From the NCBI GenBank assembly GCA_026984455.1, contig JALSSC010000064.1, positions 39,363 to 103,362 on the forward strand: a stretch of 64,000 nucleotides of DNA, written 5' to 3'. The stretch comes from Chromatiaceae bacterium. Lineage in GTDB: Bacteria > Pseudomonadota > Gammaproteobacteria > Chromatiales > Chromatiaceae. The notes beneath the pieces are model-generated. The model had not been told where the DNA came from. It made no database searches and saw only the letters and a program-made list of their open reading frames with translations. This document shows, piece after piece, positions 1 through 64,000 of the stretch. A program made the translations under genes and the position numbers. Every line of letters starts with the position of its first letter. Position 1 is the first letter of the stretch.

Positions 1-8070: not shown

Positions 8071-9023
8071 TGCCACCGGCATGCTTCGATCTCTCCAGCG
8101 AACAGGCGTCTCTCCCCGGCCGGGGTGGCCAGGCGCAGGGCGCCGTCGGGGGCCACGCCCAGGCACTCGCCCTCCAGCGGCTCGCTGCCGTGGTGCAGGC
8201 GCACCCGGCGGTGGCGGAGGATATCGTATCGCGCCCACCGTTCCAGGAAGGGGCCCGGGCCTTGCCGGACGAAGCTGTCCAGGGCGGAGACCAGGGCCAG
8301 GGTCATCTCCGCCGCCAGGGCATTGCGCACCGGGGGCGCGAATGCGGGGATTTCTCGTAGTTGGGCCACGGGCTGGCCGATCCCGCTGCGCAGGGCCGGT
8401 GGCAGATACAGGTTGAGGCCGAGGCCGATCACCCACAGGCGGCCGTTGGCGGCGGTCTCCAGGAGCAGGCCGCCCAGTTTGGCCCCATCCAGGAGCAGGT
8501 CGTTGGGCCACTTGAGGCCGATCTCCGTCGCCCCCAATCCCTCCAGGCGTCCGGCCAGGGCGACGGCGCAGACCAGTGGCAAGGCATTGGCCGGGGCCGG
8601 AGGCGCGCGGAAACGCCAGGCCAGTGACAGGTAGAGATTGCGACCGTAGGGTGAGACCCAGGGCCGCCCATGGCGGCCGTGGCCGGCACTCTGGTGTTCC
8701 GCCAGGCAGAGCGCCGGGGCCTCGTCCCGCCGGCGGGCCCGGTCCAGCAACCAGCGGTTGGTGGAGTCGATACTGCGGTGGACGTACACCGGGAAGGGGG
8801 CCAGGCCCCGGGCGTCCAAGGCCGAGGCGACGATTCCGCTGTCCAATAGATCGAGCGGCGGCCACAGACGCAGGCCGAGGGCGGGGTCGTGCCGGACCTC
8901 CAGGCCGAAGCCCGCGAGCAGGCGCTGGTGGAGGGCCTCCGTCTCCTTTGCGGTCAGGCCGAGATCGGCCGCGGAATGCCAGGCGCCGTCCGCCAGGCGG
9001 TCGATGAGATCGAGGTCGCTCAT
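8067..9023 (-). CDS. birA: bifunctional biotin-[acetyl-CoA-carboxylase] ligase / biotin operon repressor
   Basis: Track ORF 8067..9038. I prefer the start MSDLDLIDRL at 9023, which overlaps the upstream stop as ATGA. It has an N-terminal HTH-like region and the GRGRHGRPW-type motif (GHGRHGRPWVSP). Confidence 0.88.
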   Translation of the reverse strand: MSDLDLIDRLADGAWHSAADLGLTAKETEALHQRLLAGFGLEVRHDPALGLRLWPPLDLLDSGIVASALDARGLAPFPVYVHRSIDSTNRWLLDRARRRDEAPALCLAEHQSAGHGRHGRPWVSPYGRNLYLSLAWRFRAPPAPANALPLVCAVALAGRLEGLGATEIGLKWPNDLLLDGAKLGGLLLETAANGRLWVIGLGLNLYLPPALRSGIGQPVAQLREIPAFAPPVRNALAAEMTLALVSALDSFVRQGPGPFLERWARYDILRHRRVRLHHGSEPLEGECLGVAPDGALRLATPAGERRLFAGEIEACRWQ

Positions 9024-10804
9024 GACTCGCGCAGCCATTCACGGCGCCGGGCACAGGCCGCGGGATCGCCCTCTTCGAGTCGCAGCTCGCAGGTATCGGC
9101 GGGGGGCTCGGCCGGTGTGACCTCCAGTTCCAGGAGTTCGTCGCCGCGGAACAGATGCAGCCGACGAGGCCCGGGGATGGCCTGAAGCATCTCGGGAAGC
9201 ATGGCCGCCCGGATCTCCACCCCGTCCAGGGCAAGCAGGCGGTCACCGGGGGCTATACCCGCGGACTGGGCCGGACCGCCGTCGTATACCCGGGTCACCC
9301 GCGGTGGGCTGGCGCCGTCGTGGTCCAGGCCGAGCCAGGGCGGCACCTCCGCCGGAGCGAATGCATCCATGGCCCCTCCCTGGTCCTTGGCATCCTTGCG
9401 TGGCCGCAGATGCAGGGCCACGCCGAAGGCGGCCAGGAGTTCTTCCAGGGGCGGATCGGCGGTGCCGTGTACGTAGTGGGCGAAGAAGTCGCTGAGATCG
9501 ATCCCCGCAACCTCGGCCGTCAGGCGTTCGAAGCCCTCCTCCGGCAGGCCCTCACCGGTACGGCCGTGGCGTTCCCACAGGGTGCGCATGATCCGGTCCA
9601 GGTCGGTTCCGGCACGCAGGCGCAGATGCAGATCCAGGGCCAGGGCCACCAGGGCCCCCTTGGCATAGTAACTGACGATGGCATTGGGGGCGTTCTCGTC
9701 CTGTTGGTAGAAGCGTGTCCAGGCGTCGAAACCGGACTCGGCCAGCGACTGTTTGAACCGCCCGCTGCCGCGCCACACCCGGGTGAGGGTATGGGCGAGC
9801 AGGTCCAGATATGCCCTGGCGGTGATACGCCCGCTGCGCACCAGCATGAGGTCGTCGTAGTAGGAGGTGATGCCCTCGAAGACCCACAGCAGACGGGTGT
9901 GGACCTCCGCCTCCAGGCCGCCCCGCTGAAAGGCCAGGGGACGGATGCGCTTGACGTGCCAGAGATGGAAATACTCGTGGGCGCAGAGGCCGAGCAGGCG
10001 CCGATAGGCCTCGTCCGGCGCCTCCAGCCCCGGGCGCGGCAGTTCGTGACGGGCGCATATCAGGCTGCACGAATCGCGGTGTTCCAGGCCGCCGTAATCC
10101 TCCCCGGTGACCTGGATCAGGAATCCGTAGCGATCCAGAGGCAGTTCGCCGAAGAGATCCGCCTCGGCCTCGCAGATGGCCGCGAGGTCGCGGGCGAGCC
10201 GGTCCAGGTCGCCGTGGTGGCGCCCGTTGACGGTGATGAAATGGGGCACGCCGCGGACGGCGAAGCGGACCCGGTCGAGGCGGCCCATCTCCACCGGGTG
10301 GTCGATGAGGTCGGCGTAGTCCTCCGCGCGGTAGCGCCCGAAGCCGTCCCCGTCCACGGCCTCCGGGGCGAGGCTGGTGGCCACCTGCCAGTCCCGGGCG
10401 GCCGGCTGGGCGGGCCGTTGGATCTCGATAGTGCAGGGCAGGTGGTCCCGGCCGTGGGGGCGCAGCAACAGCGCGGGGCCGTTGAAATAGGCGTGGCGTT
10501 GATCGCAGTGGGCGCCGCGCACGGACAGGTCCCAGGCGTAGACCACGTATTCGATCTCCAGCGGGCCGCTGCAGGCCGGAAGCCGCCAGGTCTGCTTGTC
10601 CTGCTTGACCGGATGCAGAGGGCCGTCGCTGGAGCGGGCCTCCAGGCGGACCACATGGCGGGCGTAGTCGCGGATCTTGTAGCTGCCGGGGATCCAGGCC
10701 GGGAGGCTGAGCGACTGCCCGCCCGGCTCCGGACGAGCCACACGCAGGTGGACCTGGAACAGGTGGGTGCCGGGGTGGAGGGGACGTACCTGATAACGGA
10801 TCAT
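9020..10804 (-). CDS. M61 family metallopeptidase with C-terminal PDZ domain
   Basis: 594 aa. N-terminus MIRYQVRPLHPGTHLFQV, HEYFHLWHVKRIRP (HExxH), and a C-terminal PDZ-like GIAPGDRLLALDG. Confidence 0.85.
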   Translation of the reverse strand: MIRYQVRPLHPGTHLFQVHLRVARPEPGGQSLSLPAWIPGSYKIRDYARHVVRLEARSSDGPLHPVKQDKQTWRLPACSGPLEIEYVVYAWDLSVRGAHCDQRHAYFNGPALLLRPHGRDHLPCTIEIQRPAQPAARDWQVATSLAPEAVDGDGFGRYRAEDYADLIDHPVEMGRLDRVRFAVRGVPHFITVNGRHHGDLDRLARDLAAICEAEADLFGELPLDRYGFLIQVTGEDYGGLEHRDSCSLICARHELPRPGLEAPDEAYRRLLGLCAHEYFHLWHVKRIRPLAFQRGGLEAEVHTRLLWVFEGITSYYDDLMLVRSGRITARAYLDLLAHTLTRVWRGSGRFKQSLAESGFDAWTRFYQQDENAPNAIVSYYAKGALVALALDLHLRLRAGTDLDRIMRTLWERHGRTGEGLPEEGFERLTAEVAGIDLSDFFAHYVHGTADPPLEELLAAFGVALHLRPRKDAKDQGGAMDAFAPAEVPPWLGLDHDGASPPRVTRVYDGGPAQSAGIAPGDRLLALDGVEIRAAMLPEMLQAIPGPRRLHLFRGDELLELEVTPAEPPADTCELRLEEGDPAACARRREWLRES

Positions 10805-10813
10805 GCCGCTATT

Positions 10814-11007
10814 CTATACCCGCGGCACGTGAATAGTGTGCTACTGCGGGCGTCCCTCGCATCCCTGGGCTGCGTTGTGTCCCTGCGATGACTCGCTGCC
10901 GCGCCTCGCCCGGAGGCACGAGGAACACCCTCGAAAAACGAGGATTGGCACAGGGAAGTGCCGTCTGCGGACCGATAGATGGAAAGGTTCACGTGCGACG
11001 GGTATAG
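10814..11007 (-). mobile_element. MITE-like foldback repeat, copy B
   Basis: Ends are CTATACCCGCGGCACGTGAAT ... TTCACGTGCGACGGGTATAG, an imperfect ~20-bp TIR flanked by TA. The interior aligns in reverse orientation with copy C. It lies 9 bp upstream of the M61 peptidase ATG. Confidence 0.7.
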
Positions 11008-11048
11008 GCGGACCTCGAAACAGTCCTTCCTGGACTTTTCCGACCCCT

Positions 11049-11075
11049 GAACCGGGAAAGGCGATGTCCCGGTTC
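11049..11075. terminator. 9-bp perfect hairpin downstream of the ABC exporter pair
   Basis: GAACCGGGA-aaggcgatg-TCCCGGTTC. A TTTT tract occurs only on the plus reading and is offset by 6 nt. Terminator function for the minus-strand ABC genes is not certain. Confidence 0.3.
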
Positions 11076-11180
11076 ATGCATTTTCGACGGCTTGCAGCCG
11101 GCAGGAGGGGGGCCTCCATGCGCCCCACACCGCCCGGGCCCATCCAGGCGCTGAGCCACGCGTCACAACGAGATGGGGTC

Positions 11181-12794
11181 CTACTGCGAGATCTGCCCAT
11201 CGACGACATGCACCACACGGTCGGCGGTGTGGAAATAACGCGCATCGTGGGAGACCACCACGAGGGTGCGGCCCTGGCGGCTCAGCTCAGGGAGGATCTC
11301 TTCATAGAAACGCCTGCGAAAGTCTGGATCCTGGTCGGCGGCCAACTCATCGAAGACGCAGATCGGGCGGTCTCTGAGCACGGCCGCAAGGAACGCGAGG
11401 CGTTTGCGCTGGCCCGTGGAGAGTGCGAGGTCGGTGAAACCGTCCGGAGTATATTGGGTCTTTTCCGACAACTCGAGTTCCTCGAGTCGGGCATTGACGA
11501 CCGCCGGATCTACATTCGGGCTGCCATAGAGACGCTCGAACAGATGGAAGTCGGTGAAGACGGCGCTGAACAGCGTGCGGTATCGGGGGCGTTCGGCATC
11601 CGTGATGGGGCGGCCATCGAGCAGGATCTCGCCGCCAGAGGGCCGGTAGAGTCCCGTCAGCAGTTTCAACAATGTTGATTTGCCACTCCCGTTGCCACCG
11701 ACGATGAAGAGCCGCTCGCCGCGACGCAACTCCAGGTCACAGGGGCCGATACAGAACAAGGGTTGTCCGTCGCGGTCCAGATATTGGAATTCCACCTGTT
11801 TGAGCGAGATCTTCTGGAAATGGTTCAAGGGGGGCGCCGACACCGAGCCATCCGATTGGCCAAGCGCCCGGTCGACACGTCCCTCGAGTTGGTAGAGGCT
11901 GACCACGGCGGCATCTATCCTTGCCATGAGCGGCAACAGATCGATGATGACCGTCAACGGCCCAAGAATAAAGAGCATGGTCGCGGCGACCTTGAGAATG
12001 GTACCGGTGCTCGAAGGCACCAGCCAGGGGACGATGAAGACCACGGCAAAGAGCACCGAATAGTTGATCATGCGACGCAAGATCATGCCTTTGACCTGGA
12101 AGATGCTGCAGGAGACCTTGAGCCGATAGGCCTGCTCGGCGGTGTCGCGTATCATCGCGTACAGGGCGTCGTTCTGATTCCGATCGAGCTTCAGTTCCTT
12201 GAATCCGCGGAGCAGACCGCTGAACTGGTCGAGGAGCCGTCCTTCGTTGCGGTCTGCCTCCAGCAGCTCCCTTCGGGTGCGTTTCCAACTGTGGATATAG
12301 ATCGGTGCCAGGACGGCATACACGACCAGCATGGCAAACAGACTCGCGGGCGAGATGCCGAGAAGGTAGATGGCGGCAATCACCAGGAGCAGCAGGGACT
12401 GGGCCACGGTCACCAGAATCACCGCCCCCTGGGCCACGACGCCCGCATCCTGAGACAGCGGCGCATAGTCACCGATTCCGCCGTGTTCCTCGATAAAGCG
12501 CAGGTCGCTACGACGGATCTTGTCGGCCAGTCTCAGGCGCAGGCGCTGCAGCGCCCCGTTTATCGCCGCGACCGAGCGGGTGCGCGCATGATGTTGGGTC
12601 ACCAGATAGATGGCAAAGGCGATCAGATACAACAGCACCCGCCGCGTGTCCAGGACGCCGAGCGCCGCATGTTCGGCGGCATCGTTCACCAAACCCAGCA
12701 TGGCGACGTTCATGGCGCCGGAGATTCCGGCCATGGTCAGAATGGTCGCGCGTGGTGCCCGGCCTTCGTAGGCCAGGAATTGCAGCAGACTCAA
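11181..12794 (-). CDS. ABC transporter permease/ATPase, YojI / cyclic-peptide-exporter type (half transporter 2)
   Basis: 537 aa with an N-terminal 6-TM domain. The NBD reads GGNGSGKSTLLKLLTGLYRPSGGEILLDG...LFSAVFTDFHLF...LSTGQRKRLAFL...DELAADQDPDFRRRFY...VSHDARYFHTADR, the pattern I recall from E. coli YojI and PvdE-type exporters. Confidence 0.85.
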   Translation of the reverse strand: MSLLQFLAYEGRAPRATILTMAGISGAMNVAMLGLVNDAAEHAALGVLDTRRVLLYLIAFAIYLVTQHHARTRSVAAINGALQRLRLRLADKIRRSDLRFIEEHGGIGDYAPLSQDAGVVAQGAVILVTVAQSLLLLVIAAIYLLGISPASLFAMLVVYAVLAPIYIHSWKRTRRELLEADRNEGRLLDQFSGLLRGFKELKLDRNQNDALYAMIRDTAEQAYRLKVSCSIFQVKGMILRRMINYSVLFAVVFIVPWLVPSSTGTILKVAATMLFILGPLTVIIDLLPLMARIDAAVVSLYQLEGRVDRALGQSDGSVSAPPLNHFQKISLKQVEFQYLDRDGQPLFCIGPCDLELRRGERLFIVGGNGSGKSTLLKLLTGLYRPSGGEILLDGRPITDAERPRYRTLFSAVFTDFHLFERLYGSPNVDPAVVNARLEELELSEKTQYTPDGFTDLALSTGQRKRLAFLAAVLRDRPICVFDELAADQDPDFRRRFYEEILPELSRQGRTLVVVSHDARYFHTADRVVHVVDGQISQ

Positions 12795-14446
12795 GACGGC
12801 ACGCCGAATCTGCTGCTGTCTGGAACCGCCTCGATCAGCCGGCCGTCGCCCATCTCGAGGATGCGATCAGCGGTATGGAAGTACTGATCATCATGGGAGA
12901 CGATCACGAGGGTGCGCCCCGATGCGCTGAGGCGGGGCAGGAGTTCCTCGTAGAGCCGACGCCGAAAGCCTGGATCCTGATCGGAGGCCAACTCGTCGAA
13001 GACACAGATCGGACGATCCTTGAGGACCGACTCGAGAAAGGCCAGACGCTTGCGCTGACCCGTGGATAGATCGATGTTCGAATAGCCCATATCGGTGTAT
13101 TGGGTCTTGTGCGCGAGATCCAGCTCGGTGAGCCACGCCTGTATCCGGTCCGGATCGTGAACGGGGACGCCATAGATACGGTCGAACAACTGGAAATCAT
13201 CGAACACGCTGGTGAACAGTGTGCGATACTGCGCCTGATCGGCATCGGTCAGCGGGACCCCGTCGAGCAGGATCTGCCCCCGTTCGGGCCGATAGAGCCC
13301 TGTCAACAGCTTGAGCAAGGTCGTCTTGCCGCTGCCGCTGGCCCCGACCACGAAGATGCGCTCGCCACGGCGAAGGGACAGATCCAACGGACCGAGCGAG
13401 AAGTCGCTGCGGCCGTCGGGCGCGCGGAAGCGAAACTCCACCCCCTGAAGCTCGATGTGCTCGAAATCCCGCCGCGGCGTGGGGGGCGGTGCATCGAGCG
13501 GCTCGGACAGTGCCGCATCCAAGCGCGCCTCCAACGCGTACAGGTTGCTGACCGCGGCATCGGCCTTGGCCAACGTCGGGGCGCCGTTCACCAGATGGGT
13601 CAGTGGGGCCATCATGAACAGCACGGCCGAGGCGACCTTATAGACGGTATTACTTGCCTCGGGCACCCATACGGGAATGGCGAACGAAACCGCGAACAGC
13701 GTGAGATAGAAGATGCTGCCCACGAGGATCACGTCATGGGTCTGGCGCTCACCGGTACGGAGCTTCAGGTGAAAGGCGGCATCCGCGGTCTCGTGGAGGT
13801 GCCCGTAATAGGCGTCGCTTTCCCGCCGATCGAGTTTCAACTCCTTGAAACCGTGAAGCAGCTCGGCGAAGTGCTCAAAGAAACCACCATCGGCGCTGGC
13901 CGCGTGGCGCAATTCCTCCCGTGTGCGCGAGAAGCGCAGGTAATAGACCGGCAAGGTCACCGCATAGATGGCGATGACCGCAAGGAGGCACGGTGGCGAT
14001 AGCCAGGCGAGATACAGGCCGGTGAATAACAGGATCAAGACCGATTCCGCGACCGGGATCAGAAAGACGACGGCCTCCGAGATCAAGCCGATATCCTGGG
14101 TCAGGGGCGCATAGGCCGCAGCACCGCCCTCTCCCTCCACGAATCGCAGATCACCCCGGCGCACCTTGTCGATCACCCGTACCCGGAACTCCAGCACACC
14201 CCGTTCCACCGCGGTCACGGCCTGGGTCAGCGCGAAGCGACGCGCATCGAGCAGAATGGCGAATACGACCAGGTATCCGACGACGAGTTCGGTCCCCATG
14301 GCCCCTTGATTCGCTGCATATTCGGCGCCCAAGTTGGTGAACACCAGCAGAAGAATGGTCGCTATGCCCGACACCGCCGTCATGGCGGCGATCTCCCGCT
14401 GGGGGGCATCACTGGCCTCTCGACCCAGGAACTCGAGCAGCTTCAT
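12791..14446 (-). CDS. ABC transporter permease/ATPase, YojI / cyclic-peptide-exporter type (half transporter 1)
   Basis: Internal start MKLLEFLGREASD... at 14446 within track ORF 12791..14668; the longer reading runs into repeat copy G. It is a paralogue of the downstream gene with a 4-nt overlap. NBD motifs: GASGSGKTTLLKLLTGLYRPERGQILLDG...LSTGQRKRLAFL...DELASDQDPGFRRR. Confidence 0.85.
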   Translation of the reverse strand: MKLLEFLGREASDAPQREIAAMTAVSGIATILLLVFTNLGAEYAANQGAMGTELVVGYLVVFAILLDARRFALTQAVTAVERGVLEFRVRVIDKVRRGDLRFVEGEGGAAAYAPLTQDIGLISEAVVFLIPVAESVLILLFTGLYLAWLSPPCLLAVIAIYAVTLPVYYLRFSRTREELRHAASADGGFFEHFAELLHGFKELKLDRRESDAYYGHLHETADAAFHLKLRTGERQTHDVILVGSIFYLTLFAVSFAIPVWVPEASNTVYKVASAVLFMMAPLTHLVNGAPTLAKADAAVSNLYALEARLDAALSEPLDAPPPTPRRDFEHIELQGVEFRFRAPDGRSDFSLGPLDLSLRRGERIFVVGASGSGKTTLLKLLTGLYRPERGQILLDGVPLTDADQAQYRTLFTSVFDDFQLFDRIYGVPVHDPDRIQAWLTELDLAHKTQYTDMGYSNIDLSTGQRKRLAFLESVLKDRPICVFDELASDQDPGFRRRLYEELLPRLSASGRTLVIVSHDDQYFHTADRILEMGDGRLIEAVPDSSRFGVPS

Positions 14447-14572
14447 CTTGAGGATTTTCCCCGGGATGGTGGGCAAATCAGATGCCGGAGGGGCCTGTGG
14501 CTGGTGGCGCGGGGGGCGATGGGGGCGGACACGGACACGGCAGTTGAACCTGGGGCGGATATCATGCCCTAT

Positions 14573-14757
14573 TATACCCGTCACACATGGATTTTCGGAT
14601 CTGCGCGTATGCCTCGCGTCCTGGGGCATTGGGAACTTTTCTCGTCGCTCACCCTGGACGCAGGACACGAGAATGCGCTCGATAGATCGGGGCGTGACAC
14701 GGGGAGGTGTCGGTTACGGACCAAGGGAAGGAAAACACCAGGGGCGACCGGTATATA
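14573..14757 (-). mobile_element. MITE-like foldback repeat, copy G (degenerate)
   Basis: Ends are TATACCCGTCACACATGG ... GGGGCGACCGGTATATA. The interior aligns with copy B in the same orientation (for example CTGCGCGTATGCCTCGCGTCCTGGGG and CACGAGAATGCGCTCGATAGATCGGGG). Confidence 0.55.
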
Positions 14758-14795
14758 GGCATCAATCACGAACAACCCATTAAGGGGATTCCACC

Positions 14796-15098
14796 GTGAC
14801 GAAACAAGACAGACACACCATTGTCGAGGAAATAACCGTTCGTGGCAGAGAGCTCGTGGACAAGGTCAAGGAATTGATCCGCCAGGGCAATGTACGAAGG
14901 CTCGTGGTTCGACGCACGACCGGCGAGACGTGGGTCGAGATTCCGTTGACTGCCGGCGTGGGCATTGTCGGCTTGGTGACGCTCATGGCCCCGGTGCTTG
15001 CGGCATTGGGCGCGATGGCCGCGTTGGTTGGCGACTTCCGGGTTCGGATCGAGAGGGACGAGACTGCGCCGCAAGGCGAGCGGCTGAAACGCGACTGA
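14796..15098 (+). CDS. DUF4342 domain protein
   Basis: 100 aa: ...ITVRGRELVDKVKELIRQGNVRRLVVRRTTGETWVEIPLTAGVGIVGLVTLMAPVLAALGAMAALV.... This matches the DUF4342 pattern as I remember it. GTG start. Confidence 0.7.
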   Translation: MTKQDRHTIVEEITVRGRELVDKVKELIRQGNVRRLVVRRTTGETWVEIPLTAGVGIVGLVTLMAPVLAALGAMAALVGDFRVRIERDETAPQGERLKRD

Positions 15099-15904
15099 AC
15101 CCGCTGCCTTGCTTCGGGGCGCCATCCGCATGATTCTTGCTCTTCTCACTCCTGGGCCGGCACCGGCCGGAGACGACATCGGCCTTCTCTTTCGGGCGGT
15201 ATACGAAGATCTCGCGGCAATGTGACCAGCCACCGTGTCCCTGGGCTGGCAGGCGACTGCCTGCCCCGGCCCGCGCCATGATGTGCCTCTGTGCCCCGCC
15301 GAGGATATGCCCGTGACAACCGAATGATTCATACAGGATGGATATATTGCGGTTAGCATATATACTGTCTATAGTGTAAAATACGGTGGGTTTTTCGCGG
15401 TTTCTCTCACATTCGTCGGTGTCGCTCAGTCCGGGCTCCGGTCCCGGCGGTACGGTGAGCCGCATTGTCTGGTGGGCCGACGGCTGCGCTGAGGGGGCCT
15501 TCGCCAATCGCCATGGAAATGACTGCTGCACCCTGTAGAAAGACGCGGTCGCTGGTCTGCCGTGGTGGGGGGCATGCCGTGCCCCTGTGGATGTCCATAG
15601 GCGATTGTTCCTGGGCCTTTGGAAAAAAGATCGGAACATTGCCTGTCGCAGGTACAGGTACGTGGCTTAGGGAATCCACGAGGGGCGGTTTCCGATATCT
15701 CCCTAAAGATCATCCCGATCGTGACGATAGGAGACGTGGTGGTGGCAACACCCTGGCCCGGGTATGGGGAGGAACCGATGAACCCCCGATCCCTCCAAAA
15801 GAACATGGAGCCGCTGGAAACCTGAGCCGTTGGGTCCTGGATGCGATCCGTCGGTGGTCCGAGGAACAAGGGATTTGCCCTTGAATATTCGATAGGAAAC
15901 GATC

Positions 15905-16735
15905 ATGTATTGGTGTTTGGTTTCGAGAGGTATCGTTAGCGGGATTTGCCTGGTGGCCGCCAAGTACTGGTACGACACGAGGGAAGAGAGGGCCGCGCGG
16001 AAGAACGTGACAGCTGAGTCGACATCCGGGGATACGAAGCGGCTTGAGGCGTCGGCCCTTGCTGTCGCCGTTGACGCGGTGGCGTCGGCGCCGAGCGCGG
16101 TTGCGGCCGATCGGGCGCTGGTGCTGTCCCTGGACGGGCCCGATGCCACAACGGCGAAGCAGGTCGCGGGAGAACTTCATCGGGCCACGGCGGTGGCGTT
16201 TCCTGGCGGGGTGCCGCACCTGGAATCTCCTGTCCGCAGGGGAACGCCGACAGTCAAGGCCCCCAAGCGGAGCAAGATATGCCGGAGTACAGACGATGAC
16301 CGGCGCGTCCGTGAGGCATTGGCCTCCGGCGATCTCCAGGCCATGGATAGATTGCTGGATGATATCTGTGATCCAGTACTTCGCAATCTCCTGCTGAACC
16401 GTCTGGTGACCGGTTACTACAGGCTACGGCCCGATCCCCGGTACCGTGCCGCTCTTTATCGCGTGGCGGATCTGCAGATGGAAGAGGCGCCGTCGATATT
16501 GGAAGGAATCGAGGAGATGGGCAGACCAAGGCCCGCCGGCATCGCAGCATTCAAGTCGATGGCGATCGCGCTGGACGAGGACGGACGCCAGGAAACCGCA
16601 ATTGCCGTCTGCGAGTTGGCCTTATCGCTCGGCCTTCGGGATGGAACCAAAACGGGGTTCGAAGGACGGATCGCCAGGCTCGAGAAGCGCCGGCAGTGTC
16701 TGGCTGCGGCAAGGCCAGGGAATCGGATTCACTGA
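15905..16735 (+). CDS. hypothetical membrane-anchored protein (276 aa), no recognised family
   Basis: Track ORF with an N-terminal hydrophobic segment (MYWCLVSRGIVSGICLVAAKYW), an Ala-rich linker and a helical C-terminal half. No convincing RBS seen. Confidence 0.45.
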   Translation: MYWCLVSRGIVSGICLVAAKYWYDTREERAARKNVTAESTSGDTKRLEASALAVAVDAVASAPSAVAADRALVLSLDGPDATTAKQVAGELHRATAVAFPGGVPHLESPVRRGTPTVKAPKRSKICRSTDDDRRVREALASGDLQAMDRLLDDICDPVLRNLLLNRLVTGYYRLRPDPRYRAALYRVADLQMEEAPSILEGIEEMGRPRPAGIAAFKSMAIALDEDGRQETAIAVCELALSLGLRDGTKTGFEGRIARLEKRRQCLAAARPGNRIH

Positions 16736-16822
16736 CCACCCATTGGAAAGCGGGGTGTGAGGCCGGCCTGAACATAGAGGCCATGGTGAATGCACCGTCA
16801 AGGGGCGTCTTCTGTTCCAGAG

Positions 16823-16852
16823 ATACCCGCCGCACGCAGGTGCGACGGGTAC
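16823..16852. repeat. minimal TIR-TIR palindrome related to the MITE-like family
   Basis: ATACCCGCCGCACGC-AGGTGCGACGGGTAC consists of the two terminal repeats of the family abutting each other with no internal sequence. It lies between the convergent genes ending at 16735 and 16866. Confidence 0.5.
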
Positions 16853-16865
16853 AGCAGGCCATACC

Positions 16866-17744
16866 TCAGTTGACCGCTACTTCCTGAGTGTTGCGGGGCC
16901 CGCCCATTCCCTGGGTCAATCCCGTCTCTCGCATGATGAACTCGCGACTCTTGGCGCTGGATGGGCTCTTGAAGAAATCCTCGGTCCGAGAGAACTCGCC
17001 CAGGATCCCGAATTCTTTATCATTATGGATCATGGCGCTGTAATCACTGACCCGATGCGCCTGGCCCAGGCTGTGGGTGACCAACAGCACCAACTTGGTG
17101 CGTCCCAGGTCTCGAATGATCTGTTCGATTTTTTCGGTTGCAATCGGATCCAGCGCCGACGTGGGCTCGTCGAACAGGAAGATGTTGGAATCCTTTAACA
17201 GCCCCATGGCGATGGACAGGCGTTGTTGTTGGCCACCCGACAGGCGCTGGGCACGCTGTTTCCACCATTGTGCGTCCAGCTCATCGAGCAGTCCGACCTG
17301 CTCAAGCGCATGTTCCATCAGCCCACGCCATTGCTTGCGCTCGACCTTCCGCTTGCGCAGAGGTATTTTCAGATTGTCCCATATGGAACACGGGAACACG
17401 GTCGGCTTCTGCCACACCATTGCAAAATGGGAGCAGACGCTATCCGGCGCATCGGTATCGCCGACACAAGTGATCTCGATATGGCCCTCATGGTTCAGGT
17501 TCTCGTCCATCAGCTCGGACATGGCCTTCAGCAGCGTACTCTTGCCGGAGCCGGAAGGGCCCATGATGGCCACCACGCCGGTTTTCGGCAGGCGCAGCTC
17601 ATCGACCGTCAGGATCGTTTTATTCTTGGCGACAATTTTCAGGTCCTTGATGGTCATTCCGCAATGGGATGGGTCGTCGAACAAGAGCTGGACATGTTCA
17701 TTCTTGTGGGCCTGATCCGATGCAGCAAGGGATAGGGTAGACAT
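16866..17744 (-). CDS. pstB: phosphate-type ABC transporter ATP-binding protein (PstB-like)
   Basis: Start MSTLSLAAS... at 17744, with GGAGG 9 nt upstream and 4 nt after the pstA-like stop. Motifs: GPSGSGKSTLL, QKPTVFPCSIWDNL (compare PstB PFPMSIYDN), LSGGQQQRLSIA, LFDEPTSALDP. Confidence 0.85.
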   Translation of the reverse strand: MSTLSLAASDQAHKNEHVQLLFDDPSHCGMTIKDLKIVAKNKTILTVDELRLPKTGVVAIMGPSGSGKSTLLKAMSELMDENLNHEGHIEITCVGDTDAPDSVCSHFAMVWQKPTVFPCSIWDNLKIPLRKRKVERKQWRGLMEHALEQVGLLDELDAQWWKQRAQRLSGGQQQRLSIAMGLLKDSNIFLFDEPTSALDPIATEKIEQIIRDLGRTKLVLLVTHSLGQAHRVSDYSAMIHNDKEFGILGEFSRTEDFFKSPSSAKSREFIMRETGLTQGMGGPRNTQEVAVN

Positions 17745-17748
17745 GGCA

Positions 17749-18510
17749 TCAATCCTCCGCAAGGTAGCGATTGGCAAGACGTGGGCCGATAAAGAGAAAC
17801 AACAGGAAGATGATCAAGAGCAGCGACAGGCTCCGGGCCTCTGGCATGCCGCCCGGAATATCCATCGCCAAAAGGTAAATATGGAAATTCAGCAGCCGGA
17901 CCGAGTCCATAATGGATTCCGGAAAGGTCGTCACCGCCCCACAGGTCAGCATGACCGCGGCCGTATCGCCCAGGGAGGTGGCCCAGCCGAGAATCAGCGC
18001 ATCGATTATCTTGCCTTTCTGGTAGGCCGGCGCCAGGCGAAACAGCAGCTCCAATGGGCCGACGCCGAAAGATTTGGCCGCCATGCCATAACGTTGGTTG
18101 AAAGGACGAAGCAATTGCGAAAAGGCCGTCACCAGGGTCGGATACAGCAGCATGATCAGGGTGAGCATGGCGGACAGCATCGACCAGCCAAAGCCCAGGG
18201 TGTCGCAGAACAGAAGAAAACCGATGATGCCGAGGACGATGGATGGCATTCCGGCCAGTATATAGACAGATACCGAGGTCAGTGACTGCAACCAGGAGGG
18301 CAGGCGGATGATCCCGGCCATGACGCCCGCGATCAGGTAGGCGGGAAGTGCCGAGACCAGAACCGCGCCGAGCGTGGTGATGACGGTGCCCACGATTATC
18401 CCGGCGGTGGTATGTGCAAATTGCAATGGCCTGATGAAGGTGGCGATCATGCTCAAGGTCAGCAGCAGATACAACCACAAGAGCCAGCGTTTTCTGATGA
18501 TCTCAAACAT
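17749..18510 (-). CDS. pstA: ABC transporter permease (PstA-like)
   Basis: 253 aa polytopic membrane protein with a BPD_transp_1-type EAA loop (KSFGVGPLELLFRLAPAYQKGKIIDALILGWATSLGDTAAV). Sits in operon position between the pstC-like and pstB-like genes. Confidence 0.8.
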   Translation of the reverse strand: MFEIIRKRWLLWLYLLLTLSMIATFIRPLQFAHTTAGIIVGTVITTLGAVLVSALPAYLIAGVMAGIIRLPSWLQSLTSVSVYILAGMPSIVLGIIGFLLFCDTLGFGWSMLSAMLTLIMLLYPTLVTAFSQLLRPFNQRYGMAAKSFGVGPLELLFRLAPAYQKGKIIDALILGWATSLGDTAAVMLTCGAVTTFPESIMDSVRLLNFHIYLLAMDIPGGMPEARSLSLLLIIFLLFLFIGPRLANRYLAED

Positions 18511-19411
18511 TGATCAGCCTCTTGTACTGTACCAGCAGCACGGTCAGAATCAGTACGATGGCCAGGCTGGACATGGCGAACAGCGCCTTTTCATGCATGC
18601 CCGCCGCGTAGGCCATTTCCAGTGCAATGGCCGCGGTGAGCGAGCGAAAACTCTGGAACAGAGTATGAGGTATTTGCAGGCTGTTTCCCGACAGCATCAG
18701 TACCACCATGGTCTCGCCGAAGATGCGACAGAAGATGTAATTCGCGGTGCCGATTACGGCCGTGGGCTGGCTCTTGATGAACAATTCGGAACGGCTCAGT
18801 GCGGACATCTGAAAGCTGTTTTCAATCCCCTGGTACTGATCCAGATGGGACAGGTAACTGCGATAGAACAGCAGGGTGCAGATGGGCACGATGAAAATGG
18901 TGAGTCCGATGGATGTGGCCAGCAGAGAATAGCCCGTACCGCCGAAGGTCCTGCGCACGGCCGGAATGAGTTCGATGATCGCCCAGACCCCAATGATGAC
19001 GGAAGGCAGGGAAATCCAGACCTCGAGTATGCCGACGATGACCGGGTTGATCCAGTTTCGGCGGTTGTCAACCAGTTGCAGGCTGAGCATCCAGCCGATA
19101 AACAAAGACAACGGAAGGGTTATGAGCACCAGTAGAAAACTGCCAGTGAGTGGGGTCATCATCCCGTACAAGCCCTGGCCTGGCAGCCAGTCGAAGGACA
19201 TCCAGTTGGAGAGGGGGACCGATTCGAAGAATTCGAGGGAATTGATGATCGGATACGCCAGCAGGAATATCAGAATCAGCACCAGGAGCAGGATGATCAG
19301 CTTCATGGGAGAGAGCGTCTCTTTCAATGCGCGTAAGCGAGTTGTAAGCAATACAGGCTTGTCACGGTTCAACCTGTTGGCGCCTCGAATACCCTTTACC
19401 ATGCCCGTCAT
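18503..19411 (-). CDS. pstC: ABC transporter permease (PstC-like)
   Basis: 302 aa polytopic membrane protein that overlaps the pstA-like start by 8 nt. The start could also be the downstream MKLIILLL. Confidence 0.8.
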   Translation of the reverse strand: MTGMVKGIRGANRLNRDKPVLLTTRLRALKETLSPMKLIILLLVLILIFLLAYPIINSLEFFESVPLSNWMSFDWLPGQGLYGMMTPLTGSFLLVLITLPLSLFIGWMLSLQLVDNRRNWINPVIVGILEVWISLPSVIIGVWAIIELIPAVRRTFGGTGYSLLATSIGLTIFIVPICTLLFYRSYLSHLDQYQGIENSFQMSALSRSELFIKSQPTAVIGTANYIFCRIFGETMVVLMLSGNSLQIPHTLFQSFRSLTAAIALEMAYAAGMHEKALFAMSSLAIVLILTVLLVQYKRLINV

Positions 19412-19563
19412 GACGATAAATGAAACCTGTTACTTTCCATGCATGAAATAGCCAGTCGACAGATGCAGCCGCTGCTCCTGAAAGAAGGCTTACTGATCCA
19501 CGGCCACCTGTCTGATGCGATGAACCCGCAAGCAGGCCGGAAGGCCCGCTTGCGGGTGTTTTC

Positions 19564-20358
19564 TTAGAGTTCGGGCCGTGTCCCACCGTCCAGGAAGATC
19601 TTGCGGGCGGCATCGGTGGCCAATACCTTGCGTACGCGTTCCGCCAGGGCGGCGTTCTTTTCTTTGTACACCAGATTCAGCGTACGCTGCAATTTATATT
19701 TGCCGCTGACGACATTCTCCGGCGTACCCTCGACACCATCCAGCTTCAGCATCTTGACGGGCTCGCCTTGCTTGATGGCGGCCTCCACGGCGGAATAAGA
19801 CAGGTAGGCGATGGCGTGGGGATCTCCGGCCACGGCGGTGATGGCCTGTCCATTGGCGCCGATGATGATCAGACCTCTGTCCAGAGGACGCCCGTATTTT
19901 CCCAGCTTGAAGAACTCGTCAAAGGCGGCCTTGGTGCCCCGGCCCGCCTCCTTGGCGACGGGGTGGAGTTCGTAACCGTTAATCGCCTTTATCTTGCCGG
20001 TATAGAGATCGATCACCTGCTGGGTCGTGATGTTGTCGAAAGGAACGGCCTTGTTGGCGAGCATGACCAACCAGTCGCGGGCGACCACCATCTTCTTCAC
20101 ATATGGCTTTTCTTCCTCCTTCAGCTCACGGGACATCATGCCGAAATCGGCCATGCCCATTTTGGCCGTCTTGAAGCCCACGGATGAGCCGCCGGCCTGG
20201 ATGCTCGCCTTCATGCCCGCCTTCTCCAGCAAGGGCGCCATCTTTTCCATGAAGGGGAGCAGCGTCGTGCTCCCCGCGAATGTCACGGTCTCGGCAGCGA
20301 CCGACGTGGCCAGGAAGAGCGATGGTAAAAGGGCGAGAACGGGTTTTATGAGTTTCAT
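19564..20358 (-). CDS. pstS: phosphate-type ABC transporter substrate-binding protein (PstS/PhoT family)
   Basis: Start MKLIKPVLALL... at 20358, with GGAGG 9 nt upstream. Has a signal peptide and AGSTTLLPFMEKMAP...GGSSVGF motifs typical of the PBP_like_2 family. Confidence 0.85.
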   Translation of the reverse strand: MKLIKPVLALLPSLFLATSVAAETVTFAGSTTLLPFMEKMAPLLEKAGMKASIQAGGSSVGFKTAKMGMADFGMMSRELKEEEKPYVKKMVVARDWLVMLANKAVPFDNITTQQVIDLYTGKIKAINGYELHPVAKEAGRGTKAAFDEFFKLGKYGRPLDRGLIIIGANGQAITAVAGDPHAIAYLSYSAVEAAIKQGEPVKMLKLDGVEGTPENVVSGKYKLQRTLNLVYKEKNAALAERVRKVLATDAARKIFLDGGTRPEL

Positions 20359-20510
20359 GCGCGGATCCTCCAAAGGTTATAGGTTTGGTCTCGGTGCTCC
20401 GCCATCCGTGGCAAAGACCGACCGATGCCGGAAACGGGAGTTCACGGCGGTTGTCGCTTGCAGCCGGTGGAGGTGGCTTCAAACGGCGGCGCATCCAAGC
20501 GCCGCTGGGA

Positions 20511-20849
20511 TCAGTGGGCCAGCAGATGGTGGCGGCGCGCCCCACCTTGGCTGGGAGGGCGCCAGAAAGGCAACGACGCCGCCGGGTCCGATCTCGGACG
20601 GGATCCGGCGGCGGCGGGCCGGCTAGGGTCCTGGCCGAGATCTACGAAGCCGGATAGGCTGTCGACGGCGGCTCTTGATCCCGCAATCCTGCGCATCTTC
20701 GGGTTGTGGCGGCTCTCGCCGACAGCGCCATGGGAAAAGGGTCGTGATATATACGCGGCTTCTGGCCGACGCCACACCCACGCTGACGCAGTCAGAATGC
20801 CGGCAAACCAAGAGATGGCCTCAAGACCAATGTGGATCGGTGCCGTCAC
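20511..20849 (-). CDS. possible small membrane protein (112 aa), very uncertain
   Basis: Track ORF with a GTG start preceded by GGAGG at about 10 nt. It has one hydrophobic helix (IGLEAISWFAGILTASAWVW), mixed GC3 like the adjacent Pst-like operon, and an Arg/Pro-rich low-complexity tail. Confidence 0.3.
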   Translation of the reverse strand: MTAPIHIGLEAISWFAGILTASAWVWRRPEAAYISRPFSHGAVGESRHNPKMRRIAGSRAAVDSLSGFVDLGQDPSRPAAAGSRPRSDPAASLPFWRPPSQGGARRHHLLAH

Positions 20850-21456
20850 GCGCCGAAATTCCTCCTCAGGGGCTTTCTTTTACTCTGGTATTTTATAGTT
20901 TTATGCCAAACTACTGCATCCACGCCATGGATCGGGCCGATGACCCTGCAGGCGTGTCAGGCTTGGTCTGTCCACTCATGCTGGTGGATTGATTTATCAT
21001 TCGACTATATCGAACAAGTGTGAAAAGGTACATATTATTTCACCGACTGTCAACACCAAGTCACAAGATCCATTTTTCCGCTCGTTACTACAGGGGGGTG
21101 TCCGTCGGTATTTAATATGCCGGGTCATATATTAAGAGAGATCGTATATAGCGAGATGAACGGTTGGTCACCGGGGCCCGTGGATCTCGCTTGGAGGATC
21201 GGAATCCCTCGGTACAGGGACACAATGAGCGGGGGCATGATGGGAAGGTCGGGCGGTTCAGGGCAGAAGGCATGTCATTCCCATTCGTGGAGGGCGGTGG
21301 TGCGCCGCCGCCTCACGCAGGCCGCCGACCGCAGGTGACCGCAAGGACAGGTTCGCCAGAGGCGCTGGAAACAATGTTCTAGCCCTTCTCGCAGGGGGGC
21401 ACTTCGGGTGAGGCGAAAGAGAGAGGCAAGGTTTCCGCTCGTGGCGACTGTCCGAA

Positions 21457-23046
21457 TCAGGTTCCCTTGGCCGACAGTTCGGCGACGACGGCCGCCAGCC
21501 CCGCCGCGTCGGGCGCTTCGCTCGTATCCAGGCGTACGGCGTGACGTATCTCTTCCGGGTCCAGGGGATCACGGGTGGCGGCCTGACGATGCAATACCTC
21601 GATTCCCGCCTCGGAGGCGTCGCTGCCTTCGGTCAGGCGCCCGGCGACCCGCGCCTCCAGGATCTCCAGCGGTGCCTCCAGATCGAGGAGGGTCCAGGGT
21701 ACGCCCTCCTCCCGGGCGAGGGCGGCGAAGGCCTTGCGGTCCCCGGCGCGTAGGAAGGTGGCGTCCACCAGCACCGGATAACCCGCCGCCAATACCGGGC
21801 GGGCCAGTTCTCTCAGGCGCGCATAGGTGCGGCGCCCCGCCTCGGGGGTGTAGATCCCCCCTTCCAGGGGCGCGCCGGTACGGGCCTCGGCGGCCAGTCC
21901 GAACAGGCGTTTGCGTTCCACGTCGGAGCGGATGCGGATCAGGGGCGTCGCCTCCAGCAGGGCCTGGCCGAGGCGCGTCTTGCCGCTGCCGGAGAGGCCA
22001 TGGGTGAGGATCAGGCGTGCCCCCCGCGGCTGGATATAGCCTTCGGCCAAGGCCACGTAACGGCCGTATTCGGCCAGGACGGAGGTGCGCTCTGCGGCCG
22101 GCAGGTCCGGCTGGGCCAGGCGGATGGCGGTGACCTTGGCCCGCACCAGGGCGCGATAGACCTTGTAGAAGTCCAGCAGCGGAAGCCCGGCGTAGTCGCC
22201 GGTGCGTTCCAGCCAGCGGTTGAGGAATCGCCGGGCGAGGCCGGCGTGGCCGGCCTGTTCCAGGTCCATGACCAGAAAGGCCGCCTCGTTCATCACGTCG
22301 ATCCAGCGCAGATCCGGGTTGAACTCGATGCCGTCGAAGATCACCACCTGGCCGTCCACCAGGGCGATGTTGCCCAGATGCATATCGCCGTGACATTCAC
22401 GCACGTGGCCCTCGGCCTTGCGCGCGCCGAGCAGGTCGTGCAGGGAGCGGTAGCGCTCCCCGGTCCAGGCCTCGAGCGGATCGAGGCGGGCGAGCTCCCG
22501 GGCATCGTCGCCGAGCAGCGGTCGGATCTGGTCGAAATTCTGTTGCATGGGGAAGAACACCGCCTCGGGGTCGCCGTAGGGGGCGTCGGACGCGGCCGCC
22601 GGGATGGCCGCGTGGAACTCTGCGGCGCGGTCCGCGATGCGGTCGATGATCGCGGGCGCGGGGCCGCGTCTCGACAGCAGGGCGTCCTGGGGGAAGCGGC
22701 GCATCCGCACGGCATAGTCCAGGACCTCGCCCCCGCCGCCGAAGCGCGGCGCCTCCACGCTGCCGGTGATGGGCACCACCCCCAGATAGATGCGCTCGGC
22801 GAGGCGGCGGTTGAGACGCAGCTCCTCCTCACAGCAGAAGCGCCGGCGTTCCAGGGTGGAGAAGTCGAGGAAGCCGAGGTCCAGGGGCTTCTTGATCTTG
22901 TAGGCGTAGTCGCCCGCCAGGAGGACGTGGGAGATGTGGGTCTGGAGGTGCTGGAGAGGGTCGGCGGGGTGGTCGAAGGCCTCGGGACGTTGCAGGGCCT
23001 CCACCATGCGTGCTTGGGTAGAGAGGTCGAGTTCCATGGGGAATCC
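21457..23046 (-). CDS. bifunctional aminoglycoside-phosphotransferase-like kinase / AAA (P-loop) protein
   Basis: Internal start MELDLSTQARMVEAL... at 23046; the longer track ORF runs into repeat copy C. N-terminal APH-like HGDMHLGNIAL...FDGIEF; C-terminal P-loop GLSGSGKT. Confidence 0.8.
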   Translation of the reverse strand, partial: GFPMELDLSTQARMVEALQRPEAFDHPADPLQHLQTHISHVLLAGDYAYKIKKPLDLGFLDFSTLERRRFCCEEELRLNRRLAERIYLGVVPITGSVEAPRFGGGGEVLDYAVRMRRFPQDALLSRRGPAPAIIDRIADRAAEFHAAIPAAASDAPYGDPEAVFFPMQQNFDQIRPLLGDDARELARLDPLEAWTGERYRSLHDLLGARKAEGHVRECHGDMHLGNIALVDGQVVIFDGIEFNPDLRWIDVMNEAAFLVMDLEQAGHAGLARRFLNRWLERTGDYAGLPLLDFYKVYRALVRAKVTAIRLAQPDLPAAERTSVLAEYGRYVALAEGYIQPRGARLILTHGLSGSGKTRLGQALLEATPLIRIRSDVERKRLFGLAAEARTGAPLEGGIYTPEAGRRTYARLRELARPVLAAGYPVLVDATFLRAGDRKAFAALAREEGVPWTLLDLEAPLEILEARVAGRLTEGSDASEAGIEVLHRQAATRDPLDPEEIRHAVRLDTSEAPDAAGLAAVVAELSAKGT

Positions 23047-23092
23047 TTTATGAATAGAAAAAACTGATATTGTGATCAATATTGCTTGTTGA

Positions 23093-23298
23093 TATACCCG
23101 TCGTACGTGAATATTTCTGTCCTTCGGTTCGTAAACGGCACATCCCTGTGCCACTCCTCGTGTTTCGAGGGTGTTCCTCGTGCCCCTGGGCAAGGCGCGG
23201 AAGCGAGTCATCGCGGGGACTATGGCGAGCAATCGCCACACCGCCCAGGGGTGCGAGGGGCGGCCGCAGTAGCAAAATATCCACGTGCGACGGGTATA
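23093..23298 (+). mobile_element. MITE-like foldback repeat, copy C (best preserved)
   Basis: TATACCCGTCGTACGTGAATA ... ATATCCACGTGCGACGGGTATA has TIRs matching at 19 of 21 positions, TA on both flanks and an internally self-complementary arm (CCTCGTGCCCCTGGGC / GCCCAGGGGTGCGAGG). It sits in the divergent promoter region between the genes starting at 23046 (-) and 23340 (+). Confidence 0.75.
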
Positions 23299-23339
23299 AT
23301 ATTCCCGGCCTGACCATTCGACCCGGAGGATCTCACGAC

Positions 23340-23540
23340 ATGACCATTGACCGTATGGTACTGGCCTTCGCCGGCCTCTTCATCCTGCTCTCGGTGCTTC
23401 TGGCGGTCTATCACGATCTGCGCTGGCTCTGGTTCACCGGTTTCGTGGGCGCCAATCTGCTGCAATCGGCCTTCACCGGGTTCTGCCCCCTCGCCATGAT
23501 CCTGAAGAAACTGGGCCGGAAACCGGGTGCGGCCTTCTGA
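23340..23540 (+). CDS. DUF2892 (YgaP-like transmembrane domain) protein
   Basis: 66 aa: [59 protein letters not shown]. The FTGFCP...LG signature is present. GGAGG upstream. It forms the 3' part of track ORF 23082..23540. Confidence 0.7.
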
Positions 23541-23719
23541 TCTCCATCCTTCTTCACGGTGGGAGCGGCTTCAGCCGCGACGACTCGCGCGCGGAGCAGT
23601 CCCCCCGATCGCGGCTCAAGCCGGGCCCACCCAGCTCGTGGCCCGGATGAAGCGCACCGGAATCCGGAGTGCCGCCGAGCCGCTCCCGTGTCACGCCCTT
23701 CTCCCAGGGATATAGGGCG

Positions 23720-24565
23720 TCAGTGGCTGTCGGCGAAGAGGCCGGCGCGCAGGGAGCGGGCCTGGGGATCGTCTGCGGGCAGCAGATCGAGCAGGGCAAG
23801 GATCGCCGCCCTGGGGGCGCCCTGGCGGAATCCCGGGGCCTTCCGGTGGAGTTCGAGGAGCCGCCCGGCGGCCTCGGGAAGGCGGTCCTTCACCACCAGA
23901 CGGGCGGCCTGCCGGTAGATGGCCTCGGGCTCGCCGCCTTCCGTGGGCCCTTCCTCCTCGGCGGCGGCGAGCAGATCCAGGTGGGCCAGGAGGCGGCCGA
24001 TCTCGGGGACCTGCGCGCGGGCCGCCGGGGGGATGGCGGTGAGCAGCGCATGGGCGTCCGCGCGGCGGCCGTCCTGGACCAGAAGTTTGGCCAGGGACAG
24101 GGGGATCTGCAGATCTTCGGGGTGTTCCATGGCGGCATCGGCCAGGCGCCGGATGGCCTGCTCCCGGTCGCCGGCCTGCCAGTCGCTCAGGGCGCCGCGC
24201 AGGGCCGGGGCGGGACGGCGGCCGAGGCGCGCCTCGATGGCCGCGCGGTAGTCCGCCATGGCCTGGACCCCATGCAGGGTCTCCACCACCTCGCCGTTGC
24301 GGTAGAACTTGCAGGTGGGGATGCTGTGGACCCCGATGCGCCGGGCGAGGGCCGATTCCTCGTCCACGTTCAGGGTCGCAAGGAGGAAACGCCCCGCCAG
24401 CTCCCGGGCGACGCGGCTCAGCATCTCCACCTGGCGCAGCGAGGGCCCGGCGCGTGGCGACCAGAAATCCACCAGCACCAGACCACGCCGGGAGTTGCCC
24501 AGCACCAGTTCTTGGAAATTGGCCGCGGTGACGGCACGGATGGGGGGCTCGGTCATGTGACGCAC
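23720..24565 (-). CDS. thioredoxin-fold / TPR co-chaperone-like protein (YbbN/CnoX-like), no active-site cysteines
   Basis: 281 aa. The N-terminal thioredoxin fold reads LVDFWSPRAGPSLRQ where thioredoxins have WCGPC. The C-terminal half is TPR-like and helical. Confidence 0.75.
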   Translation of the reverse strand: MRHMTEPPIRAVTAANFQELVLGNSRRGLVLVDFWSPRAGPSLRQVEMLSRVARELAGRFLLATLNVDEESALARRIGVHSIPTCKFYRNGEVVETLHGVQAMADYRAAIEARLGRRPAPALRGALSDWQAGDREQAIRRLADAAMEHPEDLQIPLSLAKLLVQDGRRADAHALLTAIPPAARAQVPEIGRLLAHLDLLAAAEEEGPTEGGEPEAIYRQAARLVVKDRLPEAAGRLLELHRKAPGFRQGAPRAAILALLDLLPADDPQARSLRAGLFADSH

Positions 24566-24661
24566 ATCGAGAGGTTCAGATTGCCATAGTCTAGGATGAT
24601 CCTCGTGGAAAACACCATTGTCTATTTTGGGGAAAACGTGCCAGTATGACCCGATGGCTGA

Positions 24662-24716
24662 CCCTGCCCCGGAGCCTGTCTGAACGAAGACGAGGTCTTC
24701 ACTCAGGCACTACAGT
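24662..24716 (+). repeat. conserved ~55-nt hairpin leader motif, copy 2
   Basis: CCCTGCCCCGGAGCCTGTCTGAACGAAGACGAGGTCTTCACTCAGGCACTACAGT abuts an ATG at 24717. It matches the minus-sense sequence of 1705-1761. Confidence 0.55.
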
Positions 24717-24869
24717 ATGCGAGGTGATCCGGTGAGAAACTGCAAGCGCTGTCGTCTGAGTCATACCTGTAACACCATGCCCGGGATCTGCCTGTGGATC
24801 CCCTATGCCCTGATCGCTGCGGTATCGCTGGGGCTGATTGCCCTGTTCGTGTCCCAGGAAATGTTCTGA
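24717..24869 (+). CDS. possible 50-aa CxxC membrane peptide (below the ORF-track length cutoff)
   Basis: My translation: MRGDPVRNCKRCRLSHTCNTMPGICLWIPYALIAAVSLGLIALFVSQEMF. It has one clear TM helix but no Shine-Dalgarno. The only support is the conserved leader motif shared with the sheath gene. Confidence 0.25.
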   Translation: MRGDPVRNCKRCRLSHTCNTMPGICLWIPYALIAAVSLGLIALFVSQEMF

Positions 24870-24937
24870 TCGGGGCCTCCCGCAAGGGCGACGGGCCCCG
24901 TCACTGGCGGCCCTCTGGAGGACAGGGCCTTGACCGC

Positions 24938-25120
24938 CACGGGTCCGGGCACTAGAGTCTCCCGGCCCCGGGGTGTTCGGGAAGCCGGTGAAAATCCGGC
25001 ACTGCCCCCGCAACGGTGAATGGATGGCCCCCCGAACGGGGGCCGGACGCTGCACGGCCACTGGGAGACCCCTGGGAAGGCGCATCCGTCCCGCTCCATG
25101 AGTCCGGAGACCGGCCCTGA
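24938..25120 (+). promoter_or_regulatory. cobalamin (B12) riboswitch
   Basis: GGGAAGCCGGTGAAAATCCGGCACTGCCCCCGCAACGGTGA, then GCCACTGGGAG...GGGAAGGCG, then the B12 box AGTCCGGAGACCGGCC at 25101-25116. It lies upstream of a TonB-dependent receptor and a cobalamin adenosyltransferase. Confidence 0.85.
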
Positions 25121-25122
25121 GG

Positions 25123-25304
25123 CATACCGGTCGCACGTGAATAAGTCGTGTTGCGCGGGTGCCCCTCGTGTCCCTGGGTAAGGCCCTGCCTGCCGCAGGC
25201 AGGGCGGAAGCGAGCCGTGGCAGGGACCATGGCGGGCTTTCGCCACACAGCCCAGGGCTGCGAGGGGCGGCCGCAATCGCGGGAGATTTGCGTGCGACGG
25301 GTAT
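25123..25304 (+). mobile_element. MITE-like foldback repeat, copy D (internal deletion plus extra hairpin)
   Basis: CATACCGGTCGCACGTGAATA ... TTTGCGTGCGACGGGTAT. The right half aligns with copy C (GCGGAAGCGAGCC..GGGACCATGGCGGGC...CCCAGGGCTGCGAGGGGCGGCCGCA). It lies between the riboswitch and the btuB start. Confidence 0.7.
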
Positions 25305-25425
25305 CCCGTACCGGTGTTGCGGTGGGCCGCACCGAGGTCTGTCCTCGCGCGCTGTGTCGTCGGGGACGGGCCTGTACACGCCCCTTGCATCCCGGTTGGT
25401 ATCCACGCCACCGAGATCCCTTCCC

Positions 25426-27360
25426 ATGCGTAGAACCCTCATTCCGGGCCTTTGCCTGGTGGCCAGCCTGGCCGCCACGGCCGGCCAGCCCCCCATCGTC
25501 ATCAGCGCCGGCCGCACCGCCCGGCTCTCCATCGACACCCCGGCCAGCATCCGTGTGGTGGACCGCGCGGAGATCGAGGCCAGCGCCGCCACCAGCCTGG
25601 CCGGGTTGCTCGCCGGCCGCGGCCTGCACGTGAGCGACCGCTTCGGCGACGGCAGCGACGCGCTCCTGGACCTGCGTGGCTTCGGCGCCGCGGCCGGCTC
25701 CAACACCCTGGTCCTGGTGGACGGCCGTCCCCTCAACAATGCCAGCGATCTGGCGCCCCCGGATCTCTCCACCATCGACCTCGGCCTGGTGGAACGGGTG
25801 GAGATCGTCCAGGGCAGCGCCGGGGTGCTCTATGGCAACCAGGCCGTGGGCGGTCTCGTGAACATCGTCACCCGCAGGCCCGAGGCCTTCGCTGCGGCCC
25901 TGACCGCCGGCGGGGGCAGTTACGACGGCTACGAGGCGCGCGCCCGGCTCTTCGATCGGATGGACAACGGCCTGGGTTATCGCGTCTCGGCGCGCAAGCG
26001 GGAGACGGACAACTATCGCGAGCAGAACCACTCGGACCTTCAGGACCTGGGGCTGCGTCTCGATTACGACTACGGCGGCAGGCGGCTGTTCTTCGAGCAG
26101 GAATACCACTGGAAGCACCTCCAGGTGCCCGGCAGCCTGTTCAGCGACGAGTTGGCCGCGGACCGCCGACAAGCGGTGCCCGACTATCGCGGCGACTTCA
26201 CCCGCAGTGAGACCCTGGTGAGCCGCCTCGGCCTGCGCCAGTCCCTGTGGGGGGGCTGGTATCTGGAGGGCGAGGTGACCTATCGCGAGAATCACAATCC
26301 CTTCAAGCTGAGCTTCCGGGGCCTTCCGGGCCAGCGCGCGGATCAGAACCGTTATGTCTGGACCTTCAATCCGCGCCTGGTCGGGGTGGTTCCCCTGGGG
26401 ACGGCGGATCTGCGGCTCACCCTGGGCGCCGACTACGAGGACACCGACTACGGCCTGCGCACGGCCTTCGGCCCCCAACGGATCGGGCAACGCATCTATG
26501 CCCTCTATGGCCAGGGCAGCGCCCTGGTGGGCGCCGGCCTGACCGTCACCGGCGGCCTGCGCTGGGCGCGGGTGGAGAACGGCATCTTCGACGGCAGCGC
26601 CAAGACCCACCTGGACGACGAGGTGGGCGTGGGCTCTCTCGGCCTGTCCTGGCGACCCGCGGCGGGCTGGCGCCTGTTCGCCCGTTGGGACCAGAACTAT
26701 CGCTTCGCCAAGGTGGACGAGCACACCAATGTGGCCTTCGGCCAACCTACGGGCATCAAGAATCAGACGGGCGATTCCTATGAGGCCGGGGCGGTCTTCG
26801 ACGCCGGTCCCGTGCGCGCGGACCTGACCCTGTACCGCCTGATCCTGCATGACGAGATCGCCTTCGACTCCAGCACCTTCTTCAATATCAACCTCGACCG
26901 CACCCGCCGCGACGGGGCGATCGTCTCGGCCGCCTGGCGGCCGGCCGCGGGTTGGCGCCTGGGCGGTGACTATACCTATACGGAGGGCCGTATCACCGAT
27001 GGGCCCTTCGACGGGGAGCGCATCCCCCTGGTGCCCCGCAACGAGGTGCGCCTGTACCTGGATCACGACCTGGGACAGGGCTTCGGCCTGCGCGGGGAGT
27101 GGCGCTGGGTGGACGAACAGGTGGTGGGGGCGGACTTCGCCAACGACCTGGAGCGTCTCGATGCCTACGCGGTGCTCGATCTGGTGGGGCGCTACCGGCG
27201 CGGTCCCTGGTCCCTGGACCTGCGTCTGAACAATCTTCTGGACGAGCGGTATGCAGGCACCGGCGCGGCCGGTTTCGATGCCGGTTTCGCCCGGCGCGCG
27301 GCCTTCTTCCCCGCGCCGGAGCGCAATTTCTGGCTCACAGCGACCTATGGGTTCGATTGA
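25426..27360 (+). CDS. btuB: TonB-dependent outer-membrane receptor, probable cobalamin receptor
   Basis: Internal start MRRTLIPGLCLVASLAATAG (signal peptide) of track ORF 25159..27360, whose 5' part is repeat copy D. It has a TonB-box-like PPIVISAGR, a plug domain (VEIVQGSAGVLYGNQAVGGLVNIVT) and a C-terminal aromatic residue. The B12 riboswitch lies upstream. Confidence 0.8.
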   Translation: MRRTLIPGLCLVASLAATAGQPPIVISAGRTARLSIDTPASIRVVDRAEIEASAATSLAGLLAGRGLHVSDRFGDGSDALLDLRGFGAAAGSNTLVLVDGRPLNNASDLAPPDLSTIDLGLVERVEIVQGSAGVLYGNQAVGGLVNIVTRRPEAFAAALTAGGGSYDGYEARARLFDRMDNGLGYRVSARKRETDNYREQNHSDLQDLGLRLDYDYGGRRLFFEQEYHWKHLQVPGSLFSDELAADRRQAVPDYRGDFTRSETLVSRLGLRQSLWGGWYLEGEVTYRENHNPFKLSFRGLPGQRADQNRYVWTFNPRLVGVVPLGTADLRLTLGADYEDTDYGLRTAFGPQRIGQRIYALYGQGSALVGAGLTVTGGLRWARVENGIFDGSAKTHLDDEVGVGSLGLSWRPAAGWRLFARWDQNYRFAKVDEHTNVAFGQPTGIKNQTGDSYEAGAVFDAGPVRADLTLYRLILHDEIAFDSSTFFNINLDRTRRDGAIVSAAWRPAAGWRLGGDYTYTEGRITDGPFDGERIPLVPRNEVRLYLDHDLGQGFGLRGEWRWVDEQVVGADFANDLERLDAYAVLDLVGRYRRGPWSLDLRLNNLLDERYAGTGAAGFDAGFARRAAFFPAPERNFWLTATYGFD

Positions 27361-27920
27361 TGAGGATCTACACCCGCCGTGGGGATGGCGGCGACACCGG
27401 GCTGGCCGAAGGCGGCCGCCGCCCCAAGTGGGACCCCCGGGTGGAGGCCTTGGGCGCGCTGGACGAACTCAACTGCCACCTGGGCCTGGTGCATCTGCAT
27501 AGTGTGGACGCCGACCTGGACCGGCTGTTGCAGGGCCTCCAGGAGGATCTGTTCGCGTTGGGCGCGGAGCTGGCCTCTCCTTCGACCCCGAGGCTGACCG
27601 GGGAGCGGGTGGCCGCGCTGGAGGCGGAGATCGACCGCCTGGAGGCGTCATTGCCGCCGTTGCGTGGCTTCGTCCTGCCTGGTGGAGGCGCGGCGGCGGC
27701 CCACTGCCACCTCGCCCGGGCGGTCTGCCGCCGGGCCGAACGGCGCCTGTTTCGACTCGCGCGCGACGAACGGCTAAACTCCGCTTCGCTGAAGTACCTG
27801 AACCGCCTGTCCGATCTGTTGTTCGTCCTGGCGCGGCACCTGAATCGCCACGCAGGCCGTAGCGAGACCCTTTGGGGTCCTGGAGCCGCCGTCCCGCGAC
27901 AGACCTGGGGATCCCGGTGA
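27360..27920 (+). CDS. ATP:cob(I)alamin adenosyltransferase, PduO type
   Basis: MRIYTRRGDGGDTGL...ALGALDELNCHLG...LQEDLFALGAELA...VLPGG..AAAHCHLARAVCRRAER. The ATG overlaps the btuB stop by 1 nt. Confidence 0.85.
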   Translation: MRIYTRRGDGGDTGLAEGGRRPKWDPRVEALGALDELNCHLGLVHLHSVDADLDRLLQGLQEDLFALGAELASPSTPRLTGERVAALEAEIDRLEASLPPLRGFVLPGGGAAAAHCHLARAVCRRAERRLFRLARDERLNSASLKYLNRLSDLLFVLARHLNRHAGRSETLWGPGAAVPRQTWGSR

Positions 27921-28077
27921 GCGGTCATCGCCGGACAGGATGAGCGTCCCGTTCCAGGCCGGTCTTCAGCGGGAACGCAAGGGGCGCCTTTGGGGCAGGC
28001 CGCCCGATCGGGCCGCCGCTGACACAGCCCTGGGGCCCCCTTGCGCACTGACCTTCATCCCCTCATCAGGAACCCCC

Positions 28078-28524
28078 ATGACCAAGATCGCTCCCGGCAG
28101 CAACGTCTGCGTACACCTCTCCCTCGGTCTGCCCGACGGCACCGAGGCCCTGTCCACCTTCGATGAAGAGCCCATGCGTTTCGTGCTGGGAGACGGCACC
28201 CTTACCGAGGGCCTGGAGCTGGCCCTGTACGGCCTCGAGGCCGGCTCCGATCAGACCCTGCGGGTGGACGGCAACGAGGTCTTCGGCGCCTGGCGCGAGG
28301 ATCGGGTGATCTGGATCCCCCTGGAGAACTTCGACCAGGAGATCCAGCCCGAGCCCGGACAGGTGGTGGCCTTCAGCAACGAGAACGGGGAGACCCTGCC
28401 GGGCATGATCCTCGAGACCGATGCCGAACGCGCCCAGGTGGACTTCAATCATCCCCTGTCGGGACGTGAACTGGATTTCCGGGTCCAGGTGCTCTCGGTG
28501 GACCCCGCGCCCGCCAACGACTGA
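28078..28524 (+). CDS. fkpB: FKBP-type peptidyl-prolyl cis-trans isomerase
   Basis: 148 aa: [24 protein letters not shown]...[21 protein letters not shown]. It has the conserved position immediately upstream of ispH. Confidence 0.85.
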
Positions 28525-29468
28525 TGGAGGTCCTGCTCGCCAATCCGCGCGGTTTCTGCGCCGGGGTGCACCGCGCCATCGAGATCGTCGAGCGGGTGCT
28601 CGACCTGTTCGGCGCCCCCATCTATGTGCGCCACGAGGTGGTCCACAATCGCTTCGTGGTGGAACGCCTGCGCCAACGCGGAGCGCGCTTCGTGGACTCC
28701 CTCGACGAGGTCCCCGACGGCCACACCGTGATCTTCTCCGCCCACGGCGTCTCCCAGGCGGTGCGCCGCGAGGCCGAGGCCCGCGATCTGCGCGTGTTCG
28801 ACGCCACCTGTCCCCTGGTCACCAAGGTCCACCTGGAGGTGGCGCGTCACTGTCGCGACGGCTACGACGTGATCCTCATCGGCCACCGTGGCCATCCCGA
28901 GGTGGAGGGGACCATGGGCCAGTGCTGCGGCGGCCGGGGCCATATCCACCTGGTCACCGCGGTGGACGAGGTGGCCGGGATTCGCCTTCATGACCCCGCG
29001 CGGGTCGCCTATGTCACCCAGACCACCCTGTCGTTGGACGACACCACCCGCATCGTGGACGCCCTGCGCCGGCGTTTTCCCCACATTCAGGGCCCCAAGC
29101 GCAGCGATATCTGCTATGCCACCCAAAACCGCCAGGACGCCATCAAACAACTGGCCGCCCAGTGCGACCTGGTGCTGGTGGTGGGTTCCCCCAACAGTTC
29201 CAACTCCAACCGCCTGCGTGAGATCGCCGAGCAGGCGGGCGCCCGCGCCCATCTGATCGACGGTGCCGACGACATCCGCGACGCCTGGCTCGAAGGGGCC
29301 GGGCGGGTGGGGGTGAGCGCCGGCGCCTCGGCCCCCGAGATCCTGGTACGGGAGGTGATGGCCCGGCTCCAGTCGGCGGGGGCGCGGGCGATCGTCGAAC
29401 AGACCGGGCGCGAGGAGCGGGTGGTCTTCTCCCTCCCCAAGGCCCTGGCGGGGGAAGCGACGCCGTGA
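28524..29468 (+). CDS. ispH: 4-hydroxy-3-methylbut-2-enyl diphosphate reductase
   Basis: 314 aa: [23 protein letters not shown]...SAHGVS...[11 protein letters not shown]...[10 protein letters not shown]...[12 protein letters not shown]. Confidence 0.95.
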
Positions 29469-30550
29469 GTCGGGTATGCGTGGTGGGAGGCGGCATCATC
29501 GGCCTGCTCAGCGCCTTGGAACTGCAAGCGGCGGGGCTGGAGGTGACCCTCCTGGAACGCACCCTCCCGGGGCGGGAATCCTCCTGGGCCGGCGGCGGGA
29601 TCCTCTCCCCCCTCTACCCCTGGCGCTACCCCGAGGCCGTCACCCCCCTCGCCGCCTGGAGCCAGATGCGTTACCCGGACCTCGCCGAGACCCTGCGGGA
29701 GAGCACCGATGTGGACCCGGAATGGACCCGCAGCGGTCTCCTGGTCCTGGATCCCGACGAGTTCGAGCCGGGGCTCGCCTGGGCCGCCGCCCAGGGCCGC
29801 CGCGCCGAGGTGGTGGGTGAGGACGATCTGCGCCGCCTGGAGCCGCGCCTCGCCCACGAGGGCGAGGCGCTGTGGATGCCCGATCTGGCGCAGATCCGCA
29901 ATCCGCGGCTGGTCAAGGCCCTGGTGCACCACCTGCAGGGGCGTGTCCGGTTCTTGGACAACACCCCCGTGCAGGGCTTCGAGGCCCCGGGCGGACGCCT
30001 GCGGGCGCTCCTCACCCCGGCGGGGAGACTGGCCTGCGAGCGGGCGGTGATCTGCGCCGGCGCCTGGAGCGGCGGCCTCCTCTCCACCCTGGGCCGCCCC
30101 CCGCTGATCGAGCCGGTGCGCGGTCAGATGCTCCTGTTCCGCAGCGCGCCCTGCGAACAGCGGCGCATCGTCCTGGATGGCGGCCGCTATCTCATCCCCC
30201 GTCGGGACGGCCGGGTCCTGGCCGGTTCCACCATGGAGCGGGTGGGGTTCGACAAGGCCACCACCCGCGTGGCGGCGGAGGCCCTGAAGGCCTTTGCCGT
30301 GGGGCGCTTCCCCCATCTCGAGGCGGTGGAGATGGAACGCCACTGGTCCGGCCTGCGTCCCGGCTCAGCCAACGGCGTGCCCTATATCGGCCCGGTACCC
30401 GGGGTGGAAGGACTGTTCATCGATACCGGACAGTTCCGCAACGGGGTGGTGTTGGCACCTGCCTCGGCGCGCCTGGTGGCCGACCTGATGCTGGGGCGGC
30501 CGCCCATCCTCGACCCGGCGGCCTATGCGGTGGATGCGCCACGCCCGTAA
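29465..30550 (+). CDS. thiO: FAD-dependent glycine oxidase-like oxidoreductase
   Basis: 361 aa with a GTG start overlapping the ispH stop. It has the dinucleotide-binding [17 protein letters not shown] motif and the DAO-family layout. The ThiO assignment rests on family resemblance only. Confidence 0.65.
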
Positions 30551-30646
30551 AGGCGCGCCGCAGCCGAGGGATCCAGGGAGGCTATCCCTGTTCCTGTAAA
30601 TCATTCCAGGCGCAGTGCTGAAGGCCGCGGCGGGTGCTGGGGAAGA

Positions 30647-30723
30647 TGGTCGGGGTGACTGGATTCGAACCAGCGACTCCTGCCTCCCGAAGGCAGTGCT
30701 CTACCAGGCTGAGCTACACCCCG
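30647..30723 (-). tRNA. tRNA-Pro (anticodon CGG)
   Basis: Minus-sense CGGGGTGTAGCTCAGCCTGGTAGAGCACTGCCTTCGGGAGGCAGGAGTCGCTGGTTCGAATCCAGTCACCCCGACCA folds as a cloverleaf by hand. The anticodon loop is TTCGGGA and the CCA end is encoded. Confidence 0.92.
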
Positions 30724-30745
30724 TCACAGCGGGAATGCCCGCACG

Positions 30746-31714
30746 TCAATAGGTGCGGGCCACGGCGAAATCGGCGAGACCGGCGAGCGCCTCCCGGTAG
30801 GGGGAGGGCGCGAGGGCCCGGAGTGCCTGTTGGGCAAGGTCCGATTCCGCTCGTGCAAGCGAGGCAGTGTATTCGATTGCACCCGTGCGTTCAACGACCG
30901 CGAGGATCTCGTTGATGCGATCCTTGCCGCCATGCTCGATGGCATCACGGATCAGGCTGCGTTCTTCCGCGTTGCCTTTGGCCATGGCCTGGATCAGGGG
31001 CAGGGTGGGCTTGCCTTCCTCCAGGTCGTCGCCCACGTTCTTGCCCAGGGTGGCGCTGTCCGAGGCGTAGTCCAGGACGTCGTCCACCAACTGGAAGGCC
31101 CGCCCCAGGTGCAGGCCGTAGGCGGCCAGGGCGGTCTCCTTGTCCGTCCCTGCTCCGGCGAGGATGGCACCCAGACGGGTGCCGGCCTCGAACAGGGTGG
31201 CGGTCTTGCGATCGATGACCTCCAGGTATTGCCCTTCCGTGGTATCGGGGTCGTTGCAATTGAGTAGCTGGAGGACCTCGCCCTCGGCGATGCGGTTGGT
31301 GGCGTGGGACATGACCTCCATCACCCGCATGAGGCCGACGTCCACCATCATCTCGAAGGCGCGGGAATAGAGAAAATCTCCTACCAGTACGCTCGTCGCG
31401 TTGCCCCACAAGGCATTGGCGGTCTCGCGGCTGCGCCTCAGCTCGGAGGCGTCCACCACGTCGTCGTGAAGCAGGGTGGCGGTGTGGATGAACTCGATCA
31501 CCGCTGCCAGGTCGATGTGACGCCCGCCTTCATAGGCGCTGGCGCGCGCCGCGAGCAGGACCACCAGGGGGCGAAGGCGTTTGCCGCCCGAATCCACGAT
31601 GTAGTGTCCGATCTGGTTGATCAGCACCACGTCCGATGCGAGACGGCGCAGGATGAGGGCGTCCACGGCCGCCATGTCCTGATCGACCGGTGAACGTAAT
31701 TCCGTGAGATCCAA
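30746..31714 (-). CDS. ispB: octaprenyl diphosphate synthase
   Basis: 322 aa: GGKRLRPLVVLLAA, DDVVD (first Asp-rich motif), and a second DDxxD (FQLVDDVLDY). Confidence 0.9.
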   Translation of the reverse strand: MDLTELRSPVDQDMAAVDALILRRLASDVVLINQIGHYIVDSGGKRLRPLVVLLAARASAYEGGRHIDLAAVIEFIHTATLLHDDVVDASELRRSRETANALWGNATSVLVGDFLYSRAFEMMVDVGLMRVMEVMSHATNRIAEGEVLQLLNCNDPDTTEGQYLEVIDRKTATLFEAGTRLGAILAGAGTDKETALAAYGLHLGRAFQLVDDVLDYASDSATLGKNVGDDLEEGKPTLPLIQAMAKGNAEERSLIRDAIEHGGKDRINEILAVVERTGAIEYTASLARAESDLAQQALRALAPSPYREALAGLADFAVARTY

Positions 31715-31800
31715 TGGGATAGCGCCCTCGTGGGTAGAATGCCGGATCTATCGATGCTAGGGAGGACAAGGGGGGGTGTCAACCGGTGGTTTGCTTGTGC

Positions 31801-31845
31801 GCACCAAGACGGTGCGGGTGTTCAGTGGCGCACCAGAATGGTGCA
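31801..31845 (+). promoter_or_regulatory. tandem NtrC-type enhancer sites
   Basis: GCACCAAGACGGTGC (31801-31815) and GCACCAGAATGGTGCA (31830-31845) compare with the enteric NtrC consensus TGCACCA-N3-TGGTGCA. They lie about 90-130 bp upstream of the sigma-54 promoter at 31932. Confidence 0.7.
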
Positions 31846-31931
31846 TGCAGCGCGGCCGTACCCCTTCGATCCCTGTGTGCGGGCGCCGTTGAGCCCTGGG
31901 TTCGCGGCGTCCTGGCGGGGATGAATCGAGG

Positions 31932-31947
31932 TGGCACGTTACCTGCT
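31932..31947 (+). promoter_or_regulatory. sigma-54 promoter of the porin-glnK-amtB operon
   Basis: TGGCACGTTACCTGCT has a near-consensus -24 TGGCAC and -12 CTGCT with correct GG-N10-GC spacing. It lies 74 nt upstream of the porin ATG. Confidence 0.75.
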
Positions 31948-32020
31948 AAACATCGATGCAAAGACCCTGTATATTCGCAGAAATTTTCTGTCGTTCTATT
32001 TCAACGAAGGAGTGACCCCG

Positions 32021-32719
32021 ATGCAGATCAAACCCATTTCCCTCTCCCTGGCCGGAGTCCTGGCCCTCTCCGGCGCACCGGTTTGGGCCGACTCGCCCCA
32101 TGAGTTTTCGGCCAATGTCTCCCTCACCAGCAACTACAAGTACCGCGGCATCACCCAGACCGACGACGGCCCCGCCGTTCAGGGCGGGTTTGACTACAGT
32201 TACACCCCCGCCAGTCTGTATGCCGGTGTCTGGGCCTCCAACGTGGACGCCAAGGCCTTCGCCGACGCCAACGTCGAGATGGACTGGTACGCCGGCTGGA
32301 ACCCCAGCTTCGGTGACCTCGGCCTCGACCTCGGCTATCTCTATTACTCCTATCCCAACTCCCGCAACAGCGACAACAACACCCACGAGTTCCACCTGGG
32401 GGCGACCTACACCCTCGGCATGTTCACCCCGGGGCTCACCGGTTACTACAGCGATGATTTCTTCGGCACCAAGGAGGCCTGGTACTGGGATGCGAGCGTG
32501 GACGTGGCCCTGCCCCAGGACTTCACCGTCTCGGCCCACTACGGCTGGAACAAGTTCCACGACAGTGCCGCCGACTACCAGGACTGGAAGATCGGCGTGG
32601 CCAAGGGCTTCGCGGGCTTCGATTTCGACCTGAGCTACGTGGGCACCAACGACAAGCCCAGCGGCGTGGGCAAGGCCTATGACGACGTTCTGGTGTTCAC
32701 CGTCGGCAAGTCGTTCTGA
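32021..32719 (+). CDS. TorF-family putative outer-membrane porin
   Basis: Start MQIKPISLSLAGVLALSGAPVWA (signal peptide, GGAG upstream) within track ORF 31931..32719. Motifs: NVSLTSNYKYRGITQTDDGPAVQGGFDY...YAGVWASNVD...EMDWYAGW. Confidence 0.7.
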   Translation: MQIKPISLSLAGVLALSGAPVWADSPHEFSANVSLTSNYKYRGITQTDDGPAVQGGFDYSYTPASLYAGVWASNVDAKAFADANVEMDWYAGWNPSFGDLGLDLGYLYYSYPNSRNSDNNTHEFHLGATYTLGMFTPGLTGYYSDDFFGTKEAWYWDASVDVALPQDFTVSAHYGWNKFHDSAADYQDWKIGVAKGFAGFDFDLSYVGTNDKPSGVGKAYDDVLVFTVGKSF

Positions 32720-32755
32720 GGCCGTACCGGATCCTGCCCGCCCCGGCGGGCGTAG

Positions 32756-33112
<357 letters not shown>

Positions 33113-33132
33113 CCCCCCTTGGAGACCCTGAA

Positions 33133-34431
<1,299 letters not shown>

Positions 34432-34455
34432 TCTCCTGACCAAACGCTGTGTGCG

Positions 34456-34484
34456 AGAGGGCGCGCCCGGGGCGCCCTCTTTTC
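34456..34484 (+). terminator. intrinsic terminator after amtB
   Basis: AGAGGGCGC-gcccggg-GCGCCCTCT followed by TTTT. Confidence 0.7.
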
Positions 34485-34705
34485 GTTAGGGACGGCAGAT
34501 GCCGGATGGGTCGACATGGCCTGCGCCCACCGGCCTGGACCGGCTAATGCACGGGCTCCGGCTGGACGGCGAGGCGTTTATCATTCTGCTGATGGGCTGG
34601 GGAGGCAACGCCCCGCCAGTATGGGACACGTGGGAACGCCGGTTGTGGCAATGGAGGTGCGGACCTGCAAGCAACATATCAACAACAGCGAGCACAAGAG
34701 GCAAT

Positions 34706-36052
34706 ATGGTAAGCAAGGCAACAGCGGCTCCCGACCGGAAGGCATTTGGTTTCTGGAGCGCTGTGTTCCTGGGTATAGGTTCTATGGTAGGCGCCGGGAT
34801 ATTTATTGTGATCGGTGAGGCAGGTGCCATTGCGGGGAACCTGGTAACTGTATCCTTCCTGGTCGGAGGGGTCATTGCGCTGTTGTGTGGCTATTCACTT
34901 AGTAAACTGGCCATTCGCTATCCCAGCCGTGGTGGTATTATCGAATATCTCGTCCAGGGCTATGGAGAGGGCTTTTTTTCGGGGACGCTGGGTGTCCTGT
35001 TCTACCTTGCACAGTTGGTGGCCCTTGCGGCAGTCTCCAAGTCCTTTGGAACCTATGCTGCAACCTATATGAGTGGTGGCGTAACGCCCTTGCACGCCGA
35101 TCTCTTTGCGGTTGCCATCGTCCTGGTGTTCGTACTCATCAATCTCACCGGCGCCACGATGGTAGCCAAATCGGAAAACATCATCGTCGTCATCAAGCTG
35201 CTCGCATTGACCGTCTTCACCGTGGTTGCCCTGTTTTTCATCCATCCCTCCAATCTTCGTATTGGTAAGGCTCCTGGTCTGATCGAGATATTCTATGCTC
35301 TGGGCCTGACCTTCTTTGCCTTCCAGGGTTTCAGCATCATCACCAACAGTGTCGAAGACATGCGGAATCCTGAACATACGATGCTGCGTTCCATGTTCTC
35401 CGCCATCGCCCTGGTCGCGATGATGTATATCACCATTTCCATAGCGGTGTTTGGAAACCTGCCTCTGTCTGAGATCGTCAAGTACAAAGACTTCGCATTG
35501 GCGGCTGCGGCAAGGCCCGCCTTTGGGGCATGGGGCTTCAAGATCATGGCAGGGACCGCTTTGCTGGCAACTGCGTCCGCGATCAATGCGACACTCTACG
35601 CTGTGACCCAGATAAGCTATACCCTTGCAAAAGAAGGGGAACTTCCCAGGGAGTATGACCGTACCCTTTTTCATAATACGGAAGGACTGATCATATCGGC
35701 GGCACTGATCGTTCCACTGATCCTGTTCTTCGATCTCAACCAGATCGCAACCATTGCAGCTATTGGCGTGCTTTTGGTTCAGGGCTTCACCCATACGGGC
35801 CATCTTTTCATACGCAGGCGGACAGGGGCGAATTTATGGTGGATCCTGGCCGCAGTCATCGGTTCCTTTGGGGCAGCCGCCTTTGCAATCGCTTATACTG
35901 AGAAATCGTTGCCACATATCGTCTACTATATCGGTGGCATATTTTTCCTGGCCTTTGTCTTTGAAGTCCTTCTACGCCTCTTCAATGACAGGACGATAGA
36001 GAAGCAGGTGATCACAAGGTTCGAGGAGGTGGAAGGGAAGTTGTTCAAATAG
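34706..36052 (+). CDS. APC-family amino acid permease
   Basis: Start MVSKATAAPDRKAFGFWSAVFLGIGSMVGAGIF... within track ORF 34499..36052. About 12 TM segments. GC is visibly lower than in neighbouring genes. Confidence 0.85.
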   Translation: MVSKATAAPDRKAFGFWSAVFLGIGSMVGAGIFIVIGEAGAIAGNLVTVSFLVGGVIALLCGYSLSKLAIRYPSRGGIIEYLVQGYGEGFFSGTLGVLFYLAQLVALAAVSKSFGTYAATYMSGGVTPLHADLFAVAIVLVFVLINLTGATMVAKSENIIVVIKLLALTVFTVVALFFIHPSNLRIGKAPGLIEIFYALGLTFFAFQGFSIITNSVEDMRNPEHTMLRSMFSAIALVAMMYITISIAVFGNLPLSEIVKYKDFALAAAARPAFGAWGFKIMAGTALLATASAINATLYAVTQISYTLAKEGELPREYDRTLFHNTEGLIISAALIVPLILFFDLNQIATIAAIGVLLVQGFTHTGHLFIRRRTGANLWWILAAVIGSFGAAAFAIAYTEKSLPHIVYYIGGIFFLAFVFEVLLRLFNDRTIEKQVITRFEEVEGKLFK

Positions 36053-36133
36053 CCTCATTGGTGTCATTGGCGGGGAACCGGTCTCTTCCCTGAGCACCGC
36101 TGGTCGGCCCCCTCTTGCACCGATGGGTGTAGA

Positions 36134-36892
36134 ATGGGGGAAACGTACGGCAACCCTGTTGAAAGACCCATGCCCTCCCTGATTCCGCGGATCAACGATC
36201 CCAATGCCTATGTCACTTCCCATGAGATCGATCTCATCGCTGAACGATTGGATCTGAGCGGATGCCGGGTGTTGGATCTGGGGTGCGGCGACGCCTATAT
36301 GACCCGCCTCCTGGCGGCACGGTTGGGTCCGGCGGAGATCGTCGCGACGGAGGTGGATGCTGTCCAGCTTCGACGTAACCGGGTGAGCGAGGCCCCGGCC
36401 GGTGTGCATTTCCTGTATGGAGGTGCCGAGGCCATCGCCTTCCCTGACGACCACTTCGATGCGGTGTTCCTGTTCAAGTCCTTCCACCATGTTCCCCGAC
36501 AGTTCCTGGGGCAGGCCCTCGATGAGATCCACCGGGTATTGCGTCCCGGGGGCCATGCCTGGATCTCAGAGCCGGTGTACTGGGGGGCGTTCAACGCCGT
36601 CCTGAGCCTGTTTCACGATGAACGGGAGGTGCGAGAGGCGGCCTTCGAGCAGATCGCCGTGGCGGTGGACTCGGGCCGTTTTGCCCTGATCGACGAGATC
36701 TTCTTCCAATATGAAGGCGTCTATCCGGACTGGCGGGACTTCGAGCGGCGTTTCCTCCAGGTCACCCACACCCGGCACGAGATCGACGAGGCCCTCTACC
36801 AGCGGGTGAAGGCGGCCTTTCTCGCCCATAGGGGGGCGGAGGGCGCCCGTTTCATGAAGCCCCACCGGGTGGACCTGTTACGCAAGATCTGA
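36134..36892 (+). CDS. class I SAM-dependent methyltransferase
   Basis: Motif I VLDLGCGDAY, and later FDAVFLFKSFHHV and LRPGGHAWISEP. The start is uncertain between 36134 and the MPSLIPR Met at 36170. Confidence 0.75.
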   Translation: MGETYGNPVERPMPSLIPRINDPNAYVTSHEIDLIAERLDLSGCRVLDLGCGDAYMTRLLAARLGPAEIVATEVDAVQLRRNRVSEAPAGVHFLYGGAEAIAFPDDHFDAVFLFKSFHHVPRQFLGQALDEIHRVLRPGGHAWISEPVYWGAFNAVLSLFHDEREVREAAFEQIAVAVDSGRFALIDEIFFQYEGVYPDWRDFERRFLQVTHTRHEIDEALYQRVKAAFLAHRGAEGARFMKPHRVDLLRKI

Positions 36893-36896
36893 GCCT

Positions 36897-38327
36897 TCAC
36901 TGCCCAGCCATGGCGCTGATCGCCTCGCGCTGGCGCAGGTGCTGGTCCAGCAGCCGGTAGGCGATGTAGTATTTGTAGATGTTGCGTACGTAACGCACCG
37001 TCTCCTGACCGATCCGCCGTGCGGCGACCACCTCCACGTTGCGAAACCAGCGGTTCGGATCCAGACCCTGCTTCTTTGCCTCGGCGCGCAAGCGGCGGAT
37101 CCGCGCCGGCCCGGCGTTATAACTGGCGAAGGAGAACAGCACCTTGTTCATCTCGTCCATGGGGTCTTTTGCGAAATAGCGGTCATAGAGGAAGCGCAGG
37201 TACTTCACGCCGGCGTGGATGTTGTTGTCGAGACGCTCGATATGGTGGATGTCGATGTGGGGATCACGGGCGGTGCTTGGCAGGATCTGCATGATGCCTA
37301 TGGCACCTTGGCGGCTGCGTTTGGACTGATCGAGGCCTGATTCCTGGTAGGCGAGGGCGGCCAACATCAGGGCGTCGAAGCCGTAGCGGCCGCCGTATTT
37401 CTTGAACAGGGCGATCACCCGCTTGAACTTGTCCAGTTCCTTGTCGGTGAGGTTGTTGCGCACCCAGCGGTTCTTCTGGAGGTACCGCTTGAAAAGCAGG
37501 TTGCCGGTGAGGGTGCCTTTCCTGTGTTTGGCGATGAAGGCGTTCACCGTCTCGGCCAGCTTGGGGCTGCCCTTGCGGAAGGCCCAGGCGATCTCAGCAC
37601 CCTCGCGCACGGCGATGTCCTCATGCACCTGGATATCGGGCAGGACATCGGCCCAGAAGCGCGCCTTGTGCAGGTCTACCACCAGCAGGGTCAGGATCCC
37701 GGCATTGAGCATTTCGAGGAGGTCCGCGTCCTCCAGGTGGTCATCGATCAGGGCCAGGACCACTGGGGCGAGACCGCGATCGCGAAGACGCCGGTTCAGG
37801 GCCTTCAGGCTCTCGTAGTAGGAACTCGATCGGCGTACATAGACGATCTTTCCGGACAGGTCCTCCAGAGTCTTCACCTCGGGGCTGCGTGGGCCCGAGA
37901 CCACCACTTCTTTGACCCCCGTCATCAGGGGCGTGGAGAAGGCCACCCGCTTGCGGCGCTCGGTGGTGATGGTGAGATTGGCGGTGGCGATGTCTCCGCG
38001 CCCATCGAGCAGGGCGGGGATGAGCTGGTCCCGGCTCACCGGAACGAACACGGCCTCAATGCGCAGGGTTCGTTTCTTCAGACGGTGGTTCAGCCATTTC
38101 TCGAAGGTTCGGTCCAATTCATACGAAGCGCCGCGTTGCACCGGTCCGTCGAGGAAGTAGAGCATTGGGTTGTAGACCACCAGGAAGCGGATCCGATGGC
38201 GCTCGATCATGCCGTCCAGGTCACCTGTCCAGTGATCGTTGATGTCGAGTCCGAGGGGGGCGGGGACCTCGGCACGACTGGCGAGGACCAGTCCGCAGGC
38301 GATCAGGCAGAGGGCGAGCCTCGTCAT
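36897..38327 (-). CDS. mltF: membrane-bound lytic murein transglycosylase F-like (SBP_bac_3 + SLT domains)
   Basis: Start MTRLALCLIACGLVLASRA at 38327 with GGAG upstream. An N-terminal solute-binding-like domain is followed by the SLT catalytic region AYQESGLDQSKRSRQGAIGIMQILPSTA...ASYNAGPARI. Confidence 0.85.
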   Translation of the reverse strand: MTRLALCLIACGLVLASRAEVPAPLGLDINDHWTGDLDGMIERHRIRFLVVYNPMLYFLDGPVQRGASYELDRTFEKWLNHRLKKRTLRIEAVFVPVSRDQLIPALLDGRGDIATANLTITTERRKRVAFSTPLMTGVKEVVVSGPRSPEVKTLEDLSGKIVYVRRSSSYYESLKALNRRLRDRGLAPVVLALIDDHLEDADLLEMLNAGILTLLVVDLHKARFWADVLPDIQVHEDIAVREGAEIAWAFRKGSPKLAETVNAFIAKHRKGTLTGNLLFKRYLQKNRWVRNNLTDKELDKFKRVIALFKKYGGRYGFDALMLAALAYQESGLDQSKRSRQGAIGIMQILPSTARDPHIDIHHIERLDNNIHAGVKYLRFLYDRYFAKDPMDEMNKVLFSFASYNAGPARIRRLRAEAKKQGLDPNRWFRNVEVVAARRIGQETVRYVRNIYKYYIAYRLLDQHLRQREAISAMAGQ

Positions 38328-38407
38328 AGGTTCACTCCGACTGCAAAAGCCGAAGTATAGGTGCCGCAAAGCGGTTGGCAAAAGCCAGAAGCGGTGATAC
38401 TGTTGAG

Positions 38408-38424
38408 AACAATTCTTAATTGTT
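38408..38424. promoter_or_regulatory. AT-rich palindrome, candidate Fur box upstream of feoA
   Basis: AACAATT-CTT-AATTGTT is a perfect 7+7 inverted repeat 26 nt upstream of the feoA ATG. It only loosely resembles the GATAATGATAATCATTATC consensus. Confidence 0.4.
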
Positions 38425-38449
38425 TCGGAACCGAAACTCCCGCATCCCC

Positions 38450-38689
38450 ATGGACATCTCTCTCTCACCCCTCTCCGATCTCACCCCGGGCGCGCAGGTG
38501 CGCGTCTCCCGCATCCTGGGCGGACATCAGCTCCAACGGCGTCTGCTCGGTCTGGGCATCCGCGTGGGCAGCCGGGTGCAGGTGCTGCATCGTCGGGGAA
38601 GGGGTGTGGTGGTGGCCGCAGGGGGGACGCGGGTCGCCCTGGGCGGCGGCATCGCCGAGCGGCTGCTGGTGCAGCCGGCCGATGCCTGA
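38450..38689 (+). CDS. feoA: ferrous iron transport protein A
   Basis: MDISLSPLSDLTPGAQVRVSRILGGHQLQRRLLGLGIRVGSRVQVL... has the FeoA SH3-like pattern. Located directly upstream of feoB. Confidence 0.85.
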   Translation: MDISLSPLSDLTPGAQVRVSRILGGHQLQRRLLGLGIRVGSRVQVLHRRGRGVVVAAGGTRVALGGGIAERLLVQPADA

Positions 38690-38716
38690 GCGGTTCCCTT
38701 CGACCGGGCTCTTATC

Positions 38717-41080
38717 ATGGGCTGTTGCGCTTCTTCCGATCCCGCGGGCTCCAACCCGAATCCCACGCAGTTGACCATCGCCCTCGCGGGCAACCCGAAC
38801 TGCGGTAAGTCGGCCCTGTTCAACGCCTTCACCGGCATCCGCCAGAAGACCGGCAACTGGCCGGGGGTGACGGTGGAGCGCAAACAGGGACAGATGGATC
38901 TGGACGGTATCCCCGTGGAGGTCATCGACCTGCCCGGTATCTATTCCCTGGATGCCGGTTCCCTGGACGAGGAGGTGACCCGGGACTACCTGCTTTCGCG
39001 CGACGCCGACCTCATCGTGGACGTGGTGGATGCCACCAACCTGGAACGCAATCTCTATCTGACGGTGCAGTTGTTGGAGATGGGGGTGCCGGTGGTAGTG
39101 GCCCTCAACATGATGGACGTGGCCCGGCGGCGGGGCATCCGCATCGATGCGGAGCGCCTGGCGGGCGAATTGGGTTGCCCGGTGGTGCCGGTGGTGGCCA
39201 CCGCCGGCGAGGGCCTGTCGGAACTCAAGGCACGCATCGTCTCGGTGGCCAAGGGCCAGCAGAGCGGCGGCTTCGCCCTGGCCCAGGAGGAGACCGTCGA
39301 GGAGGCCATCAGCCACCTGCTCCCCCACCTCCAGGGCCATTGTGCAGAGGCCAACTGCCGCTGGTTCGCCCTCAAGCTCCTGGAGGGGGACGCCTTCGTG
39401 GAGGCCAGGTCCGACCCCGCCATCCTGGCGCGGGTGGCCGACTGGCGCCGGCGTATCGCCGACCGCAGCGGCGAGGAGGTGGACATGCACATCGCCGATT
39501 ACCGTTACGGTCATGCCCACGCCCTGGCCCAGAGCGTGGTGCGCATCGAGGGTGAGGTGGGGCGGACCCTCACCGACCGCATCGACCGCTGGGTCCTGCA
39601 CCGTTGGTTCGGGGTGCCCCTGTTCCTGTTCGTGATGTACCTGATGTTCATGTTCACCATGAACTTCGGCGGCGCCTTCATCGATTTCTTCGACGGCGTC
39701 GGCGCGGCCCTGTTCGTGGATGGCTTCGGCGGTCTTCTCACCTGGGCCGGGGCCCCGGACTGGCTGCGCGTCCTCCTCGCCGACGGCGCCGGCGGCGGCC
39801 TCCAGGTGGTGGCCACCTTCATCCCCATCATCGCCTGTCTGTACCTGTTCCTTTCGGTATTGGAAGACAGTGGCTATATGGCCCGCGCGGCCTTCGTCAT
39901 GGACCGTTTCATGCGTGCCATCGGCCTTCCGGGCAAGGCCTTCGTGCCCTTGATCGTGGGCTTCGGCTGCAATGTCCCGGCGGTGATGGCCACCCGCACC
40001 CTGGAGAACGAGCGCGAGCGCAAGCTCACCATCCTCATGAACCCCTTCATGTCCTGCGGCGCCCGTCTGCCGGTGTACGCCCTGTTCGCCGCCGCCTTCT
40101 TTCCCCGTAACGGCCAGAATCTGGTGTTCGGGCTCTATCTCATCGGTATCGGGGTGGCCGTACTCACCGGGCTCACCATGCGCCGTACCCTGCTCCCTGG
40201 CGAGAGCACGGGCTTCATGATGGAACTCCCGCCTTATCACCTGCCTACCCTCAAGGGGGTGAGCCTGCGCACCTGGGACCGGGTGCGCCTGTTCCTCAAG
40301 GAGGCCGGGCGGGTGATCGTAGCGGTGGTCCTGGTGCTCAACGTCCTCAATTCCCTGGGCACCGACGGCAGCTTCGGCAACGAGGACAGCGAGGCCTCGG
40401 TACTGAGCGCCATCGGCCGCACCGTCACTCCGGCCTTCGCCCCCATGGGCGTGAGCGAGGACAATTGGCCGGCCACCGTGGGCATCTTCACCGGCACCCT
40501 GGCCAAGGAGACGGTGGTGGGCACCCTCAATGCCCTCTACGGTGCCCTCGGTCGCGCCGATGCCGGTGAGACCGGCCGGCACGAGGGTAGTACGTTCGAT
40601 CTCTGGGAGGCCTTGGCCGCGGCCGCCGCCACGGTGCCGGCCAACCTCGGCAGGTTGCGTGATCAGATCCTCGATCCCTTGGGCCTGAACGACCTGGAGG
40701 GGCAGATGGTGGCGGGCGGGGCCGAGCCGGGGGCGCGGCTGTTCGGGGTCATGGAGCATCGCTTCGACGGCCGCATCGGGGCCTTCGCCTACCTGCTCTT
40801 CATCCTGCTGTATTTCCCCTGCGTGGCCACCATGGCCGCTATCCGTAGGGAGGCCGGCGCCCCCTGGGCGGGGTTCGTGGCCCTCTGGACCACGGGGGTG
40901 GCCTATACCTCGGCCACCCTGTTTTATCAGCTGGCCACCTTTGAACGGCACCCGTTGAGCAGTGCTGCCTGGGTGTTGGGGCTGTTGCTTGCCCTGGGCA
41001 CGCTGATCATCGGCCTGCGTCGCTGGGCCGGGCGCGGTGATCGGGTTCGGGCGGCGCGGCCCGTGGAGGCCCGGGGGTGA
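38717..41080 (+). CDS. feoB: ferrous iron transporter B
   Basis: 787 aa with the G-domain LAGNPNCGKSALFNAFTG...WPGVTVE...DLPG followed by a polytopic membrane domain. It carries an N-terminal extension of about 17 aa, so the true start may be the downstream TTG. Confidence 0.93.
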   Translation: MGCCASSDPAGSNPNPTQLTIALAGNPNCGKSALFNAFTGIRQKTGNWPGVTVERKQGQMDLDGIPVEVIDLPGIYSLDAGSLDEEVTRDYLLSRDADLIVDVVDATNLERNLYLTVQLLEMGVPVVVALNMMDVARRRGIRIDAERLAGELGCPVVPVVATAGEGLSELKARIVSVAKGQQSGGFALAQEETVEEAISHLLPHLQGHCAEANCRWFALKLLEGDAFVEARSDPAILARVADWRRRIADRSGEEVDMHIADYRYGHAHALAQSVVRIEGEVGRTLTDRIDRWVLHRWFGVPLFLFVMYLMFMFTMNFGGAFIDFFDGVGAALFVDGFGGLLTWAGAPDWLRVLLADGAGGGLQVVATFIPIIACLYLFLSVLEDSGYMARAAFVMDRFMRAIGLPGKAFVPLIVGFGCNVPAVMATRTLENERERKLTILMNPFMSCGARLPVYALFAAAFFPRNGQNLVFGLYLIGIGVAVLTGLTMRRTLLPGESTGFMMELPPYHLPTLKGVSLRTWDRVRLFLKEAGRVIVAVVLVLNVLNSLGTDGSFGNEDSEASVLSAIGRTVTPAFAPMGVSEDNWPATVGIFTGTLAKETVVGTLNALYGALGRADAGETGRHEGSTFDLWEALAAAAATVPANLGRLRDQILDPLGLNDLEGQMVAGGAEPGARLFGVMEHRFDGRIGAFAYLLFILLYFPCVATMAAIRREAGAPWAGFVALWTTGVAYTSATLFYQLATFERHPLSSAAWVLGLLLALGTLIIGLRRWAGRGDRVRAARPVEARG

Positions 41081-41346
41081 TCCTGTCCGATCTGCGCACC
41101 TATCTGCGCCAGCGGGGACAGGCGAGCCTGCGCGACCTGGCCCTGCACTTCCGCAGCGAGCCGGAGGCCCTGCGGGGTATGCTCGATCTGCTGGAGCGGC
41201 GGGGGCAGGTGCGCAAGGTGCGGGCCCATGCCGCTTGTGGGGAGGGTTGCAGCCAATGCGATCCGGCCACGACTGAAATCTATCTGTGGGGTGAGTCCAT
41301 ACAGGCGCAACCGCTGGTGCGGGATCTGGGCTGTCCCGGGGGGTAA
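41077..41346 (+). CDS. feoC: FeoC-like winged-helix protein
   Basis: 89 aa: MILSDLRTYLRQRGQASLRDLALHFRSEPEALRGMLDLLERRGQVRKV plus a Cys cluster CGEGCSQC. The GTG start overlaps the feoB stop. Confidence 0.7.
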   Translation: MILSDLRTYLRQRGQASLRDLALHFRSEPEALRGMLDLLERRGQVRKVRAHAACGEGCSQCDPATTEIYLWGESIQAQPLVRDLGCPGG

Positions 41347-41364
41347 GGGCGGAGCAGGAGGATG

Positions 41365-41533
41365 TATGCCCGTCCCCCATGGATCGTCGGTCACTGCGGG
41401 CGGCCTTTGCGCCCCGGGGACGGGGTGGCGACTGTTGGCCCTGGTCGCGCCATCCTCAAGGCTTGCCTCCGCGCCTTGCCCGGGGGCCGGAGGAACGGCC
41501 TCGAAAAACCGGCAACCCGCGTGCGCTGGGTAT
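41365..41533 (-). mobile_element. MITE-like foldback repeat, copy F (degenerate, shortened)
   Basis: TATGCCCGTCCCCCATGGATCGTCGGTCACTGCGGGCGGCC ... GGAGGAACGGCCTCGAAAAACCGGCAACCCGCGTGCGCTGGGTAT aligns with copy B in the same orientation and has an internal deletion. Confidence 0.5.
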
Positions 41534-41757
41534 TGCGATCACATTGAGATCCCCCTCGGCGACGCCCTGGACAGACCCCGGCGTGTCCAGTGGCCTGTCG
41601 TGGTGGCTGTGCTGCCCATCCTCAGCGGGGTGTTTCCCGCCCATGTCACCTGGCGAGGGTGCCCGCGCTTCAGCCCTTTGCCCTGAGGCCTGTCCCGGGT
41701 GGGACGGACCCTGGCCAACGGCCCTGCTGATGCTTGCGCCCGGAGGGCACAGGCGCC

Positions 41758-42921
41758 TCAACTTCTGCGGTAGAGGTTCTCGTCCTCCACCAGGGAGATG
41801 CTGTCCATTTCGGAGTCCTCCATGAGGGTGGCGCCGTCGGATTTGCCCAGCTTGATCATCAGGCGGACCTCGTTGGCCGAGTCGGCGTACTTGAGGGCGT
41901 CTTCATAGCTGATGATGCGCTCGTTGTAGAGGGCCACCAGGGCTTGATCGAAGCTGATCATGCCCTGCTCGGTGGATTGTTTCATCAGTTCCTTCAGTTT
42001 GTGCACCTTTCCTTTGCGGATGAGGTCGGCCGCCAGCGGGGTGTTGAGCAGGACTTCCACCACCGCATAGCGACTCTTCCCATCACGATGCGGGACCAGT
42101 TGCTGGGCGATGATGGCCCGTAGGTTCAGGGACAGGTCCATGAACAGCTGGGCACGTTGATCTTCAGGAAAGAAGCTGATGATGCGATCCAGGGCCTGGT
42201 TGGCGTTGTTGGCGTGGAGGGTCGCCAAGACCAGATGCCCGGTCTCGGCGAAGGAGATGGCGTATTCCATGGCGTTGCGGTTGCGGATCTCGCCGATCAG
42301 GATGACGTCCGGGGCCTGCCGCAGGGTGTTCTTGAGGGCCACCTCCAGAGACTCGGTGTCGAGCCCGATCTCGCGTTGGGTGACGATGCAGCGGTCGTGC
42401 TCGTGGACGAATTCGATGGGGTCTTCCAGGGTGATGATGTGGCCGCTGGAACGATGATTGCGGTAACCGATCATCGCTGCGAGCGAAGTGGATTTACCTG
42501 CTCCGGTGGCGCCTACGAACAGCACCAGACCGCGCTTGAGCATGGCCAGATCCTTGATGATCTCGGGCAGGTGGAGTTCCTCGACGGTGGGGATGCGGGT
42601 CTCGATCCGGCGCAGGACCATCCCCGCGCGGTCGCGCTGGACGAAGGCACTCACCCGGAAACGGCCGATTCCCTGGGCATTGATGGCGAAGTTGCATTCC
42701 TTGTGTTGCTCGAACTCCTTCTGCTGCTTCTGATTCATTATGCCCAGCACCAGTTCGCGGGCCTGGCGGGAGGACATGGAGGCCTTGCCCACGGCGTGAA
42801 AACGTCCCTCGATCTTCAGTGTGGGTGGCCGTCCCGCGGTGATGAACAGGTCTGATGCGCGTTTATCGGCCATCATCATCAGCACGGCGTTGAAATCCAG
42901 AGAGCGGGTGGATGTGTTCAT
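41758..42921 (-). CDS. pilU: type IV pilus retraction ATPase PilU
   Basis: 387 aa: ASDLFITAGRPPTLKIEG, Walker A GATGAGKST, and the PilT/PilU family layout. Located downstream of pilT. Confidence 0.9.
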   Translation of the reverse strand: MNTSTRSLDFNAVLMMMADKRASDLFITAGRPPTLKIEGRFHAVGKASMSSRQARELVLGIMNQKQQKEFEQHKECNFAINAQGIGRFRVSAFVQRDRAGMVLRRIETRIPTVEELHLPEIIKDLAMLKRGLVLFVGATGAGKSTSLAAMIGYRNHRSSGHIITLEDPIEFVHEHDRCIVTQREIGLDTESLEVALKNTLRQAPDVILIGEIRNRNAMEYAISFAETGHLVLATLHANNANQALDRIISFFPEDQRAQLFMDLSLNLRAIIAQQLVPHRDGKSRYAVVEVLLNTPLAADLIRKGKVHKLKELMKQSTEQGMISFDQALVALYNERIISYEDALKYADSANEVRLMIKLGKSDGATLMEDSEMDSISLVEDENLYRRS

Positions 42922-42931
42922 TGGTCGATCC

Positions 42932-43969
42932 TCAGGCGAACATATCCTTGTTCTGGGCCTTGGCGCGGGCCTCCAGGCGGTTCACCAGCCCCTTCTTGGT
43001 GAGTTCCAGCAGGTGCTGGTCCAGGGTCTGCATGCCGTGGGCCTGGCCGGTCTGGATGGCCGAGTACATCTGCGCCACCTTGTCTTCGCGGATGAGATTG
43101 CGGATCGCCGGGGTGCCCACCATGATTTCCCAGCCCGCGACACGGCCGCCGCTGATGCGTTTGAGCAGGGTCTGGGAGATCACCGCACGCAGCGATTCGG
43201 AGAGCATGGAGCGCACCATGCTCTTCTCGCCGGCCGGGAAGACGTCGATGATCCGGTCGATGGTCTTGGCCGCGGAACTGGTGTGCAGGGTGGCGAACAC
43301 CAAGTGACCGGTCTCGGCCGCGGTGAGGGCGAGGCGGATGGTCTCCAGGTCGCGCAGCTCGCCCACCAGGATGATGTCGGGGTCCTCACGCAGGGCCGAG
43401 CGCAGGGCCTCGCTGAAGCCCAGGGTGTCGCGATGCACCTCGCGCTGATTGATCAGGCACTTCTTGCTGGTGTGGACGAACTCGATGGGGTCCTCGATGG
43501 TCAGAATATGCCCGTAGACGTTGTCGTTGAGGTGATCCATGAGCGCCGCCAGGGTGGTGGACTTGCCGGAACCGGTGGGGCCGGTCACCAGGATCATCCC
43601 CCGTGGGACCTGGATCAGGTCGCGGAACACCTGCGGGCAACCGAGGTCTTCCAGGGTCAGGACCTTTGAAGGGATGGTGCGGAACACTGCCCCTGCGCCC
43701 CGGTTCTGGTTGAAGGCATTGACCCGGAAACGCGCCAGGCCCTGGATCTCGAACGAGAAATCGGTCTCCAGGAATTCCTCGAAGTCCTTGCGCTGTTTGT
43801 CGTTCATGATGTCGTACACGAGCCCGTGCACGGTCTTGTGATCCAGGGCCGGTACGTTGATGCGGCGGATGTCGCCGTCCACGCGGATCATCGGCGGGAG
43901 GCCGGCCGACAGATGCAGGTCGGAGGCATTGTGTTTTACGCTGAAGGCCAGCAGTTCGGCGATATCCAT
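42932..43969 (-). CDS. pilT: type IV pilus twitching motility ATPase PilT
   Basis: Start MDIAELLAFSVKHNASDLHLSAGLPPMIRVDG at 43969 within track ORF 42932..44428. Motifs: GPTGSGKSTT and the AIRNLIRE motif. Confidence 0.95.
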   Translation of the reverse strand: MDIAELLAFSVKHNASDLHLSAGLPPMIRVDGDIRRINVPALDHKTVHGLVYDIMNDKQRKDFEEFLETDFSFEIQGLARFRVNAFNQNRGAGAVFRTIPSKVLTLEDLGCPQVFRDLIQVPRGMILVTGPTGSGKSTTLAALMDHLNDNVYGHILTIEDPIEFVHTSKKCLINQREVHRDTLGFSEALRSALREDPDIILVGELRDLETIRLALTAAETGHLVFATLHTSSAAKTIDRIIDVFPAGEKSMVRSMLSESLRAVISQTLLKRISGGRVAGWEIMVGTPAIRNLIREDKVAQMYSAIQTGQAHGMQTLDQHLLELTKKGLVNRLEARAKAQNKDMFA

Positions 43970-44089
43970 GCGGCTGTCTCTGTATCGGGGGCGGTGGGCG
44001 CGAGCAGGCTGGGTGAGAATGCTATGATGGCGATTGTATAACGTTCCGACACGCGCCGGGAAAGACCGACACCACAGTTTCCAGACCCT

Positions 44090-44797
44090 ATGCCCGATCG
44101 ACCCCCTTCCCTTGGCATCGCCGAACGCCTGGAACAGGTCTGGGCGCGCATCCACGCCGCCCAGGCCGCCGCCGGACGGGCCCCGGATTCGGTCCGACTG
44201 CTCGCCGTGAGCAAGACCCAGCCGGCGGCCGCGGTGCGCGAGGCGGCCGCGGCGGGGCAACGCGCCTTCGGCGAGAACTATCTCCAGGAGGCCCGGGCCA
44301 AACAGGCCGCGCTCGCTGATCTGAACCTGGAATGGCACTTCATCGGCCGCATCCAAGGCAACAAGACCGCGGCCATCGCCACCGCCTTCCACTGGGTGCA
44401 CGGGTTGTGCGAGGCCCGCCACGCCCACCGCCTGAATGCCCAGCGGCCCGGGGAGATGGGCCCTCTGCAGGTCTGTATCCAGGTGAATCTAAGCGGCGAG
44501 GCGAGCAAGGCGGGGGTCGCCCCCGAGGCCCTGGGCGGGCTGATCGAAGAGATCCAGGGCCTGTCCCGCCTGCGCCTGCGCGGCCTGATGACCCTGCCCG
44601 CCCCGGCCGCCGGCCTCGCCGCCCAACGTCTGCCCTTCCGCCGCCTGCGGGAATTGAGAGATCTGCACCGGACCCCCGAACGGCCCCTGGACACCCTCTC
44701 CATGGGCATGTCCGGAGATCTGGAGGCGGCGATCCTCGAAGGCGCCACCCTGGTGCGCATCGGTACTTCAATCTTTGGACCCAGAGACTATGGCTGA
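44090..44797 (+). CDS. yggS: PLP-binding protein, YggS family
   Basis: 235 aa: VRLLAVSKTQP (PLP-binding Lys), WHFIGRIQGNK, and SMGMSGDLEAAI. Confidence 0.9.
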   Translation: MPDRPPSLGIAERLEQVWARIHAAQAAAGRAPDSVRLLAVSKTQPAAAVREAAAAGQRAFGENYLQEARAKQAALADLNLEWHFIGRIQGNKTAAIATAFHWVHGLCEARHAHRLNAQRPGEMGPLQVCIQVNLSGEASKAGVAPEALGGLIEEIQGLSRLRLRGLMTLPAPAAGLAAQRLPFRRLRELRDLHRTPERPLDTLSMGMSGDLEAAILEGATLVRIGTSIFGPRDYG

Positions 44798-45665
44798 CAC
44801 CCGACCCCTGCTTTCCGACCCGCAACGGCTCCAGGCCACCATCGCCTTCATCGGCGGCGGCAATATGGCCACCGCCCTGATCTCCGGCCTGGTGGCCGAT
44901 GGCTATCCGCCTTCCCGCATCCTGGTGAGCGATCCGGAGGCCGAGAAGACCGCGGCCCTGGCCGCCCGCTTCGGTATCCGCAGTCTTGCCGACAATGCCA
45001 CCGCGGTGGAGGACGCCGATGTCCTGGTGCTGGCGGTGAAGCCCCAGATCATGCATGAGGTCTGTTCCGGGTTGCGCGCCGCGGTCCAGCAGCGCCGGCC
45101 GCTGGTGATCTCCATCGCCGCGGGGATCCGCGAGCCCGACCTCCAGGCCTGGCTCGGCGGGGGGCTGGCCCTGGTGCGCACCATGCCCAACACCCCGGCC
45201 ATGATCCAGGCCGGGGCCAGCGTGCTCTACGCCGGCCCGGGGGTGGACGACGCCCAGCGCAGCCGCGCCGAGTCCATCCTGCGTGCCGTGGGCCTTACCC
45301 GCTGGGTGGACGAGGAGCCCCTCATGGATGCCGTCACGGCCCTCTCGGGTAGCGGCCCCGCCTACTTCTTCCTGGTGATGGAGGCCTTGGAAGAGGCCGG
45401 CCAGGGCCTCGGCCTGGACCCTGCGGACGCCCGTCTGCTCAGCCTCCAGACCGCCCTGGGGGCCGCCCGCATGGCCATCGAGAGCGAGGATCCGCCGGCC
45501 CTGCTGCGGCAGCGGGTGACCTCCCCCGGAGGCACCACCGAGGCGGCCCTCGAGGTGCTCGAAAAGGGTGATCTCAAGGGCCTGTTCCGCAAGGCCCTGG
45601 AGGCCGCGCGGGCGCGCTCCCAGACCCTCTCGGACCTGCTCGGGGACGACAGCGATGGGCGCTGA
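44790..45665 (+). CDS. proC: pyrroline-5-carboxylate reductase
   Basis: IAFIGGGNMATALISGL, LAVKPQ, and SPGGTTEAAL. The start was chosen at MADTRPL and overlaps the yggS end; 44775 is also possible. Confidence 0.9.
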   Translation: MADTRPLLSDPQRLQATIAFIGGGNMATALISGLVADGYPPSRILVSDPEAEKTAALAARFGIRSLADNATAVEDADVLVLAVKPQIMHEVCSGLRAAVQQRRPLVISIAAGIREPDLQAWLGGGLALVRTMPNTPAMIQAGASVLYAGPGVDDAQRSRAESILRAVGLTRWVDEEPLMDAVTALSGSGPAYFFLVMEALEEAGQGLGLDPADARLLSLQTALGAARMAIESEDPPALLRQRVTSPGGTTEAALEVLEKGDLKGLFRKALEAARARSQTLSDLLGDDSDGR

Positions 45666-46227
45666 CTACCTGACCAATCCGCTGGTCTTCCTGATCGAGA
45701 CCCTGTTCGACCTCTACGTCCTGGCAGTGATGCTGCGTTTCCTGTTGCAGTGGGTCCACGCCGATTTCTACAACCCCCTGTCCCAGTTCATCGTTCGGGT
45801 GACCGCGCCGCCGCTGCGTCCCCTGCGCCGCCTGATCCCCGGCACCGCCGGCCTCGATCTGGCCTCCCTGGTCCTCGCCTGGGGGGTCAAGAGCGTCGAA
45901 TTGATGCTGGTCCTGCTGGTGATCGGGCGGGGTGGGCAGGCCCTGGGGGCCTTGCTCTGGTCCCTGCCCGAACTGCTGGCCCTGGTCCTGAACATCTTCC
46001 TGTTCGCGATCCTGATCCAGGCGGTTCTCAGCTGGGTCCAGGGGGGGTACCACCCGCTGGCCGGGCTCCTCGACCGCCTCACCGCGCCGGTGCTCGTGCC
46101 CGCACGTAGGCTGTTGCCGCCCATGTCCGGCCTGGATCTCTCGCCGATGGTGGCGATGATCGCCATCGTCCTGCTCAAGATGCTCCTGCTGCCCCCCCTC
46201 AAGGCCCTGACCGGGTCGCCCTTCTGA
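45655..46227 (+). CDS. yggT: YggT family membrane protein
   Basis: Start MGADYLTNPLVFLIETLFDLYVLAVMLRFLLQW.... It contains two YGGT repeats and occupies the conserved yggS-proC-yggT-yggU context. Confidence 0.85.
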   Translation: MGADYLTNPLVFLIETLFDLYVLAVMLRFLLQWVHADFYNPLSQFIVRVTAPPLRPLRRLIPGTAGLDLASLVLAWGVKSVELMLVLLVIGRGGQALGALLWSLPELLALVLNIFLFAILIQAVLSWVQGGYHPLAGLLDRLTAPVLVPARRLLPPMSGLDLSPMVAMIAIVLLKMLLLPPLKALTGSPF

Positions 46228-46233
46228 GGTTCG

Positions 46234-46518
46234 GTGGCGATGACCTGGTACCGATGGGACGGGGATGATCTGGTGCTCGACCTGCGGGTCCAACCCAAGG
46301 CCAGCCGGGACCGCCTGGTGGGCCCCCACGGGGAGGACGCCTTCAAGGTCACCCTCACCGCGCCACCGGTGGACGGCAAGGCCAATGCCCACCTGGTCCG
46401 TTTCCTGGCCAAGGCCTTCGGTGTGCCACGGGCGCGGGTGGTACTCGAGAGCGGGCAGGCCGGGCGCCGCAAGCGGGTCCGGATCGTCGCCCCCGGTAAG
46501 CTCCCGCTATCCCTCTGA
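46234..46518 (+). CDS. yggU: DUF167 (YggU) family protein
   Basis: 94 aa: LDLRVQPKASRDRLVG...LKVTLTAPPVDGKANAHLVRFLAKAFGV. Confidence 0.85.
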   Translation: MAMTWYRWDGDDLVLDLRVQPKASRDRLVGPHGEDAFKVTLTAPPVDGKANAHLVRFLAKAFGVPRARVVLESGQAGRRKRVRIVAPGKLPLSL

Positions 46519-46826
46519 TTTCATGCCACGGAGGCGTGGGATTCACTGGCAGGCAGTTGAAGGACGGGGTATCCCGCCGGACTGTGCGCGGTATATGGAG
46601 GGGCTGCTCTTTTGAAGGCCGCAAGCCGTCGAAGGCGAAGGTACCGGGACCCTGTGTTTCCCGGTCCCGCGGTCGAAAGAGTCCAGGGATGGGTTTTTTC
46701 CGACACCCGGCTAAAGTTACGGGCATGCCGGCCGCCAACAACGGTGAAGGACGACCGAGGTCGTTCATCGTTTCCTCCTCCAGCGCTCGGACAGGAATCC
46801 AGATCAGCCTGTCAGACGGCGCCTTG

Positions 46827-46864
46827 CCCATCCCGGCGGTGGCCTGCCCGGATGGGTTTTTTTT
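46827..46864 (+). terminator. strong intrinsic terminator (plus strand)
   Basis: CCCATCCCGGC-ggtggcct-GCCCGGATGGG (11 bp with 1 mismatch) followed by T8. It lies 310 nt after the yggU stop. Confidence 0.7.
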
Positions 46865-46954
46865 GCGGGGGGCTGTTCGCATGGGGTGACGCTGCCGCCG
46901 GTCAGATGACGCCCACCGGGACAGTACCGGTCCTGGCCCCGTTGCAGGAGAACA

Positions 46955-47087
46955 GGCCATCGTGGGGGCGCCTGGAGAGGACGCGGCAGCGAGTCAGGAC
47001 GGGGATGGCGAGCCATCGCTGCACCACTGACGAGTGTGAGGGATGGCGGCAGTAGCGAAATATTCATACTCACGTGCGACGGGTATA
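46955..47087 (+). mobile_element. MITE-like foldback repeat, copy E (right half only, or degenerate)
   Basis: GACGCGGCAGCGAGTCAGGACGGGGATGGCGAGCCATCGC...GGCGGCAGTAGCGAAATATTCATACTCACGTGCGACGGGTATA aligns with the right half of copy C. The left boundary is unclear. Confidence 0.5.
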
Positions 47088-47178
47088 TTTGCCGTCTCGC
47101 CGGACAGGAAGGCGTCAAACGCAAGACCGTATGACCAGTCTGTGTAGAAGTTTGCCTGTATTCGCCTGCCGCCTGAAC

Positions 47179-47838
47179 TCAATGAAATTCGATGTGAAAT
47201 CCACGGCTGGGCGGTCGGGTATCGGCGATGCGCCGCCGTACTTCCAGAGAATGGCCGGGAGCGAACCATTCGGGCGCATCCGGTGTCAGGTAGTCCTTGG
47301 GAGAGAGACGCAGGCCACCCAGGGGCGCGGCCCGTTGGTCGCTGAGGACCAAGTCGATTCGCGGCCAGGGTTGGGGCATCCGTGCGCGGTTGGCGATCTC
47401 CAGGTGGAACCTGAGGGTCCCGGGGTGGGCGGGGTCTGGGGTCAGGCTGCGGCCGATCACTTCGATCCGGTCCGGGCGGCGCGGCGGGCGGGCCTCGCAG
47501 GGCAGGACCCGGCACAGGGCCCGGGCCCAAGGCCAGCCGTTCGGGGTGGCGGCCAGCCGCTCACGTTGCCACCACAGGACTTGCAGGACCAGGATGAGGC
47601 CCAGGACCAGGGCGCCCAGGATCCAGAGGATCCCCGCGGGGCTCGGGGCATGCCGTGCCGGTAGGGGGGCGGGGTCTTCTGCCGGCGCGTGGCTGACGGG
47701 CGGCGGCTCGTCGCGCAGTTCGGCCAGGGCGTCGAAGGGGTGATCGCATTCCCCGCAGCGCACCTGACCCCGCGCCGCCTGGAGCTGTCCGGCCTGAACC
47801 CGGAACCAGGTGTCGCAATGGGGGCAGCGGGTGATCAC
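47179..47838 (-). CDS. zinc-ribbon + DUF3426 membrane protein
   Basis: The GTG start overlaps the prmA stop (GTGA). [13 protein letters not shown]...VRCGECDHPF is an MJ0042-type zinc ribbon, followed by a TM helix and a C-terminal DUF3426-like beta domain. It has the usual position after prmA. Confidence 0.75.
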   Translation of the reverse strand: MITRCPHCDTWFRVQAGQLQAARGQVRCGECDHPFDALAELRDEPPPVSHAPAEDPAPLPARHAPSPAGILWILGALVLGLILVLQVLWWQRERLAATPNGWPWARALCRVLPCEARPPRRPDRIEVIGRSLTPDPAHPGTLRFHLEIANRARMPQPWPRIDLVLSDQRAAPLGGLRLSPKDYLTPDAPEWFAPGHSLEVRRRIADTRPPSRGFHIEFH

Positions 47839-48713
47839 CGCCGCCGGCCCTCGATCAGCAACCAGTCGCCCTCCCGTTCGGGCGCGGCCAGGTCGAAGGC
47901 GGGGGCATAGGCGGCGGTGACCTGCTCCCCTTGCCCCTGAAGGATGCCGGAGAGCAGGAGGCGTCCGCCGGGGCGGACCAGGGCGGTGAGGCGGGGGGCG
48001 AGTTCCACCAGGGTGCCGGCGAGGATGTTGGCCAGGACCAGGTCCGCGGGGGCCGGCAGCGGGGCCCCAGGGGCCGCGACCTGGAGGCGCTCGGCGACCC
48101 CGTTGCGTTCGGCGTTGGCGTGACTGGCGATCAGGGCTTGGGGGTCGTGGTCGATGCCCAGCGCGCGGCGGGCGCCCAGCAGCAGGGCGGCCACGGCGAG
48201 GATGCCGGAGCCACAGCCGTAGTCGATGACCTCCAGGTCGCGCGGTGGATCGCTGTCGAGACGCCTCAGGCACAGGGCGGTGGTGGGATGGGTGCCGGTG
48301 CCGAAGGCGAGGCCGGGGTCCAGTTCCAGGCGTACCGCATCGGGGTCGGGGGCGGGTTGTCCTCCGGGGCAGACCCAGAGCCGATCACCGAAGGCCATGG
48401 GATGGAAGTCGTCCATCCAGGCGCGTTCCCAGGTCCGGTCGGCGAGGCGTTCCTGGTGGATGCACCCACGCAGCGCCGGCGGCAAGGCCCCTTCCAGGGT
48501 GGCATGCAAGGCCGCGGCGTCGGCCCCCGCCGGGAACAGGGCGGTGACCCGGGTCTGCTCCCACAGGCGCACCTCTCCTGGCCCCGTCTCCAGCACAGGG
48601 GTGTTGGCCGCGTCCCCGCAGGTGACCGAGAGGGCGCCCAGGGCCTGAAACAGTTCCTCAAGGCCGGGGACCATCTCCCGGGGGGTGTCGATGGCGAATT
48701 GCAGCCAAGTCAT
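47835..48713 (-). CDS. prmA: ribosomal protein L11 methyltransferase
   Basis: Start [10 protein letters not shown]... with an ATGA overlap with the accC stop. Motifs: [15 protein letters not shown] and [12 protein letters not shown]. Confidence 0.9.
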
Positions 48714-50053
48714 CCAAGGCCCAGCTTCTTTTCCAGATAGTGGATGTTGGCGCCGCCGGCCTGGAAGCCGCTGTCCGCCATGATGTCCATCTGCAAGGGG
48801 ATGTTGGTCTTGATGCCCTCGATCACGGTCTCGTGCAAGGCGTTGGCCATGCGTGCGATGGCCGCGGCGCGGTCCTCGCCGTGGGCGATGATCTTGCCGA
48901 TCATGGAGTCGTAGTAGGGAGGCACCCGGTAGCCACTGTAGATGTGGGAGTCCACCCGGATGCCCGGCCCCCCGGGGGCGTGGAACTGGTCGATGGCGCC
49001 GGGGCTGGGCATGAAGGTGCGGGCATCCTCGGCGTTGATGCGGCATTCGATGGCGTGTCCGCGGACCTGGATGTCCTCCTGGCGCTGGCGCAGGGGCTCG
49101 CCTGCGGCGATACGGATCTGCTCACGGACGATGTCCACCCCGGTGATCATCTCGGTCACCGGGTGTTCCACCTGGACGCGGGTGTTCATCTCGATGAAAT
49201 AGAATTCACCGTCCTGGTAGAGGAACTCGAAGGTGCCGGCCCCACGGTAGCCGATCTCGCGGCAGGCCTGGGTACAGAGGGCGCCCAGGCGCTCCCGTTG
49301 CGCCTCGGTGATACCGGGGGCGGGGGCCTCTTCCACCACCTTCTGGTGGCGGCGCTGCATGGAGCAGTCGCGCTCGCCCAGGTGGATGGCGTTGCCGTGC
49401 TGGTCGGAGAGCACCTGGAACTCCACGTGGCGCGGGTTCTCAAGGAATTTCTCCATGTATACGGTGTCGTTGCCGAAGGCCGCGCCGGCCTCGGCGCGGG
49501 TCAGGGCCACCGCGTTGAGCAGCGAGGCCTCGGCATGGACGGTGCGCATCCCCCGGCCGCCGCCACCGCCGGCGGCCTTGACGATGACCGGATAGCCGAT
49601 CTCGCGCGCCAGTTCGATGGTGCGTCTCTTGTTGTCGTCCAGGGGGCCGTCGGAGCCCGGTACGCAGGGCACGCCGGCACGCTTCATGGATTCGATGGCC
49701 GAGACCTTGTCGCCCATGAGGCGGATGGTGTCGGGGCGCGGGCCGATGAAGATGAAACCGCTGCGTTCCACCCGTTCCGCGAAATCGGCGTTCTCCGAGA
49801 GGAAGCCATAGCCGGGGTGGATGGCGACGCTGTCGGTGACCTCGGCGGCGCTGATGATGGCCGGCACCTGGAGATAGCTGTCGGCCGAAGGGGGCGGCCC
49901 GATGCACACGGATTCGTCGGCCAGGAGGACGTGCTTGAGTTCGCGGTCGGCCTCGGAGTGGGCGGCCACGGTCTTGATACCCAGCTCCCGGCAGGCGCGC
50001 AGGATACGCAGCGCGATCTCGCCGCGATTGGCGATGAGGATCTTCTCGATCAT
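48710..50053 (-). CDS. accC: acetyl-CoA carboxylase biotin carboxylase subunit
   Basis: 447 aa: [26 protein letters not shown]..., an ATP-grasp domain, and [13 protein letters not shown]. Confidence 0.95.
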
Positions 50054-50060
50054 GCCGGGC

Positions 50061-50501
50061 CTATACGATGAGGAAGAGGGGCTGGTTGTACTCGACCGGT
50101 TGGCCGTTCTCCACGAGGATGCGTTTCACCGTGCCGCTCTGGTCGGATTCGATCTGATTGAGGATCTTCATGGCCTCGATGATGCACAGGGTGTCGCCCT
50201 CCCGGACCTGCTGGCCCTCTTCGACGAAGGGCTTGGCCCCGGGGGAGGGGGCGCGATAGAAGGTCCCCACCATGGGGGAGCGTACCAGATGGCCCTCGGG
50301 TTCTTCGGCCTTGGGTTCGGCTACCTCCAGAGGGGATGGCGGTGGTTGAAGAGGGGGGGGCGCGTAGGCCTGCGGGGCCATCACGGGCGGTGCCGTCTGG
50401 CGGCTGATACGTACCGATGCCTCGCCCTCGTGGATCTCGATCTCCGCCACATTGGATTGCTCCAGGAGTTCGATGAGTTTCTTGACTTTGCGGATATCCA
50501 T
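50061..50501 (-). CDS. accB: acetyl-CoA carboxylase biotin carboxyl carrier protein
   Basis: Start [23 protein letters not shown].... It has a Pro/Ala linker and the biotinylation motif EAMKILN. Confidence 0.95.
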
Positions 50502-50505
50502 GGAT

Positions 50506-50952
50506 TCAAGTGTTCTCTTGCAGGCGGCTCGAGGCGGCCTCCAGGGCGAGTTCGTAGCCCTGGGCGCCGAGCCCGGTGATGACCCCGACGGCGATGTCGG
50601 AGAGATAGGAATGGGCGCGGAAGGGCTCACGCGCATGGACGTTGGATAGGTGAACCTCGATGAAGGGGATGGCGACCCCGAGCAGGGCGTCGCGCAGGGC
50701 GACGCTGGTATGGGTGAAGGCCGCGGGGTTGATGAGGATGAAATCCACCCCTTCGGCCGGTGCCTGGTGGATCCATTCGATAAGCTGGTGTTCGGCATTG
50801 CTCTGCCGGAACACCAGGTTCAGGCCGTGTCTACGGGCCCGGGCCTCGAGGCGGGCCTGGATGTCCGCCAGGGAGGTCCGTCCGTAGTGGGACGGCTCGC
50901 GCTGGCCGAGGAGGTTCAGATTGGGGCCGTTGAGGACCAATAGGTTGGGCAT
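50506..50952 (-). CDS. aroQ: type II 3-dehydroquinate dehydratase
   Basis: 148 aa: [33 protein letters not shown], and [16 protein letters not shown]. Confidence 0.95.
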
Positions 50953-51078
50953 GACGGGGCCGGCGAATGAGTCGGAGGGTCGCCCTTTGGAGAAGGAGCC
51001 CAGGTGGGTGGCGGCCCGAAAATTGGCTCCGATTTTCCAGCACTTTCCCCGATCTGTCCAGAAGACGGCGGGTTCGGT

Positions 51079-51657
51079 TCAGGGATTGGGTGGATTTTCG
51101 GGGGCGGGGGCGGCCGGCAGTCGGCGTTTGATGTCTTCCAGGCTCAAAGGTCCGGGCCGGCGGTAGATCAGGCGCCCATGGGGATCGAACAGCGCCGTGT
51201 AGGGCAGGGTCTGGAAGCGGTCGCCCAGGTCGCGCATCAGATGGATGGCGGGCTCCCCACCGAGCAGTATGGGATAGGGGGGCTCGCGCCGGGAGGCATA
51301 GGCACGCACCGCCTGGGGATCGTCGATGGCGACGGCGGCCACCCGCAGGCCTTGCGCCGCCCGCGCGCGTTGGAGGTCGGCGAGGGCCAGGAGGTCCAGG
51401 GTGCAGGGCTTGCACCAGGTGGCCCAGAAATACAACAGGAGGTAATCGCCGGCCCATTGCACGTTGCTGCGTTGCACCCCCTGGAGATCGGGAAAGCTGA
51501 AATCCGGCAGGACCTCTACCGCCCCCGCCGGCTTGCTCACGGAGGGGGTGGACGGGGCCGGCTCGTGGGGCTTGAGATGGTCCTGGCCGATCATCCCGGC
51601 GCCTACGCCGATGGCGGTGGCCACCGCCGTGTAGACGATGACCTTGGGCAGGCTCAC
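51079..51657 (-). CDS. TlpA-family thiol:disulfide oxidoreductase
   Basis: The GTG start overlaps the dsbD stop (GTGA). It has an N-terminal TM helix and a thioredoxin fold with FWATWCKPC. Confidence 0.8.
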   Translation of the reverse strand: MSLPKVIVYTAVATAIGVGAGMIGQDHLKPHEPAPSTPSVSKPAGAVEVLPDFSFPDLQGVQRSNVQWAGDYLLLYFWATWCKPCTLDLLALADLQRARAAQGLRVAAVAIDDPQAVRAYASRREPPYPILLGGEPAIHLMRDLGDRFQTLPYTALFDPHGRLIYRRPGPLSLEDIKRRLPAAPAPENPPNP

Positions 51658-53951
51658 CGTGTCGCCTCGCGCAGGTGTTCGAGGAATCGCTCGGGCGGGA
51701 GGTAACCCACCACGCGCAGACCCCGCCGTTCTTCGCCATCCGGCCCGAAGAAGATGATGGCCGGCGGTCCGGGAAGACCGAAACGGCCCTGGAGCAAGGC
51801 CTCGTCGGCGGCGCTGTTGGCAGTCACGTCGGCCTGTAACAGGATGTACCGGTGGGCGGCGAGGGCCTGCCGCACCTGCGGGTCGGAGAAGGTGTCGCGT
51901 TCCAGTTCCTTGCAGGAGACGCACCAGTCGGCATAGAAGTCCAACATCACGGGGCGGCCCGCAGCGCGGGCCGCGGCCAGCTCGCGCTCCAGGCCGGCCA
52001 CGTCCGCTACGGGCCTGAATTGCACCCGGCCAGGAGCGGTGCCGGTGGCCACGGGCGCCAGCCCGCGCAAGGGTTGCAGGCTGTCACGGCCCCCCGCGGC
52101 CACCCCCACCAGCATCAGCACGCCATAGACCAGGAGGGCGAAACCCAGGCCCTTCCACAGGCGGGCCCAGCCCGAGGCGCCCGGGGGCAGGGGCTCGAGG
52201 GCGCCCATGTACACCGCCGGGACGATGGCCAGCAAGGCCCACAGGAACATGGACAGGACCGGGGGCAGGATGCGTTCCAGCAGGCTCACCGCCACCGCCA
52301 GGAGGACGACCCCGAAGACGGCCTTGACGGTGTCCATCCAGGGGCCCGCCTTGGGCAGGAGCCTGCCCGCGGAGGCCCCGAGGGCGAGCAGCGGCGTGCC
52401 CATGCCCAGGGCCAGCACGAACAGGGCCAGGCCGCCCAGGGCGGCGTCGCCGGTGTGGCCGATGTAGATCAGGGCCCCGGCCAGGGGCGGGGCCACGCAG
52501 GGGCCGACGATGAGGGCCGAGAGCAGGCCCATGACCGCCACCCCGGCGAGGGTCCCGCCGCGCTGGCGGCCACTCACCTCGGTCAACCGGCTCTGCACGG
52601 CCGAGGGCATCTGCAGCTCGAAGAAGCCGAACATGGACAGGGCCAGGAGCACGAACAGGCCGGCGAAGGCACCCAGGATCCAGGGACTCTGGAACCAGGC
52701 CTGGAGATTGCCGCCGAAGAGCCCGGCGAGGACCCCGGCGAGGCTGTAGGTGACGGCCATGGCGAGGACGTAGACCAGGGCGAGGAGGAAGCCGCGCCCG
52801 GGGGTGATATCGTGGCCCTGACCGGCGATGATGCCGGAGAGGATGGGGATCATGGGGAACACGCAGGGGGTCAGGGCGAGCAACAGGCCGAAGCCGAAGA
52901 AGCTGGCCAGGATCAGCCAGACGTTGCCGCCCTGGAGGCGGGCGGCGATGCGATCGGTCTCGGATTGCACCGGGTATGTCTCTGGGGGCGGACCGCTGGG
53001 CGCCGCCTGCGGCGCGGCGGCGGAGGCCAGCCGGCCGTTCTTCAGATCCAGGTGGAGCGTCTTGGTGATGGGCGGGTAGCAGATGCCGCGGTCGGCGCAG
53101 CCCTGGTAGCGCACCTTCAGGGTCACCCCGGCGTCACCCTGGCCTGGCGTGCGGATCTCCAGGGGCAGGTCCAGGCCGTGGTAATAGACCTCGACGTCGC
53201 CGGTGTCGCCGTCGGGGAGCAGGGCATCGTGCTTCACCTTGCCCGCGGGCAAGGTCGGCGGTGCCGCTAGATCGGCGCCTTCCAGGGCCACCCGGACCTT
53301 GTCCTTGTAGAGGTAGGTGCCGTCGGCGATGTCCCAGTGGAGCAGGACCCGGCCGGGGCCTTCGACCCGGGCCTTCAGGCGGTAGGCCTGGTCGGGCTCC
53401 AGGACCTCGTCGTCAGCCGTATCCAGCCCCAGATCCCGGCTCAGGGCGGCCAGCCGGGACGCGCCCTCGTCGCCCGCGGGTGTGGAGACGGCCGCAGTCG
53501 ATGCCGCCGGGGGCAGCTTGACCACCAGTTCCTGGCGGTGGGGTGGGTAGCACACGCCGATATCGGCGCAGCCCTGGGATTGGGCGGTCAGGGTCAGGAG
53601 ATCGGGGGCATCCGGGCCGCGTTTCAGGGGCAGCAGCACGCTCACGCCATGGCGGTAGATCTCCATCTCGCCGAAGAAGTCGTCGTGCTTCTTCTCCCCG
53701 GGCGGCAGGTCCGGTTCCCCCAGCTCGATGCGTTCATCGGTGTTGCGGAAACGGATCTTGTCCTTGTAGAGGTAATAGCCATCGGCGATGGCCCAGTGGA
53801 TCCGCACCTGGTCCGGCTTCACGGCCTCCGCGGAGATGCGGTAGGCCTGGTCGGCTGGGAGGAGGTCATCTTCCGCCCTACCGGGCGCGGGGGCCGCGGC
53901 CAGGAGGATGCAGATCCATCCCAGCCAGAGGCGTGGCAGGCCGGTGGTCAT
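51654..53951 (-). CDS. dsbD: thiol:disulfide interchange protein DsbD with duplicated N-terminal (alpha) domain
   Basis: Start MTTGLPRLWLGW... at 53951 with an ATGA overlap with cutA. Two nDsbD-like modules each carry a Cys pair (QGCADIGVCYPP and QGCADRGICYPP). The TM core has TPCVFPMIP, and the C-terminal thioredoxin domain has DFYADWCVSCKE. Confidence 0.9.
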   Translation of the reverse strand: MTTGLPRLWLGWICILLAAAPAPGRAEDDLLPADQAYRISAEAVKPDQVRIHWAIADGYYLYKDKIRFRNTDERIELGEPDLPPGEKKHDDFFGEMEIYRHGVSVLLPLKRGPDAPDLLTLTAQSQGCADIGVCYPPHRQELVVKLPPAASTAAVSTPAGDEGASRLAALSRDLGLDTADDEVLEPDQAYRLKARVEGPGRVLLHWDIADGTYLYKDKVRVALEGADLAAPPTLPAGKVKHDALLPDGDTGDVEVYYHGLDLPLEIRTPGQGDAGVTLKVRYQGCADRGICYPPITKTLHLDLKNGRLASAAAPQAAPSGPPPETYPVQSETDRIAARLQGGNVWLILASFFGFGLLLALTPCVFPMIPILSGIIAGQGHDITPGRGFLLALVYVLAMAVTYSLAGVLAGLFGGNLQAWFQSPWILGAFAGLFVLLALSMFGFFELQMPSAVQSRLTEVSGRQRGGTLAGVAVMGLLSALIVGPCVAPPLAGALIYIGHTGDAALGGLALFVLALGMGTPLLALGASAGRLLPKAGPWMDTVKAVFGVVLLAVAVSLLERILPPVLSMFLWALLAIVPAVYMGALEPLPPGASGWARLWKGLGFALLVYGVLMLVGVAAGGRDSLQPLRGLAPVATGTAPGRVQFRPVADVAGLERELAAARAAGRPVMLDFYADWCVSCKELERDTFSDPQVRQALAAHRYILLQADVTANSAADEALLQGRFGLPGPPAIIFFGPDGEERRGLRVVGYLPPERFLEHLREATR

Positions 53952-54280
53952 TGCTCTTCGGGTCGGGTGCATTGCTCGAGCCATTGCAGATAAGGGGTGG
54001 AGCCGCGTTCGATTGAGACCGCGATACACTCCGGGAGTTCGTAAGGATGCAGGACAGAGAGCGCGGCCTCCAGTTCGGCATAGCGGTCGGCGCGGGTCTT
54101 GATCAGGAGCACGACTTCGGCCTCTTCCTCGATCCCGTCACGCCACCTGTAGATGGAAAGGGCCCCGGGCAGCAGGTTGACGCAGGCGGCCAGGCGGCGT
54201 TCCACCAGGGCGCGGCCGATGGCCCGGGCGGTCTCCGCATCGGGGCAGGTGGTGAGCAACAACAGGGGGGCGGCAGGCAT
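53948..54280 (-). CDS. cutA: divalent-cation tolerance protein CutA
   Basis: 110 aa: LLLTTCPDAETARAIGRALVERRLAACVNLLPGALSIYRWRDGIEE...YELPE. Confidence 0.9.
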   Translation of the reverse strand: MPAAPLLLLTTCPDAETARAIGRALVERRLAACVNLLPGALSIYRWRDGIEEEAEVVLLIKTRADRYAELEAALSVLHPYELPECIAVSIERGSTPYLQWLEQCTRPEEQ

Positions 54281-54794
54281 CGGGCTACCTTAACCAATCC
54301 CGGCCCCATGCGGCAAACGGGGTTTTCCGCGATCCCCTTGGTTTTTTCCCCAACAGGATCTCGAAAAGCGCCATGCCCGGACTCGCGCAACCACGGAACC
54401 GGACTATGCGATTTTCGGGTCGCTCACATTTTCGATCACGTGAGGTGATCGGAGATGGCGGGACCTCCCTGTCCCACACGGGCATCCCGACTTCTCTGGA
54501 TGCCCTTCGTTTTCGACGGCCTGCCCATGGGGCCCGGGTGTAGAAGAAACGAAGGAAGACCCCATGGAGAAGAAGGCCGGTGTCCGGGGCGGGCCTGGGC
54601 CCCGAGGCAGAAAGGAGGGCAGGCCGGTGGAGAGGGCGGCCCCGCCGGGGGCGCCCGGTGAGGCCCGCGGGGTTGCATCCCCGTCCCGGGGGGCGATGCG
54701 GCATGGCCGGGATCCCGGGCCTTGTCTCGGTGGTTTTTTCCGCTTGGCGCCGGCCCCTGCTATTCTTGAACCCTTTTGAGCGGAGCGCCCGGGT

Positions 54795-56459
54795 ATGCAT
54801 CTGTCCGAAGATACCAGGATCCAGTTCTGGTTACTGGTCTTCATCTCGCTCGCGTTCCTGTGGGCGGTCCCTTCGGTGTGGTTCTTTCAGCCCGACAGCG
54901 GGATCTATGTGGGCACGGCCGCTGAACTTCTGGCCACGGGGCGGTATGTGTTCAATGGCCATCCCAACCTCTTGTATTTTCCTGGCCTGTCGGTGCCTCT
55001 GGCAGGCCTCATCGGCATCTTCGGGATGAATTTCCAGGTCCTGAATCTGCTCGGGGGGGCGGCGGTGGTGGCCGCACTCTGGTTGAGCCGTTCCCTGTTC
55101 GCTCCGGCATGTTATGGCTGGCCGGGCTGGTGGGTCCCCCTGCTTCTGGCCTGCGCTTCGGTCCTCCAGGAACAGGTCCAACGGATCATGTCGGATGCCC
55201 TCTTCCTCGCCGTGACCCTCGCGGCCTTGCTGTGTTGGCGCCTGTATCTGGAGCGCGAAAGGCGTGGGTGGTTGATCGCTTGCTGGCTGCTGGTGGCCTG
55301 GGCCCCGCTGCTCCGTTTTCAGGGGGTGTTCCTGGTGGGCGCCTTCGGCCTCGCCCTGCTTTGGCGGGCCTGGCGGACGGGGGAAGGCAGGAGCAGGCGC
55401 ATCGTCTGGGCCTTGCTCTTGGCCCTGTCGGCGGGTGTCCCCTTTTTCCTCTGGCTGGGGCGCAACTATCTGCTCTATACGCCCGAGACGTACAACATGG
55501 CCAATGCCTTCTTTTTCGGCCAGTCGGGCCTGCGGCTCTACGCCCCTGACAGCGGGACCATGGACAAGGTGACGCCGGATTGGCTCAGCGGGGGCAAGCT
55601 CGTGCTCTATCACGCCCTCTTCACCTTCCGTGACTTGTTCGAGATCTTCTTCGGTAAGGAGTTGGGCGGTTCCGTCGGCCTCTACGGCAAGGCGGCCGTC
55701 GTGCTCCTGCCGCTGTTGGCCGGTGGATGGCGTTGGTTGCGCCGGGCCGGCCTGATGGAGGCGGCCTATGTCTTGGTATCGCTTGCGTTCATCGCCAGCC
55801 AGTGGTTCGGAAGTGGTTCGGCCTACACCGTCCCACGCTATTGGATCCCCCTGTTGCCCTTCGTATTGTTGATCTGGATGTCGGGGCTGGCCCTGGTGGG
55901 CGGCTATCTGCGGGAGCGGGTCTTGGCGACGCCAGCCAGGGCCCTGGGACTGATGGTGTTGGCCCTGGTGTTGGGGAACGGTGCCTACGGTTATGCGCGC
56001 CTCATCCATCCCTGGCACCACAACTATTACGCCAACGCCAATGCCTGGGTCGGCGACGTGAAGGCCTATCTGGATACTCACGCCGCACCCGACGCCATGG
56101 TGGCCGTGACCGATTGGGGGGTCATGCCGTTTCTGTTGCAGCGTCCGTCCATTCAGGTCCTGGACGATCCTTCTCATGTCTATTCGCTGGAGCGGCTGGT
56201 ACGTTATCGCGCCCGATACCTGGTGATCCTGGACAAGGAAGCGGCCTTTCCTCCCTATGCCAAGGCGATGGTGAAGGATCTGCCCGAGGTCTTCCATCTG
56301 GTATTGGATGCCCGCAAAGCGGGCAAGCCGGGCCCGGACATCGAGGTCTACGCGGTCGATCTGGATAGGGCCGAGAAGGCCTTGGCTGGCTTGCGGGGCA
56401 CAGGGAAAAGGGTCGGCGGGAGCGGCCTCAACCCTCCGGCAACCCCTTCCCCGGATTGA
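54795..56459 (+). CDS. polytopic membrane protein, GT-C (ArnT/PMT-like) glycosyltransferase fold suspected
   Basis: 554 aa with at least 10 predicted TM helices interrupted by short loops, and a soluble C-terminal domain of about 120 aa. The family assignment is by general architecture only. It has a 32-nt convergent overlap with the glcD-like gene. Confidence 0.55.
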   Translation: MHLSEDTRIQFWLLVFISLAFLWAVPSVWFFQPDSGIYVGTAAELLATGRYVFNGHPNLLYFPGLSVPLAGLIGIFGMNFQVLNLLGGAAVVAALWLSRSLFAPACYGWPGWWVPLLLACASVLQEQVQRIMSDALFLAVTLAALLCWRLYLERERRGWLIACWLLVAWAPLLRFQGVFLVGAFGLALLWRAWRTGEGRSRRIVWALLLALSAGVPFFLWLGRNYLLYTPETYNMANAFFFGQSGLRLYAPDSGTMDKVTPDWLSGGKLVLYHALFTFRDLFEIFFGKELGGSVGLYGKAAVVLLPLLAGGWRWLRRAGLMEAAYVLVSLAFIASQWFGSGSAYTVPRYWIPLLPFVLLIWMSGLALVGGYLRERVLATPARALGLMVLALVLGNGAYGYARLIHPWHHNYYANANAWVGDVKAYLDTHAAPDAMVAVTDWGVMPFLLQRPSIQVLDDPSHVYSLERLVRYRARYLVILDKEAAFPPYAKAMVKDLPEVFHLVLDARKAGKPGPDIEVYAVDLDRAEKALAGLRGTGKRVGGSGLNPPATPSPD

Positions 56460-57796
56460 GTATGCCCCGGGGATCGAATACCTGTTTCAGCCCGCGCATC
56501 AGCGCCAGGCTCGGGGCGGCGATCTCGCGCCCCACATAGTCCCGCTTCTCCAGGCCGACGCCGTGTTCGCCGGACAGGGTGCCGCCGAGGGCCAGGACCT
56601 GGTCGAAGACCGCGCCGAGACAGGCCCGGGCGCGCTCGGCCTCGCCGGGGCGGTCGGGGTCGATGAGCAGGTTCACGTGCAGGTTGCCATTGCCGGCATG
56701 GCCGAAATTGACGATGCGGATGCCGTGGGCCTCCCCCAGGGCCTCCAGGGCGGAGACCAGGGCCGGCAGTTGCGACACGGGCACGGCCACGTCCTCGTTG
56801 ATCTTCTTGGGGGCGATGCGGCGCAGGGCCGGCGACAGGGCGCGGCGCGCCGCCCACAGGGCCTCCATGTCGTCGGGGGCGAGGAGTTCCACCAGGCCGT
56901 CCACCCGCGCCGCCGCGGCCACCGCCTCCACGGCGTTGTCGATGCAGCCGCGGGGACCGTCCACCTCCAGGAGCAGCAGGGCCCCGGCCGCCTCGGGCAG
57001 GGCGACGCCGGCCTCGCGCACCAGGCCCAGGGCCGCCCGGTCCATGAATTCCAGGGCGCTGGGGATGGCCGCCTGGCCCATGATGGCGGCCACCGCCGCG
57101 GCCGCCGCCGCCACGTCCCCGTAGGCCGCGCGCAGGCCACGCCGGGCCTCGGGCAGGGGGTGCAGGCGCAGGGTGGCGCGGGTGATCAGGGCGAGGGTGC
57201 CTTCGGAGCCGATCAGCAGGCGGGTGAGGTCGTAGCCCACCACTCCCTTGGTGGTGCGCACCCCGGTGCGGATGAGTTCCCCGGTGCCGGTCACCGCCTC
57301 CAGGCCCAGGGTGTTCTCGCGCGGGGTACCGTATTTCACCGCGTGCGGTCCGGCCGAGTTGTAGGCGAGATTGCCGCCGAGGGTGCAGGCCGCGGCGCTG
57401 GTGGGGTCGGGCGGCCAGAACAGGCCCTGGGGGGCGAGGGCCCGTTGCAGGGCGGCGTTGGTCAGGCCCGGTTCCACCACCGCCAGGCGGTCGGCAGGGG
57501 CGATCTCGATGATCCGCCCCATGCGTTCGAAGGAGAGCACCACGCCGCCGCGGTCGGGGACCGTGGCGCCGGTGGTGCCGGTGCCGCGGCCGCGGGCGAC
57601 GAGGGGCAGGCCTTCGTCGGCGCAGAACCGTACCAGGGCCTGGACCTGGGCCGCCTCGCGGGCGAAGGCGACGGCCTGGGGCATGGCCTGACGGCGGCTG
57701 TTGTCGTAGCCATAGCTCCAGCGGCTGGCGGGGTCCAGGGCCAGGTCGGCGGGGGCGAAGATCTCGGCGAGCCGCTGGCGCTGGCCGGGGTTCAGG

Positions 57797-57825
<29 letters not shown>
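56428..57825 (-). CDS. FAD-linked oxidase (GlcD / D-lactate dehydrogenase family)
   Basis: 465 aa with an FAD_binding_4 region (VARGRGTGTTGATVP, PPDPTS...CTLGGNLAYNSAG) and a C-terminal GEHGVGLEKR. Confidence 0.85.
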
Positions 57826-59355
<1,530 letters not shown>

Positions 59356-59369
<14 letters not shown>

Positions 59370-61575
59370 GGGCCGGCCCTCCTTCGGGAATGGCCGCTGC
59401 CCCGGGGGTCTGGACCTCCACCGCCGGGGGACTGGGCATGGACGCAGCGTCCTCCTCCGTGGCCGCCGGCGGCGGGCCGCCGGGGGGGAGGGCCTCTTGG
59501 CCCTCGGGCCGGGGCGCTGGGCCGGCCCCTTCGGTTGCGGCCGGGGGCGCCGCCGGTGCGGGCCGGTCCAAGGGCAGGATACCTTCCGGGGTCACCTCCA
59601 GCCACACCAGGCGGCGATGGAAACGGCCCTGGGGATCGAGGCTCAGTTCGCCGGTGGCGCCCGGCAGGCGGAAGCCGGGGAAGTCGCGGAAGTCCTGGAG
59701 GTGTGCCAATACTGCATAGGCATCCAGGCCCAGGGCGACGAGCCGGGCGAGGGGGCCGCGGGCCTCGGGCAGGAGGCCCGCCAGGTGCTCGCGGGACAGG
59801 GGGGCGTCCTTCCGGTCCTCTTCCCGCTTCGGGACCAGCCAGGGGATCTCGGTGAAGCGGAGGCCGGCGAGGTCGATGTCCCGGATCGGGTCGAACTTCA
59901 GCGGGTTCGCCCGGGACGTAGCGTAGACCGGCAGGGAACCGAGACGCAGGAAGACCATCTGCGGCAGCAGTTGGCGCGCCTGACCGGGGCGCGCCAGCAG
60001 GAACAGGCCCGCCGCGTCGCGGCGCCGCCGGGGGGTGAATCCGAACCGTCTGCCGGTGAGGGACTGGAGGGCCTTGAGGCGGGTGGTGCTGGCGTCCAGA
60101 TTGAACAGGGCCTCTATCTGCGGGCGGAAATCCACCCCTCCAGGGTCGTAGACACCGGTCTCGGCGAGCACCCCGCCAGCGTCGGCCATGGCCTCACCGA
60201 AGGCCTTGCCCAGGCGTTTGCCCAGGGGGCCCTGGGGAAGCATGGCGAGGGCCGCCGTCGGGCCGTCGGCGAGGATCCGGCGGGCCGCCTGGTCGGCCTC
60301 GTCTTCGGGCGCCAGGGCCAGTTGCCAGAGGAGGCCGCCCGGGATCGGGGCGTCCGGGGCGGGCCCGGGGGGCGTCGTCTCGGGGGTGCCCGCCGTTTGC
60401 CCCTGTTCCTGGGCAGGGGAGGGGGGAGCGCTGCCGTTGTCCGCCGCACCCGTGGCGGGGGGCGGTACGACCGTCTTGGGCAGGCGGTTGAGGGCGAGCA
60501 CCGGCAGGGCGGGCTGGCCGGCCTGCGCCAGGGCCTCCAGGGCCGGCTTCTGCAAGGGGCCCACCACCGCCGTGGCCCCGGCCGCCACGGCCTGTTGGAG
60601 CAGGTCCGGGGCCTGGCCGGGGTCGGAGCTGTCGTAGAAGGTGATCCGTCCGCGCCGGTCCGGCGGTGTCCGGTACCAGGCCGCCAGCAGGCCCCAGGTG
60701 ATGGCGCGCGCGGCCCGGGCATAGCGGCCCCGGGCCGGCAGGAGCACGGCGATGTGGCCCATCCGGGCGAGGCCCTGGTCACGAGCGCTCAGGTAACGGC
60801 GGATCAGTCCGGGCAGGGCCGGGTGTCCGGGGTGGGCCTGGCGCCATGCCTCCAGGGCCGCGCGGGTCGTCGCCGGATCGGCGGCGTAGCCCTGGAGGAT
60901 CCGGGCCAGGTCCATCCAGCCGCCCAGGACACCCGTTGGGCCGGGGCGGTGGCCTTGCAGGGTCTCGCTGGGCAATACCAACAGCGTGCGCAGCAGTTGG
61001 GCCTGCACCTCCAGGCGGCGGTCCGGCTCGCCGAGGGCGAGATCCAGGTGGGCGAGGGCATCGGCGCTGCCGACGAGGTCGCCCTGCAGGCGCCGCACCT
61101 GGGCGAGGGCCGCGAAATGGCGTTGGCGCAGATCGGCCGGGGCGTCCTGGGGCGGGGCCTGGGCCAGCCACTCCAGGGCCGCCCCGGGATCCCCGCGGGC
61201 CAGGGCCAATTCGGCCCGGAGCAGCCGCGCGCGCAAGGCGGCGCGCGGCGCCAGGGGCCGTCCGGCGAGGGCCTCCATGGCCCTCGCCGCCGCCTCGGTC
61301 TCCCCGCCCGCGAGCAGGGCCCGGGCCTGGCGAAGGTACAGGTCCACCGCGGCGGCCGGTGGCTGGGTGGCGGCGAGGCGCCCAAAGATCTCGGCCGCTG
61401 CGCTAAACTCGCCCTTGGCCTGTAGCGCGGCGGCCTGACGCAGGCCCTCCTCCAGGGCCGCCCTGGAGGCCTCGGCGGGCTTCTTCGCGGGCGCCTCCTT
61501 CAACGGCGCCTGGCCACAGCCCGACAACGCCAGAAGCAGGCCGAGCCCGATCAGGGCGGGAATGAATCGCATCAT
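59356..61575 (-). CDS. lpoA: penicillin-binding protein activator LpoA (YraM)
   Basis: 739 aa with the lipoprotein signal [20 protein letters not shown], an N-terminal TPR-like region and a C-terminal periplasmic-binding-protein-like domain. It is divergent from rsmI, as in enterics. Confidence 0.8.
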
Positions 61576-61595
61576 GCAGTCAGCGGGAGGGTTCG

Positions 61596-62441
61596 ATGGG
61601 TGATGGAAATGGAGGGGGGATACTATACGTGGTCGCCACGCCCATCGGCAATCTCGCCGACCTGAGCGGGCGGGCGCGTGAGGTGCTCGCCACGGTGGAT
61701 CGCATCGCCGCCGAGGACACCCGCCAGACCGCGGTGTTGCTGCGCCACTATGGCCTGAGCACCCCCTTGGTGGCCTATCACGAACACAACGAAGAGGCCA
61801 TGGCCCGGCGTCTGGTGGAGGCCCTGGCCGGGGGGGAGCGCATCGCCCTGGTCACCGATGCCGGCACCCCGCTGGTGAGCGATCCGGGCTACCGGCTGGT
61901 GCGGGCGGCCCGCGCCGGCGGCCTGCGGGTGGAGCCGGTCCCCGGCCCGAGCGCCTGCATAACCGCCCTGAGCGCGGCCGGCCTGCCCAGCGACCGGTTC
62001 CTGTTCCTCGGTTTTCCGCCGCGAGCCCACGCCCGGCGCCGGGCGGAATTCGCCGCCGTGCGCGGCGAGCCGGGCACCCTGGTCTGGTACGAATCCGGGC
62101 GGCGCATCGTCGCCACCCTGAGCGACCTGATCCAGGTCCTGGGCGGGGATCGGGAGGGGGTCCTGGCGCGGGAGCTGACCAAGCTCCACGAGACCTTTCT
62201 GTACGGCACCCTGGCGAGCCTGCATGGGCGTCTGGAGCGCGATCCCGAGCAGTGTCTCGGGGAGATGGTATTGTTGGTGGCGGGGGCGCGCGCGGAGGCC
62301 GCGGACGAGGCCGAGGCGCGGCGGGTGCTCGGCCTGTTGCTGCCCGAGCTGCCCCTCAAGAAGGCCGTGTCCCTGACCGCGGAGATCACTGCGGCGCGGC
62401 GTAACCGGATCTATGAACTGGCCCTGGAGATGCGGCGATGA
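61596..62441 (+). CDS. rsmI: 16S rRNA (cytidine1402-2'-O)-methyltransferase
   Basis: 281 aa: LYVVATPIGNLADLS.RA...L..VD.IAAEDTR, and SDAGTPLVSDPGYRLV. Confidence 0.9.
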   Translation: MGDGNGGGILYVVATPIGNLADLSGRAREVLATVDRIAAEDTRQTAVLLRHYGLSTPLVAYHEHNEEAMARRLVEALAGGERIALVTDAGTPLVSDPGYRLVRAARAGGLRVEPVPGPSACITALSAAGLPSDRFLFLGFPPRAHARRRAEFAAVRGEPGTLVWYESGRRIVATLSDLIQVLGGDREGVLARELTKLHETFLYGTLASLHGRLERDPEQCLGEMVLLVAGARAEAADEAEARRVLGLLLPELPLKKAVSLTAEITAARRNRIYELALEMRR

Positions 62442-62660
62442 GGGTGATCTCGGGGCGGGAGGTGCTGCCTCTGGGCAGTGCTGTCCCGGTGCGGCGGGCA
62501 CAGGTGCAGGAAGCCGTCGGACGCCAGACGGGCGGCGAGCATCACCTCGTCGATGCGCTGGTGCTCGCTCCAGGTGATGGCAGGGCGGGGACGGGGGCCG
62601 TGGGCGGGCGATGGTGAAGGCAATGAGGGACAGATCCCCTGATCCGCAGAGGGGGCTCCC

Positions 62661-63128
62661 TTGAGTCGTCCACGCAGTGCCGGGATCCTCCTGTATCGCC
62701 GCACTCCGGGCCTGGAGGTGCTGCTGGTCCACCCGGGCGGTCCCTTCTGGGCACACCGTGACCTGGGGGCCTGGTCCATCCCCAAGGGTCTGTGCGAGCC
62801 GGGTGAAGAACCCCTCCAGGCGGGCCGCCGCGAGTTCGAGGAGGAGACCGGCTTCTCCGTGGCCGGCGACTTTCTGGATCTCGGCGAGGTGCGCCAGCCC
62901 AGTGGCAAGATCGTCCACGTCTGGGCCCTGGCGGGCGACCTGGACGCCACCCGGATCCACAGCAACACCTTTCCTCTGGAGTGGCCGCGCGGATCCGGCC
63001 GTGTCGTGCAGACCCCGGAGGTGGACCGGGGGCAATGGTTCGACCTGGAGACGGCCCGCAGCCGCCTCCATCCGGGCCAGGTCCCCTTCCTGGAACGCCT
63101 TCGGAGGCATCTGGAGGGCGACCGGTGA
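62661..63128 (+). CDS. NUDIX hydrolase
   Basis: 155 aa with Nudix box GLCEPGEEPLQAGRREFEEETG. Confidence 0.8.
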   Translation: MSRPRSAGILLYRRTPGLEVLLVHPGGPFWAHRDLGAWSIPKGLCEPGEEPLQAGRREFEEETGFSVAGDFLDLGEVRQPSGKIVHVWALAGDLDATRIHSNTFPLEWPRGSGRVVQTPEVDRGQWFDLETARSRLHPGQVPFLERLRRHLEGDR

Positions 63129-63874
63129 GCCGGTCCCCTTACCGCATCGGCACCTCCGGATGGAGCTATCCGCATTGGCGCGGGGCCTTCTATCCCCGGG
63201 ATCTCGCCCGGGCCCGGTGGTTCGCCTTCTACGCCGGGCACTTCGATACGGTGGAGGTCAACGCCACCTTCTATCGCCGCTTCAGGCCCGAGACCTATCG
63301 CCACTGGAGGGACAAGGCCCCGTCCGGCTTCCGCTACGTCTTCAAGGTGCCACGGCTCATCAGTCACCGCAAACGCCTGCGTGATTGCCAAGACCTCATC
63401 GCGGAATTCAGCGGCTCGGCCGCCTTGACGGGCGATCGCTTCGGTCTGGCCCTGTTGCAACTGCCACCCGGCCTGCACCAGGACCTGCACCGCCTGGAGA
63501 CCGCCCTGAGGGCATTCGGCGACCCGCGCCGGGTGGCGGTGGAGTTCCGCCACCCGAGTTGGCTGAGCGCGGACACCCGGCGCCTGCTGGAGCGACTCGG
63601 CAGTCCCTTCGTGGCCGCCGATTCCCCCCAAGGGCGGGCCTTGGACTGGCTCACTGGCGACTATGGCTACATCCGCCTGCATGGCCGTTCGCGCTGGTAC
63701 GACTACGACTATGCCCCGGCCGAGATCGAGGAGATCGCCGCCCTGGCCGAAGGCATGGTGGCGCGGGGGGCGCGCGCGGTCTATGTGTTCTTCAACAACG
63801 ACACGGCGGGCTATGCGCCGGGCAATGCGCTGGCGCTGAATATGCGTCTTCGCGGCGGGTCGCTGGAGCCCTGA
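63125..63874 (+). CDS. DUF72 family protein
   Basis: The GTG start overlaps the NUDIX stop. Motifs: YRIGTSGWSYPHWRGAFYP, FDTVEVNATFY, LLQLPP, AVEFRHPSW, and YIRLHG. Confidence 0.85.
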   Translation: MSRSPYRIGTSGWSYPHWRGAFYPRDLARARWFAFYAGHFDTVEVNATFYRRFRPETYRHWRDKAPSGFRYVFKVPRLISHRKRLRDCQDLIAEFSGSAALTGDRFGLALLQLPPGLHQDLHRLETALRAFGDPRRVAVEFRHPSWLSADTRRLLERLGSPFVAADSPQGRALDWLTGDYGYIRLHGRSRWYDYDYAPAEIEEIAALAEGMVARGARAVYVFFNNDTAGYAPGNALALNMRLRGGSLEP

Positions 63875-64000
63875 GCCGAGCCCCGATAGGGGGCCATCCA
63901 CCCGCGTGGAAAGTCGCGGGTCGTCCCATACCGTGTGGCGTCAGGGGAAGACGTCAGCTCGCGATGGCCGTGAAGTCTTCACACCAGTCGTCGGCACCCA

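Follow-up and report, generated by a model that had tools for sequence, protein, structure and literature searches.

A foldback repeat within the linker of a predicted cobalamin riboswitch upstream of btuB

In this study, we analysed a 64-kb stretch of Chromatiaceae DNA (the window) and found a MITE-like foldback repeat, copy D (25124–25304, + strand), within the J1/13 linker of a predicted cobalamin riboswitch that precedes a btuB-pduO gene pair. Subtracting the repeat restores the spacing of related leaders exactly, and thus the repeat occupies the J1/13 linker and parts the aptamer from its expression platform. We lean slightly towards the reading that the insert is a tolerated extra helical arm, that B12 control of btuB-pduO is largely retained and that the repeat is not a new regulatory part.

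Results

The covariance search with RF00174 proposed in the preliminary description was run, and its match is the sole riboswitch that Rfam detects in the window: 24954–25133, + strand, model positions 1–189, 74 bits and E 2e-16, against a curated gathering score of 31.5 bits. The final 10 nt of this match (25124–25133) fall within the repeat, where the model columns are unpaired or non-canonical, and the predicted aptamer itself spans 24954–25122 on the + strand. As the preliminary description had held, the aptamer is intact up to its B12 box (AGTCCGGAGACCGGCC, 25101–25116): the conserved core motifs GGGAA, GGUG..A..CC, GCCCCCGC and GCCACUG (25057–25063) were all found together with the box. 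The P1 helix joins 24967–24974 to GCCCTGAG (25114–25121), the L5 loop CUGCCCCCGCA lies at 25002–25012 and the P2 hairpin is absent. A search of 24600–25600 for promoters gave a single match, the sigma-70-like TTGACC-17-TAGAGT (24930–24958, + strand; 0.1 expected), which is a consensus match only and from which the transcript is predicted to begin at about the 5' strand of P1. The hexamer TTGACC stands at the equivalent relative position in the orthologous loci L055 and L056 and also occurs in L060, where the alignment is less clear.

The first gene of the pair, btuB (25426–27360, + strand), encodes a btuB-type TonB-dependent receptor of 644 aa with Pfam Plug and TonB_dep_Rec_b-barrel domains, and its stop overlaps the start (TGATG) of the gene for a PduO-type cobalamin adenosyltransferase (27360–27920, + strand). 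The order riboswitch-btuB-pduO is syntenic in L055, L056 and L060. Model score, core motifs, P13/L5 complementarity and gene context together place the aptamer-P13-btuB leader, as judged from sequence, in the cobalamin riboswitch class.

Downstream of the repeat, all on the + strand, follow the 3' remainder of the J1/13 linker (CCCGUACC, 25305–25312), the P13 hairpin (25313–25333) with its L13 loop GCGGUGGGC (25319–25327), which is complementary to L5, and a predicted central platform hairpin (25335–25373) that appears in MFE folds and lacks sequence conservation with the orthologs. Next come conserved block 2 (CACGCCCCUUGCAUCC, 25377–25392), which is conserved in five of five syntenic leaders, and a hairpin AUCCCGG/CCGAGAU (25389–25417) predicted by folding over a weak SD-like GAGA, 9–12 nt upstream of the btuB ATG. 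This last hairpin is the positional counterpart of the SD-sequestering hairpin GCCUCG/CGAGGC of L055 and L056. The L13 motif GCGG(N)GGGC is invariant across 20 leaders (19 relatives and the window), and the P13 stem covaries, with compensatory changes in four of four pairs and 90% of cells paired versus 11–54% in slid controls; the invariant loop and the covarying stem indicate that P13 is a real structure. The L5 × P13 duplex of the window is predicted at -20.5 kcal/mol. Block 2 can pair with L13 and with the 3' side of P13 and thus may act as an anti-sequestor or switching sequence, although the duplex of the P13 segment with block 2 reaches -13.8 kcal/mol in the window versus -18.6 to -19.1 kcal/mol in the orthologs. 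The syntenic orthologs L055, L056, L058 and L060 have conserved platform blocks in common with the window, which has also kept the folding energies of the P13 hairpin and of the duplexes of P13 with L5 and with block 2, the last at the lower level given above. Of the platform columns without variation among the four orthologs, the window keeps only 70%, versus 86–97% in leave-one-out comparisons, a confounded test in which the lower value may reflect either the position of the window as outgroup or relaxed constraint. Taken together, P13/L13, the switching block, the ATG and the hairpin that covers the SD-like site point to a translational platform that is intact downstream of copy D.

These results alter the earlier picture of the leader. 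The preliminary description expected the platform to follow the B12 box directly, but the box is succeeded by the 3' strand of P1, by a linker that, without the repeat, measures about 10 nt, and then by P13. It also considered the platform replaced by the insert, which is contradicted by the presence of P13/L13, the switching block and the SD-sequestering hairpin at 25313–25417. Nor is the platform separated from its target, as had been proposed; it is the aptamer and the platform that are parted. Finally, the leaders of relatives speak against a platform lying wholly upstream of 25123, as it is found 3' of the insert.

The end of the B12 box and the L13 motif are 21–27 nt apart in all 19 relatives and 202 nt apart in the window, or 21 nt without the repeat. 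Likewise, the linker between P1 and P13 measures 10 nt in the ortholog L055 and 191 nt, repeat included, in the window. The btuB ATG was correctly described as pushed to 25426; it lies 292 nt from the aptamer. Of 15 relatives measured, 14 have 114–140 nt here, and L018, for which a GTG was taken as the start codon, has 185 nt. Copy D is absent from all 19 related btuB leaders. The same leader, including the repeat, was recovered in GCA_054025075.1 (NCBI), ERZ27262647 (ENA) and SRR33214773 (Logan), each with 2 SNPs relative to the window over 5.6–7.9 kb, and hence it is no assembly artefact. No strain or close relative with an empty site was found, as these three same-population assemblies all carry the insert and the nearest non-self BtuB among 5.8 billion proteins has 59% identity. 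IspH shows 72–76% identity to its counterparts in Chromatiaceae, Sedimenticola and Thiodiazotropha MAGs. With the site filled in the window and empty in 19 leaders, the nearest of them at only that level of identity, copy D can be classed as an insertion on comparative grounds.

The hairpin-prone repeated element that had been noted directly after the aptamer was borne out, and its limits could be refined to 181 nt (183 nt if one flanking base is included at both ends). It begins 7 nt past the B12 box and 2 nt past the final P1 pair, and the P13 hairpin follows 8 nt downstream. Its terminal inverted repeats (25124–25143 and 25285–25304) match at 16 of 20 positions (ATACCGGTCGCACGTGAATA versus its partner), and an extra inner hairpin is located at 25184–25204. 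The predicted fold has -125 kcal/mol (z = -9.5, with none of 200 shuffles equally good) and comprises about 69 pairs in total, including a near-continuous terminal helix of 5 + 13 pairs; in per-nucleotide hairpin stability copy D ranks seventh among 98 copies compared. In the ensemble of the full leader, copy D forms 69 expected internal and 0.04 expected external pairs, and the remaining leader folds identically whether or not copy D is present, including the long-range helix between the L5 region and P13. An equilibrium model of nascent transcripts gave a different picture for those ending at 25180–25250, in which the 5' arm of the repeat pairs with the 3' half of the aptamer, B12 box included, over 34–47 pairs; this pairing is gone only after the 3' arm of the repeat has been transcribed. 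Scans of 24600–25600 found no terminator-like site (GC-rich hairpin with U tract), copy D being followed by CCCGUACC, and no promoter-like site inside copy D. A comparison of the repeat with Rfam at a permissive threshold matched no family.

Copy D differs by about 17% from the nearest sampled members of its family and is GC-enriched relative to kin; the differences maintain or strengthen pairing, with a bias from AT to GC. Compensatory evolution in situ was considered as a cause and dropped, as subfamilies differ likewise and the inner hairpin is also present in L163, a relative in another organism. The inner hairpin and the other features common to copy D and L163 are thus best seen as subfamily traits and not as local adaptations. 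The insertion is probably not brand new, and the aptamer nevertheless still scores 74 bits and L13 still matches the invariant motif.

The repeat family carries the consensus TATACCCGTCGCACGTG at both ends, and this terminal motif occurs seven times in the window versus 0.03 expected by chance. The seven copies or relics of the window comprise, besides copy D, the degenerate copy A (5386–5592, + strand), copy B of 192 nt (10815–11006, − strand), a diverged copy of 183 nt with both termini recognisable (14573–14755, strand unassigned), the intact copy C of 206 nt between divergent genes (23093–23298, + strand), an internal relic (41462–41509, − strand) and copy E, with an intact right terminus and a degenerate left end (46890–47087, + strand). 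Copy C has 93–95% identity to elements on unrelated metagenome contigs. Across 1 Mb of metagenome loci, the family was found at no fewer than 117 loci, with at least 99 complete elements, and falls into size classes of 164–168, 171–200 and 201–230 nt. Short, non-coding and dispersed in many copies with terminal inverted repeats, it fits the description MITE-like. Every intact copy has TA at both ends, which is not separable from the palindromic termini as a target-site duplication. Among the metagenome loci (at least 117), no clean empty site of a family member was detected, two junction-spanning matches both being unclean, and the family terminus had no match in viral contigs. The only candidate for an autonomous parent, the sole long pair of termini among the loci listed (L100, 2.3 kb), encloses radA and a gene for a cNMP-binding protein and no transposase, and was rejected. 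A strict regular expression for the aptamer core revealed no other insertion beside a cobalamin riboswitch in the 1 Mb of loci.

Discussion

The leader described here shares its RF00174 aptamer, B12 box, C-rich L5, P13 with a G-rich loop, sequestering hairpin close to the SD and predicted control of btuB with the cobalamin riboswitches that work by L5-L13 kissing, such as E. coli btuB and env8 HyCbl (PMC5028336). It differs from them in the distance between P1 and P13, which is 191 nt with the foldback and about 7–14 nt in studied and related leaders, as well as in the missing P2 hairpin and the weak SD. Our preferred reading, that of a tolerated arm, is a third outcome beside the two put forward in the preliminary description. 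In it, the fully transcribed 181 nt would zip into one long hairpin with paired ends and would add a third helical arm where P1 and P13 meet. Between these two helices, some 10 flexible nt (2 + 8) would be left, as many as in the linker of the uninterrupted ortholog (10 nt), and therefore the B12-dependent kissing of L5 and L13 and the ensuing sequestration of the ribosome site could still form. Repression of btuB-pduO by B12 would be largely kept, possibly with different kinetics, as P13 is transcribed 181 nt later. This retention of control is deduced from thermodynamic folding, an approach that takes no account of tertiary structure, ligand, kinetics or nucleases. The J1/13 linker of env8 accepts any non-G sequence as well as lengths of 5–25 nt, and its P13 hairpin, when isolated, binds the aptamer in trans (PMC5028336). 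The pneumococcal trp operon offers a comparable case, a BOX repeat between two T-boxes with regulation apparently still working (Croucher et al., 2011; PMC3049150). There, too, a self-folding mobile repeat is co-transcribed in a riboswitch leader; however, the BOX repeat is flanked by two complete riboswitches, whereas here one riboswitch is split and a tertiary contact must bridge the junction.

A serious rival reading is that control has been lost, which we consider possible but clearly less probable. B12 would still be bound, but kissing would be too slow or absent, so that btuB-pduO would be independent of B12 or stuck and the leader a decaying relic. The 191-nt separation, transient mispairing with the 5' arm of the repeat or a steric clash of the extra helix might each cause such uncoupling. 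In env8, linkers longer than about 27–36 nt abolish regulation (PMC5028336), and thus the tolerated reading depends wholly on the repeat folding fast and completely. The 34–47 pairs predicted to form transiently between aptamer and repeat during transcription point in the same direction as the env8 data, as do the weak SD, the weaker switching duplex and the retention of only 70% of the ortholog-invariant platform columns. On the other hand, the 74-bit aptamer with all its core motifs, an L13 in agreement with the motif that 19 relatives share without change, and the conserved block 2 argue for a living switch; such unchanged motifs are unexpected in a dead one if the insert is old, and the divergence of copy D from its nearest kin is about 17%. 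Moreover, the complete repeat is thermodynamically insulated.

It is unlikely that the repeat was co-opted and shares or replaces the regulatory decision, be it as a site for RNase III or another nuclease, as a pause or delay module or as an alternative partner of the aptamer. Correia and ERIC repeats within mRNAs undergo processing, and some properties of copy D would suit such a role, namely its near-continuous terminal helix and about 69 pairs overall, its seventh rank of 98 in hairpin stability, its GC enrichment and the partial complementarity of its 5' arm to the 3' half of the aptamer. However, with the native platform fully present downstream there is no need for the foldback to replace it, and the features of copy D, the inner hairpin included, are found subfamily-wide (L163) and are not local. 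The full-length ensemble also contains no ligand-dependent alternative pairing (0.04 external pairs) and the scanned leader no terminator signature. The suggestion in the preliminary description that the foldback serves as the new regulated structure is hence unsupported, with nearly no external pairing and neither a terminator nor a promoter signature. It is tempting to speculate about domestication, in which the foldback would be a selected J1/13 arm that delays P13 and gives more time for B12 sensing, or a nuclease entry that couples the B12 state to decay, but we regard this as quite improbable. The reading of the 181 nt as a lineage-specific native riboswitch domain without any insertion, which would agree with its presence in all four available sequences of the species, is effectively refuted by the family members with the same termini, which occupy six other intergenic sites of the window and number at least 99 in unrelated contigs, by the absence of the repeat from 19 of 19 related btuB leaders and by the spacing that its removal restores exactly.

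As a family, the repeats resemble the ERIC/IRU elements of enterobacteria and the Correia elements of Neisseria: they have a length of the order of 100–200 nt, terminal inverted repeats and a nearly full-length hairpin, are non-coding, vary in size by internal modules and occur in many intergenic, often co-transcribed copies (PMC3184786, PMC10969869). Unlike these, the window family is unrelated in sequence, with no Rfam match, and it resides in an uncultured, GC-rich gammaproteobacterium; neither a transposase partner nor an IHF site or promoter was identified for it. With REP and REPIN sequences it has in common that the repeats are palindromic, intergenic and hairpin-forming. REPINs are doublets of 20–40-nt REPs that are mobilised by RAYT transposases, whereas the window family has termini of 17–20 nt, TA ends and a long structured interior, and its architecture looks different.

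Conclusions

The coupling of sensor and output in riboswitches is usually assumed to be close and uninterrupted. The leader of the window is a natural construct that tests how much extra RNA a riboswitch linker tolerates, here 181 self-folding nt. If B12 control is lost, it would be a clear example of a mobile repeat that deregulates vitamin uptake, and if domestication were true, of a mobile element that has become a functional part of a riboswitch. If B12 control survives, self-contained hairpin repeats can invade the interior of a riboswitch without cost, which would help to explain the spread of such repeats in transcribed intergenic DNA and would provide a design rule for placing modules in synthetic switches.

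The riboswitch and the btuB-pduO genes

The window comes from an uncultured, GC-rich member of the Gammaproteobacteria placed close to Chromatiaceae and Sedimenticolaceae. An Rfam search found a single cobalamin riboswitch in the window, an RF00174 aptamer at 24954-25133 (+) that covers the full model at 74 bits (gathering score 31.5). Its B12 box (25101-25116, +), as located in the aptamer, lies where the preliminary description had put it. Alignment to the model gives the P1 3′ strand as GCCCUGAG (25114-25121, +), past which the alignment columns are unpaired or non-canonical, and a sigma-70-like promoter lies just 5′ of P1. The product of btuB (ATG at 25426, +) carries Plug and TonB-dependent barrel domains; the next gene encodes a PduO-type adenosyltransferase, with its start codon overlapping the stop codon of btuB. 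The btuB frame is open upstream across the entire repeat (25141-25425, +; mechanical ORF from 25159). Since signal peptide and alignment to relatives set the true start at 25426, the open frame probably reflects only how rare stop codons are in GC-rich DNA. A small 50-aa ORF (24717-24869, +) with a hydrophobic C terminus and no Pfam family adjoins the promoter on its upstream side, and counterparts (46-50 aa) occupy the same position in all syntenic loci.

A MITE-like foldback repeat in the leader

The window btuB leader is base-for-base identical in three other public assemblies from the same population; the insert is real and no assembly artefact. A foldback insert after the aptamer had been described correctly, except that it starts at 25124 rather than 25123 and runs to 25304 (181 nt; starts ATACCGGTCGCACGTGAATA, ends GATTTGCGTGCGACGGGTAT). 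Its RNA forms one long hairpin (−125 kcal/mol, z = −9.5, equalled by 0 of 200 shuffles). The terminal motif occurs seven times in the window (0.03 expected), and alignment revealed seven family members, all apparently between genes: three intact (10815-11006, 23093-23298 and 25124-25304), three diverged or degenerate (14573-14755, 5386-5592 and 46890-47087) and one relic (41462-41509).

JGI metagenome contigs scanned for exact matches to TATACCCGTCGCACGTGR gave at least 117 loci, and the loci listed hold at least 99 complete elements in 1.0 Mb, with size classes of about 165, 180 and 206 nt among the matches listed. These contigs differ from the genome of the window, because only the elements themselves match. 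All intact members fold as near full-length hairpins. No transposase partner was found among the metagenome loci listed, and no Rfam family matches the repeat. The family is one of MITE-like foldback repeats, with an architecture like that of ERIC or Correia elements and no sequence relation to them.

Among the matches listed, the copy at 23093-23298 is 93-95% identical to elements elsewhere, and the btuB leader copy is more diverged (about 82-84% to its nearest kin); its extra inner hairpin is shared with one of these kin, in metagenome locus L163. The leader copy has a GC content of 69% versus 58-64% in its nearest kin (L163, L121 and L093), substitutions are skewed from AT to GC (15-21 versus 4-8), and it ranks seventh of 98 in per-nucleotide hairpin stability, again among the matches listed. 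Amelioration toward host GC, membership of a subfamily rich in GC, or selection for a tight fold could each account for this. An APH/AAA_33 gene and a gene for a YgaP-like membrane protein diverge from a 303-nt intergenic region that the copy at 23093-23298 fills almost entirely, so both promoters must lie in that copy or at its edges.

A 51-nt inverted repeat pair (1711-1761 and 24662-24712, 88% complementary), one copy of which abuts the small ORF, seems to represent another repeat family, unrelated to the first. Two adjacent long ORFs (11181-12794 and 12791-14668, −) each contain one copy of a 214-nt direct repeat (11218-11431 and 12864-13077, 74% identical) and are therefore probably tandem paralogues. 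GC of the 12-20 kb region is 56-62%, below the rest of the window.

The expression platform lies downstream of the repeat

We compared btuB loci of 19 relatives, comprising 15 gammaproteobacterial MAGs (BtuB identity 41-49%) and four closer loci, of which three share the order thioredoxin-TPR/small ORF/riboswitch/btuB/pduO/FKBP/ispH. No relative was close enough to date the insertion, the four closer loci sharing 56-59% BtuB identity. RF00174 precedes btuB in all 19, as does a hairpin with the invariant loop GCGG(N)GGGC, starting 21-27 nt past the B12 box end. All four outer stem pairs show compensatory changes, and 90% of stem cells are paired versus 11-54% with the partner slid. Its loop is complementary to L5 (GCCCCCGC), which identifies it as P13/L13, the regulatory hairpin of cobalamin riboswitches that makes a kissing contact with L5 (PMC5028336). 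In the window the same hairpin (GGUGUUGCGGUGGGCCGCACC, 25313-25333, +) lies 202 nt past the B12 box, or 21 nt when the 181-nt repeat is subtracted. The repeat thus sits inside J1/13, the linker joining P1 and P13, 2 nt past P1 and 8 nt ahead of P13; in the ortholog L055, which is uninterrupted, the corresponding linker measures 10 nt. The ATG lies 114-140 nt past the end of the aptamer model in all but one of 15 measured relatives (the outlier, L018, has 185 nt, its start placed by script at a GTG). The window has 292 nt, about 111 nt without the repeat, which bears out the proposed displacement of the ATG to 25426.

Downstream of P13, the window and syntenic orthologs share a conserved block (CACGCCCCUUGCAUCC, 25377-25392, +) able to base-pair with L13 and the 3′ side of P13, and a hairpin is predicted over the SD-like site immediately before the btuB ATG. 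The platform had been proposed to be replaced or cut from its target, and relatives' leaders were to show whether it lay entirely upstream of 25123. P13, the conserved block and the SD hairpin instead place an intact platform downstream of the repeat, neither replaced nor upstream.

Eleven of the 15 distant relatives (L002-L005, L007, L010, L012, L015 and L018-L020) carry a second GCGG(N)GGGC hairpin; the first lies about 10 nt past P1 and the second 80-110 nt further, 3-6 nt ahead of the SD. The pair points to alternative kissing partners for L5, or to a decoy beside a true one. In a comparison of L055, L056, L058, L060 and window positions 25017-25100, the region between P6 and the B12 box was, of the closest orthologs, shortest in L055 (about 30 nt) and longest in L060 (about 330 nt), and a CCCCTCTCCCGCAAGCGGGAGAGGGG palindrome lies in an extra peripheral segment of the L056 aptamer. 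In this lineage, leaders seem to gather extra structured RNA at permissive sites.

Consequences for B12 control

When the whole leader is folded by partition function, 69 expected pairs form within the repeat and 0.04 link it to anything outside. The rest is predicted to fold alike with and without it, down to a long-range helix that joins the L5 region to P13. Because its two ends pair, the folded repeat would add a helical arm at the junction rather than 181 nt of slack, and the flexible linker would stay at about 10 nt. In the env8 cobalamin riboswitch, linker sequence is largely irrelevant, linkers of 5-25 nt work, longer ones (above about 27-36 nt) fail through slowed loop docking, and P13 supplied as a separate hairpin can bind the aptamer in trans (PMC5028336). 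A pneumococcal BOX repeat between two T-boxes reportedly leaves regulation working (PMC3049150). The self-contained fold, the short linker and these precedents slightly favour an insertion that is tolerated and leaves B12 repression of btuB-pduO largely in place; from a repeat that folds away we infer a leader that still regulates.

Loss or weakening of B12 control is the less probable outcome, and a serious rival nonetheless. In nascent transcripts ending at 25180-25250, the equilibrium model pairs the repeat 5′ arm with the aptamer 3′ half, B12 box included (34-47 pairs), and this mispairing disappears only once the 3′ arm is made, so a kinetic trap during transcription through the repeat is possible. 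The leader has a weak SD-like site, and orthologs have a stronger switching duplex. Fewer ortholog-invariant platform columns are kept in the window, which is ambiguous because the window is also the outgroup of the comparison. Long RNA duplexes can be cut by nucleases, as in Correia and ERIC elements, and that of the repeat is a plausible target. No terminator-like or promoter-like site was found inside the repeat. Co-option of the foldback, possible but unsupported, seems improbable.

Taken singly, the RF00174 riboswitch and the MITE-like repeat are both of familiar types. The unusual part is the position, within one riboswitch and across a junction that a tertiary contact must bridge. In the literature, of which our coverage is incomplete, we found repeats beside or between riboswitches and none parting a sensor from its own platform. 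The composite leader is a ready-made natural test of linker tolerance.
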